Of a DNA stretch of 64,000 nucleotides, positions 1 through 64,000 are shown piece after piece. The notes under the pieces are model-generated. The model worked only from the letters and a program-made list of their open reading frames with translations, did not search any database and was not told the origin of the DNA. The number at the start of each line of letters is the position of its first letter. Position 1 is the first letter of the stretch. This stretch comes from Anthoceros angustus (lineage: Eukaryota; Plantae; Anthocerotophyta). The stretch spans positions 1,178,001-1,242,000 of the forward strand of contig MU008167.1 in NCBI GenBank assembly GCA_010909165.1. The letters are read 5' to 3'. A program made the position numbers and the translations under genes.

Positions 1-824
1 CGGACCTTACATTTTCAGCTTTATCTAAGTTCTTATCCGCTCCTACTCAAGCTCATTGGAAGGCACTAAAGAGGATCTTTTAGGTACTTAAGAGCAACCT
101 CGGTCTGGACTGCTCTACCACTCTCGGATCCAAGAGGACCAACATCTACAACTCGAGGCGTTCGGCGATTGGGCTGGAGACAACGAAAGAGCATAAGCGG
201 CTATGTTTTCTTACTTGGCGGAACGCAACAAGGAGCGACAACACAACAGTTGCACACGCTCAGCGAGTATTGCTCTTTAACCCACGCGTGCAAGGAAGGA
301 CTTTGGCGCTTTATGAGCTAGCCGAACTAGGAGAAATTCAACAAATACCAAGACCTTTGCTGCGACAACGGTGCCATATCGCTAACATACTCCAAGTTCC
401 ATGCTCGAACTAAGCATGTGGAGGTACAATTTCACTTTATAAGACAAGTAGTTAGCGATGGCAAATTCTCCGTGCTTTACGCCCAACCGAGCAGATGACG
501 ACGTGCTCACCAAGGCACTCAGCAAAGTGAAGCACCAGGAACACTCCTTTAACATGGGGCTAAGAAGCATCATATATTCAATAGCTATAGCACCTAAGAG
601 CTAGACGCTAAGTGGGGAGTGTTAACGCATATAGCATACTAGCCCTTAGGGCACGCTTCAGAATATTAAGTTAAGTAGAACTGAACGGGCATACCTAGTA
701 TGAACCGACACGGACAACGAGATAGAACGCTTGGGCAAAGCCCATAATGTAACACGCACATTTGCTCAAGCTTAATGCAATCCACGATGCAGCAATCTCA
801 TGATTGTCTCCATCCATATTCACA
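1..824 (+). mobile_element. Ty1/copia retrotransposon 3' remnant (RT end, RNase H, PPT, probable 3' LTR)
   Basis: 1-580 aligns with the reverse complement of the copia RT/RNase H at 13.6-14.25 kb and is frameshifted. The polypurine tract aagtggggag at 610-619 is followed by TGTT. A probable LTR at 620-824 ends ...ccatattCA, is ~205 bp and shares blocks (tagggcacg.ttca) with the LTRs of the 13.3-21.7 kb element. Confidence 0.85.
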
Positions 825-3211
825 GAAAGTGCGTCTTTTATCAAAGGTATGGGCTCAGAAAGGGTGTGCGCATTATCAAAGTAGGGCAGATATGCTGTTG
901 CAGGAAGGGTGTACATCGTGACAAGAGGGTGCTGCATCTAGGCCAGCTGGACATCCTCAATCCCGACTGAAGTTTACCGTCTTGAGCGCCTCTTGATACA
1001 AGAGTCGGACTAATGGCCTCGTTACCTCTTCTTTCAAAAATCAACGGCTCTCTTCTCTAGTCATCTCTGGTGCTTCTGTGAACATGGCGGCTTGTTCTGT
1101 TGTTTTCTAAGGTGACATGTTCTGCCTAGTGTTCTCAAAAGCTCATGTTCATGCGCAAAGAATAAGATCTTTTCTTCCTTTGATTATTTTAACTATCTTT
1201 TAGTTTGATATTTCCACAGGCCATGCAAGGTCGCATGCTTTTGGCGTCACTGTAGAATGGGGGTTTTTTTTTTTTCTGGTGATCTAGACGCAGGATACGC
1301 TTAGATGATATGAGTCCTATAGAAGAATGAGTGAAGTAATTTTTTACTACAAAAAAAAAGTTTTTGATTCTCTTTAACTGATCTGAGACTGATTTGCCTT
1401 CATTGTCACATTACTGCACCCGTAGGAAAGACGCTTGGGCAATCAAACGTTGCTTAAAGATCTAGCCCAGAAGTTCCCCATGTTGTTTCAGGGGTACAGG
1501 GATCGTGGATCGTGTCTTACTGTAGTGGGGAGCCTCTGCTGGGGCATATTCGTCTCAGACAATAGTGTCTTCGTTGTGCTGTATCATACTCTTGTACCGG
1601 GCTTCTCATAAGAAGAAGAAGAAGAAGAATTTTATTTGAGTCTACTAAGGACGGATTTCCGTCATGGGACTGAAATATGATAACTGCATAGATTGCGGTA
1701 AACTGGTTTGGACTAATGTAAAGATAAAATTTAAGCAAGACAAATAATCTTCAATCAATCAACAATGTCAATGAAATTGCGTGAACGAGGGCCAAACACT
1801 ATCAATTCATCCCCACGAAAGAAAGCCACTTGACCTGCAGCACGAGCTGCTCTTGAAAGCGGGTAACTTCTTCTTCTTAGTCTTCCATTGCAATGGTGTA
1901 AAATCCTCATCGATATATAACTAAGTTGTCCGTAACATAGACCTAACCTTCATAACCTGGAGGCGATCATCCATAGAAAAAAAAAATCATAATCAATATG
2001 CGCTCCCTACCAGGATCCTTTCCAAGCGAAAAGGCTCGAGGAACGACCACATTGACCTCTAGCCTATTGAGAAACTCCTTTGCAGCCACAAGGCTTGGCA
2101 GGAGTGCCACTGTTCAGGCTCTTGAAAACCATCACGAGTCAGGAGTCATGAATTGGGGCCACAAACAGGGAGAAAGATTGTATTCCATTCTTTAAGGGGA
2201 ACAGATAATTGGAAGCTACAGCAGGTGCAGAAATGTAGACAACCTGGTTCCTTCCTTCAAGGGAAACAGATTCCGTGAATTAGTGAAGTAACATTGTGGA
2301 ACTGGCAGCATCAAGGGTTGCCGCCTTCAAGCCATCACAATGCAGTCTTGATAATGGAATTGGTTTGTTAGGCTTAGCTCGTTGTGCTGAGCATTGGACT
2401 CAGTTAAGGGTAACATTTATGCAGGGTTGCCAAGCTGTGACAGTGCAAATTGGCCTGCATGCTGTGCTTACTGTTCAAAGTGAGGCTGTTGGAGAGCTAC
2501 TCCAACATCTGGCGTAGGATGCTCCTTCGCCGTCAGCCTCTGGTGGCAAATAATATCAGGTGACTTTGTCCCTCCTTTCCCAAGTCACCAGCTACGGGGG
2601 GATGGCTCAAAGCCTGCTCATTCAGCTTCAAGCACTTCTACCAAGAAGGAATATGGCTCTAAATCGCAATGGCTCTCCTGAATGGTTGCTTGCTCAGCTC
2701 AGCTTCGCATCTGCTCGAGGATTTGTTTCATTGTTATTCGAAGAGTAGGAGGCAGGCAGATGAGTGTAAGATCCTCAAGTCAGTGATTTTTGTCATTAGC
2801 ATAAACTGGTTTTCTTGCAATAAGTGCTTGATGCTACCTTCCTCACCGAATTCACTGACGGCAGGAATAGGGGCTCCCAATTTCACAGGCCTTCAAGCCT
2901 CCCACACATGGGACTGCATAAATGTGCCACATGTTGTTGTAACTCTCCATGAAACCCTTCCAAAGAAAAGGGCAGATGCAGGCAGCCATATCTTTTGGGG
3001 GAAGCCGCAGGGGAACACCTAGAACTATTTGTTCTGGTAAATCCAGCAATGTGAAGGTCAATCCTGCCTGTAAGCCTTAGCTGGAGCGTAGAGTTAGATC
3101 CATACGACCTGGTCGGTGTTCGTTGGATTGTGGTGCTCCAAGAGGATGCTCTGGACTGGACAACACAAGTGTTGGTGGGACGATGTTGTCCCAGGCCATG
3201 AAATGAGATTC

Positions 3212-4867
3212 CTAGAGAGAATAGATATCATCCACAAGCACATGAATCTTCACGCATCCAGAGTACATAGCAACGCAAGGGAACAGCTCAAACGGAAGAT
3301 CAGAGAATGCAGCGTCCTGCATCTCTACGAAACCGTCATCCACGCCCGATCTTGTGCTGAAGGTACATACTCGATCCGTCATGTTCAAATGCACCGCGAT
3401 CACGCTACCCTGTTCCTCACAGAAAGGGATTCCGCGCAAGGGCAGTGCGGGCTTACTACCACTACTACACAGGGCTTGTACAGCCGAAGTCTCATGACAC
3501 AACTCCCCGCTGCTGCGCAAACCCCATCCCCATGAGGTCTCATAAAACAACGGTCTCTCTTGCATGGGCCTCTTGTCCTTCATCCACAGCGCCTTCCGCT
3601 CATGGAATCCCACAACCAACCCATCACACGGCTCCAGCAAGATGATGGCCCACGACCAAATCCCCCTGGCTCTGTTCATCGGCCTGATGGTAGACGACGC
3701 CAGATGCGTCTTCTCCCCCCTCTGATCTCTCCAATTCAATTTCACACGAAGCACAGACCTGTCCTCCAGAACTTCCAGCTCCGGGCTCATGCATTTCTCA
3801 TCCCATGAAATCACGGCCGCCCTGTCCCCGGCATTCCACTCCGCTTGCCACCGATCATTGGCCACACCCACGCGCTCCCAGACATCCGGACACGCTTCCA
3901 GCAACGGCATCAGCAGCGTCAGCAGCAGCGTGGCATGGATGAGATCGAACCTGACCACGTCCCAGCCTTGCTCGCATCCAAATGCCAATTTCTCCACCCA
4001 GAGTTCCATGGAGGACACCGATTCCGGGTCGGGCATGAAGTTCCACATGTTGCCGCCCGTGTTGGGTTCCAGAAGCTGCGGCCACATCGATGGGAGCCTG
4101 TCTTCATCCGCCAGGCAGGCCATCATCTGCAGACCCACTTCCGAATCCATGCACCCCGACTTGCACATTGCCCAGATGAGCACATGCCGCAGCCGCAGGT
4201 ACTCCATGACGGAGTAGGCTCCTTCTCCGCTCTCAGTCCGGGTCCATGCCAGATAGACCTGGAAAGCTCTCACCGACATAGCCTGCAGATGCTGGACCTC
4301 CAACGGCCCAGCACGCATCACCATGCACATTTCCTGGATCAGCCTATGCAGCATCACATCCCTCCATGCCTCCGTGTCTGTACCTTGGCCCGGTAGCATG
4401 TTCACGTGGACTCGGAGGCACTTCAATATGTCGGCCTTCTTCAGAGAGCCCACAAGCTCACAGAAACAACTCACCGTCATCTGTAGATGCTGCACCTCCA
4501 CCTGCTCGTGCCTGTAGATGCAGAACACCTCGATCAGGGTGGAGAGCAGCTCTTTCTCCCCATCTGGCAAACCCAGAAACCGGCATATGTATAGCAGGCG
4601 GATGGCACGCCGATGTCTCATGCGCGTTTGGTCGTAATCTGGAACCTCCGTCTGGGAGTAATCACTCACTATGAGCCCACACTCGCACCTGATCCCGTGT
4701 ATCTTTTCGGACAAGGAGTCATCCAGGATTTTGCACTTTTCATAGCAGATTGTTGCCACACGGAATATCACCTCGCAGTGCCTGCAAAGATGCTTGACCT
4801 CGGGCATTTTCTCATCATCAGCCCCATCGCCAGGCGATACATCATCCTGTGGATTTTCTGCCTGCAT
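3212..4867 (-). CDS. 551-aa single-exon protein with an unknown helical N-terminal region and a C-terminal SPRY/B30.2-like domain
   Basis: Uninterrupted 551-codon ORF. The C-terminal ~200 aa carry SPRY-type motifs: WDEKCMSPELEVLED, WSWAIILLEPCDGLVVGF, GWGLRSSGELCH, GSVIAVHLNMTDRVCTFS and FSDLPFELFPCVAMY. Assigned by motif only. Confidence 0.75.
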   Translation of the reverse strand: MQAENPQDDVSPGDGADDEKMPEVKHLCRHCEVIFRVATICYEKCKILDDSLSEKIHGIRCECGLIVSDYSQTEVPDYDQTRMRHRRAIRLLYICRFLGLPDGEKELLSTLIEVFCIYRHEQVEVQHLQMTVSCFCELVGSLKKADILKCLRVHVNMLPGQGTDTEAWRDVMLHRLIQEMCMVMRAGPLEVQHLQAMSVRAFQVYLAWTRTESGEGAYSVMEYLRLRHVLIWAMCKSGCMDSEVGLQMMACLADEDRLPSMWPQLLEPNTGGNMWNFMPDPESVSSMELWVEKLAFGCEQGWDVVRFDLIHATLLLTLLMPLLEACPDVWERVGVANDRWQAEWNAGDRAAVISWDEKCMSPELEVLEDRSVLRVKLNWRDQRGEKTHLASSTIRPMNRARGIWSWAIILLEPCDGLVVGFHERKALWMKDKRPMQERPLFYETSWGWGLRSSGELCHETSAVQALCSSGSKPALPLRGIPFCEEQGSVIAVHLNMTDRVCTFSTRSGVDDGFVEMQDAAFSDLPFELFPCVAMYSGCVKIHVLVDDIYSL

Positions 4868-5539
4868 TTTCAGAGGTTCCCCCAGGCTCTAGGATCAAAG
4901 TCTTCTGGCACATGAACTGCCACCGTTTCCGCGACAGGCAGCTCCGCCAGGTTTCAAACATGGTATGTACGGAGCTAAGACATATATGTTTCCTTTCTAA
5001 GAAGTCCCTTTAGACCTTTGAACGCCATGCGATAGGCGTTACCTATTACCTATGTATATGTGACAAATTATTCTTTCACTTCCTCAAATCTATTAGTTCC
5101 TCTAGTGACCATGTCGTCTGGGAATTTATAATTTCGAAGATTTATAATAAAATATAAATTAATATTTTTAATTGAATGATACTTTTTAATGTTTTTAAGG
5201 ATTGGGAAGGGGTACGCCAAACAAATGTATCTTTGGAGGTTTATTCTTTAGGATGATATGGAGAGAGAAGAAAGAGAGGGAGAAAAAGTAATGTGAAAAT
5301 TTAAGCCCACAGTTTTATATCTATGTGGGTTGAGAGACCTTTAACAAGGTGCTTTCAAGAGTTTTAAGAGTTTTATAAGTTAACAAGTGTATTTTCAAGA
5401 GTTTCAAGAGTTTTCTAACTGTTCAGTTCTCTTTCCCTCTTGTCACTGACGGCTCATCCTTTACACTGAAGGCGGTATGGAATGCAAAAGTTTGGTCAAC
5501 CTCGATTGTTCGACATTGTCCACACGTTTTTACAAGAAC

Positions 5540-5998
5540 TGCGATTTTGGATCTTTTGGTAACCACCTTGGCTTTTTGAAGGGAATCCTTGGAAATCTAA
5601 AGGGCACGTGGTATCACAGGATCAGCGGGTTTGGAATCTTGTACTTAGGGGTTCTAGATGGAAATAGTGAACAGTTTGCAATCTTTTGGTAACCACCTTG
5701 GCTTTCTAAAGGGAATTCTTGGAAATCTAAAGGGCAAGTGGTATCACAGGATCTTGCTTTTGCCTTGATCAAGCATAATTCAGTGGGTTTGGAAGCTTGT
5801 ACTTAGGGGTTCTAGATGGAAATAGTGAACAGTTTGCGATTTTGGATCTTTTGGTAACCACCTTGGCTTTCTGAAGAGAATTCTTGGAAATCTAAAGGGC
5901 AAGTGGTATCATAGGATCTTGCTTTTGCCTTGATCAAGCATAATTCAATGGGTTTAGAAGCCTGTACTTAGGGGTTCTAGATGGAAATAGTGAACAGT
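5540..5998. repeat. Tandem repeat, 3 copies of ~140-160 bp
   Basis: Recurring ttttggtaaccaccttggcttt...ggaaatctaaagggca.gtggtatca.aggatc...tgtacttaggggttctagatggaaatagtgaacag. Confidence 0.9.
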
Positions 5999-6481
5999 CA
6001 TGCATGCGGAAAGTGACAGAGCTCTACACACCATGGCGGAGTATGTGCAACATGTGGTGTTGCTAAGCCAAAGTTGAATAGGTGCCGAGAGAGGGTTTTG
6101 CCTACTGGAGAGAGGGTTTTGTGGCTCCTCTTCATGCTTGGCAGCCAAGTGCAGTTGTGTGGTGATAGGTTTTGGAGTTATCTATTAAAGAGTTTGAATC
6201 AATTCGATCTCTAGTAGGTCCTCGTAAACTTAATTTCCTAAAACTGTGGCCTTAGGGCAGCATGGTCTTCTAGTGTGTTGCTATGTACCAGGTTAATGCA
6301 ACATGATTTTTTGGTGTGTTGCACGGTCTTGTGTTCAGGCACAATCGTATAAAATACTCAAACTTTACTTTTAAGAAGCAGTCTACAAATTTTGAGATCC
6401 AAAAATTTTCGTATATAATTCAGGATTGGACCGTAACTAGGAGCAAATAGTAGACATGCCATCTAGGTTTATGCTGTTGAA

Positions 6482-6508
6482 ATATATATATATATATATA
6501 TATATATA
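6482..6508. repeat. (TA)n microsatellite
   Basis: Directly visible. A second (TA)n lies at ~38786-38808. Confidence 0.95.
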
Positions 6509-7077
6509 TCATATTTATTATATGCATTTGCAGTGACGAAGCTGCTCATGCCGTGATTAAGTGCGAGATTCTCTCCTATAACTTGATTAAAAATAATACA
6601 TCTTCTCATAAGTTGAAAATTATTGCACAATTGGAATCCCAAGTGAATTTAATATCGTCAATAGCTTTTTTCTAATAAGCTAAACCTATGAACAAAATGA
6701 GGTATGCACATAAACTCTCTAAACTCAAGGTCTAATTGGTTATACGACTTCCACCAATTAGTAGAATGTTTTCAACAATTTTTTATATTTATGGTTTCGT
6801 ATTCAACAATTCTCTAGATCTTTGTAATTTTTATTCAATAAATTTATACATTTATGGTTTCACATGAAGTTCAAAGATACATATGGAAATCTTTCATCAT
6901 CCACATGGTCTCATACAAGAAAATCAAAATGCTTTTAAAATAAATGGGGTATATAAATGTCTTAGCAGCTATGAGACAGTCTAGTGACTAGCGTAGCTAA
7001 GAATATTTGTGATTGCAACCAAGAAGAGAAGAAACTTGAAGGCTTTCACTATTGTTAAGTAGCGCTGGGTAAAGTGC

Positions 7078-7617
7078 CATGCCATAACACATGCACCCAC
7101 TTCGCCCATGCCATAACACATGCCATAATACATGCATCCACTTTACCCATGCCATAATACATGCATCCACTCTACCCATGCCATAACACATGCAATAACA
7201 CATGCATCCACTTTACCCATGCCATAACACATGCCATAACACATGCCATAACACATGCCATAACACATGCATCCACTCTACCCATGCCATAACACATGCC
7301 ATAACTCATGCATCCACTTTATCCATGCCATAGCACATGCTATAACACATGCATCCACTCTACCCATGCCATAACACATGCCATAATACATGCATCCACT
7401 TTACCCATGTCATAACACATGCCATAACACATGCATCCACTCTACCCATGCCACAACACATGCACCCATTGTACGCATGCCATAATCCATGCCATAACAC
7501 ATGCACCCACTTTACCCATGCCATAACCCAAGCCATAACACATGCACCCACTTTACCCATGCCATAACCCAAGCCATAACACATGCACCCACTTTACCCA
7601 TGCCATAACACATGCAC
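7078..7617. repeat. Compound minisatellite built from ccataacacatg and ca(t/c)ccact(t/c)tacccatg subunits
   Basis: About 540 bp of interleaved ~12-bp and ~17-bp subunits, rich in CATG/CATGCA, ending ~690 bp upstream of the RLK start codon. Confidence 0.95.
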
Positions 7618-8308
7618 CCCGAGTCTATCCACCGAAACCACAAAGTGTGAAGCTCCACAGACTCACGAGGAATTTTTTCTCATGCTCCAGAACTTGCGCC
7701 GTTCCCAGTGCTTGCACTGCCACACCTGTGTGCTGCTCACAGGCTGGATCCTGCGAGTACACCATTTAGCACGGTACAGACTGTCGGTGCAGCACCTTCG
7801 GCTCATTTTACGGCAAGATATGTACATAGTCGGTAAGCCTTTAGATATCAGAGTGGAGTCCAGGAAGCACGGTGTGACAGCACCGCAGACACGATGGAAC
7901 TGGTACCTACCTACAGTTTACGGGCAGTAGCTTGTAAAGCGTGTTACGCATGAGCAGTGGCCAGTCCTTCTCACTCACTCGTACTGGTCTATTCTCTCTT
8001 TCCATCAAGATAGTGCACATAGTTCTAATACTCCGTTGGATTGTGGGCTTGGCGGCTTGATTCTGCTGTTGCTTATCCTTTGAAGACGGTGCTCAATCTG
8101 ATCAGTGGTCCTCTTAGACCCGCTGGCTGTGTAGGCCCCCATAGCAATTGATGGTATGTACCGGCAGCCACTTAGACGTGTGGAAGTCTCTGGCCGTTGG
8201 CCTTCGATCAGAACCTTCCCTACTGGATGTCTGCAGGATGCACCAGGCCTCAAGGCTGTAACTGCTCAATGCATTCTGGGATCCTGAGACTGCCAATTTT
8301 CATCCAGA

Positions 8309-10794
8309 ATGAAGTGTGTATGTTGGGTTATTCTGGTCTTGGCATACCAGATTATCCCACGGCCTTGGAGAATCGATGCACAGGATGTTCCGGTTCCCAC
8401 CTGCTACACTCGAGGAGCCAGGAATGCGACTTTAGATTTCTACTGGATCGCAAAAGAGGGAACCGAAGACGCCGAGTCCTACTGGGCGCCCCGTCTCCAG
8501 CTGGGTTCAGGGCCGAAAAACAACTCTCTTGTGGCTGACGACGGCTCTTTAATTGCGATGGTAGACACAGCCACAGACAGCAGGTGCCTGGACTTGGGTA
8601 CTTGCCTTCTTGATAATGGGCAACTCATCAACCTTGGCCTCACCGCTAGCACCTTCCGGATTCTGGACAAGAGAATTTTCCCATTCGGCATTGGCTCCAG
8701 AAGCAATCCTCTTGTGCCATTCGTTAGTGTGGGTAATCAGTTGCCGTTCCATACGACTCTGTGTATCAAGGAGCTGGAGAACTGGAAGCTTCCCAACAAC
8801 AAGACACATAATGGATGCGTTCGTGTAGACGACTCCAGTGGAACAGACTTGTCTGAAGCATGTCATGTCACGTTTTTTGTGCTGAAGTTTGCTTTCTTTG
8901 ATCGGATGCTGGGTGCTAACCTCCCGACAAACGTCACTGCAAGTATCTGTAGTTGCAAGATCCTGGACTACACAACCCAAGACATGTATGCGTTTGTGGA
9001 TGGTAAACTTGAAACTTATACCTTTTGCGGGCACAACCTGTTTGAGTTTGGAGAAAAGAATTTAAGGAACAGTTGTCTGTGACGGGGATCATGATTTTTG
9101 GTTGTGTGCACGTTCTTGTCTTGCAGTGAGTCCACCATCAGCTAGATCGAAAGGATCACCACACGTGATGGTGTGGGTGGGCGTTGCATTTGGTGTTCTA
9201 CTTTTGCTGGCTATGGGCTTCGTCGGATTCTATTGCCTGAAGAAGAAGTGTTGTCACGAGCAGATGGAGCACCTCTCATTGATTTCACGCCGCAGAGATG
9301 TAGAAGGTGAAAGATGAGAAGGATCTTACTTACGATCTTGAGTAACAAGAATACTTGTGCCAGTCGAATTCATCTCCAAATGGCTAACTGGCAGGAGGAT
9401 GCGTCCGTTTCCTCAGCTTACAAAGACATCGGAGCCGGCCTCCAAATGTTCTCCCTCAGCTTTATAAAGTCAGCCACAGCGAGATTTAGTGTTCGAAACA
9501 AGCTAGGCGAAGGAGGCTTTGGAGTTGTATACAAGGTGCGTAAAGTGTTCAACCTGCAGCAATGACATTGGGCTCAGGCAGCATTCCTGACAACATGTAG
9601 TGGTTGTCCTCCTACTTGGCAGGGAGTTCTGCCGGATGGGACAGAAGTGGCAGTGAAGCAAATGGCAAAAACCGGTTCCTCAAGGCAAGGAACACCCGAG
9701 TTTATGAATGAGGTGGCTCTAATCGGACAGTCACAGCATGAGAACTTGGTGAAGCTTTATGGGTACTGTCTAGAAGGTGAAGAGAGGCTGTTGGTGTACG
9801 AATTCATGGAAAAGGGCAATCTCCACCAAGCACTTTTTGGTATACATAAAAGTTATAGCTTCATTCACCGAGAAGTCGTGCAGCTGTACCTTCCCTTAGG
9901 CATGATAAGCTGAGATTTTCTTGCACCTGTAGGGAAAGACCGGCATCCGCTCTCTTGGAAGGCTCGGTACAACATCATTCTGGGAACTGCCAAAGGTCTG
10001 GCATACCTTCATCACAGCCAGAGACGGATAGTCCATCGTGATATCAAGGCCAGCAATGTGCTCCTAGACAAATATCTGCAGCCAAAAATATCTGATTTCG
10101 GTCTGGCCAAGTTCTTTGTGGAAGAGAAGAGTCATGTCAGTACTAGGGTTGCCGGCACCATGTAAGCTGCATCACTCTCAAGCATCATATGGTTACTGAA
10201 CTGGATCTGGAAAGGTCCCTTCTGACCACTTGGTGTTGGTTGATGCCATGTGCATTCAGGGGCTACCTTGCACCTGAATACGCCTTGACGGGGCAGCTCA
10301 CAGAAAAAGCAGATATCTTCAGCTTTGGAGTGCTAGTTCTGGAAGTTGTTAGTGGTCGAAGAAACATGGATTACAGAGACGCCAGAGCACCAGTGTTTCT
10401 GCTCGAATGGGTATACGTCCAGCTACAACCCAGGACCCATACATAATGCAATCAACATTCATTCCGTTGCGAAACACTAACATGTCAAGACCTGAATCTG
10501 TAGGCTTGGGACAGGTATGACGGAGGTAAACTACAGGACATCCTTGACCCCAAGATAAAGGAGGACCCTGAAGCTGTACCCGACGAAGTGTTCAAGTTGG
10601 TGCATATTGCTCTTCTTTGTGCCCAAGGGACACCCCAGAGGCGGCCCAGCATCAAAGATGTCATTTTTATGTTGGAGGGCAACACTGAGTGTACCTCAGC
10701 GCCATCCAGGCCAGAATTTCTGAGGAACACTTCTGCTATCCTACAGTCAAGTAGTTTTGTAGAAGATTGGCAGTTTTTGCAACCTCGTGAATAG
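8309..10794 (+). CDS. Receptor-like kinase: signal peptide + 3D/MltA-like ectodomain + TM + RD Ser/Thr kinase (LRR-VIII/DUF26-group kinase), 7 exons, 631 aa
   Basis: Exons 8309-9002, 9127-9299, 9395-9535, 9623-9839, 9933-10161, 10260-10410 and 10504-10794. All introns are GT..AG, phases are consistent and there is no internal stop; the intron-2 donor is the least certain. N-terminus [16 protein letters not shown]; [27 protein letters not shown] followed by KKK. Kinase motifs are intact: [58 protein letters not shown] and [20 protein letters not shown]. Confidence 0.92.
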
Positions 10795-11267
10795 GTATAG
10801 AGCGGAGTGCTAGACGGGTAAATCCTTGTCATAGTTCTTCAAAATCGACAGTCCTACAAGGTGCTGGATATGGTAAGCACATCCTTCACTGTAAACTTCA
10901 ACGGTCTCCATACACTTGCTTTTGCCAAAATGCAGAATACTTGAGATAACGTAGCAACTTCAAGTCTTGACTTGTATGCGATTCCTGCCGGCGATGAAAA
11001 GACAGGTTGATAAGTTTTGGTTGTTCCATCCAGACCTGGGTCATCGCAAGCTCTTCACACTGTTGGTGTCTTGTTCTCTATTCATTGTCTGGACCGCTGA
11101 AATGGTATGCACCAACATCCGGAACTCATGATTTCTTCTGTTCAAGTCGTAATGCCTACTAGGTTCTAGGAGCTTCAAGCAACACTAGGTTTCCAAGTCT
11201 GAAAAATTCTCCTGTAAAGAATTTATGTTGAAGTGTTCACTTCACATGCTGTATAATGTACTTCCAC

Positions 11268-11325
11268 GAAAGAAATCCATGTGGCAGCCGCCAAACTGTC
11301 GGCAATCATCCACCCGACTGCAAAA
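11268..11325 (-). pseudogene. Short antisense-oriented fragment of a 3D-like domain gene
   Basis: The minus strand reads CSRVDDCRQFGGCHMDFF, matching CVRVDDRGYFDECHIDFF of the 58.2-58.9 kb gene. It shares cgggtggatgat with the 12.04 kb copy. Flanking sequence shows no clear homology. Confidence 0.55.
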
Positions 11326-37075: not shown

Positions 37076-40000
37076 GTAGGCACCCATCAGGTGATTGAAA
37101 TCCTAGAACATGATAGTGCAATGATGTGCCACTAACAGTAAATGGCATCATAGCCCTCCCTATGTGGCCAGAACATGGACCTTCCCTGAAAACTTCGACT
37201 CCAGCATCCCTTCATTATTTCCCCGTCAACACAAGGATCCAGTGTTCTTGCAGCTACAGATTCCGGGATCAGTTTGAGGAAACATGGCAGCAGCTCCAGG
37301 AGTTCAAAAGTCGACTTGAGGCTGACATCGGCTACTGACAAAAGCATATATGCCCAACTAGCTGACCAACAGCTGGTGTAAACACAAAGAGTGCATGCAA
37401 GTCTAAAGTTCCACACAGAAAGACTGCATTCACCTAAAAGGAATAACAAGGCTAAGTGCCCACGCCGTCGTACATCACCACATTGCCGTCTCCCTGGAGA
37501 GAGACGGTGCGGCTGCCGTCGTTTTGGCAACATGTGTTTGGTGGTGAAACCACTTACCGCCTTCAGTGTAGACGATGGGCTGTAAATGAGAAGGCGGAAA
37601 GAGCTGTTGGTGCCATTGAACCGACTGCCTGCACCTCGGCTTGGCAAAGCACAAGCTTGCAATCGGACTGCATCAAAAGAAAATAAGGCTCACGGATCAA
37701 TGATGCCCCATGCAGAAGCTTGAGCTTATTGCCTATGAGCAGGACATACCCTGCCTCCCCTGGCTGCTAAGCCACCAGATCCCAGAAGACCTATATCACC
37801 AGTATGAGTCTCAAAAAAGTGGACACCATTGGGACTGCGAACCTGCAGGCCTGCGAACATACAGGCCTGTTCTTCAGGCCGACTTTTAAGCAGAAGGGCA
37901 ACCTTGGCTACCTGCAGAAATGTCCTGAGCACCGTTTTGCTAAAACAGATCGTTATCATTACTGAAGGTCCACTCCCAAGCTGTAGTCCAGCATGGCCAT
38001 CCCCACTATGTACGGCAAGGTATATCACACCATAGGAGAAATGGTACAACGGGTAATACTCCGTCCTCATAAAGAGGACAATGCAGTTCCCAACGCTTCC
38101 ACAGTCGTTCCTGTTCACTGAAGTAAACGATAGATGTGGATCCACTAACTTCATCTGCAGCACGCTCCAGATACTCCTCCTGGGTGTACATGGCATATGG
38201 GGCTGCATAACTGGAACCCGTAAAGATCGGCCAAATGGCCCTCTGTTGGATTGAATGCAATGAAGTTGAAGCCCCAGTCTTGCGAATCAGAGTCAGTGAG
38301 TTCATTAAAACCCGAATTACCATCAAAAAGTTCATGAAGCTCAATGTTCCTCTCAATATCCCATTCATTGGGGTGGTCACTGACGAGCTGGTCTTGTGCA
38401 TCACGCTGTGGGCCTCGTGCTCTCGAAATCCCTGTGATCTGTAGGCAGCCAGTGAAATAACTCCTCTGGAGTTCTATGTTGAGGCCTTTGAGGTTTCAAA
38501 TCTTTACGGGAGGTCCTTCCGGGCCACTTCTTCTCTCCCTTACGCCAGACGGCCCCCGCCCCTTCGAATTCTTTTCATTGTGTGAGCAGCCTCTAAATCA
38601 ACACCAAGAACCCATCGCCGCCTCGTCTTTTATCAGGCACCACAATCCAACGAACACCAGCCAGATCGTATGGTTTCTCCAGCGAACTCTACACTGCAAT
38701 ACAGCTTAGCTAAGCTTACAGGCAGGACTGACTTTGCCCCTATAAGGAAGGAGAGATTTTATGTTCCCAACTCGTATTGAAGTTTATATATATATATATA
38801 TATATATATCATGTGTATAATTAAACATAATATTAATACAAATTTTCTAACAATAAATATACTAACTGAGATATTAAAATAAGTAACATATATATAATTT
38901 ATTTTTTGTGTATATATTATACAGATGAAATATATAATCTATAATTTATTATTTATTATTTAGCTTAATTAAATATTGACAGTAATAAATACTAGGAAAA
39001 CGGTATTCAAACGTTGTTACTTACTCCTCTGTCAATAAAAAGCTTTGATTTACTTACTCCTTTGTCAGTAAAATATTTTAATTTATGTATTTCTATTTTG
39101 AGGTGAAATATTCAAATTTGATTGATAGATTTATGTTATATAGACAAATTCAATTTTGATCGATGGATTTCTTGATCAGACACAGGTTCTTCAATCATAT
39201 ATAAACAATAAATTATCGCTTTACGTATATCAAAATATGTTTTGAATTTGATTGGTAGATTCTTTCACACCATAGGTTCATCACCAGTAAATCATCACTT
39301 TGGATTCCAAGAAAATAGTATTTGTAGTCGCTATATAGATTCTATCATGAATATTACATATTTCTTGATGCTCACATATGGAAACATTGTTCTCTATTTT
39401 GATTTGCGCCCACATGAAAATAACATGAGTGATCGGTGGAGTCCTAGAAATCCTTAAATTCTTACCATCGATTACTTGGTGGTGCACAAATAAAATTTTA
39501 TGTAAGCCATCTGACCATTCACCACCGTTTACACATTCTCTATTTAGGGTGGTGTTCAAGGTTTTGGTCGTGTGTGTGTTGTGAGGGTTGTTTAACAAGG
39601 GCTTTAGAGTTAAGGTTTAGGATTGTGCAACTAGGGTTTCCTTGATAAGTTCAATAAGGGTTTCCTTGGTAAGGTTATGAGAAGCCAACTATAGTAGTAT
39701 GATCTAGCACAACGGAGAAAATATTAAATAATATAAGAGAATGAGACTGTCTGACCACGTACCATCATCCACGTTTCTTCATTGGTTGGCGCACACATAA
39801 AAATACGGTGGGTTCTCAATAATTGGTTTTTCTTTTACCACCATCACTTCCTTTATTTCAATTGGTGCACACATAAAAATAATAGCTACTTCCTCTATTC
39901 TAATTGATGAACACATAAAAATAATAGCTACTTCCTCTATTCTAATTCATGAACATATAAAAATAATATAACTGATCCGACCACTTATCATTGTCCACGT

Positions 40001-41339
40001 TCTCTCTTTTGATTAGCGCACGCATAAAAATAATATAAATGTTCGTGGAATCTACTTGCAACTTACATGTTCGCTATTTTGATTTGTGTTGAGGTAGTGG
40101 AAAAAATTCACCGACCACTTCAATTGTATTTAATGATGGCAGAAGATCTCCGTGGACACTATTTAAGCGCTCAAATTCACTATTTAAGCGCTCAAATTCA
40201 GTGCATCTTGCATTCTTGCATTCTGACGCAATGACTTGGTTGGATGTCGCGAGGAGCTCCGGATTCAGTGGGTCTCAGTTCAGATGTGGCGAGGAGCTCC
40301 GAGGTTCTGTTGGTCTTGGTTGGATGTGGCGAGGAGCTTCGAGCTCTTGGGGTTTTGGTTTGTGTAATGAGGAAGCTACGTGCTTAGAGGAGCTTCGAGG
40401 TCTAGGGGATTTGGTCGGTGTATTGAAGAAGCTAGGTGCTTAGAAGTCTTGGTAGACTTGCAGTGAAGAAGAGATGCATAGGGATGTGAAATACATGTCT
40501 TATGAGAGGATTGCATAGAATTCAGTAGGTATTGATGTCCAGAAGGCAAAGTATTGAATGTGTGTCGCTGCCGCCGCGCAAGGGTTGCACATGCAACTAG
40601 GGTTTTCTTGGGGAGATAGAGTATGTGCAACAAGGGTTACCTAGGTGAGCCAGATTATTCTCAGTGTGTCATGAAGCCTAGGGTTGGTTGTGCAACAAGG
40701 GTTTCCTTGGTGAGATAGAGTATGTGTAATGAGGAAGCTACGTGCTTAGAGGAGCTTCGAGGTCTAGGGGATTTGGTCGGTGTATTGAAGAAGCTAGGTG
40801 CTTAGAAGTCTTGGTAGACTTGCAGTGAAGAAGAGATGCATAGGGATGTGAAATACATGTCTTATGAGAGGATTGCATAGAATTGGTGAGTATTGATGTC
40901 CGTAAGGGTATTGAATGTGTGTATAAGCTGCGGTTGCACATGCAACTAGGGTTTTCTTGGGGAGATAGAGTATGTGCAACAAGGGTTACCTAGGTGAGCC
41001 AGATTATTCTCAGTGTGTCATGAAGCCTAGGGTTGTGCAACAAGGGTTTCCTTGGTGAGATAGAGTATGTGCAACAAAGGTTACCTAGGTGAGGCAGTGT
41101 ATTTTGAGTGTGTTGTGAAGCCTAGGGTTGTGCAACAAGTTTTCTTGGTGAGGTAGAGTATGTGCAACAAGGGTTACCTAGGTGAGGCAGAGTATTCTAA
41201 GTGTGTTGTGAAGCCTAGAGTTGTGCAAAAAGGATTTCCTTGGTGAGGCAGAGTATGTGCAACAAGGGTGCCCTTGGCGAGGCAGAGTATTTTGAGTGTG
41301 TTGTGAAGCCTAGGGTTGTGCAAAAAGGATTTTCTTGGT

Positions 41340-41960
41340 TAGGCAGAGTCCGGCCTAGGGTAATGTAACAAGGGTTTCCTTTGTGAGGCAGAGTCTGGAC
41401 TAGGGTTGTACAACAAGGGTTTCCTTGGTGAGGCAGAGACCGGCCTAGGGTTATGTAACAAGGGTTTCCTTAGAGAGGCAGAGTCTGGTCTAGGGTTGTA
41501 CAATAAAGGTTTCCTTGGTGAGGTAGAGACCGGGCTAAGGTTATGTAACAAGGGTTTCCTTGGTGAAGAAGAGTCTGGTCTAGGGTTGTACAATAAGGGT
41601 TTCCTTGGTGAGGCAGAGTCTAGCCTAGGGTTGTACAATAAGGGTTTCCTTGGTAAGGAAGAGTCTGGCCTAGGGTTGTACAACAAGGGTTTCCTTAGTG
41701 AGGTAGAGACTGGCCTAGGGTTGTACAACAAGGGTTTCCTTAGTGAGGTAGAGTATGTGCAACAAGGGTTTCCTTAGTGTGGCAGTCCGCCTAGGGTTGT
41801 GCAACAAGGGTTGTACAATAAAGGTTTTCTTGGTGAGGTAGAGTCTGGCCAAGGGTTATAGAACAAGGGTTTTCTTGGTGAGGCAGAGTCTAACCTAGGG
41901 TTGTACAATAACGGTTTCCTTAGTGTGGCAGAGTCTGGCTCAGGATTGTACAACAAGGGT
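41340..41960. repeat. 45-bp satellite, second array
   Basis: Same unit as 31655-32235, followed by the ~36-38-bp array at 41.98-42.22 kb. There is also a ~360-bp direct duplication, 40365-40720 / 40727-41075. Confidence 0.95.
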
Positions 41961-43494
41961 TTTCTTGGTGAGGCCTAGTATTCAATTCGTGTATCATAAA
42001 GCTTAGGGTTGTGTATTCACTTTGTGTACCATAAAACCTAGGGTTGTGTATTTAGTCCGTGTATTATAAAGCTTAGTTAGGGGTGTGTATTCAGTTTGTG
42101 TATCATAAAAGCTAGAGTTGTGTATTCAGTTCGTATATCATAAAGCCTAGGGTTGTGTATTTAGTCTGTGTATCATAAAACCTAGAGTTGTGTATTCAGT
42201 CTATGTATCATAAAGCCTAGGCTTATGCAACAAGGATTTCCTTGGTGATTGAGAGTATGTGCAATAAGGGTTTCCTCGAAGAGGTAGAGCATATTCAGTG
42301 TGTGGTTAGACCAAGGGTTTTCTTGGTGAAGGGAAGTCCGGCCTAGGGTTATATAACAAGGGTTTCCTTGGTGAGGTGGAGTCCAGCCTAAGGTTGTACA
42401 ACAAGGGTTTGATAGGTGAGGCAGAGTATTCAATTCGGGTATCATAAAGCCTAGGGTTATGCAACAAGGCTTTTCTTGGTTAGGAGAGCTGTCCGTGTAT
42501 GTATCATGAGGGTTGTGCAACAAGTGTTCCATTCATGATGTATGCATAGCTAACTTGATATTCCTGTGTCAGTTGAATTAACATATGATATTTTGGATAT
42601 GTTATCTTACATACCTTAACTAATGATATTTTGGATAGGTTATCTTACATTTCCAACCAGCCTTCAACTAATGATATTTTGGTTGGGTTATCTTACATAC
42701 CAGTTTGTGGTTGGTTGCATCAGCCTTCAACAGATTTGTTTCAATGGGTCTGTTATTTCAAGAGATCAGTGGTTTGCATTGGAGGTGCCAACCTTGTGCT
42801 TCCCTCAAAGTCACCTCTTTGCAGTGGTATGACAAGTGACGTAATTTCAATTGAAACCCTAGCAATTTGCCATCTCATTGTTTAGAATGCCATGGCTCAT
42901 GGCAATCTCATCCGATCTGGATCACCAAGATTGATTGCGAGTGCAGGCGGGCGCTAACGACACCAACAATTGCCCTTGCGATATTCCCTCACCGATTATC
43001 TAGACACGGGCACTCTGGCAGCTTCAGACCAACTCTTTTTCAATCCTCAGGTTTCAAATTCGGGTCCGACAGTGTGCCCATCCAAGCTTCGGTAGTGAAT
43101 CCCAAGATGGGTACACTCTTGAGCTCGATCTGAGTCCTGAAGACGGAGAAGAAATGGGTCTGAAGCTGCCATATTTCCTGAGTCTGGATCCTCATGAGCT
43201 GCTCTCCTAGGGTGGTAACCAACGATATGAGCGACAAGGCTACATCCCGTCACTGTGGTTGCAGGTATCATCCGCGGAGGGCACCCACCAACGATGACAA
43301 AGCAGACACCAACGACGACAAAGCAAAGAGAGAGGGTCGCGTTCGATAGTTTGCCCACTTTGAGTTGGTCATCGCGATATTCCCTCATCGGTTATCCAGA
43401 TACGGGCACTCTGGCAGCTTCAGCTCAACTCTCTTTCATCCTCAGGGCTCGGATTGGGGTCGGCAGCAGCCATCGAGATTGCGATTATTCAATC

Positions 43495-43645
43495 CCAAGA
43501 TGGGTACACTCTTACTAACATATTCGATTCAACCCCAAGATGGGTACACTCTTGCGTATTCAATCCCAAGATGGGTACACTCTTGCGTATTCAATCCCAA
43601 GATGGGTACACTCTTGCGTATTCAATCCCGAGATGGGTACACTCT
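43495..43645. repeat. 31-bp tandem repeat x5
   Basis: Unit tattcaatcccaagatgggtacactcttgcg. Only two copies occur at the paralogous site ~33690-33745. Confidence 0.9.
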
Positions 43646-43683
43646 CGAGCTTGATCTGAATCCCGAAGGTGGAGAAGAAATGG

Positions 43684-46600
43684 TGTCACAGGAGTGACCA
43701 CTCAGAACCCTCGGTAAGCGGGCCGTGGGCGAGGACCTAAATCCATGGGCGGGGCTTGGACACCCCTCTTTTCCAGCGTCCGAGCAGAGGCGGATCTCCA
43801 GCAGCGGACCTTGACCTCGGTTCGTAATAGGCCATATACAGATAATCACCCGTGGGTAACCGATAAGTAAATAGCAGTAGTTTAGTTTCAACCGTATTAG
43901 TTAGGAATACATTCTTGTCACTAGACCGGGACCCCTATATGTACACATGATGCAAAGATCAACACGGCTTGTTCGGGCTCATTACATGGAGATCGACATT
44001 CGATCGAGGCTTGCGACATTTGGTATCGAGCCTCGTTCCCGGCATCCGGATCCTTGCGAACATGGGCTCTGGCCGAAGATGGCGGGTCCCAGGGAGGTGG
44101 AGATCTCACGAATCTCCGGTGGCGGCGAGGATGAACGACCCTCGAAGGATTGGTGGCCGAGTGCGCCGGTGGCGGCACCGATCCCCTCCCGTGGCTGGCA
44201 GGAGATCAGGAGTCCTCGGGGAGCTGCGGCGACAGAAGGACCGTCGAGAGGCGGAACAAGATCGCCCTCCGGCGGCAGGCGGCGGCGAGCAGCGCGGCGG
44301 CGAGCCTACGGAGGAAGGTGGCGAGGCGGGCGCCCGCGAGCAGGATGGCGGATTATGCCAGATCACGCGCGCGCCGGGCGGCAGCAAGCCGGGACGACCG
44401 CCTCCCGCCAGCGGCGCCTGCAAACACCGGCCACCCACCAATCGGACACGGCCGATGAAGCTGCGGCAGAACGGATCGGCGGATCGGCCAGGACCGCCGT
44501 TGGCAAACACGCACCTCGGAACTCGAAAGAACTGCATCCGATTCACTGGCCGTCAGGGACACGGATCACGAGGTTGTGGAGCGGCCCTAAATCGGGTTGA
44601 AGCGGGTGGGAGGTCGAGCCGCCTCGAGCGCCGGAGTGCTCCGGGCCCTCGATCCGGCCGCACGCAAGCCATGTGCGGTCGGTCCCAGCCAACACCGCTA
44701 GCGCCTGACCCGCGGCTCACCGCTTGGCAACAATGTCGACATGCCACACAGGCTCGGTCGGCGGCAACGTGAGAAGAAGGCGTGGCGGTCAATGACCCAA
44801 CCCGGAGTATGGGAGGATCACCTCCGGAAGTTGGTGGTCGGCTGCTTGCCGAGAGAGGAGAACAAGGACATCAAAGCCCTTGTTAGCACAACTCCGCTAT
44901 GAACAGGAGGCCCAAAGGCGGGGCTTACCAAGACCGGTGGAATCCATGGGGGCGACCCCATCTTCAAGCCGGGCTCGGTGGATAAGGAGCTCCAAAGGAA
45001 AATCCGCACCACCACATTCAACGGAAATGAGAAAAGGCGCCCAAGCGGTACATGGCGGCTTGATAAGCTAGACAAGTACGAGTGCCACGGAAAAGGATGA
45101 CCGAAGATCCAATTTTGTGTGATGTCTCTCGAAGGATAAACTAGGTGGTGGAGGCGGGGAGAAGCGGTCGAGTTGGGCATGGGCTCCAATCTACACACAG
45201 CCCACGTTCGCGGTCTTCTTGGAGCACTTCACCGATTAACCATCGGCGAATTATATCATCAATTACGGAAGATTGGCAGAAGCTGTCACAGAGTATTGTG
45301 ACAAGTTTCTCAACTCACCTTGGATATGCCTCGCCTCGACGAAGCGAAGATTGAAAAATTCATTGATGGACTCAAGCCCGACCTCACGCGTCAACGGGAA
45401 TCCGGAACCACGGTGGGCGCCATGAAGGCGCCATAAACTATGGCGTAACAAGTAAGCGAGCAGCGACCACCACCAGGCGAGATGGGGTCGCATCGATGCG
45501 AGAAAAGAAACCGTCTTCAAGATCGCGGAGGAGGAGAGGAAAAGTATCATGAGCGCCACATGTGCACCTCGGCGAACGGCTCAAGACTGTCCTCACCGTC
45601 GCGACTTCATCAAGTGGCTAAAGGAGGCCGGCGGACCACCGCCGCTCCGCCTCCTCGGCTCCAGCGTGAAGAGTGGCCACTCCGTCAAGATTGAAGAGGT
45701 GGCCGACACCACGAAATCGGTGGCGGCCTCCTCCAAGCTTTGCCGCGGTGCGCCGATACATGTGACTGAACCATGTCCCCATCAAGCTGCAGTCAAGTCA
45801 CAAGGTGTGTGGACATGCGTGCCCACCACTACATGACCCGCGGCCGCCTCGTGGCCGGGCTGCACATACAAGACACGGGACATGAGTCCCAGAGTTACGG
45901 CCTGACACCGGATACGGGAATACAAAGACTCGCTGGTCACCTTCCGGGCGGATATGAAATTCTTGATTCACCGTCATGCCCATGCTGTGACCTCATTATC
46001 GGCAAACTCGCTCGCCAAAGACTCCACCAACATCGATCGGCAAACAACAGTTAGCCAAAGCCAAAGACGACGTCATGTCGGAGACAAGTACGTGCTTGAC
46101 AAACACCTCAAAGCCACCGCCTGTGCAGCCTTCAGACGTAGCAAGACTAAAGAAAGTCTTACCTTTGGAGGCACCCCGAGTCCGTGCGGCCAAGGCACAA
46201 GCGGACGAGGATGCCCTACCGCCGAGATGAAGGAACCGCAGAGTATGGATCTTCGCCGTGCCCACAGAGCTGCCACCACGCAGGGCCATAGATCACGCCA
46301 TCGAGCCGATCCTCGCCACAAACTAGTATCCCGCCGCCTCGTGACATCCGCAGGGAAATGAAGAGATAAAGCGGCAAGTTGACGAGTTCCTCCAACGGGG
46401 TTCGTGAGCTTGATCTCACCTTTTGGCGCCCAGCCCTTCCGTGGAAAGCCCGATGATGTTGGCTCGATCGATGGCCTCAATCGAGCCACAATGAAATGTA
46501 TATCGATGCCCCGGGTGGATGAGATCTTTGGATCAAGCGCATGGAGCAAAATACTTCACAAAGATTGACTTACGCCAGCTTCCATCGGATCCGCATCCGG

Positions 46601-49296
46601 CGGGGCAGTACAAGATTTTCGTAACTCGACACGGACACTTGAGTTTGTGGTCATGCCGCTCGCCTCACAAAGCGCCCGCCACCTTTCAATGTCTAATGCA
46701 GAACTCCTCCGCCCCTTCTCGGCCATGGCGTTGAAGTTTTCGACGACATACTCATCCACATCCGACCACCACTACTGTTGGTCGACAAGTATTTGAGACA
46801 CTCAACACACAAGCTATTCGCCAAAGCAGCAAGTGTGTGTTTTTTCGCAGAGCGAATACCTCGGTCATATAATCCCCACGCATCCGAGTGGATACCAGGA
46901 AGATTCGGCACTCCGACCGTCACGCCCGAGATCTCACACACTCCGGGTTCCTAGGTATGGCTGGATTCTACGGAGGTTCGTCGAGACTTGAAGATTGCGC
47001 TCCCTCGATGCCCTCCGCCACCGCATCCAAGGAATTACAACTAGGTCGGACGGCCTTCCTCAAACTCAAGATGCAGACTCCGCAGATTGCCGTGGCCAAC
47101 CCGCACTCACCTTATGTGATACACACAGATGCCGACTACGCCATTGGAGCAGCTTCCCAAGATGGCGGGTTATCGCATATGAATCAAAGAAGGCAGCACA
47201 GTGAACTACGCGTTCACGATAAAGAAATGTTCGCGATCGTCACGCATCGAACTCGAGGCACTACCGGGCCGCCAAGACTTCACATGCCACCGACCATCAT
47301 TCACTTCAACATTTCTTCGCCAAACTTGAATGCGCCAACGACGCCTAATACCGCCGATTTCAACTTCGACATCCGCTATGTTGCGGGCCCTCGAACGCCG
47401 ATGCCCTCACCACGGGCGCACTCATGACAACGGGACACCATCCGCCGTGCGGAAGCTCTCCGCAGACCTCTCGTCAGTACCAAGAATTACTTGCGCATGT
47501 GGCCCCACCCACCATGCAAGAGTACACAATCAAGGATGCTTGCACAGTATAAGAAGGGCGCTTGGTCATCCCTTCGCAGCCACCGACATCAAGAAAGCAA
47601 TCCTACATGATCTCCACGAGCCCCGCGCGGACATCTCGGCGTGGATAAGACATACGCCCGTTAAGGAACATTTTATTGGGATGGCCTCCAGCGACGCCAT
47701 CAAGCGGGTGCGGTCTTGTACCTCCCGGCCAATGTGCCAAGACCGACAATCGAAATCGCCAGTGTTGCTCCCACTACCAATCCCTCTGTGTAGGTTCGAA
47801 TCCATCTCCATGGATTTCATTACTCACCGCCTGTGACCAGCGGAAAGAATAAGATCTGGGTCGTCATGGACCGACTCTCCAAGACCATTTCATCCCACCA
47901 CACATACCACAGACCCAAGTGCCTATTCCTACGGAAATATTGATCGCATGGTATTCCTCCAAGATTGTCTCCGACCGAGACACCAAGTTCATACCGGATT
48001 CGAAATGCTCACAGAGTCCCCAAGATCGAACTTATCATCGCCTTGCCATCCCGAATCAAATGGGTAAACAAAAAAATGTAACCAAGTACTCGAAGACATG
48101 CTCGGACACTTCACCCATGAGAAACAAGGCAACTGGAAATTATGTTACCTTTGCTCGAGTATGCATACAACACCTCAAAGCACGCAGCCACCGGGTGGCG
48201 CCCTTCAAGCTTCTTTATGGATCATGCCGCCACCTCCGCCTCGCCCTCACAGACAAATGGGCCAGAATCGCCGAGGACGTGTATCATGAGGTTCAAGAAG
48301 CCCGCAAGAAACTATCTCGGCAGATCAGACAAGAAGTGCGCCAACAAACACCGCAGAAGTGGCTTCATGTAAGGTATGGTCAGAGGCGCTCACCCAGATC
48401 CTCACTCATCCAAATTAAGGGAAGCTCACCTACCGATTTGGACCCTTTGAGATCACCAGATCAATCCGGCATATACCACCGCATCGGAAGATCCGCAAGA
48501 CCTTCCACGATCGATGCTCAAGCGATCGTCACCCGAGCTCCACACCTGCCAAGACCCAACAGACTGATCCGGATACCCTCACCCAGAGCCCGCCGACTCA
48601 ACACGGCCTCCACCAACTCACCGGCCACACCGATCGACTGGCCCTTCCAGATCCGACTCGCCAGACCACACTCGGCGGTCCCTAGCTCACCGCCCGCCGC
48701 CACCACCCCGCAGGCCCCATCCGTCACCACCGACACCAAGAACCCGACCGCCACATGTGGACCCAACCGCATCCTCGGGTTAGATATCGTAGCTGCAGAC
48801 TGACCGATTGCTTGGTAGGTTGGTCCAACGGCCGACGCCCTAGCTACTTGGGAACCCCTCCGTGTCAGCCCCGCAGCTCAACAGCTCCAAGGTCCGGAGG
48901 ACCAGCCTCGCTAAGTGGGGAGAATGTCACAGAGTGACCACTGTAACCTCACCGCACGGGTCAGGACCAGGACCAGCTAAGTCCATGGGCGAGGACCGGC
49001 TAAGTCCATGGGCGGCGGCTTGGACACCCCTCTTTTCAAGGTCCGAACGGGGAGACGGATCTCCAACTAAGACGGACAACTGCACGCTGTCCGTAATAGG
49101 CCATATAACAGATAATCACCCGTGGGTAAACCAAAGATAAGTAAATAGCCGTAGTTTAGTTTCAACCGTATTAGTTAGGAATACATTCTTGTCACTAGAC
49201 CAGACCCCTATATGTACACATGATGCAAAGATCAACACGGCTTGTTCCAGGCTCATTCGCAACCGAGATCTGACATTCCGATCGAGGCTTGCGACA
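43684..49296 (+). mobile_element. Ty3/gypsy LTR retrotransposon, chromovirus type, degenerate
   Basis: LTRs at 43684-44018 and 48925-49296 (TGTCACA...GCGACA), flanked by a perfect AATGG TSD. PBS tggtatc(-)gagc at ~44021 and PPT aagtggggagaa at 48913-48924. RT KYFTKIDLRQ, KAPATFQ, FDDILIH; RNase H PYVIHTDA; integrase ESISMDFIT, IVSDRDTKF, LPLLEYAYNTS. A chromodomain relic LVGWSN..ATWEP lies at ~48810-48860. Many small deletions. Confidence 0.95.
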
Positions 49297-49369
49297 AATG
49301 GGTCCGAAGCTGCCATATTTCCCGAGTCTGGATCCTCATGAGCTGCTCAAATCCTAGGTTGGTAACCGA

Positions 49370-49437
49370 TGACATCAACGACATCAACGACATCAACGAC
49401 ATCAACGACATCAACGACATCAACAACATCAACGACA
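49370..49437. repeat. 9-bp microsatellite (GACATCAAC) x~7
   Basis: Directly visible. The paralogous site at ~33852-33866 has about one unit. Confidence 0.95.
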
Positions 49438-50939
49438 TGGGGATGTAGGCTCAAATCCTAGGTTGGTAATCGACGATATCAACGACAAGGCTACATCCCT
49501 GATTGTGGTTGCACGTATCATCCGCGAAGGGTACTACCCACCGACGATGACAAAGCAGAGAGAGATAGGGACTATTCGGATTTGGACCGTGTGGGAGTCC
49601 CACAAGTATTTTTCTTCCTCCTCCGGGTCGCATCCGATAGTTTTCCCACTTGAGTTGGCCGGGCATATCGTGATAGTGGGATATTCAACCCGAGATGGGC
49701 ATACTTTTGGGCTCGATCTGGGTCTCAAGGACGAAGAGGGCTGCGTCTTGGCTGGGCGAATAAGGGTCCCGGATCCTCTGAGCTACGGAGAATGTTCACC
49801 CCATCAGAGTAGCATACATTATGCTCATTTCCTGGATTCGTGAAGTACCACAAAGTCGAATCTCGGCAAATCGATTTGAATCAGCCACCTTGGAATCGAT
49901 TTGAATCAATCACCTTGGAATCGATTTGAATCAGCCACCTTGGAGTGAGCCAGGTAATTCCAGCTCACGCATACATGCATCTCCATTTTTCTGGCACAAA
50001 TTTAATCAAGACTTTCCGGGATTGTTGAATAGAACAGAGTCTACGCAATATCGGCGGATTCCATTGAAACGGGCTGCTGGCAATAAGGTAGTAGACTTTC
50101 CCATCATCATATCTATAGAAAAGCGTGTCTTAGAAAACCATATACGTTATTGCGGGTATTGAACACATGTAGCGTCCACTATTCGATGGCAGTGCAGTAG
50201 AACGTGGCAAAATATATTCTCGTGTTTGAATTCATTCCTTCAAAACTCTAGAAAATGTGCGGGGACTGGAACTGGTGGATGCGTTTGAACTTGCGTCCGA
50301 CACGCCGTTCTTATCATGTGTCCCAATCTACAAATAAAGTCGAACTGGATAGAGATACTTTTTTGGCTGATTTGGTGGCTTTTACTTGGATTGGCTGTGA
50401 TATCTAATTTCATTTCGCTTTTTTTTTTTCCCTATTTTGAAATCCATTATTTTGGTTTGCAAAAACAAGGACAATCTACTCTAACATAATGGCATTTTTT
50501 GTCATGTATCGTCATTTTGTGTGCTAAGGATGTGAACTAGGTTATGCCGTTTGGTTCTATGGCGGAACGAACGAACGATCCACTCCTTGAAGAGATGCGG
50601 CAGTCAACCGGCGCACACCTTGCCCACAGTCCATTACTAGCCGGAGTCCTGGTACAACTCAAAAACTATCCACAGTCCATTACTAGCCGGAGTCCTGATA
50701 CAACTCAAAAACTATCAATCTCTACCACGTGAACCATTTTCATTGAGGGTTTCAAGATCTTCGCCTTCTGATGCGACAGCTTCTGCAGCGCCATCATCCG
50801 CAACGTCATTTTCTTCCATATGTTCTGGAGCTTCCTCCTGCACAAAGTTCAAAACGTACATGTTTTTCTGTATTATGGTTTTGGTTCTTGCATTTGTTGC
50901 TTCTGTTTTGTTAGAGAAAACCCGTATGCCAAGATGAAT

Positions 50940-51400
50940 CACTACTAGGAAAAGTATACTTTTACCACGGACATTATTACGGACTTTACAACGGTCATTA
51001 CTACTCCCGTAGTAAAACATCAGTAGTAAACACATAGCGTTATTGTCCGTGGTAAAGTCCAGTACCGTATATGATGGCTATACTCTGTATTCTATATGAA
51101 GTATGTACAGAATACGTTACTGAAGTCTACCGTATAATAGTTAATCTTTAAATTACCATACCTTTTACCAGGGTATTTACTACGATGAACAACCACGGAC
51201 TTTACTACTAGCCTAATCGTGGTTAAAAATAATGGTTAGTTGACCGAGATTAGCTAACTACAATATATTAACCACAGTTAAATGAGTGGGTTTGGTTAAT
51301 CACGGTTAAGTAATCCGCCAGTCCATAGTAAATTTCCGCTGGGTACCATTGTAAATCTCTCCGTTGTAGAAAAAGACCCTTATTAAATTTTATAGTAAAT
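50940..51400 (+). mobile_element. CACTA-like DNA transposon terminus
   Basis: Starts CACTACTAGGAAAAG, close to the En/Spm TIR CACTACAAGAAAA. It is followed by short subterminal repeats in both orientations (ttaccacggac, ccgtggtaaa, aaccacggac, tcgtggttaa). The opposite end was not found in the window. Confidence 0.55.
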
Positions 51401-53093
51401 ATTGCTCTCTTGCTCCTCACTCACAACCGCGGGGACTCCAACTACTAGAGAGAAAAAGGAGGGTGGGGGCCCATTTTGGGAAGTAAAGCCCTCCAAACTT
51501 AGGGCACCACTACATGGGTGCCACATGGCTCCTTCCCAACCATCGATCTGGGAAATAATGATGTCTCTTATTGTCTTATCCTAAATTGGTATTTTTCCTA
51601 AATACCTAATTTCCCTTTATTATCCTATTTATCAAATTTATCCTGATTAATATAATTATCTTGAATTATCTCTAATTACCCTATTTAATACCTATTTATC
51701 CTAATCCGCCCATTAATCACATATATAGTCACCCTAACATGCTCCAGTCTCGAACAACCTACGCCCATAGGTTGCCACCTACCGCGGTAAGTGCACCCCT
51801 ACAATGGTAAGTGCCTCTCCCTACGGTGGTCCATTTTTTGCTTTGGCATGAGAGTCCTTAACCTTGCTACCTTGAGTTCCTTGACATACTTCTCAATTGA
51901 TTCTTGCAAATCATGTTTGAACTTTGTTGAGACTTCGCTGTAAAATGCCACTTCTAGTTGAAATGCAGTCATCAAGGCAGCTAGCTCTGGGGGAGAGGCC
52001 CTTTAAGCCTCAGTCTCCTTGTCTTAGACACGAGTGGTCTTGGTCTATGGCCACCATGGCCATGAATTTTCTTCTTCATTCCAGCTTAGTTCCAAGTCTA
52101 GGGTGCTGAAAGACTTCTCGAAAGTCATGAGAATCTAAGCTGCGGACATCATCCTAATCCCTAAAATAGAAATATGAAGGATTAGTGAACCATACCATCT
52201 TCGGGGGTGCTTGAAGCAAAAATGAAGGTACATTTTAGGGCACGCCTAATGCTCTTCAGCAAGTCGCGTTTTCCTTTAAACTTTGCTAGTAGAGATTTGA
52301 GCTCGTTGCTGCTTCTTTCTGCAGGTTCTCCATGATGATCCACTGGAGAAGGCAAAGGAGAGTCAGTCCTCTCACATTTGGACACCGGGACATGTACAAA
52401 CTCCTCTGCATTGAAACTCCTCTCGCTAATATAGTCATTAGTTGAAGCTTCTTGAACGGGTGTTGCAGCCTCCACTGGATCCGCACTCACAGCATCGAAT
52501 GAAGACCGGAAGGCTTGAAATACCGCATGGGTTTCAATTGTTTATCACACCTTCCAGCTAGTGCTTGAAGAAACAGACCCTTAACGAATCACACCAAACG
52601 ATACCTACATCACGAGAAGGACGACTTTCTAGCAGACTCTCGGACATTTCCTAGAGATGCTCCATCCTGGATTGCTGCAAACAAGACCATTATGCAACAT
52701 AGCTAGGATGGATCCTTCAAGTATTTCATTAACAAGGATAAAAAACCACAATTGAAAAAATGAGCTTAGAAGCCGCACAAGAAAATTAACTAACATACTT
52801 CTAATAACTAAGGTTCAGGAACAGTGGTTGATGGAATCTATAGAGGATGGAATCTATAGAGGATGGAATCTTACAAATTAAAGATATCATCCTTAATAAA
52901 CATGAGATGGCCCCTCCATCACAGACTTACTCATTATCACTACTAATATCAATATCACTATCGGATGAGAGAAATCTACCATGCAACGGTACCACTACTT
53001 GCTCGTTTTGAAGCTAGTCGCCCTTGGCCTGGTGCCCTCTAGAGGGTTGTTCCCTTTCGTCTCGGGGTAGATGGGATTTCCCATCTCTTTTTC

Positions 53094-53594
53094 TTACATG
53101 AAGTCTCTATCTCCTTGTTCGTATCTGGCAATAACACGTTGCAACTCACGATACAAGACCGGCCCATCGAATTCATTGTTACCCTGAATTGCATTTTCTC
53201 CGTGTTGTGTAATGATTTGTACACTCCTTATATAAATTGTTATATCTAGCATTCTTCTCCTTGCTACGATATCTTGTATCATTTGATTATCATCTTGAGA
53301 TATTAAACCAACATTGTTGTCTCTTGATTGTAGATTATTATCTTGAGGTATCAAACCAACATTGTTATCTCTTGTTTGTATTGCTCGTCTACATATCGGG
53401 CAATGAATGGGCCTTGGACAACTATGCAACCATGGATCTAAACACATTTTATGAAATTCATGGGCACATAAGTCTATTTTAGTAATTTCCTCGCCCACCT
53501 CAAAAGCATGAAGGCAGATTGGGCAAACCACTTCTGGATCATCAAGTCTTCCAATTTGATAGATAGATAGGTTATAAATCAAATATGGGTCCAT
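53094..53594 (-). CDS. RING-H2 zinc-finger protein (putative E3 ligase), ~166 aa; start codon uncertain
   Basis: CPICLHAFEVGEEITKIDLCAHEFHKMCLDPWL...CPIC is a complete C3H2C3 RING-H2. It is followed by a 13-aa tandem duplication (RDNNVGLI.QD.N). The ORF extends upstream to 53780 in AT-rich sequence. No TM segment was seen. Confidence 0.7.
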   Translation of the reverse strand: MDPYLIYNLSIYQIGRLDDPEVVCPICLHAFEVGEEITKIDLCAHEFHKMCLDPWLHSCPRPIHCPICRRAIQTRDNNVGLIPQDNNLQSRDNNVGLISQDDNQMIQDIVARRRMLDITIYIRSVQIITQHGENAIQGNNEFDGPVLYRELQRVIARYEQGDRDFM

Positions 53595-53929
53595 AACTCT
53601 TAAGAATATTTTACATATGAAATAAGTATTCATAAAAGTATGAGAGTAAATAGTATAAAGATACTTATTGAGTGATCGACTTTCACAGGGAGCTGCTTTA
53701 CATATATAGACCTTCGTGAATATATATCCATACTCTATATATAGGATTAGAATTTTTTTGTTAACTCCTACACTCCTCATGAAATTAGTTCAAACTGAGC
53801 ATTTGATGAAATTAGTTCCAACTAAGCATTTGATGATACTGGCTCAACCTGAGCATTCCATGAAATAATTGGCTCAAGCTGAGCATCGGATGCATTCATA
53901 TGGCTTATGGCCTCTAACCCATCTCAAGC

Positions 53930-55345
53930 TTGACATGTCACTTTTCTTGTGCTGGAGTTTTTATTCTTCTGGAGACAAACTTCACTGCTAATATTGGGTA
54001 CTAACCTGGAGACAAACTTCACTGCTAATATCTGTAGTTGCGAGATCCTAGACTACACAACATATATGCGTTCGTGGATGATACGCTTGTAACATGTCTT
54101 CTGCAGGCACAACCTGATAGTTTGTTGCATTGAGTTTGGAGAAAAGCATTCGAACTGCAGTCTGTGACGGGGCTCATGATTTTTGGATGTGCGCACGTCC
54201 GTCGACCATGAATGAGGTGGCTCTAATCGGACAGGTCACACATGAGAACTTGGTGAAGCTTCATGGGTACTGTTTAGAAGGAGAGGAGATGCAGCTGTTG
54301 GTGTACGAATTCGTAGAGAAGGGCACTTTCCACCAGGCACTCTTTGGTATTCATGAAAGCTGGCACAAATTTGAACTATTGAAGTAATTCAACGTGATCG
54401 AATTCCAAGGACCATGACCAGGATTTATCCATCCAACACTGCCGATCTGTGCCTATTTCCGAGACTGTCGATCTTCGACAAAACGTCTGGAGTATAGGAT
54501 AGCGGGAGTTTTACTTAGAAATTCTGTCCTCGATGACACTGAGGTATACTCACTTTGGACCTGCAACATAGAAATGGCCTCTCTGATGCTGGGCCGCCTC
54601 TGGGGTGTTCCTTGGACACAAAGAGAAGCAATATGCACCAACTTCAACACCTCCTCGGGTCCAGCTTCAGGGTCCTCCTTAATCCTGGCCTGTAGTATGT
54701 CCTGTAGTTCACCGTCTTCATACCTGTAGGCTGTCCCAAGCCGATCCAGATTCAGGTCTTGTTAGTGTTTCAAAAGGGAATGACGTTGATTGCATCCTGG
54801 GTTGTAGCTGGCCGTATACCCATTCGAGCAAAAACACTGGTGCAATGGCGTTTCTGAAGTCCCTGTTTCTTCGACCACTAACAACTTCCAGAACCAGCAC
54901 TCCAAAGCTGAAGGTATCTGCTTTTTCTGTGAGCTGCCGCGCCAAAGCGTATTCAAGGTGCAAGGTAGCCCCTGAGTGCACATGGCATCAACCAACACCA
55001 ACTGGTCAGAAGGGACCTTTTCAGATCCAGATGCGATCCAGATGCAGTAACCATACGATGCTTAAAAGGGACGCATGGGTTACATGGTGCCGACAACCCT
55101 AGAGCTGACATGACTCTACCATACTTGTGTCCCCTGAATTCATCTCCAAATCGTTTACTGGCAGGAGGATGCGTCTGTTTTCTCAGCTTACGAAGACATC
55201 GGAGCTGGCCTCCAAATGTTCTCTCTCGGCGGTAGAAAGTCAACCACAGTGAGATTTGAGGTTCGAAACAAGCTGGGCGAGGGCGGCCTTGAAAATTGTC
55301 CATGAAACCTGCAGCGATAATATTGGGCTCAAGAAGCATTCCTAC
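53930..55345. pseudogene. Scrambled relic of a second 3D-ectodomain RLK
   Basis: 53930-54200 (+) holds the ectodomain end (HVTFLVLEF...SCEILDYTT) and intron 1. 54207-54355 (+) is the second half of kinase exon 4, 54400-55095 (-) is exons 5-7 and 55120-55345 (+) is the exon 3 region. Deletions and frameshifts throughout. Confidence 0.88.
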
Positions 55346-57073
55346 TCTTGAGATACCTGTTGTCTGTGCTAGGCCTCTTTGCATTGTCTCTTCCTTAGCT
55401 GGACAGTGTGAAGGAAGGATGTCAGGTAGCCAAGACAAGAGCACTACATACCGTTGTCGGTAATGGAAACAGTACAAATGACATCACTAAAGCATCTGTC
55501 AAGTAAGGTGAAACAGAGTGGTAGGTTCACTGGAACTTGCCCAAGGAACTTGCCAGAAGAAGGAATTCCTCATTTTCTAAGTCAGCCGGAACTTGGAATC
55601 ACATCTTGAGTCCTCGCCAGCCAACTACCTGTTGTCTAGACACCAACCTTTGGAAACAAAAGTCGGCTTAGCTTCATTTCGATTGTGCAAGAAACAGTAA
55701 GGCCTTGTGCCCTTTAGAACTATTTCAGGAAGGTGGGTGCCCTAGCCTAAGTAGGTCTTGGCCAGGTCTCGCAGCTGGTGTGGGAGACTGCTTGTTCTCA
55801 ACAAGGGTGGATAGCACCCTGTGTCCCTGTGACCCGGGATCATGCAGAACAATGAGATTCGGAAGAATACACGAGTTGCCAGTGCTCGCGAAGGGGAGGG
55901 GGATGGGAATACATACCGAATCAGATGAGAAGGGTACAAAGGCACAGTCAGTAGAAAGTATTACCAGCATAGCGAGACTACTCGAAATGCACCAGATCAG
56001 TCTTATTGCCTGTAGTCCGTCACACACTGGCTTGGCTTCACAAACTAGTTCAGAAGCATGTTTTCTCCTTCATCCACCACTGACAGATTCTCGCACATAG
56101 ATTGATAAGAGCCATCACACGTAAAGCGAGCTGCTGGAGTCGATGCCACCACTTCTGTTGACAGGAGCACATAGCTTCCATGCCGAAGCTCAGATCCTGA
56201 GCCAATGTGGCCGTCAGCTCCAACAAAACATCAGAAAAATCCGAAACCTTCTATGAACAGAAAAAGCTCACCAGGTGACACCTGCGACCGAATTCACAAG
56301 AATGGACTCAGTGAAAATCAAAGATGCCAACAGCTCCAGTCACCTCTCCGTGTCCGGATGAGACGCAATTTTCAGCAGAGGAATTTGAGGCTCTGTGCTT
56401 AGCTTGAATTCTGGGTTCTGCTCCTCAAATCTGAGCTCAATGCATTCTGGGTTCAAACTGTCCCAGGAACGGCTCCTCAATCGAGGAGCAAAGCCCATAA
56501 CTGCTGGAGCCAATTGTGGATCGCATAGCGGCTCAGCCGTTACAGCCTTTGAGGCCTGCCGCATCCTGCAGGCAGCCAAAAAAGGTTCTGATTCAAGGCA
56601 GACGGTCCATTGTTCATCATCTGATGCAGACCGTTCTAAGAGAGACTGCCAGAGTCCAGACCTCCACACCTCCTGAGTGGCTGTTGGTACTTTGTTGCTA
56701 TCGCTGTGGCGATGGGGACCTACAGCCCTTGCTGCAAAGTTTGCAAACACATCCGTCGGGCCTAAGAGGACCCGTGATTAAACTGAGCAATGCGCATCGT
56801 CTCCTAATAATAAGCAAGAGCAGAATCAGGCCGCCAAACCGACTTTCAAGTTTCCAAGGCAGCAATAGAACCATGTGCACTATCTTGATCTGGAACAGAG
56901 GTACATCTTCTAAGGCACCCTACATGCGAAACCCTACTGAGCTTGATCTGAGGACAGGATCAGGTAGGTATCCACATAAACATAAGCTCTGTAGACTCGA
57001 GCGTTTCATCCTAACTGTACAGAACAACTTCTTCAGTCTTGATCATTCTCTGTCGGCCAAGCAAAGATTTCAA

Positions 57074-57163
57074 CTCACAAAGTCTCACAACGTCTCACAA
57101 AGTCTCACAAAGTCTAACAAAGTCTCACAAAGTCTCACAAAGTCTCACAAGTCTCACAAAGTC
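57074..57163. repeat. 10-bp tandem repeat (AAGTCTCACA) x~9
   Basis: Directly visible. It lies just before a block (57190-57280) homologous to the region upstream of the RLK (7850-7940). Confidence 0.95.
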
Positions 57164-58205
57164 ATGTGACATTCAGCCTCGGACCAGATTCTGGAGTCCG
57201 AGCAGCATGGTGTGACAGCACTGCAATCAGAAAGTAACTGGTACCTACCTCAGTTCCTTAGCAGTAGCTTGTCAAAGAGCAGTCTGTCCTGCTCACTTGT
57301 ACAGGTCACTTTTGCTAGTCTTGAAGGAAATGCATGACTTGAGACTGAAGAGAGAGATTTGAACACGCACAGGTCTTCAGTGGACCGTGGATAACTATTG
57401 AAGGGATTCAACTTAATCACAACACTTTGTAGGAATTGGAAAGGGATGGTATGTACGAACTACAGCGTGCAGTGTTGCAAGGCTTCTGCAGCAAGCTGCT
57501 GAAGTACCTGAGGACAAAAAAAAATGCGATTGCGGGCATTGCCGAGCTGCAAATGCTCCGCAATTGCCCCTGTCTCATCTTGGAATCAGAGCTTATTCAT
57601 CGGGCTGACACGCCATCGCACCACACTGGCTTGAAGCTGCACTGCACCTCCATATGACGCTCCTTCGAAGACGAGATTGAAAATCACATCTTAACTAGTA
57701 CATCTCAAGTCTTCGGAATGAAACTATGGTTGTCTTTTACAGGGTATATTTCACATCCCAGCATCATCTCAATCCAAATGCGGCTGTGTATCCCTCAACG
57801 TCGTAGGAATACCAGTCGTCTTCCTGTCCATTTTAAGAAGAGTAGCTTGGCAATGGCTGATGCTTTCATCGGCAGCAGCATGCCGAATTTGTACGCCTAA
57901 TGTGGGAGCCTGGATGCTCTAGACTAGATATCAATGGGTGCTTTGCTACAGAGGAAGCAGTTTCATGAGTCACACATCAAATAGCATGGGCAAACTACAA
58001 GCAAACGTATGAAAAGCTTCATGAAAATTCAAGGCACTTAGTTCCCGATCTGCTTCACCTTCGTAGTCTGTTTTCCATAGCTCGCTGGCTCTCTAGACAG
58101 TGTAGCCCATCCTTTCTAATTCTCAACAAACAAAGGCTACGGTTCTCCTTCTGTTTTCTTTTATGGACAAGCTCTTATGTATGCGGACCTTCAGGGAAGA
58201 CCGGA

Positions 58206-58859
58206 TCAAGTGTAGGAGAGGATTTGGCAATCAGGCTTGATCACGGCATGGACTGTGTCAGGCAGAACTTGCTCCAGTGCCTTGTACTGCGCGAAGTACT
58301 TGACGAAGAAATCGATGTGGCACTCGTCGAAGTAGCCGCGATCGTCCACCCGGACGCATCCGTTGTGGACTTTCCCACTGGGAAGCCTCACGTTATGCAG
58401 CGCCTGAACGTAGAGCTTGGTGAAGGCGGGGAGATCGACGGTGGCCACGCTCACATACGGCACCAGCGCGTTCTCGAACCCGCCTTGTCCGAACGGGTAC
58501 TTCGACCTGTCAAGGATCTCGAACACGTCCGACGCGCTGCCCGCGTTGATGAGGTCCCCGTTGGTGAGAAGGCACGTTCCTTCTTCCACGCACTTGCTGT
58601 AGGTCTTGGCATCCACCCTGGCGATGGTGCTGCCGTCTTCCCCGATGATGGACTTGGTTTTGGGTCCCGTCAAGGTGATGGGTTCCCCGTCGTCGGTCTC
58701 GTCCTGGAAGCCTTCCCTGGCGATCCAGTACTGCGTGAATGTGAGGTCGCTCCGGCCGTTGTAGCAGGATGCGCTGGCTTGGGGCAGAGCTGCCAGCGTG
58801 CATAGGAAGCAAGCAGCCAGTGCAAGACACACGAGCCTGCTGCTGCTGTTGGTGGCCAT
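58206..58859 (-). CDS. Secreted 3D/MltA-like domain protein, 217 aa, intronless
   Basis: MATNSSSRLVCLALAACFLCTLAALPQASA is a signal peptide. The mature domain is homologous to the RLK ectodomain ([45 protein letters not shown]). 3D-type motifs are present: T.YW, SVATVDLPAFTKLYV and VDDRG..HIDFFV. GC-rich coding, intact ORF. Confidence 0.88.
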   Translation of the reverse strand: MATNSSSRLVCLALAACFLCTLAALPQASASCYNGRSDLTFTQYWIAREGFQDETDDGEPITLTGPKTKSIIGEDGSTIARVDAKTYSKCVEEGTCLLTNGDLINAGSASDVFEILDRSKYPFGQGGFENALVPYVSVATVDLPAFTKLYVQALHNVRLPSGKVHNGCVRVDDRGYFDECHIDFFVKYFAQYKALEQVLPDTVHAVIKPDCQILSYT

Positions 58860-59699
58860 CGGTTTCTTGTTCCCTCTTGAGGATGTGTGGATGCGGGAAA
58901 TGGGATGTCCCAAAGGTAGCATAGGATGAGGCAGTGATCATCCGAGAGAGCTGTCTATCGCCCAGCTTCACACCCTTGACAAGCTGGGGCGTGTGAGCTA
59001 CTGGAAGGGGATAGTACAGATCAGTTCCATCTGTCAGTGTCTGGAGTGCGAGTGCTTGACTGAAGTAGCGGAGGTGGGTTCCAGTCCCATCAGTGTCTAC
59101 AATCTGGAATCCTGCAGGGACAGCGTTGAAGCTACTCGCAGGCTGGAGCAGCTCACGCGTATGGCAGTGCAATTGAGCAGTTGGAACTGCGCAACTTCGT
59201 CTCTGTAACATAGTACTACCTATACTATGAATCCCTAAATAGTAGTATGATTCTACACCACTAAACTCTAAACCCAACATTCTCTAACACAAGGAATATG
59301 AAGAGAAGAAAAACCCTAAGCACGCTCTTTAATTTACATAAGAACTGCCCTTTACATATATGTACTTCCAAAACAAAAATCAGAACCACTAAGCATAGTA
59401 GACTTAGAAGAATATCCTGATAATCCCTGAAAATATCCAAAAACTGGATCAATAGGTTCAATCTTCAAACTGGCAAAATATACACCGTGAAAGACATTTG
59501 AGACCTAAGACAAAACACTACAAACCACCGTAAAAAATGGAAACGGTACTAATGACTGAAGAAAGAGAGCAAACGAGATTAAAGCAAATTTCTTAGACAT
59601 GATAAGGAAGAAGTGTATATTTGACATCCCTGCATCGTCTTAATCCAAATGTGGCCATGTTATCTCTCAAAAGTTGTAGGAATCCAATTAGCTTATCCA

Positions 59700-62600
59700 G
59701 CATTACCATATCCAGCACCTTGTAGGATTGTCGACGTCCAAGGACCATGACCAGGATTTAACCATCCAGCACTCCCGATCTGTACCTATTTCCGAGATGG
59801 CAAAAACTGACAATCATCGACAAAACTACTGGCCTGTAGGATAGCAGGAGTGTTACTGAGAAATTCTGGCCTGAATGGCTCTGAGGTGCACTCACTGTGG
59901 CCCTGCAACATAGAAATGACCTCTTTGATGCTGGGCCGCCTCTGGGGTGTTCCTTGGGCACAAAGTAGAGCAATGTGCACCGACTTGAACACCTCCTCTG
60001 CTGCAGCTTCAGAGTCATCCTTGATCCTGGGGTCAAGTATGTCCTGTAGTTTACCATCTTCATTCCTGTCCCAGGCTGCAGATTCAGAACTTGTTAGTGT
60101 TTCAAAATGGACTGAACATTGCATTATTGATTGGTCCTGGGTTGTAGCTGGAAGACCCATTCCAGCAGAAACACTGGTGCCCTGGCGTCCCTGAAATCCA
60201 TGTTTCTTCGACCATTAACAACTTCCAGAACCAGCACTCCAAAGCTGAAAATATCAGCTTTTTCAAGGCGTATTCAGGTGCAAGGTACCCTTTCAGTGCA
60301 CATGGCATTAACCAACAGTACCAACTGGTCAGAAGGGACCTTTCCACATCCAGATCCAGTCACCATTTGATGTTAAAAAAGTGATGCATTGCTTACGCCG
60401 GCAAACCTAGTGCTGACATGACTCTTCTCTTCTACAAAGAACTTGGTCGGACCGAACTCAGAGATTTTTGGCTGCAAGTTTTGTCTAGGAGCACATTGCT
60501 GGCCTTGATACCACGATGGACTATCCGTCTCTTACTTTGATGAAGGTAAGCCAGACCTTTGGCAGTTCCCAGAAGCCTAAGTTGTCACACACAAGCCGCC
60601 TGGTGACGACTTGGGTGTTCCATGGTCATTGCCGGTCATTGCCCTGGTCACTCTGTGAGCCTTCACCCTTGTGCCCGTTGAATTCATCTCCACCTGGCTA
60701 ACTGGCACAAGGATGCGTCCGGTTCCTCAGCTTACAAAGGCATCGGAGCCGGCCTCCAAATGTATTCTCTCAGTGCTATAAAGTCAGCCACAGCGAGATT
60801 TGATGTTCGAAACAAGCTGGGCGAGGGAGGCTTTGGAATTGCATACGAGGTGCATAAAGTGTTCAACCTGCAGCAATGACATTGGGCTCAAGCATTCCTG
60901 ACTAGGTACATAGAGTGGTTGTACTCCTCCCTGGCAGGGAGTTTTGCAGGATGGGACAGAAGTGGCGGTGAAACATATGGCAAAGACCTCAAGTCAAGGA
61001 ACACCCGAGTTTATGAATTAGGTGGCTCTAATTGGACACTCACAGCATGAGAACTTGGTGAAGCTTTTTGTGTACTGTCTAGAAGCAGAGGAGGGGTTAT
61101 TGGTGTACGAATTCATGGAGACGGGCCACCTCCACCAAGAACTCTTTGGTATTCATGAAAGCTTTAGCTTCATTCATTGTTGCACCTGTAGAGACCGGCA
61201 TCCGCTCTCCGGAAGCCTTTCAACATCGTTCTTGAACTGCCAAAGGTCTGGCATGCCCTTCATCAAAGTCAGAGACGGATATTTCATCGTGATATCAAGG
61301 CCAGCAATGTGCTCCTAGGCCAAAAGTCTGCGACTTCGGTCTGGCCAAGTTCAGAGGAGAAGAGACATGTCAGCACTAGGGTTGCCGGCACCATGCATCA
61401 CTTTCAAGCATCAATTGGTTACTGAATCTGGATGCGGAAAGGTCCTTCTGACCAGTTAGTGTTGGTTGATGCCATGTGCACTCAGTGTTAACCAGTGTTT
61501 CTGCTCGAATGGGTATCGTCCAGCTACAACCCAGGACCAATAGATAACGCAATGTTCAGTCCCTTTGAAACACTAACAAGTCCTGATTCTGCAGGCCTGG
61601 GACAGGTATGAAGAAGGTAAACTACAGGACAGTTGACCAGGATCAAGGATTACCTTGTAGGATTGTCGACGTCCAAGGACCATGACCAGGATTTAACCAT
61701 CCAGCACTCCCGATCTGTACCTATTTCCGAGATGGCAAAACTGACAATCATCGACAAAACTACTGGCCTGTAGGATAGCAGGAGTGTTACTGAGAAATTC
61801 TGGCCTGAATGGCTCTGAGGTGCACTCACTGTGGCCCTGCAACATAGAAATGACCTCTTTGATGCTGGGCCGCCTCTGGGGTGTTCCTTGGGCACAAAGT
61901 AGAGCAATGTGCCGACTTGAACACCTCCTCTGCTGCAGCTTCAGAGTCATCCTTGATCCTGGGGTCAAGTATGTCCTGTAGTTTACCATCTTCATTCCTG
62001 TCCCAGGCTGCAGATTCAGAACTTGTTAGTGTTTCAAAATGGACTGAACATTGCATTATTGATTGGTCCTGGGTTGTAGCTGCACCAGAAGAGGTGTTCA
62101 AGTTGGTGCATATTGCTCTATTTTGTGCCCAAGGAACACCCCAGAGGCGGCCCAGCATCAAAGAGATCATTTCTATGTTGCAGGGCCACAGTGAATGTAC
62201 CTCAGTGCCATCCAGGCCAGAATGTTGAGTAACACTTCTGCTATCCTACAGTCCAGTAGCTTTGTCGAAGACTGGCAGTTTTGCCACTTCGGAAATAGGT
62301 ACAGATTGGGAGTGATTGGTGTTGACAATTCTATCCAAACTTGGGTTACGGCAACCCCTTCAAACCAAGTCTCACAGATTTTTGGCTGCAAGTTTTGTCT
62401 AGGAGCACATTGCTGGCCTTGATACCACGATGGACTATCCGTCTCTTACTTTGATGAAGGTAAGCCAGACCTTTGGCAGTTCCCAGAAGCCTAAGTTGTC
62501 ACACACAAGCCGCCTGGTGACGACTTGGGTGTTCCATGGTCATTGCCGGTCATTGCCCTGGTCACTCTGTGAGCCTTCACCCTTGTGCCCGTTGAATTCA

Positions 62601-63890
62601 TCTCCACCTGGCTAACTGGCACAAGGATGCGTCCGGTTCCTCAGCTTACAAAGGCATCGGAGCCGGCCTCCAAATGTATTCTCTCAGTGCTATAAAGTCA
62701 GCCACAGCGAGATTTGATGTTCGAAACAAGCTGGGCGAGGGAGGCTTTGGAATTGCATACGAGGTGCATAAAGTGTTCAACCTGCAGCAATGACATTGGG
62801 CTCATGAAGCATTCCTGACTAGGTACATAGAGTGGTTGTACTCCTCCCTGGCAGGGAGTTTTGCAGGATGGGACAGAAGTGGCGGTGAAACATATGGCAA
62901 AGACCTCAAGTCAAGGAACACCCGAGTTTATGAATTAGGTGGCTCTAATTGGACACTCACAGCATGAGAACTTGGTGAAGCTTTTTGTGTACTGTCTAGA
63001 AGCAGAGGAGGGGTTATTGGTGTACGAATTCATGGAGACGGGCCACCTCCACCAAGAACTCTTTGGTATTCATGAAAGCTTTAGCTTCATTCATTGTTGC
63101 ACCTGTAGAGAGACCGGCATCCGCTCTCCTGGAAGCCTCGGTTCAACATCGTTCTTGGAACTGCCAAAGGTCTGGCATGCCCTTCATCAAAGTCAGAGAC
63201 GGATATTTCATCGTGATATCAAGGCCAGCAATGTGCTCCTAGGCCAAAAGTCTGCGACTTCGGTCTGGCCAAGTTCAGAGGAGAAGAGACATGTCAGCAC
63301 TAGGGTTGCCGGCACCATGCATCACTTTCAAGCATCAATTGGTTACTGAATCTGGATGCGGAAAGGTCCCTTCTGACCAGTTAGTGTTGGTTGATGCCAT
63401 GTGCACTCAGTGTTAACCAGTGTTTCTGCTCGAATGGGTATCGTCCAGCTACAACCCAGGACCAATAGATAACGCAATGTTCAGTCCCTTTTGAAACACT
63501 AACAAGTCCTGATTCTGCAGGCCTGGGACAGGTATGAAGAAGGTAAACTACAGGACAGTTGACCCAGGATCAAGGATTACCTTGTAGCTGCACCAGAAGA
63601 GGTGTTCAAGTTGGTGCATATTGCTCTATTTTGTGCCCAAGGAACACCCCAGAGGCGGCCCAGCATCAAAGAGATCATTTCTATGTTGCAGGGCCACAGT
63701 GAATGTACCTCAGTGCCATCCAGGCCAGAATGTTGAGTAACACTTCTGCTATCCTACAGTCCAGTAGCTTTGTCGAAGACTGGCAGTTTTTGCCACTTCG
63801 GAAATAGGTACAGATTGGGAGTGATTGGTGTTGACAATTCTATCCAAACTTGGGTTACGGCAACCCCTTCAAACCAAGTCTCACAGATGG
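59700..63890. pseudogene. Mosaic of RLK kinase pseudogene blocks in both orientations
   Basis: 59700-60578 (-) holds exons 5-7 and 60660-61655 (+) exons 3-7, with an in-frame TAG at ~61020 and frameshifts. 61656-62081 repeats 59720-60150. 62376-63583 repeats 60453-61655 and 63584-63888 repeats 62077-62385. Confidence 0.9.
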
Positions 63891-64000
63891 TGTATTGTTC
63901 CCTGTATGTACATTGGCTGGACCGCTGAATCGATGTGCACCAACATCCGGAACTCGTGATTTTCTCGGTTCATCCCGTGATGCCCACTGGGTGTTAGACG

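Follow-up and report, generated by a model that had tools for sequence, protein, structure and literature searches.

A receptor-like kinase gene of Anthoceros angustus with an MltA-type, putatively non-cleaving ectodomain

Surface immunity in plants works with a limited set of ectodomain types, and for microbial wall glycans of GlcNAc type LysM is, to our knowledge, the only reader established so far. A 3D domain is able to bind and to cleave chitin oligomers, as documented for YuiC with penta-NAG and for MltA with chitohexaose (PMC4499186). In MltA it is D297 (and likewise its counterpart in YuiC) that contacts the GlcNAc N-acetyl group at subsite -2 (PMC4499186), and the Thr of the T-x-Y motif, the orienting Thr, has a role in the catalytic site (PMC4499186, PMC6667503). 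LtgG becomes inactive when its catalytic Asp is replaced by Ala, and for MltA the D308A mutant served to keep catalysis from taking place (PMC6667503, PMC4499186). Our search of the literature for the 3D domain, MltA or PF06725 in combination with receptor kinases, plants or horizontal transfer returned no such description, and we found no prior description of a receptor kinase with an MltA-like ectodomain. The term "3D domain" in the main text of metaRLK 2.0 refers to structural domains in general and not to this family, which is mentioned neither in the Marchantia HGT paper nor in the Mucoromycotina genome paper.

The stretch of DNA analysed here (the window) comprises 64,000 nucleotides of Anthoceros angustus (contig MU008167.1, positions 1,178,001 to 1,242,000). 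At 8309-10794 on its forward strand, the letters of the window give a gene model of seven exons in which all introns have GT..AG borders and there are no internal stops. A first-pass annotation of this DNA had proposed a complete, frame-consistent gene of 631 amino acids, and such a model does exist (exons 8309-9002, 9127-9299, 9395-9535, 9623-9839, 9933-10161, 10260-10410 and 10504-10794). A model of 626 amino acids is also in frame, with 9127-9306 as exon 2 and 9417-9535 as exon 3, and this one matches the orthologue of a second plant (L001, described below) in exon lengths and phases, including the 119-nt exon 3. The junction between exons 2 and 3 has two in-frame candidates, 9306|9417 (626 aa) and 9299|9395 (631 aa). 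The acceptor at 9417 (...CCTCAG|CTTACAAAG) is present in all four local kinase copies and the one at 9395 (GGCAG|G) is missing from two of the four.

The first exon (8309-9002, ending in phase 1) encodes a putative signal peptide (residues ~1-23), recognized by hydropathy as an N-terminal hydrophobic leader, and the entire MltA/3D-like ectodomain (~30-231), with four N-x-S/T sites and eight cysteines after the leader. Exon 2 (9127-9306; phase 1 in and out as in L001, with the donor at 9306 in phase 1, or at 9299 in the 631-aa model) carries the extracellular stalk, the TM helix (245-269), a KKK stop-transfer and the juxtamembrane region, and the protein has a single hydropathy peak region (241-270, 19-residue window). 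The kinase begins in exon 3 (9417-9535, 119 nt, alternative acceptor 9395) with the Gly-rich loop GEGGFG and continues in exon 4 (9623-9839) with the VAVK lysine, alpha-C and hinge of the N-lobe (Pfam PK_Tyr_Ser-Thr, E 2.9e-14). The catalytic loop HRDIKASN, the DFG and the activation segment lie in exon 5 (9933-10161; Pfam Pkinase, E 4.8e-16), GYLAPE and the alpha-F region in exon 6 (10260-10410, also by Pfam; a 151-nt exon found in L001 as well), and the end of the C-lobe, the C-terminal tail and a TAG stop in exon 7 (10504-10794), which aligns with exon 7 of L001; all seven are on the forward strand. The order along the protein (putative signal peptide, ectodomain of ~200 aa, one TM helix, RD kinase) is the one initially proposed, and translation and hydropathy bear it out. 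Over codons 1-88, 16 synonymous and 7 non-synonymous differences give a pN/pS of about 0.13.

The kinase exons match PF00069/PF07714 (Pkinase / PK_Tyr_Ser-Thr) above the gathering score, and the nearest solved kinases are RIPK, BAK1, PBL2, SOBIR1, BRI1, BIK1, SYMRK, FERONIA, CERK1 and IRAK1/4, similarities that place it in the RLK/Pelle (IRAK) group, within which the first-pass annotation had proposed the LRR-VIII/DUF26 group. GEGGFG, VAVK, HRDIK, DFG and GYLAPE are all readable in the translation, so that, as had been claimed, this is an RD kinase whose motifs for catalytic competence (Gly loop, VAIK Lys, HRD, DFG, APE) appear complete.

The ectodomain is much less obvious to annotate. Residues 1-231 match no Pfam family at E<=10 and hence carry no LRR, LysM, malectin, lectin, WAK, S-domain or DUF26 signature, in agreement with the first view of it; nor did any of the catalogued classes of plant RLK ectodomain (CrRLK1L, thaumatin and PERK among them) come out of the Pfam or fold searches. 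The stand-alone paralogue and the orthologue likewise have no Pfam match even at E<=1-10, leaving the gathering threshold of PF06725/PF03562 unreached, the NCBIfam profiles gave no match to the ectodomain, and an HMM of the 62-member family found none among all PDB sequences. Since direct family assignment failed, the MltA assignment is built on intermediates, hhalign and predicted structure. A phmmer search with exon 1 recovered 194 homologues at E<=1e-3 (best 1.5e-51, far from anything that chance would give), mostly secreted proteins of Mucoromycota. Matches to PF06725 were found in nine of the 62 aligned family members (best 9.4e-15), and the neighbours in a language-model atlas were fungal and Myxococcota (bacterial) "3D domain" clusters (0.93-0.95). 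By similarity of sequence, the ectodomain is best placed in a eukaryotic (Mucoromycota-type) family of secreted 3D-like proteins, and these, rather than bacterial MltA, appear to be its nearest relatives. The closest sequences with a name are from Mucoromycota and include the plant-associated Endogonales genus Jimgerdemannia.

The AlphaFold (AF2) model of the ectodomain has a pLDDT of 94.4 and a pTM of 0.90. When it was compared with the PDB by Foldseek, ranks 1-14 were all entries of MltA-family transglycosylases (E from 5.8e-5); VIA-align gave Z values of 10.3-7.0 over 156-168 residues for MltA and of about 6 for other DPBB proteins. MltA also ranks first among the Swiss-Prot structure models, and fungal 3D-domain models from AFDB reach a TM of 0.88-0.89. 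An hhalign comparison of the family profile with E. coli MltA (E 3e-4, with a probability of only 40%) sets SVGNQLP on SVASDRSIIP and VRVDD...HVTFF on VALDVGG...HFDIY, and the sequence P0150 bridges the family to MltA D261/D297/D308 by alignment. The model thus indicates a two-lobed MltA-type module, with a beta-barrel insert, a 3D/double-psi-beta-barrel and a groove between the lobes. The 3D/MltA-like double-psi-beta-barrel proposed in the first-pass annotation is in this way upheld by the phmmer family, the AlphaFold model, Foldseek, VIA-align and hhalign. Among its three motif matches, two are aligned by hhalign as proposed, whereas T.Y had been put in the wrong register, at T41 instead of D43.

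The position homologous to the T-x-Y Thr (MltA T99 / LtgG T128) is D43 (codon 8435-8437, forward strand, as are the codons that follow) and the Thr has consequently been lost. Of the other members, 44 have a residue in this column, T in 36 and S in 5; the receptor has D here and its orthologue M. The Tyr of the motif is kept as Tyr45. L96 (8594-8596) stands where 93% of the family has the Glu of the EGT motif, the residue being I in the orthologous receptor and E in all four plant stand-alone copies. T188 (8870-8872) occupies the position of the catalytic Asp (MltA D308 / YuiC D162 / LtgG D343), which is Asp in 95% of the family and A in the orthologous receptor; the placement of T188 on D308 is given by hhalign, by the alignment of P0150 to MltA and by the columns of the family alignment. 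D175 (8831-8833), which corresponds to MltA D297 in the hhalign comparison with E. coli MltA, is kept and is 98% conserved in the family. At the position of MltA D261 there is N143, Asn across the family, and the adjacent Asp of the family is Gln144 in the receptor. Altogether 24 of the 27 conserved columns (>=80%) are kept, both receptor-type copies deviating only at E96, G158 and D188, and both also lack the T-x-Y Thr. As far as the aligned residues tell, the loss was selective: both receptor-type copies have given up the T-x-Y Thr, the Glu and the catalytic Asp and kept the remaining conserved core. With Thr188 in place of the catalytic Asp, the receptor ectodomain would be a pseudo-enzyme that presumably no longer cleaves, its probable role being to sense a wall sugar and not to cut it. 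The absence of Thr, Glu and Asp might weaken ligand binding too.

The orthologue in the second plant, L001, is an intact gene of 616 aa with seven exons and intron phases identical to those of the window gene. Its ectodomain has the same three residue losses, and the two receptor ectodomains form one clade (SH-aLRT 99). The window also contains a stand-alone paralogue on the reverse strand (58206-58922, by tblastn and translation), intronless and putatively secreted by means of an N-terminal hydrophobic leader, which shows 46% identity with the ectodomain of the receptor and in which T (TQYW), E (EEGTC), D (VATVD), D (VRVDD) and the D of the catalytic position (HIDFF) are all present; it clusters with three stand-alone copies of the second plant (SH-aLRT 96). 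Two remnants were located on the forward strand. One, of stand-alone type (11931-12178, by tblastn and three-frame translation), retains the leader with SCYNG and, in a different frame, the final ~60 residues (HIDLF included), the ~100 residues between them being deleted. The other is a second copy of receptor type (53922-54399, by tblastn alignment and translation), in which an ectodomain end, interrupted by an in-frame stop and carrying the same Thr (HVTFL), precedes a fragment of kinase exon 4. In the ectodomain tree the plant copies fall within the Mucoromycota-type clade (SH-aLRT 96) and the receptor and stand-alone clades are not sister groups; as the tree has no root, is polytomous at the node in question and consists mostly of rows without a taxon label, it does not resolve the order of events or the direction of transfer. 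Contamination was ruled out by the plant-type introns and the RLK kinase of the window gene, and by the genes that adjoin the stand-alone copies of the second plant (intron-bearing PPR, SNAPC1, GLTP, IPMS-like and RNA polymerase Rpb2-like genes). The sequences P0151-P0154 (Logan), considered as plant copies, were discarded as N/K/I-rich, type-II-anchored proteins of some AT-rich protist.

The explanation that we favour, with a confidence somewhat above even that applies to it as a whole, is that 8309-10794 is a genuine plant gene for a receptor-like kinase, maintained in evolution, whose MltA-type pseudo-enzyme ectodomain would sense GlcNAc glycans and signal via the RD kinase. It builds on the architecture, the fold, the chain of homology to PF06725/MltA and the fact that another plant conserves the fused gene, all documented above. 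The ectodomain would hold a GlcNAc-containing wall glycan (a chitin-, chitosan- or peptidoglycan-type oligomer) in the groove between the lobes without cleaving it, and its single TM helix would convey the occupied state of the groove to the RD kinase, in the manner of other pattern-recognition receptor kinases. Such fragments may be released by the stand-alone secreted paralogues, acting as enzymes, and together with the receptor these would make up a pair of enzyme and dead-enzyme sensor. The family probably came into the plant lineage from an early-diverging fungus, one copy being joined later to an RLK kinase. A more ambitious reading, which we offer only tentatively, is that the plant lineage took an MltA-type lytic enzyme from such a fungus and that its duplicates became secreted enzymes on one side and, on the other, a dead copy fused to an RLK kinase and reading chitin/peptidoglycan-type fragments. 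This would be an undescribed class of pattern-recognition receptor, with the fragments possibly freed by the plant's own enzyme paralogues.

The transcripts bear directly on whether a kinase-coupled receptor is made at all. In an RNA contig of a relative (~91% identical, depth ~18), exon 1 continues into the TM exon by the splice 9002>9127, and the first kinase exon follows, so the junction on which the one-gene model of the first-pass annotation turned does occur in RNA. The following junction of the seven-exon model fares differently, since the same contig uses donor 9306 with acceptor 9395, which in the letters of the window shifts the frame and leads to a stop at codon 323, that is, to an ectodomain-TM protein of 322 aa without the kinase. 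The outcome of this splice could be a receptor-like protein, its ectodomain anchored in the membrane and followed by a short tail, or else a transcript targeted to NMD, with the kinase exons in decay or used in a minor isoform only; we regard this as unlikely. The acceptor at 9395 is of good plant type and precedes the one at 9417, the window contains several decayed kinase and ectodomain copies, and the RNA run from the assembly's own sample gave no transcript of exons 1-2; the RNA contigs with at least 95% identity cover conserved kinase parts only (95-99%) and apparently come from paralogues. However, the five downstream kinase exons are all open, with every catalytic motif and GT-AG borders, and two in-frame junctions exist, one of which gives the 119-nt exon and the phases of the intact L001. 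Moreover, the relative differs from the window by indels (-4 letters somewhere within 8200-9002 and +3 in exon 2), so that its own reading frame past 9306>9395 may be another, and the window itself may carry a small assembly indel, as there are 5 letters of difference, somewhere within 8323-9570, between it and a DNA contig from the organism itself.

The remaining alternatives concern what the ectodomain binds or does. We think it improbable that what the receptor watches is of plant origin (the wall itself, or a glycan or protein made by the plant), which would make it a cell-wall-integrity sensor with an expansin-like use of the DPBB groove. The DPBB matches at Z 5-6 are indeed plant and microbial expansins, barwin-like proteins, GH45 and kiwellin, and any binder that does not cleave could have lost its catalytic residues in this way, but the MltA matches span both lobes and are clearly above those of expansin type (Z 10 vs 5-6), the nearest relatives are fungal secreted proteins, and the receptor keeps D175, the counterpart of the residue that reads the GlcNAc N-acetyl group. 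This group is not found in the main plant wall polymers. Still less probable is a decoy or guard that mimics the secreted enzyme paralogues as bait for microbial inhibitors or effectors, in which case the ligand would be a protein and not a glycan. It would account for an active-looking secreted paralogue in the same window as an inactivated copy fused to a kinase, and kiwellin, which figures among the structural matches, is a plant DPBB protein bound to a fungal effector (6fpg); yet the receptor and stand-alone clades, only 46% identical and not sister groups, would make for poor mimicry, and we know of no inhibitor of the ectodomain family. Least of all do we expect the ectodomain to be a membrane-tethered lytic enzyme that is still active, with the kinase regulating it or unrelated to it. 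Its fold is intact and D174/D175 and N143 are kept, but the catalytic Asp position is Thr, a change to Ala at this Asp abolishes LtgG activity (PMC6667503), D308A was used against catalysis in MltA (PMC4499186), and the orienting Thr and the 93%-conserved Glu are gone in both species.

Other receptors of this kind were sought in a collection of 5.8 billion proteins with the exon-1 ORF, with residues 1-125 of the fungal P0034 (431 aa) and with an alignment led by the 697-aa P0056. No plant RLK with this ectodomain was found with queries of 231-257 aa, which exclude 600-aa proteins by length, nor with the P0034 segment, nor with the P0056-led alignment, the results of which were swamped by low-complexity words, and we take these absences as weak negatives. 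An exhaustive search of representatives gave no full-length protein with 3D-like domain, TM and kinase, at 50% clustering in which another RLK could represent one. For the eukaryotic family as a whole we found no member with a tested activity or ligand.

If the pseudo-enzyme receptor that we favour is real, the receptor-kinase repertoire would contain a second glycan-reading module unrelated to LysM, made from an inactivated MltA/3D lytic-transglycosylase fold. It would also present three successive steps, the horizontal acquisition of a microbial-type enzyme, the origin of a pseudo-enzyme from it and the joining of this pseudo-enzyme to a signalling kinase, with putative active enzyme paralogues persisting in the same genome and even within these 64 kb. 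With a single exon for the ectodomain, a confident predicted structure and few candidate ligands, the hypothesis lends itself to direct tests. The gene illustrates, too, that "dark" receptor kinases beyond the annotation of Pfam can hide real conserved folds. New here are the pseudo-enzyme ectodomain, the orthologue with the same three losses, the residue-complete secreted paralogue and the RNA of a relative joining 9002 to 9127.

Among known systems, MltA (membrane-bound lytic murein transglycosylase A, CAZy GH102; 2ae0, 2pi8, 2pnw, 7esj, 6qk4) has the same two-lobed fold, with a double-psi beta-barrel that bears the 3D motifs plus an inserted beta-barrel lobe, as in the model of the ectodomain, and hhalign brings SVxxN/D, D297 and the HxD/T strand into register. 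However, the two have only about 12% identity and no direct HMM match, and MltA is a bacterial lipoprotein, whereas the ectodomain is eukaryotic, secreted, Cys-rich and putatively N-glycosylated (at its N-x-S/T sites), has Thr for D308, Asp for the orienting Thr and, family-wide, Asn for D261, and is joined to a TM helix and a protein kinase. Firmicute Sps/YuiC and RlpA have in common with it the DPBB core that carries the three-Asp arrangement, YuiC aligning at Z 6.1-6.4 over 83-92 residues (VIA-align), and the binding and cleavage of a chitin pentamer by YuiC indicates that 3D domains accept chitin-type chains. Yet YuiC is a catalytically active, domain-swapped dimer without the second lobe that the ectodomain has, as MltA does.

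Much closer in sequence are the secreted relatives from early-diverging fungi (Mucor, Umbelopsis, Bifiguratus, Jimgerdemannia, Phycomyces, Basidiobolus and Nowakowskiella), some of them named "3D domain-containing". They are 35-47% identical to the ectodomain (E 1e-40 to 1e-20), within a family whose matches cover residues ~28-230 (E 1e-51 to 1e-20), and have the motifs CY..T.YWI, EGTC, PFVSVA.ND.P.GT and HNGCVRVDD in common with it. These proteins are stand-alone or have low-complexity tails or CBM-like parts, they keep the T, the E and the D of the catalytic position, and a TM helix combined with an RLK/Pelle kinase occurs in none of them; in P0034, from Bifiguratus, the domain comes directly before an AGC-type kinase, in a partial model without TM. 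The overall logic of the window receptor is instead that of the LysM receptor kinases (CERK1, LYK5, NFR1/5) and other RLKs of PRR type, in which, for LysM, a carbohydrate-binding ectodomain with an ancestry in microbial wall enzymes is followed by a single TM and an RLK/Pelle kinase. Its kinase exon 5 matches CERK1, LYK3, BAK1 and SOBIR1 at E 1e-14 to 1e-18, and a GlcNAc-type ligand would be the leading candidate. Unlike them, the window receptor has no LysM, and its predicted binding module is the MltA/DPBB fold.

The receptor gene at 8309-10794 on the forward strand is composed of seven exons, with all introns GT..AG and the joined exons free of stops. Exon 1 (8309-9002, forward) is a single open frame of 231 codons that holds a hydrophobic leader and the whole ectodomain, exon 2 contributes a short stalk, one transmembrane (TM) helix at residues 245-269 with KKK directly after it, and the juxtamembrane region, and exons 3-7 encode a protein kinase of the RD type, with GYLAPE read from the translation. 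The kinase exons match Pkinase and PK_Tyr_Ser-Thr in a Pfam search and, among solved structures, are closest to plant RLK/Pelle kinases (RIPK, BAK1, PBL2, SOBIR1, BRI1, CERK1) and to IRAKs. The seven-exon receptor kinase proposed in the first-pass annotation is thus borne out by its stop-free frame, introns, TM helix, kinase motifs and Pfam kinase matches. The same holds for the statement that the ectodomain carries no catalogued RLK signature, since this part of the protein retrieved zero Pfam families even at E<=10.

Searched exhaustively with phmmer, 1.84 billion representatives yielded 194 ectodomain homologues at E<=1e-3 (best 1.5e-51). Those with names come from early-diverging fungi (Mucor, Umbelopsis, Bifiguratus, Jimgerdemannia, Gilbertella, Phycomyces, Apophysomyces, Backusella, Basidiobolus and the chytrid Nowakowskiella) and are secreted; several of them are titled "3D domain-containing protein" in UniRef. 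Nine of the 62 sequences in the family alignment A1 match Pfam 3D (PF06725), with a best E-value of 9.4e-15, and bacterial members of the family pair the 3D-like domain with SH3, LysM, CBM2 or polysaccharide deacetylase domains. The ectodomain's neighbours in a language-model atlas are fungal clusters labelled "3d domain protein" (0.95) and a cluster of PF06725 proteins from Myxococcota (0.93). The AlphaFold2 model of the ectodomain obtained from A1 (pLDDT 94.4, pTM 0.90) was used as a Foldseek query, and ranks 1-14 in the PDB were all MltA-family lytic transglycosylase entries, from E. coli, Burkholderia (LtgG), Acinetobacter, Agrobacterium, Caulobacter and Neisseria. VIA-align against MltA gave Z scores of 10.3-7.0 across 156-168 of 208 residues, so that both lobes are aligned, and other double-psi-beta-barrel proteins (YuiC, expansins, kiwellin, GH45, barwin) scored 6.4 and below. 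MltA models also rank first in Swiss-Prot, and the AFDB fold clusters include fungal 3D-domain proteins at TM 0.88-0.89 to the ectodomain model. At the profile level, hhalign aligned the family to E. coli MltA (MG1655) over 74 columns with E 3e-4; since the template consists of one sequence, the probability is only 40%. Four independent lines (the family, its link to PF06725, the atlas and the predicted structure) agree in showing an MltA/3D-like fold for the modelled ectodomain, in line with what had been read from its motifs at the outset. As a side observation, four proteins from Logan contigs (P0151-P0154) are N/K/I-rich, anchored as type-II membrane proteins and 40-43% identical to the receptor ectodomain; they come from an AT-rich, protist-like genome, and the family is therefore wider among eukaryotes than fungi and plants.

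The 3D domain takes its name from three Asp residues, and those of the bacterial member P0150 align on MltA D261, D297 and D308. We mapped the receptor onto MltA residues both via A1 and via hhalign. MltA D261, the first conserved Asp, corresponds to receptor N143 (Asn across the eukaryotic family, whose adjacent Asp is Gln144 in the receptor), and MltA D297, which contacts the N-acetyl group (PMC4499186), is retained as D175. The catalytic carboxylate (MltA D308, YuiC D162, LtgG D343), whose mutation in LtgG (D343A) abolishes activity (PMC6667503), is T188 in the receptor (PMC4499186, PMC6667503 for the equivalence). The Thr of the T-x-Y motif, which orients the catalytic Asp (MltA T99, YuiC T91, LtgG T128; PMC4499186, PMC6667503), corresponds to D43, in a column where 36 of the 44 other A1 members with a residue have T and 5 have S. 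T41, taken initially for this Thr, is out of register by two residues. Among the other 60 sequences, 27 columns show >=80% conservation, and the two receptor-type ectodomains, ours and that of the orthologue in a second plant, both deviate at just 3 of them: E96 is L in the receptor and I in the orthologue, G158 is N in both, and D188 is T and A, respectively. The receptor copies of both species have kept the fold-defining residues and lost acidic or polar ones of active-site type. A derivative that binds only would be expected to look like this, and judged by these residues the receptor ectodomain is a pseudo-enzyme; with the catalytic carboxylate replaced, a tethered enzyme that is still active is unlikely. 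We file the domain, by its sequence, as "MltA/3D-like, catalytically inactive", a member of a eukaryotic Mucoromycota-type 3D-like family, and not as a lytic transglycosylase, because it falls short of that family's sequence threshold and of two defining catalytic features. Three other homologues have R, H and H in place of the catalytic-position Asp (P0025 on L002, P0072 on L003 and P0060 on L004, respectively); P0025 and P0072 also have His at the T-x-Y Thr column, where P0060 is not aligned. They may be pseudo-enzymes of independent origin that lack a kinase. The second plant carries P0025 as a stand-alone copy.

The best homologue of the ectodomain (P0001) is exon 1 of the orthologous gene, found on a 4.5-kb Logan contig (L001, run SRR33208241, GC 54%). 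Its product is an intact protein of 616 aa with a TM helix and an RD kinase, and the gene shares the seven-exon layout, with GT-AG borders throughout and identical intron phases. Contigs of the same sample carry three stand-alone copies, accompanied on two of these contigs by plant genes with introns (PPR, SNAPC1, GLTP, IPMS-like and RNA polymerase Rpb2-like). In a maximum likelihood tree (quick search, SH-aLRT only, unrooted, most rows without taxon labels) the two receptor-type ectodomains form one clade (SH-aLRT 99) and the four plant stand-alone copies another (SH-aLRT 96). Both lie inside a 40-row clade (SH-aLRT 96) whose remainder is Mucoromycota-type, with Jimgerdemannia among the nearest rows; the node that bears on direction and order is a polytomy. 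These sequences fit a single fusion event predating the divergence of the two plants, and they also fit a family that reached plants from a fungal-type source. A partial protein of Bifiguratus adelaidae (P0034, 431 aa) has the C-terminal two thirds of the 3D-like domain directly followed by an AGC-type kinase, with no TM helix; the join is due either to the gene model or to a fungal combination of domain and kinase that arose independently.

The stand-alone paralogue in the window (58206-58922, reverse strand) is intronless and secreted, with 238 aa that are 46% identical to the receptor ectodomain. It retains the T-x-Y Thr, the Glu, the family Asp, the D175 equivalent and the catalytic-position Asp, and is nearest to Mucoromycota proteins, the identity reaching 50% with P0002, which is probably from Jimgerdemannia. 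In the tree it falls together with the three stand-alone copies of the second plant. By sequence it is a candidate horizontally acquired enzyme. A remnant of this type lies just downstream of the receptor gene (ca. 11931-12178, forward), with an internal deletion and a frame shift that leave the leader and SCYNG joined to the last ca. 60 residues, HIDLF being retained. Another remnant, of receptor type, lies at 53922-54062; it contains an in-frame stop, shares the receptor's Thr (HVTFL) and precedes a fragment of kinase exon 4. Pieces of kinase genes, some forward and some reverse, are found at 54.2-55.3 kb (in the decayed block 53922-55290) and at 59.8-63.8 kb (59789-63804), among them the identical duplicates 60594-60854 and 62508-62768. 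Because it holds decayed stand-alone, receptor and kinase copies, the window is a birth-and-death cluster of the receptor kinase's family, in which 8309-10794 is the sole complete receptor-type copy.

A rival reading, prompted by the exon 2/3 junction, makes the receptor gene a truncated receptor-like protein or a decaying gene. Three junctions are possible there. Joining 9299 to 9395 keeps the frame and gives 631 aa, the length first annotated; joining 9306 to 9417 is also in frame (626 aa), and its exon 3 matches the orthologue's in length (119 nt) and phase (1); joining 9306 to 9395 shifts the frame to a stop at codon 323 in the window's letters. The last is the sole junction seen in RNA and favours truncation or decay. 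The acceptor of the 626-aa form, CCTCAG/CTTACAAAG, is retained in 4 of 4 local kinase copies, and GGCAG/G is lost in 2. The RNA comes from a relative ca. 91% identical (run X2), as a contig of 1180 nt at a depth of ca. 18 that covers 8200-9002, then 9127/9129-9304, then 9393-9536. It splices exon 1 to the TM exon (9002 to 9127) and then to the first kinase exon, so that the refuting condition named at the outset, transcripts that never join 9002 to 9127, does not hold in the relative. Compared with the window, the relative lacks 4 letters in 8200-9002 and has 3 extra ones in exon 2. In DNA from the window's own organism (run X8), a contig matches 8323-9570 without mismatch and is 5 letters shorter; a small indel in the assembly, or a polymorphism, could explain this. 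Against the relative's transcript, receptor codons 1-88 (the first 38% of the ectodomain) list 16 synonymous and 7 non-synonymous differences (pS 0.26, pN 0.035, ratio ca. 0.13); substitutions of this kind show that the ectodomain, in the part covered, codons 1-88, is real coding sequence under purifying selection. An RNA run from the X8 sample showed nothing on receptor exons 1-2. Overall the gene is most likely an intact receptor kinase, the splicing seen in RNA being that of the relative.

Chitin and chitosan are abundant in the walls of Mucoromycota. Because 3D domains accept chitin oligomers, chitin/chitosan and peptidoglycan are ligands of equal plausibility. The acceptance is known from YuiC, which turns penta-NAG into an anhydro-disaccharide (PMC4499186), and the two-lobed groove of MltA holds chitohexaose and closes on it (PMC4499186, PMC6667503). 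We propose that the groove of the receptor ectodomain would bind a GlcNAc-type glycan via D175 and its neighbours, would be unable to cleave it, and would signal the binding by the RD kinase; the secreted stand-alone paralogues may make the ligand. Besides such sensing of a microbial glycan, the receptor might sense the plant's own wall, or act as a decoy that draws off inhibitors directed at the enzyme paralogues, one of which, with its catalytic-position Asp retained, lies in the window.

We found no plant RLK with an MltA/3D-like ectodomain in protein collections (length-filtered, clustered searches), nor any account of such a receptor kinase in the literature searched, and the type may be present, so far unnoticed, among the RLKs that large surveys leave "dark". 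We regard it as a receptor kinase whose ectodomain class is new and probably of horizontal origin. The receptor matches none of the signatures of the catalogued RLK ectodomain classes, and it has in common with MltA the predicted fold, differing in sequence and in the catalytic features. In its proposed working mode it would resemble PRR-type RLKs such as the LysM kinases.

Follow-up and report, generated by a model that had tools for sequence, protein, structure and literature searches.

The hornwort Anthoceros angustus encodes, in the stretch of 64,000 nucleotides analysed here (the window), a receptor kinase with an ectodomain of MltA/3D-like fold in which the catalytic residues are replaced. 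Judging from its sequence, the ectodomain is most likely a non-catalytic putative glycan-binding sensor, in other words a pseudo-enzyme receptor. This reading appears well supported because the fold, the equivalence of the residues and the survey of homologues point the same way. The whole account, which comprises an origin in Mucoromycota, a probable secreted enzyme and a non-catalytic glycan-binding sensor, is given a probability of about 0.6. Its demonstrated basis consists of homology, fold, profile-based residue equivalence, the pattern of residue loss, the splicing seen in relatives and the occurrence of a kinase fusion in two samples of plants.

A preliminary description of the locus contrasted several secreted copies, carrying Asp in a conserved motif, with two receptor copies carrying Thr. 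Through a six-frame motif scan of the whole window, all five strings of the type H-[IVM]-[DT]-F/L have been located where that description placed them, but its plurals were wrong, as three of the five copies are dead. Only two MltA-like genes are intact, one encoding the secreted protein (58209-58859, minus strand) and one the receptor kinase (8309-10794, plus strand), and the copies at 11.27, 12 and 53.9 kb are fragments or pseudogenes. The pseudogene near 12 kb has lost about 372 nt internally, with a change of frame, after SCYNG. In the second receptor-type remnant a stop codon lies immediately 5' of the His, and downstream of the remnant are kinase pieces in scrambled order. The copies are arranged in two units: the receptor-like kinase (RLK) with a secreted-type remnant (8.3-12.2 kb), and an RLK remnant with the secreted gene (53.9-58.9 kb). 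The RLK/secreted pair was duplicated as one unit. Two tracts, 54-55.5 kb and 59.7-63.8 kb, are full of kinase debris, and the locus is crowded with decayed copies.

Table 1. Positions of genes, exons, diagnostic codons, motifs and degraded copies in the window
Feature	Position	Strand	Content	Basis
Receptor exon 1	8309..9002	+	Signal peptide and entire MltA/3D-like ectodomain, domain uninterrupted by introns	ORF, AF2 model
Receptor exon 2	9127..9306	+	Transmembrane helix and juxtamembrane stretch	Translation; junctions in spliced contigs
Receptor exon 3	9395..9535	+	Kinase start (GEGGFG loop)	Spliced contigs of relatives
Receptor exons 4-7	9623-9839, 9933-10161, 10260-10410, 10504-10794	+	Kinase domain and C-terminal tail	
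Asp43 codon (GAT)	8435..8437	+	In T-L-D-F-Y-W, at conserved Thr position (MltA T99)	Profile alignment
Leu96 codon (TTG)	8594..8596	+	At conserved Glu of E-G-T motif	Val in relative's transcript
Asp175 codon	8831..8833	+	Second Asp of V-D-D, D297 equivalent	Profile alignment
Thr188 codon (ACG)	8870..8872	+	In C-H-V-T-F-F, at MltA D308 / YuiC D162 position	Profile alignment
HVTFF	8864-8878	+	Read CHVTFFV	Six-frame motif scan
Secreted-type short fragment	11240..11320	-	About 25 residues (…RVDDCRQFGGCHMDFF…), stop codons on its flanks	
HMDFF	11269-11283	-		Six-frame motif scan
Secreted-type pseudogene	11930..12175	+	Signal peptide and SCYNG joined to last ~55 codons holding CHIDLF	
HIDLF	12068-12082	+		Six-frame motif scan
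Second receptor-type ectodomain remnant	53922..54062	+	Last ~47 residues, HVTFLV	
HVTFL	53934-53948	+		Six-frame motif scan
Kinase fragments of second receptor copy	54199..55343	both	Rearranged	
Secreted MltA/3D-like gene	58209..58859	-	Single exon, intronless, 217 aa with signal peptide	
HIDFF	58305-58319	-		Six-frame motif scan
Asp183 codon	58311..58313	-	In C-H-I-D-F-F, MltA D308 equivalent	hhalign
Kinase fragments, same kinase type	59703..63814		Scrambled, partly duplicated, without ectodomain exon	

The family membership of both proteins has been established through structural models and profile comparison. Pfam gave no family for the receptor exon (E up to 1) or the secreted protein (E up to 10), leaving both 3D (PF06725) and MltA (PF03562) unmatched; phmmer of the secreted protein against the PDB sequences found no match, and the profile A2 met only YuiC, weakly (E 0.25). 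Homology to MltA/3D proteins was thus reached indirectly, by a whole-library phmmer search that led to bacterial proteins carrying PF06725 and by hhalign to MltA (E 3e-5). The AF2 models are of high confidence (pLDDT 97.6 for the secreted protein, 94.9 for the receptor ectodomain), and both consist of a double-psi beta-barrel (DPBB) with an inserted second lobe, as in MltA. For the secreted model the top 14 Foldseek matches in the PDB are all MltA entries (E 7e-5). According to VIA-align, both models match MltA with Z of about 9.3-11 over approximately 155-165 residues, the best PDB matches of the receptor ectodomain again being MltA (Z 9.3-10.3); for other DPBB folds Z is 5-7.6 over about 85-95 residues. 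The fold is shared with MltA across both lobes (Z 10-11) and with YuiC across the core (Z 8.1, rmsd 2.2 Å). Together with the phmmer link to PF06725, these matches support the MltA/3D-like assignment that had been proposed from the letters of the sequence. Other plant DPBB proteins (expansins, kiwellins, barwin and cerato-platanin-like proteins) share the barrel core, but they lack the second lobe and fit only half of the model, and the MltA matches score clearly higher.

The D…G…H-x-D motif of E. coli MltA and B. subtilis YuiC (PDB 2ae0, 2pi8, 4wjt) recurs in the secreted protein. Unlike MltA, the window proteins are eukaryotic and cysteine-rich, and the mature secreted protein is shorter (187 versus about 335 residues). 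As a putative enzyme it is of the lytic-transglycosylase type, and its substrates are probably beta-1,4 glycans that contain GlcNAc, for example chitin or peptidoglycan. Some other members of the family carry LysM, NodB deacetylase, CBM2 or SH3b domains. YuiC cleaves penta-NAG (PMC4499186); this activity and the accessory domains are a hint at the substrate.

The catalytic residues have been traced by aligning the family with E. coli MltA. In hhalign (E 3e-5 to 6.5e-5), H-I-D pairs with H-F-D308, V-D-D with L-D297, and F-T-Q-Y-W with F-T99-G-Y-Y, the N-terminal part of the alignment (T99, QGS) being of low confidence. The profile match to YuiC, itself weak (E 0.25), pairs the same Asp residues, the HID Asp corresponding to YuiC D162. 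In the published comparison, MltA D308 and YuiC D162 are equated as the catalytic carboxylate, a Thr (T99 in MltA, T91 in YuiC) contacts this Asp and orients it, and MltA D297 is a sugar-binding Asp (PMC4499186). The equivalence rests on the profile alignment and the published superposition. The earlier identification of the HID Asp with MltA D308 is upheld by the hhalign pairing, the YuiC pairing and the published equating of the two residues.

The secreted protein retains (i) T42; (ii) E93 and T95; (iii) D173; (iv) H181 and D183. D183 is the equivalent of MltA D308 and YuiC D162, and T42 that of T99 and T91, so that the T99, D297 and D308 equivalents are all kept as in MltA. With every residue relevant to catalysis in MltA and YuiC, this copy is probably still an enzyme. 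In the receptor ectodomain, by comparison, the catalytic Asp and the orienting Thr are both replaced (T188 and D43), Thr and Asp having exchanged places, and the conserved Glu has become L96. The D297 equivalent, an Asp of the -2 subsite, and the T/S164 equivalent are kept, and so are the cysteines; of the 30 columns with the highest conservation, about 25 are retained. A further Asp had been reported as missing from the receptor (VGNQ against ATVD); the alignment confirms the difference, but it is weakly diagnostic, since the column holds Asp in only 116 of 186 sequences.

The receptor kinase gene is composed of seven exons, and its predicted product shows the features of the RLK/Pelle group: behind a signal peptide and the ectodomain come a single transmembrane helix and a kinase domain of the RD type. 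Its catalytic motifs VAVK, HRD, DFG and APE are intact, and the kinase exons, searched singly, match Pfam Pkinase (exons 4-6) and PK_Tyr_Ser-Thr. Spliced contigs, which derive from relatives or paralogues about 91% identical and not from RNA of this genome, confirm the exon 1 donor at 9003. Only about 14% of the words of the stretch were present in the sequencing runs. The transcripts of the relatives are abundant and spliced, and the dominant contigs join 9306 to 9395 (acceptor 9394). In the window sequence this join puts the kinase out of frame, and the product ends at a stop after 322 aa, without a kinase. An alternative acceptor at 9416, homologous to that of a second fusion locus (L001), would restore the frame and yield 626 aa; with the donor at 9300 the product is likewise in frame. 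Over codons 2-117 the window gene and the transcript of a relative differ by 14 synonymous and 13 non-synonymous codons, and on this count the synonymous changes in the receptor gene appear to exceed the neutral expectation.

The survey of homologues places these replacements in the context of the family. Thr/Ser, Glu/Asp/Gln and Asp are kept at the three sites in 108 of the 117 aligned homologues, and all three sites are lost only in two kinase-fused members, reading D/L/T in the window and M/I/A at L001. The catalytic column is Asp in 112 of the 117 (165 of about 174 in a wider set); the Asp/Thr contrast in the window goes beyond chance. Further, the sugar-binding Asp (D143) is kept in 115, including both fusions. 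At the site of the conserved Glu, L occurs in the window receptor, V in its relative and I at L001. The latter locus, from a second plant sample, has one exon for the ectodomain, one for the transmembrane part and further exons that continue the frame into the kinase; its protein (P0021) reads C-A-I-A-L-F. Open reading frames are kept in both samples, whose ectodomains are no more than 47% identical. As the fusions are sisters in the tree (SH-aLRT 98), they represent a single evolutionary event, and the residues may have been lost only once. The fusion clade is long-branched, with 0.52 for the stem and 0.59 and 0.93 for the tips where the median is 0.36, and the ectodomain clade is old and diverged, with 46-47% identity to the secreted copy.

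A word search with P0021 for more kinase-fused relatives returned only P0021 itself, and the whole-library search likewise gave no further fusion; the survey of fusions thus rests on two sister sequences. The longer of the matches listed (P0074, P0167, P0156, P0112, P0141, P0154, P0045, P0050 and P0145) were rejected as candidates, as no kinase motif is present in any; their additional parts are deacetylase, SH3b, EGF or multi-pass membrane regions. Frequent retention of the Asp among kinase-fused homologues had been named in advance as evidence against a pseudo-enzyme; the sole other fusion found, P0021, is also devoid of it. The proposed division between free copies with Asp and fused copies without it holds on the fused side, but not throughout the free copies, where a plant protein (P0043, Arg) and fungal proteins such as P0150 (Thr), as well as P0078 and P0090, lack the catalytic Asp.

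The closest matches of the window proteins are those of Endogone, Jimgerdemannia and Mucor, with 45-55% identity. Sequence comparison places their nearest relatives in Endogonales and points to Mucoromycota fungi as the source. In A. angustus, two “3D domain proteins” (AANG010888 and AANG004622) group with Mucoromycota and were reported as a fungus-to-hornwort transfer by Zhang et al. (2020; PMC7027989, in connection with Supplementary Fig. 84), and our tree places the window proteins likewise. The transfer was thus already published in 2020, whereas no description of the kinase fusion was found; the text of Zhang et al. (PMC7027989) mentions neither the fusion nor the loss of catalytic residues. 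The 2020 genome paper on Anthoceros agrestis and A. punctatus does not discuss transfers, and no pertinent literature that connects receptor kinases of bryophytes with MltA or the 3D domain emerged from a search. The resource “metaRLK 2.0” was set aside as a source of 3D-domain RLKs, since “3D domain” there means three-dimensional.

The proposed sequence of events begins with an intronless gene for a small secreted enzyme of MltA/3D fold, which would have entered the plant lineage from Mucoromycota and then duplicated inside the plant. One copy would have become, in its entirety, the first exon of a membrane-spanning receptor kinase of the RD type. Its ectodomain would have retained the sugar-binding Asp along with the fold and the cysteines, while the catalytic Asp, the orienting Thr and the conserved Glu were replaced.

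Two other readings of the ectodomain have to be weighed against a pseudo-enzyme receptor. The fusion may have arisen neutrally, or be in decay, as a side effect of turbulence in the gene cluster, its residues lost by relaxed constraint and nothing being sensed. The three dead copies out of five, the kinase debris at 54-55.5 and 59.7-63.8 kb, the out-of-frame kinase of the relatives' dominant splice form, the long branches (0.52, 0.59 and 0.93 against 0.36) and the different replacements at the three lost sites among lineages are all consistent with decay. We nevertheless regard it as improbable, as the frames are open in two samples whose ectodomains are only 47% identical, the model reaches a pLDDT of 94.9, the cysteines and about 25 of 30 top conserved columns persist, synonymous changes seem over-represented relative to the neutral expectation, and the abundant, spliced transcripts of relatives are accompanied by an in-frame acceptor at 9416. 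The ectodomain could also be still catalytic, the Thr-Asp pair having merely swapped (T12 to D and D153 to T in mature secreted numbering) so that a carboxylate is left in the active site. T-L-D-F-Y-W and C-H-V-T-F-F indeed stand in the window receptor where the family has Thr and Asp, and these two residues touch in MltA and YuiC (PMC4499186). Such a swap is very hard to credit, given that Met and Ala occupy the two sites in the sister fusion, which leaves no carboxylate there, and that the conserved Glu is gone as well (L here, V in the relative, I at L001). We know of no Thr-Asp swap that works in the MltA/3D family.

A different matter is how the pseudo-enzyme receptor would relate to its secreted paralogue. 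We infer the enzyme activity of the free copy, the binding of a glycan by the receptor and a functional link between both. The two could form a dedicated module, in which the enzyme frees pieces of fungal chitin or of cyanobiont or bacterial peptidoglycan and the dead receptor perceives them. The adjoining position of both gene types, duplicated as a pair (8.3-12.2 and 53.9-58.9 kb), the -2 subsite Asp of the receptor and the accessory domains of the family, which suggest GlcNAc polymers, would fit such a module. Against it, local duplication accounts equally well for the adjacency, only one partner is alive per unit, unlike an obligate pair in cis, the link between the genes is itself conjectural, and with 46-47% identity the ligand specificity may have shifted; on balance the module is rather unlikely. 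The hornwort lineage lives with Mucoromycotina fungi and cyanobacteria. That the pair, gained by horizontal transfer, makes up a complete “release and perceive” system with which these partners are sensed, through fragments perhaps with anhydro ends, is a doubtful proposal and distinctly unlikely.

Plant receptor kinases with enzyme-derived ectodomains are already known. In tobacco CHRK1 the catalytic Glu is missing from the chitinase-like domain, which is not known to act as a chitinase. Like other receptor kinases of the GH18 (chitinase-like) type, CHRK1 uses a carbohydrate-enzyme fold as the RLK ectodomain, as is the case here (PMC5485988), but the GH18 kinases differ in having a GH18 TIM barrel instead of the DPBB/MltA fold and a native plant origin instead of horizontal transfer, and in occurring in seed plants. 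The window receptor appears to follow a CHRK1-like logic, in which the enzyme fold is kept, the catalytic residues are lost and the ligand-contact residues are retained. In Arabidopsis, the secreted enzyme LYS1 frees GlcNAc-containing fragments that are detected by the surface receptor LYM1/LYM3-CERK1, a logic like that of the proposed module. The enzyme and receptor of the LYS1/LysM system are unrelated proteins, whereas those of the window would be paralogues. As far as found, no plant RLK with an MltA-type fold or a horizontally acquired ectodomain has been described.

If the pseudo-enzyme reading is true, nature would offer here a clear instance of the change from enzyme to receptor, as a paralogue that is probably still active lies close by and can serve for comparison. 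The case reduces to three residues in two small proteins, both confidently predicted. If chitin or peptidoglycan fragments are bound, the receptor would represent a second, independent route beside LysM for the sensing of GlcNAc polymers in a land plant.

The window is eukaryotic and plant-like in character, with GT-AG introns and RLK/Pelle-type kinases. All five motif positions named in the preliminary description were recovered by a six-frame scan (see table). The accompanying claim of several secreted and several receptor copies holds for the motifs in five of five cases, but intact genes stand behind only two of them, the other three copies being broken. In the intact receptor kinase gene the transmembrane helix is encoded by exon 2 and an RD kinase with VAVK, HRD, DFG and APE motifs by exons 3-7. 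The 12-kb copy has suffered an internal deletion of ~372 nt and a frame change, about 25 residues are left of the 11.27-kb copy, and the 53.9-kb copy retains only ~47 ectodomain residues, with a stop directly 5' of the His and kinase pieces in rearranged order behind them. DNA comparison within the window revealed that the pair of receptor and secreted-type genes is present as two old duplicates, 72-80% identical (about 8.3-12.2 kb and 53.9-58.9 kb), with Copia elements between them. Their decay is reciprocal: the receptor is intact in the former unit, whereas in the latter it is the secreted gene that survives. A functional pairing of the two products is hypothetical, and the adjacency of their genes can be explained by an origin in local duplication.

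Features of the window and homologous loci (P, protein; L, locus)
Feature	Coordinates	Strand	Description
Motif HVTFF	8864-8878	+	six-frame scan
Motif HIDLF	12068-12082	+	six-frame scan
Motif HVTFL	53934-53948	+	six-frame scan
Motif HMDFF	11269-11283	-	six-frame scan
Motif HIDFF	58305-58319	-	six-frame scan
Secreted gene	58209-58859	-	single exon, 217-aa product with signal peptide
Receptor kinase gene	8309-10794	+	seven exons, intact
Receptor kinase exon 1	8309-9002	+	signal peptide and entire ectodomain
P0021	L001 130-903		kinase fusion
P0043	L004 5001-5612		free copy
P0025	L005 3808-4587		free copy
P0030	L006 2809-3501		free copy
P0150	L002 5001-5786, GCA_027576995.1		free homologue, Thr at catalytic Asp position

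The receptor promoter region (8004-8266) is repeated, inverted, at 56535-56889, and a minisatellite (7078-7615; 41-bp unit, about 14 copies, 75% match) lies directly upstream of the receptor gene. A scrambled array of fragments of the same kinase type, in both orientations and with no ectodomain exon, occupies 59703-63814; within it, the blocks at about 60.6-61.5 kb and 62.5-63.4 kb are nearly identical to each other. Ty1/copia remains with RVT_2, Pol beta-barrel and GAG-pre-integrase domains, apparently nested or duplicated, are found at 13.5-20.1 kb on the minus strand. On the same strand, an ORF of 228 aa (53094-53780) adjoining the decayed receptor copy encodes a RING-H2 finger (zf-RING_2, E 1.9e-9), and another of 551 aa (3212-4867) has no Pfam match.

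Searches and folding of the receptor used its exons singly, whereas the joined protein served for checking frames and locating copies inside the window. Pfam assigned no family to either the secreted protein or the receptor ectodomain, and phmmer with the secreted protein found no match among PDB sequences. The secreted protein has its nearest relatives in Mucoromycota (Endogone, Mucor, Parasitella, Jimgerdemannia; 45-55% identity), some of them named “3D domain-containing” in UniRef. The 194 phmmer matches of exon 1 in the whole representative library include bacterial proteins passing the Pfam 3D model PF06725 across the aligned stretch. AlphaFold models, built from a 117-sequence alignment and, for the ectodomain, from its single exon, reached a pLDDT of 97.6 (secreted protein) and 94.9 (ectodomain). 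MltA-family entries made up all 14 best Foldseek matches of the secreted model in the PDB. In VIA-align both models matched MltA with Z 10-11 over 155-165 residues, and the secreted model matched YuiC with Z 8.1 (rmsd 2.2 Å), whereas expansins, kiwellin, barwin and GH45 enzymes matched the barrel half only (Z 5-7.6).

The Asp of H-I-D had been proposed to correspond to the catalytic D308 of E. coli MltA, and this equivalence is borne out to the extent that profiles of sequence and ranges of fold can show it. Aligned by hhalign with MltA (sequence from NC_000913.3; E 6.5e-5 in default and 3e-5 in greedier mode), the family pairs H-I-D-F-F with H-F-D308-I-Y, and D297 falls on the second Asp of V-D-D. 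The pairings of F-T-Q-Y-W with F-T99-G-Y-Y and of E-G-T with Q-G-S164 lie in the N-terminal part of the alignment, where confidence is low. The YuiC profile match places the same two Asp residues on D151 and D162. Finally, the superposition of YuiC on MltA by Quay et al. equates D162 with D308 as the catalytic carboxylate, T91 with T99, which orients this carboxylate, and D151 with D297, which binds the N-acetyl nitrogen of the -2 sugar (PMC4499186). The “ATVD” Asp has less value as a marker: only 116 of 186 sequences have Asp in this column, and MltA D261 aligns one residue off.

In the 117-row alignment, the sites of T99 (Thr/Ser), E-G-T (Glu/Asp/Gln) and D308 (Asp) are all kept in 108 members, and the D297-site Asp in 115. 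All three are lost in two rows only, the window ectodomain (D43, L96, T188) and P0021 (M, I, A; His lost too). P0021 forms the first exon of another receptor kinase, whose transmembrane and kinase exons are in frame; it lies on L001, a contig of 4.5 kb in a plant-like sample. The catalytic Asp is thus absent from both kinase-fused homologues found, as the preliminary description would have it, but the division between free and fused forms is incomplete. The plant-like sample SRR33208241 (Logan) contains a whole set of three free copies and one kinase fusion; Asp is kept in the free P0025 and P0030, whereas P0043 has Arg and has also exchanged the Thr for His. A few free fungal copies lack the Asp as well, among them P0150, which has Thr in its place and whose assembled genome shows no called kinase gene in the flanking 5 kb on either side; pseudo-enzyme forms of the family therefore arise outside receptor fusions too.

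The two ectodomains come out as sisters on long branches of the tree (SH-aLRT 98), the free plant copies cluster together (support 90), and the six plant rows unite, with weak support, in one clade adjoining Endogonales. This topology agrees with one transfer, then duplication and a single fusion, after which the catalytic sites would have drifted; among the fusions the Glu site is variable (L in the window, V in a close relative by 8594 T>G, I in L001). Exon 1 has retained a C-terminal tail of fungal type (10 residues) that is absent from the secreted copy, so the secreted gene as it now stands was not the source of the fusion. Transfer of “3D domain proteins” from fungi to hornworts is already known (AANG010888 and AANG004622; Zhang et al. 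2020, Supplementary Fig. 84, PMC7027989). Our literature search turned up no description of a receptor-kinase ectodomain that is of MltA type or was acquired horizontally, and none of catalytic-residue loss in such an ectodomain. CHRK1, with its GH18 fold, is a known case of a receptor kinase whose ectodomain has an enzyme fold (PMC5485988).

Spliced contigs of relatives from public sequencing runs, about 91% identical in exon 1, confirm the six introns, with the acceptor of intron 2 in question. Within codons 2-117, 14 of the 27 listed codon changes between the window gene and a relative are synonymous, which suggests moderate purifying selection. In intron 2 (window 9300-9420) donors 9300 and 9307 compete, as do acceptors 9394 and 9416. 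The join used by the relatives (9306|9395) shifts the frame in the window sequence and yields a kinase-less product of 322 aa with ectodomain, membrane anchor and short tail. Acceptor 9416, located 22 nt downstream and homologous to that of L001, is in frame (626 aa), donor 9300 is a second in-frame alternative, and a 1-nt deletion at 9413 in minor contigs of the relatives would restore the frame too. Since the relatives' join is out of frame while in-frame alternatives exist, the gene may yield two products, a full-length receptor kinase and a form without the kinase.

The secreted copy retains the complete set of catalytic and subsite residues, and for it MltA/YuiC-like cleavage of a beta-1,4 GlcNAc-containing glycan is accordingly the most likely predicted activity. 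Cleavage of penta-NAG by YuiC (PMC4499186) and the LysM, NodB-deacetylase, CBM2 and SH3b modules of family members point to chitin or peptidoglycan as the substrate. As a caveat for the receptor, Thr and Asp have changed places in the window copy, at two positions that are in contact in both MltA and YuiC, so that the carboxylate could have been relocated within the active site; the sister fusion P0021, however, carries a carboxylate at neither position. With its fold, cysteines and -2 subsite Asp kept while the catalytic set is lost, the receptor ectodomain shows the pattern expected of a putative pseudo-enzyme that would bind but not cleave.

What the first reader, a model, noticed from the sequence alone, without database searches (positions are those of the whole stretch)
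58206..58859. Secreted stand-alone 3D-like protein resembling fungal (Mucoromycota-type) secreted proteins: possible horizontal acquisition
Seen: an intronless, GC-rich 217-aa secreted protein homologous to the RLK ectodomain. From memory, not from a search, the motif string SCY...TQYWI..EG..D..DG..ITLTG.KTK.....G.TIA.V...TY.K...EGT.LL.NG..IN......F..LDR...P.G.G....LVP.VSVA..DL...[28 protein letters not shown] matches small secreted 3D-domain proteins of early-diverging fungi. I do not associate it with seed plants. Inferred: the domain entered this plant lineage by horizontal transfer and was then recruited as a receptor ectodomain.
Basis: partly seen in the sequence, partly recalled or inferred. 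Interest (0 to 1): 0.82.

Follow-up and report, generated by a model that had tools for sequence, protein, structure and literature searches.

The report
Fungal-derived secreted enzyme gene in hornwort
A plant (probably hornwort) genome carries an intact gene for a small secreted, cell-wall-cutting-type enzyme whose only close relatives are in Mucoromycota fungi; this fungus-to-plant transfer was published in 2020, but a catalytically disabled copy serving as the outer domain of a neighbouring receptor kinase appears undescribed.

Summary
An intact, intronless, GC-rich 217-aa ORF lies at 58206-58859 on the minus strand. It has a signal peptide and is 46% identical to exon 1 of a seven-exon receptor kinase at 8309-10794.

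Pfam finds nothing, but the AlphaFold model matches MltA lytic transglycosylases (Z 10-11). The three aspartates of the 3D domain, including the catalytic one, are present.

An exhaustive search of 1.84 billion representatives found relatives only in early-diverging fungi among named hits. One other land-plant sample holds three stand-alone copies and one receptor-kinase copy. The plant sequences nest among Endogonales and Bifiguratus proteins; forcing them outside Mucoromycotina gives AU p = 0.038. Flanking DNA is plant DNA.

The transfer is already published: Zhang et al. 2020 (Anthoceros angustus genome, Supplementary Fig. 84) report "3D domain proteins" acquired from Mucoromycota.

I did not find three points described elsewhere:
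- Both receptor ectodomains have lost the catalytic Asp, which 109 of 113 family members keep.
- The enzyme and receptor genes are neighbours in an inverted duplication with reciprocal decay.
- The split between the two forms predates the divergence of two plant species.

Expression was not shown.

The parts
58206..58859 (-). Stand-alone secreted MltA-like/3D-type protein gene: 217 aa plus stop, no intron
   Evidence: ORF; full-length alignment; fold; GC3 0.79
58770..58859 (-). Signal peptide, residues 1-30, with likely cleavage ASA|SCY
   Evidence: Read from the sequence. The model shows an N-terminal helix 9-19 at low pLDDT. The alignment shows that mature domains start at SCY. No signal-peptide predictor was available.
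58311..58313 (-). Codon of Asp183, equivalent to the catalytic Asp (MltA D308 / YuiC D162)
   Evidence: alignment; D in 109 of 113 family members; PMC4499186 for the mapping of the three Asp
8309..10794 (+). Intact RLK gene of 631 aa. Exons: 8309-9002, 9127-9299, 9395-9535, 9623-9839, 9933-10161, 10260-10410, 10504-10794
   Evidence: open frame, all introns GT-AG, 87-124 nt; Pkinase on exons 4-6; best PDB matches are plant RLK/Pelle kinases
8309..9002 (+). RLK exon 1: signal peptide plus MltA-like ectodomain. First Asp replaced (N-Q) and catalytic Asp replaced by Thr188 (codon 8870-8872)
   Evidence: 46% identity to the stand-alone; Asp columns; model pLDDT 90.6; MltA Z 10.8
9127..9299 (+). 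RLK exon 2: transmembrane helix ([23 protein letters not shown]) followed by a basic stop-transfer motif (KKK)
   Evidence: (translation), read from the sequence
11904..12181 (+). Decayed stand-alone copy downstream of the intact RLK. The signal peptide is joined to the last third of the gene, about residues 39-162 are deleted, and a 1-nt insertion shifts the frame
   Evidence: two HSPs in different frames; 12012-12290 matches 58374-58107 at 76%; alignment
59703..60574 (-). Kinase pseudogene fragment upstream of the stand-alone gene; counterpart of the 3' half of the RLK
   Evidence: 84% nt identity to 9978-10876, inverted; tblastn fragments only, no ectodomain
60457..64000 (.). Rearranged, recently duplicated kinase fragments on both strands (units 99% identical)
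53922..55343 (.). Further broken RLK copy: the C-terminal end of the ectodomain plus kinase pieces on both strands

Best explanation
The gene encodes a small secreted protein of a family otherwise found in early-diverging fungi. It is a stripped-down MltA-type (3D-domain, double-psi beta-barrel) lytic transglycosylase-like enzyme. An ancestor of this plant, probably a hornwort, acquired it from a Mucoromycotina fungus close to Endogonales, which are known hornwort symbionts. After transfer the gene duplicated. One lineage stayed a stand-alone secreted protein and keeps all three active-site aspartates. The other lineage was joined to a transmembrane segment and a plant RLK/Pelle kinase, and it lost the catalytic Asp. 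The most likely working model is this: the stand-alone protein is exported to the apoplast and cuts or binds GlcNAc-containing microbial glycans (peptidoglycan or chitin), while the neighbouring receptor uses the same fold, catalytically dead, as a glycan-binding sensor. Shown here: the ORF, the fold, the residues, the phylogenetic placement, the plant context, and the RLK architecture in two plants. Inferred: secretion, substrate, enzymatic activity, any defence role, the order of events, and that the gene is expressed.
For: Fold. The model has pLDDT 89. MltA entries fill the top of the Foldseek list (E 5e-5, probability 1.0) and the VIA list (Z 10.1-10.9, 156-165 of about 187 mature residues). 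YuiC (3D domain) scores Z 7.9.
Active site. D142, D172 and D183 align with the three Asp of Pfam-3D-positive relatives. The third Asp is the catalytic one in MltA and YuiC (PMC4499186).
Distribution. An exhaustive phmmer search gave 374 hits, the best at 46-51% identity. Named hits are Endogone, Jimgerdemannia, Bifiguratus, Mucorales, Rhizophagus, Geosiphon, Basidiobolus, Dimargaris, Entomophthora and chytrids. No named plant protein appears.
Tree. The plant rows sit inside a clade (support 92/91) with Endogone, Jimgerdemannia and Bifiguratus. Forcing named Mucoromycotina to exclude the plants costs 19 lnL, AU p = 0.038. Plant monophyly is not rejected (p = 0.30).
Plant context. The same window holds an RLK with plant-type kinase and introns, a DUF26 ORF, a RING-H2 gene and a copia element. 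The second plant's copies sit beside a PLS-class PPR gene and an ACD11-like gene.
Substrate hint. Fungal family members are fused to LysM, CBM19 or GH18 domains.
Loss of the catalytic Asp. Both RLK ectodomains have lost it, whereas 109 of 113 family members keep it. The RLK ectodomain model still has the MltA fold (Z 10.8).
Literature. Zhang et al. 2020, Supplementary Fig. 84.
Against: No RNA evidence: the one possible RNA run of the sample laid nothing on the gene.
The Pfam 3D and MltA models do not hit the protein, and no PDB chain matches by sequence. The enzyme assignment therefore rests on a predicted fold and on motif alignment.
The AU rejection of a position outside Mucoromycotina is marginal (p = 0.038, 197 columns).
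Several near neighbours in the tree (P0001, P0002, P0005, P0007) are unnamed environmental sequences.
The identity of both plants is inferred, not shown.
The only DNA run holding the stretch differs by three one-base omissions inside the ORF. All three lie in homopolymers, among 11 such omissions in 2.7 kb, so they are most likely read errors.
Confidence: 0.72

Rival explanations
1. There were two independent transfers from Endogonales-like fungi. One gave the stand-alone lineage and the other gave the lineage that became the RLK ectodomain.
For: In both trees the two plant clades are not sisters. The RLK-ectodomain pair groups with Endogone P0003 and environmental P0001/P0002/P0005. The stand-alone clade is separate.
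Against: Holding all six plant rows together costs only 4 lnL (AU p = 0.30). The two forms are adjacent in the genome. Plant sequences share derived states absent from the fungi, such as YWIA instead of YWIP.
Confidence: 0.13
2. The gene is an ancient eukaryotic gene inherited vertically and lost from nearly all plants and algae.
For: The family also occurs in a protist-like EukProt entry (P0020). Plant monophyly is not rejected.
Against: The plant rows nest deep inside Mucoromycotina rather than outside fungi (AU p = 0.038). No other plant or algal hit appeared among 1.84 billion representatives or in two word-based searches with names.
Confidence: 0.04
3. The gene is fungal contamination or an assembly chimera.
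For: Hornworts harbour Mucoromycotina endophytes. The gene has no intron and a GC3 very different from its flanks.
Against: The gene lies 930 bp from a plant RLK pseudogene. Its locus and flanks are duplicated in inverted orientation elsewhere in the same window. A paralogue is spliced to a plant kinase. One 3,955-bp contig of run X1 spans the gene and both flanks. Best identity to any fungal protein is only about 50%.
Confidence: 0.02
4. The stand-alone copy is a silent relic that is still intact but no longer used. Only the RLK paralogue is functional.
For: No RNA contig was laid on it. Its twin at 11904-12181 has already decayed. One stand-alone copy in the second plant (P0028) has lost the catalytic Asp.
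Against: The 217-codon frame is open. All six conserved Cys and all three Asp are kept at about 46-50% identity to relatives. GC3 of 0.79 argues against neutral drift towards the AT-richer flanks. Zhang et al. kept only HGT candidates with transcript support, but I could not verify that this gene is one of theirs.
Confidence: 0.15

Closest known systems
'3D domain proteins' AANG010888 and AANG004622 of Anthoceros angustus, reported as HGT from Mucoromycota (Zhang et al. 2020, Nat Plants, Supplementary Fig. 84; PMC7027989)
   Same: The protein family, donor phylum, recipient lineage and conclusion are the same. They reported two loci on two scaffolds, and this scan has this window plus note s1-262075 on another piece.
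   Different: I could not map this ORF to either gene ID. The paper says both genes have introns, whereas this ORF has none, so one of their genes may be the RLK. The legend mentions neither a kinase fusion nor loss of the catalytic residue, and it calls the event Anthoceros-specific. Here a second, divergent land plant carries both forms.
Secreted '3D domain-containing' proteins of Mucoromycotina (Endogone sp. FLAS-F59071, Jimgerdemannia flammicorona, Bifiguratus adelaidae, Mucor, Parasitella)
   Same: They share 46-51% identity over the whole mature protein, the same length, a signal peptide, the Cys pattern and the HNGCVRVDD...C.IDFF motif.
   Different: The plant copies have YWIA where the fungi have YWIP, and TK or SK where the fungi have GT after the first Asp. 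They are embedded in plant DNA. No member of the fungal family has a tested function.
Bacterial MltA (GH102) and Firmicute Sps/YuiC 3D-domain lytic transglycosylases
   Same: They share the double-psi beta-barrel with an inserted small domain (Z 10-11 to MltA, 7.9 to YuiC). The three Asp have the same 11-residue spacing between the second and the catalytic one.
   Different: Sequence identity is only 11-17%. The protein is below the Pfam thresholds and is about half the size of MltA. It is eukaryotic and secreted, and its substrate is unknown (peptidoglycan, chitin or other).
Plant receptor kinases with glycan-binding or enzyme-derived ectodomains (LysM-RLKs such as CERK1; chitinase-like CHRK1; malectin-like RLKs)
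   Same: The architecture is signal peptide, carbohydrate-type domain, one transmembrane helix and an RLK/Pelle kinase. The kinase's best PDB matches include BAK1, SOBIR1 and CERK1. The ectodomain is a dead enzyme, as in chitinase-like RLKs (this comparison is from my own knowledge).
   Different: The ectodomain fold is MltA-like, and I did not find it among described RLK classes in the papers searched. It derives from a fungal gene rather than an ancestral plant domain.

Membership tests
MltA / 3D-domain lytic transglycosylase superfamily | Double-psi beta-barrel catalytic domain with an inserted second domain, as in MltA | tested here: met
   AlphaFold model pLDDT 89. MltA chains are the top matches: Foldseek E 5e-5 and VIA Z 10.1-10.9 over 156-165 residues with rmsd 3.5-4.3.
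MltA / 3D-domain lytic transglycosylase superfamily | Three conserved aspartates, the third being the catalytic carboxylate (MltA D261/D297/D308) | tested here: met
   D142, D172 and D183 align with the Asp of Pfam-3D-positive relatives P0142, P0180 and P0181. D172 to D183 is 11 residues, the same as D297 to D308. The mapping comes from PMC4499186. The residue superposition on a crystal structure itself was not inspected.
MltA / 3D-domain lytic transglycosylase superfamily | Match to the Pfam 3D (PF06725) or MltA models above the gathering score | tested here: not met
   The window protein has no Pfam hit at E <= 1. Only 2 of 22 close relatives touch PF06725, at E 0.066. No PDB hit by sequence profile.
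MltA / 3D-domain lytic transglycosylase superfamily | Cleaves the MurNAc-GlcNAc bond to give a 1,6-anhydro product | not testable with these tools
   This needs a zymogram or HPLC-MS assay on recombinant protein.
Early-diverging-fungal secreted 3D-like protein family | Full-length sequence homology with the conserved core HNGCVRVDD...C.IDFF and the Cys pattern | tested here: met
   E 1e-55 to 1e-60 and 46-51% identity over more than 85% of the protein. Invariant columns are listed.
Horizontally acquired gene (fungus to plant) | Recipient sequences nest inside the donor clade | tested here: met
   In the careful tree the plants lie inside the Endogonales/Bifiguratus clade (92/91). The alternative is rejected only marginally (AU p = 0.038).
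Horizontally acquired gene (fungus to plant) | Absent from other plants and algae | tested here: met
   No named plant hit. The only other plant is one unannotated sample. Limits: only the best 150 of 374 hits were listed, only about 45 were named, and the collections may lack some plant proteomes.
Horizontally acquired gene (fungus to plant) | Physically integrated among host genes, not contamination | tested here: met
   and the second plant's loci L007 and L008.
Horizontally acquired gene (fungus to plant) | Expressed in the recipient | tested here: inconclusive
   Run X2 (guessed to be RNA) laid nothing on the stretch. The tool warns that this is no proof of absence.
Plant receptor-like kinase (the neighbour at 8309-10794) | Signal peptide, ectodomain, single transmembrane helix and an RLK/Pelle-type kinase in one spliced frame | tested here: met
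   A 631-aa frame over seven exons with GT-AG introns. Pkinase hits on exons 4-6. Best PDB matches are RIPK, BAK1, PBL2, SOBIR1 and BRI1. The splicing itself is predicted, not seen in RNA.

The most novel reading that the evidence does not exclude
Hornworts may have built a new class of cell-surface receptor from a gene taken from their Mucoromycotina partners. In this reading, a catalytically dead MltA-like ectodomain on an RLK/Pelle kinase works with an adjacent, still-active secreted paralogue as an enzyme-plus-sensor pair for GlcNAc-containing microbial glycans (peptidoglycan, chitin or symbiont wall fragments). The pair would be older than the split of two divergent plant species.
Probability: 0.2. 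Interest if true: 0.75.

Novelty: already known. Interest (0 to 1): 0.4.

Why it matters
The headline, a Mucoromycota-to-hornwort transfer of a 3D-domain gene, has been in the literature since 2020, so it only confirms a published case. What may add to it is that the acquired domain was wired into plant receptor-kinase signalling. It lost its catalytic Asp in doing so, it stays genetically linked to an active-looking secreted copy, and both forms occur in a second, divergent land plant. That would be a clear example of a foreign gene becoming a new receptor ectodomain. It also gives a testable handle on how hornworts perceive bacteria or their Mucoromycotina/Glomeromycotina partners.

Tried and rejected
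- Pfam on the protein gave nothing. PDB sequence searches with two family profiles gave nothing.
- P0060, a 431-aa hit with a kinase domain, looked like another RLK fusion. It is a Bifiguratus gene model joining the 3D-like gene to an AGC-like kinase without a transmembrane segment, most likely an annotation artefact.
- I tried to place the second plant with an RNA polymerase I subunit fragment. The PDB has no plant Pol I, so this was not informative.
- An ACD11-like gene showed only that the second plant is a land plant about 45% identical to all annotated lineages.
- blastn of the other loci against the window found only coding matches, so the second sample is not the same species.
- Three literature searches for an RLK with a 3D/MltA ectodomain found none.
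- Li et al. 2020 does not discuss HGT.
- The supplements of Dong et al. 2025 are not held.
- Supplementary Table 31 of Zhang et al. is truncated in the held copy.
- The RNA check was empty.
- dN/dS was not attempted, because the plant paralogues are saturated at about 46% amino-acid identity.

Full report
**What is there.** On the minus strand, 58859 to 58206 is an uninterrupted ORF of 217 codons plus stop.
- The N-terminus (MATNSSSRLVCLALAACFLCTLAALPQASA|SCY) reads as a signal peptide. No predictor was available, so this is read from the sequence and from where the homologues' mature domains begin.
- The ORF has GC 0.59 and GC3 0.79. Its flanks have GC 0.43-0.45, and the neighbouring receptor-kinase coding sequence has GC3 0.54.
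- tblastn of the protein against the window finds a paralogue at 8399-8974(+) with 46% identity and E = 1e-44. It also finds a broken copy near 11.9-12.2 kb.

**Fold and family.**
- Pfam gives no hit even at E <= 1. Family profiles find no PDB chain by sequence.
- An AlphaFold model built on 22 homologues is confident (pLDDT 89, pTM 0.80).
- Its best structural matches are all MltA lytic transglycosylases. Foldseek gives E 5e-5 to 1e-3 at probability 1.0. VIA-align gives Z 10.1-10.9 with 156-165 aligned residues and rmsd 3.5-4.3 A.
- These are followed by the minimal 3D-domain enzyme YuiC (Z 7.9), then by expansins, kiwellin, cerato-platanin and other double-psi beta-barrels (Z 5-7).
- More distant family members (P0142, P0180, P0181) do pass Pfam 3D. 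Aligned with them, the window protein carries the three eponymous aspartates at D142, D172 and D183.
- According to the YuiC paper, YuiC D129/D151/D162 equal MltA D261/D297/D308. The third is the catalytic carboxylate, and the second contacts the N-acetyl group at subsite -2 (PMC4499186).
- The 11-residue spacing between D172 and D183 is the same. So '3D-like' is right at the level of fold and active-site motif, but not at the level of Pfam membership.

**Who else has it.**
- A word-based search of 5.8 billion proteins returned 20 hits. Every named one was from Mucoromycota (Endogone, Mucor, Parasitella, Backusella, Cokeromyces, Mycotypha, Thamnidium), at 43-51% identity.
- Because the claim rests on absence from plants, I also ran the exhaustive phmmer search over 1.84 billion representatives. 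It gave 374 hits at E <= 1e-3 and 26 at E <= 1e-30, none above 51% identity.
- Name look-ups for 30 representatives across the tree gave only early-diverging fungi. These were Bifiguratus, Jimgerdemannia, Radiomyces, Rhizophagus, Geosiphon, Fennellomyces, Basidiobolus, Dimargaris, Tieghemiomyces, Entomophthora and the chytrids Nowakowskiella, Lobulomyces and Clydaea.
- A second word search with a plant-centred profile again named only Mucoromycota.
- Some fungal members are fused to LysM, CBM19 or GH18 domains. This points to GlcNAc-containing polymers as the family's substrate.

**A second plant.**
- Four top hits (P0021, P0022, P0028, P0034) all come from one Logan sample, SRR33208241.
- Their contigs are plant DNA. 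L008 carries a PLS-class PPR gene with an E motif, and an ACD11-like gene whose best named hits are all land plants at about 45% identity.
- In L007, P0034 is followed by kinase exons 61-77% identical to the window's RLK (41% over the C-terminal part). The exon-1 splice donor is at the same position...MYAFV(D/N)G.
- That plant is not the window's species. There is no nucleotide similarity outside coding sequence, and the proteins are only 39-49% identical.
- Its lineage is not established. Equal distance to angiosperms and liverworts is compatible with a hornwort.

**Phylogeny.**
- A quick tree of 113 domains and a careful tree of 53 (LG+C20+F+G4) agree.
- The plant sequences form two clades. 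The stand-alone clade holds the window protein plus P0021, P0022 and P0028 (support 94/92). The receptor clade holds the window RLK exon 1 plus P0034 (support 100/99).
- Both lie inside a clade (92/91) with Endogone, Jimgerdemannia and Bifiguratus. That clade in turn lies inside Mucoromycotina. Glomeromycotina, Zoopagomycota and chytrids lie further out.
- Holding all six plant rows together costs 4 lnL (AU p = 0.30), so one transfer followed by duplication is acceptable.
- Forcing the named Mucoromycotina to exclude the plants costs 19 lnL (AU p = 0.038). This is a modest rejection on 197 columns.
- Because the family is spread across early-diverging fungi and is otherwise missing from plants, the direction is fungus to plant.
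- Each plant clade holds both species. The stand-alone/receptor split therefore predates their divergence.

**Genomic context.**
- The window is plant nuclear DNA. It holds a DUF26 ORF, a RING-H2 gene and copia reverse transcriptase, plus the RLK.
- The RLK model has seven exons, all GT-AG, with introns of 87-124 nt, and encodes 631 aa. Its parts are a signal peptide, the MltA-like ectodomain, one transmembrane helix and an RD kinase.
- The kinase exons hit Pkinase. They resemble plant RIPK, BAK1, PBL2, SOBIR1, BRI1 and CERK1 most closely.
- Self-comparison shows an inverted segmental duplication of the unit 'RLK then stand-alone gene then downstream DNA'. The matches are 9978-10876 with 60574-59703 (84%), 12012-12290 with 58374-58107 (76%), and 12797-13017 with 57965-57733.
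- Decay has been reciprocal. On the left the RLK is intact and the stand-alone copy (11904-12181) has lost residues 39-162 or so and is frameshifted.
- On the right the stand-alone gene is intact and the kinase survives only as rearranged, recently re-duplicated fragments.

**Loss of the catalytic residue in the receptors.**
- In the 113-sequence alignment the catalytic-equivalent column is Asp in 109 sequences.
- The four exceptions are Thr in the window's RLK, Ala in the second plant's RLK, Arg in P0028 and one His.
- The window's RLK has also lost the first Asp.
- Its ectodomain still models confidently (pLDDT 90.6) as an MltA-like fold (Z 10.8).
- This is the pattern expected if an enzyme was converted to a binding module.

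**Literature.**
- Earlier notes of this scan call the genome a hornwort, and one names Anthoceros angustus. I treated that as a lead.
- The A. angustus genome paper reports five gene families acquired from fungi. Its Supplementary Fig. 84 shows '3D domain proteins' AANG010888 and AANG004622 clustering with Mucoromycota. It calls this an Anthoceros-specific HGT, with both genes flanked by plant genes on two scaffolds (PMC7027989).
- The transfer is thus already known. The legend says both genes have introns and mentions no kinase. The table with annotations is not held.
- I found no paper describing an RLK with this ectodomain.

**Caveats.**
- Expression is not shown. The only runs available are Logan contigs from one sample, and the possible RNA run laid nothing.
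- The DNA run's 3,955-bp contig covers 57000-59700 with no substitutions but 11 one-base omissions. Three are in the ORF (58428, 58556, 58715).
- The three inside the ORF sit in runs of three or four identical bases, and such omissions are spread over coding and non-coding sequence alike. The window's frame aligns end to end with its homologues. I therefore read these as read errors in the contig, which probably comes from the same sample as the assembly and is not independent.
- Only the best 150 of 374 exhaustive hits were listed and about 45 proteins named. Several tree neighbours are environmental sequences of unknown origin.

**Verdict.** Three points remain of interest:
- the receptor-kinase recruitment with loss of the catalytic Asp;
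- the linked enzyme/receptor arrangement;
- evidence that the family is older than a single Anthoceros species.

Noticed in passing
window 59717-63888: Kinase pseudogene pieces are duplicated at about 99% identity (59717-60150 with 61652-62082; 60457-61660 with 62371-63587; 62074-62379 with 63582-63888). Some are inverted, which indicates very recent local rearrangement.
   Followed up: partly
window 22454-23017 (+): A 188-aa ORF has a DUF26 (Stress-antifung, PF01657) domain at E 1e-5. It is a plant-specific secreted or receptor-type domain in the same window.
   Followed up: no
window 53094-53780 (-): A 228-aa ORF has a RING-H2 finger (zf-RING_2, E 2e-9). It lies next to a third, broken copy of the RLK at 53922-55343.
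   Followed up: no
window 14270-19880 (-): Copia-type reverse transcriptase (RVT_2, E 1e-36). The stretch 14761-17334 is repeated in tandem at 17333-19880 at 89% identity.
   Followed up: no
window 30500-32730 and 39888-42490: Two large blocks share 80-85% identity and contain internal short-period tandem repeats with strong GC skew. They look like a satellite-like array duplicated within the window.
   Followed up: no
window 7077-7631: A tandem array of roughly 100-110 bp has both strands open as His/Cys/Thr-rich ORFs (HPLYPCHNTCHNTC...). This is probably simple repeat DNA, not a gene.
   Followed up: no
window 3212-4867 (-): The longest ORF in the window (551 aa) has no Pfam match and lies in a GC-rich stretch (0.54).
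   Followed up: partly
L006 6001-7661 (Bifiguratus adelaidae, GCA_002261195.1): The annotated protein P0060 joins a 3D-like N-terminus directly to an AGC-like kinase with no transmembrane segment. This is probably two genes merged by the annotator.
   Followed up: partly
L004 2809-3501 (second plant, P0022): One stand-alone copy in the second plant has GC3 of only 0.33, against 0.61-0.69 for its paralogues and 0.79 for the window's gene. The paralogues differ strikingly in codon usage.
   Followed up: no
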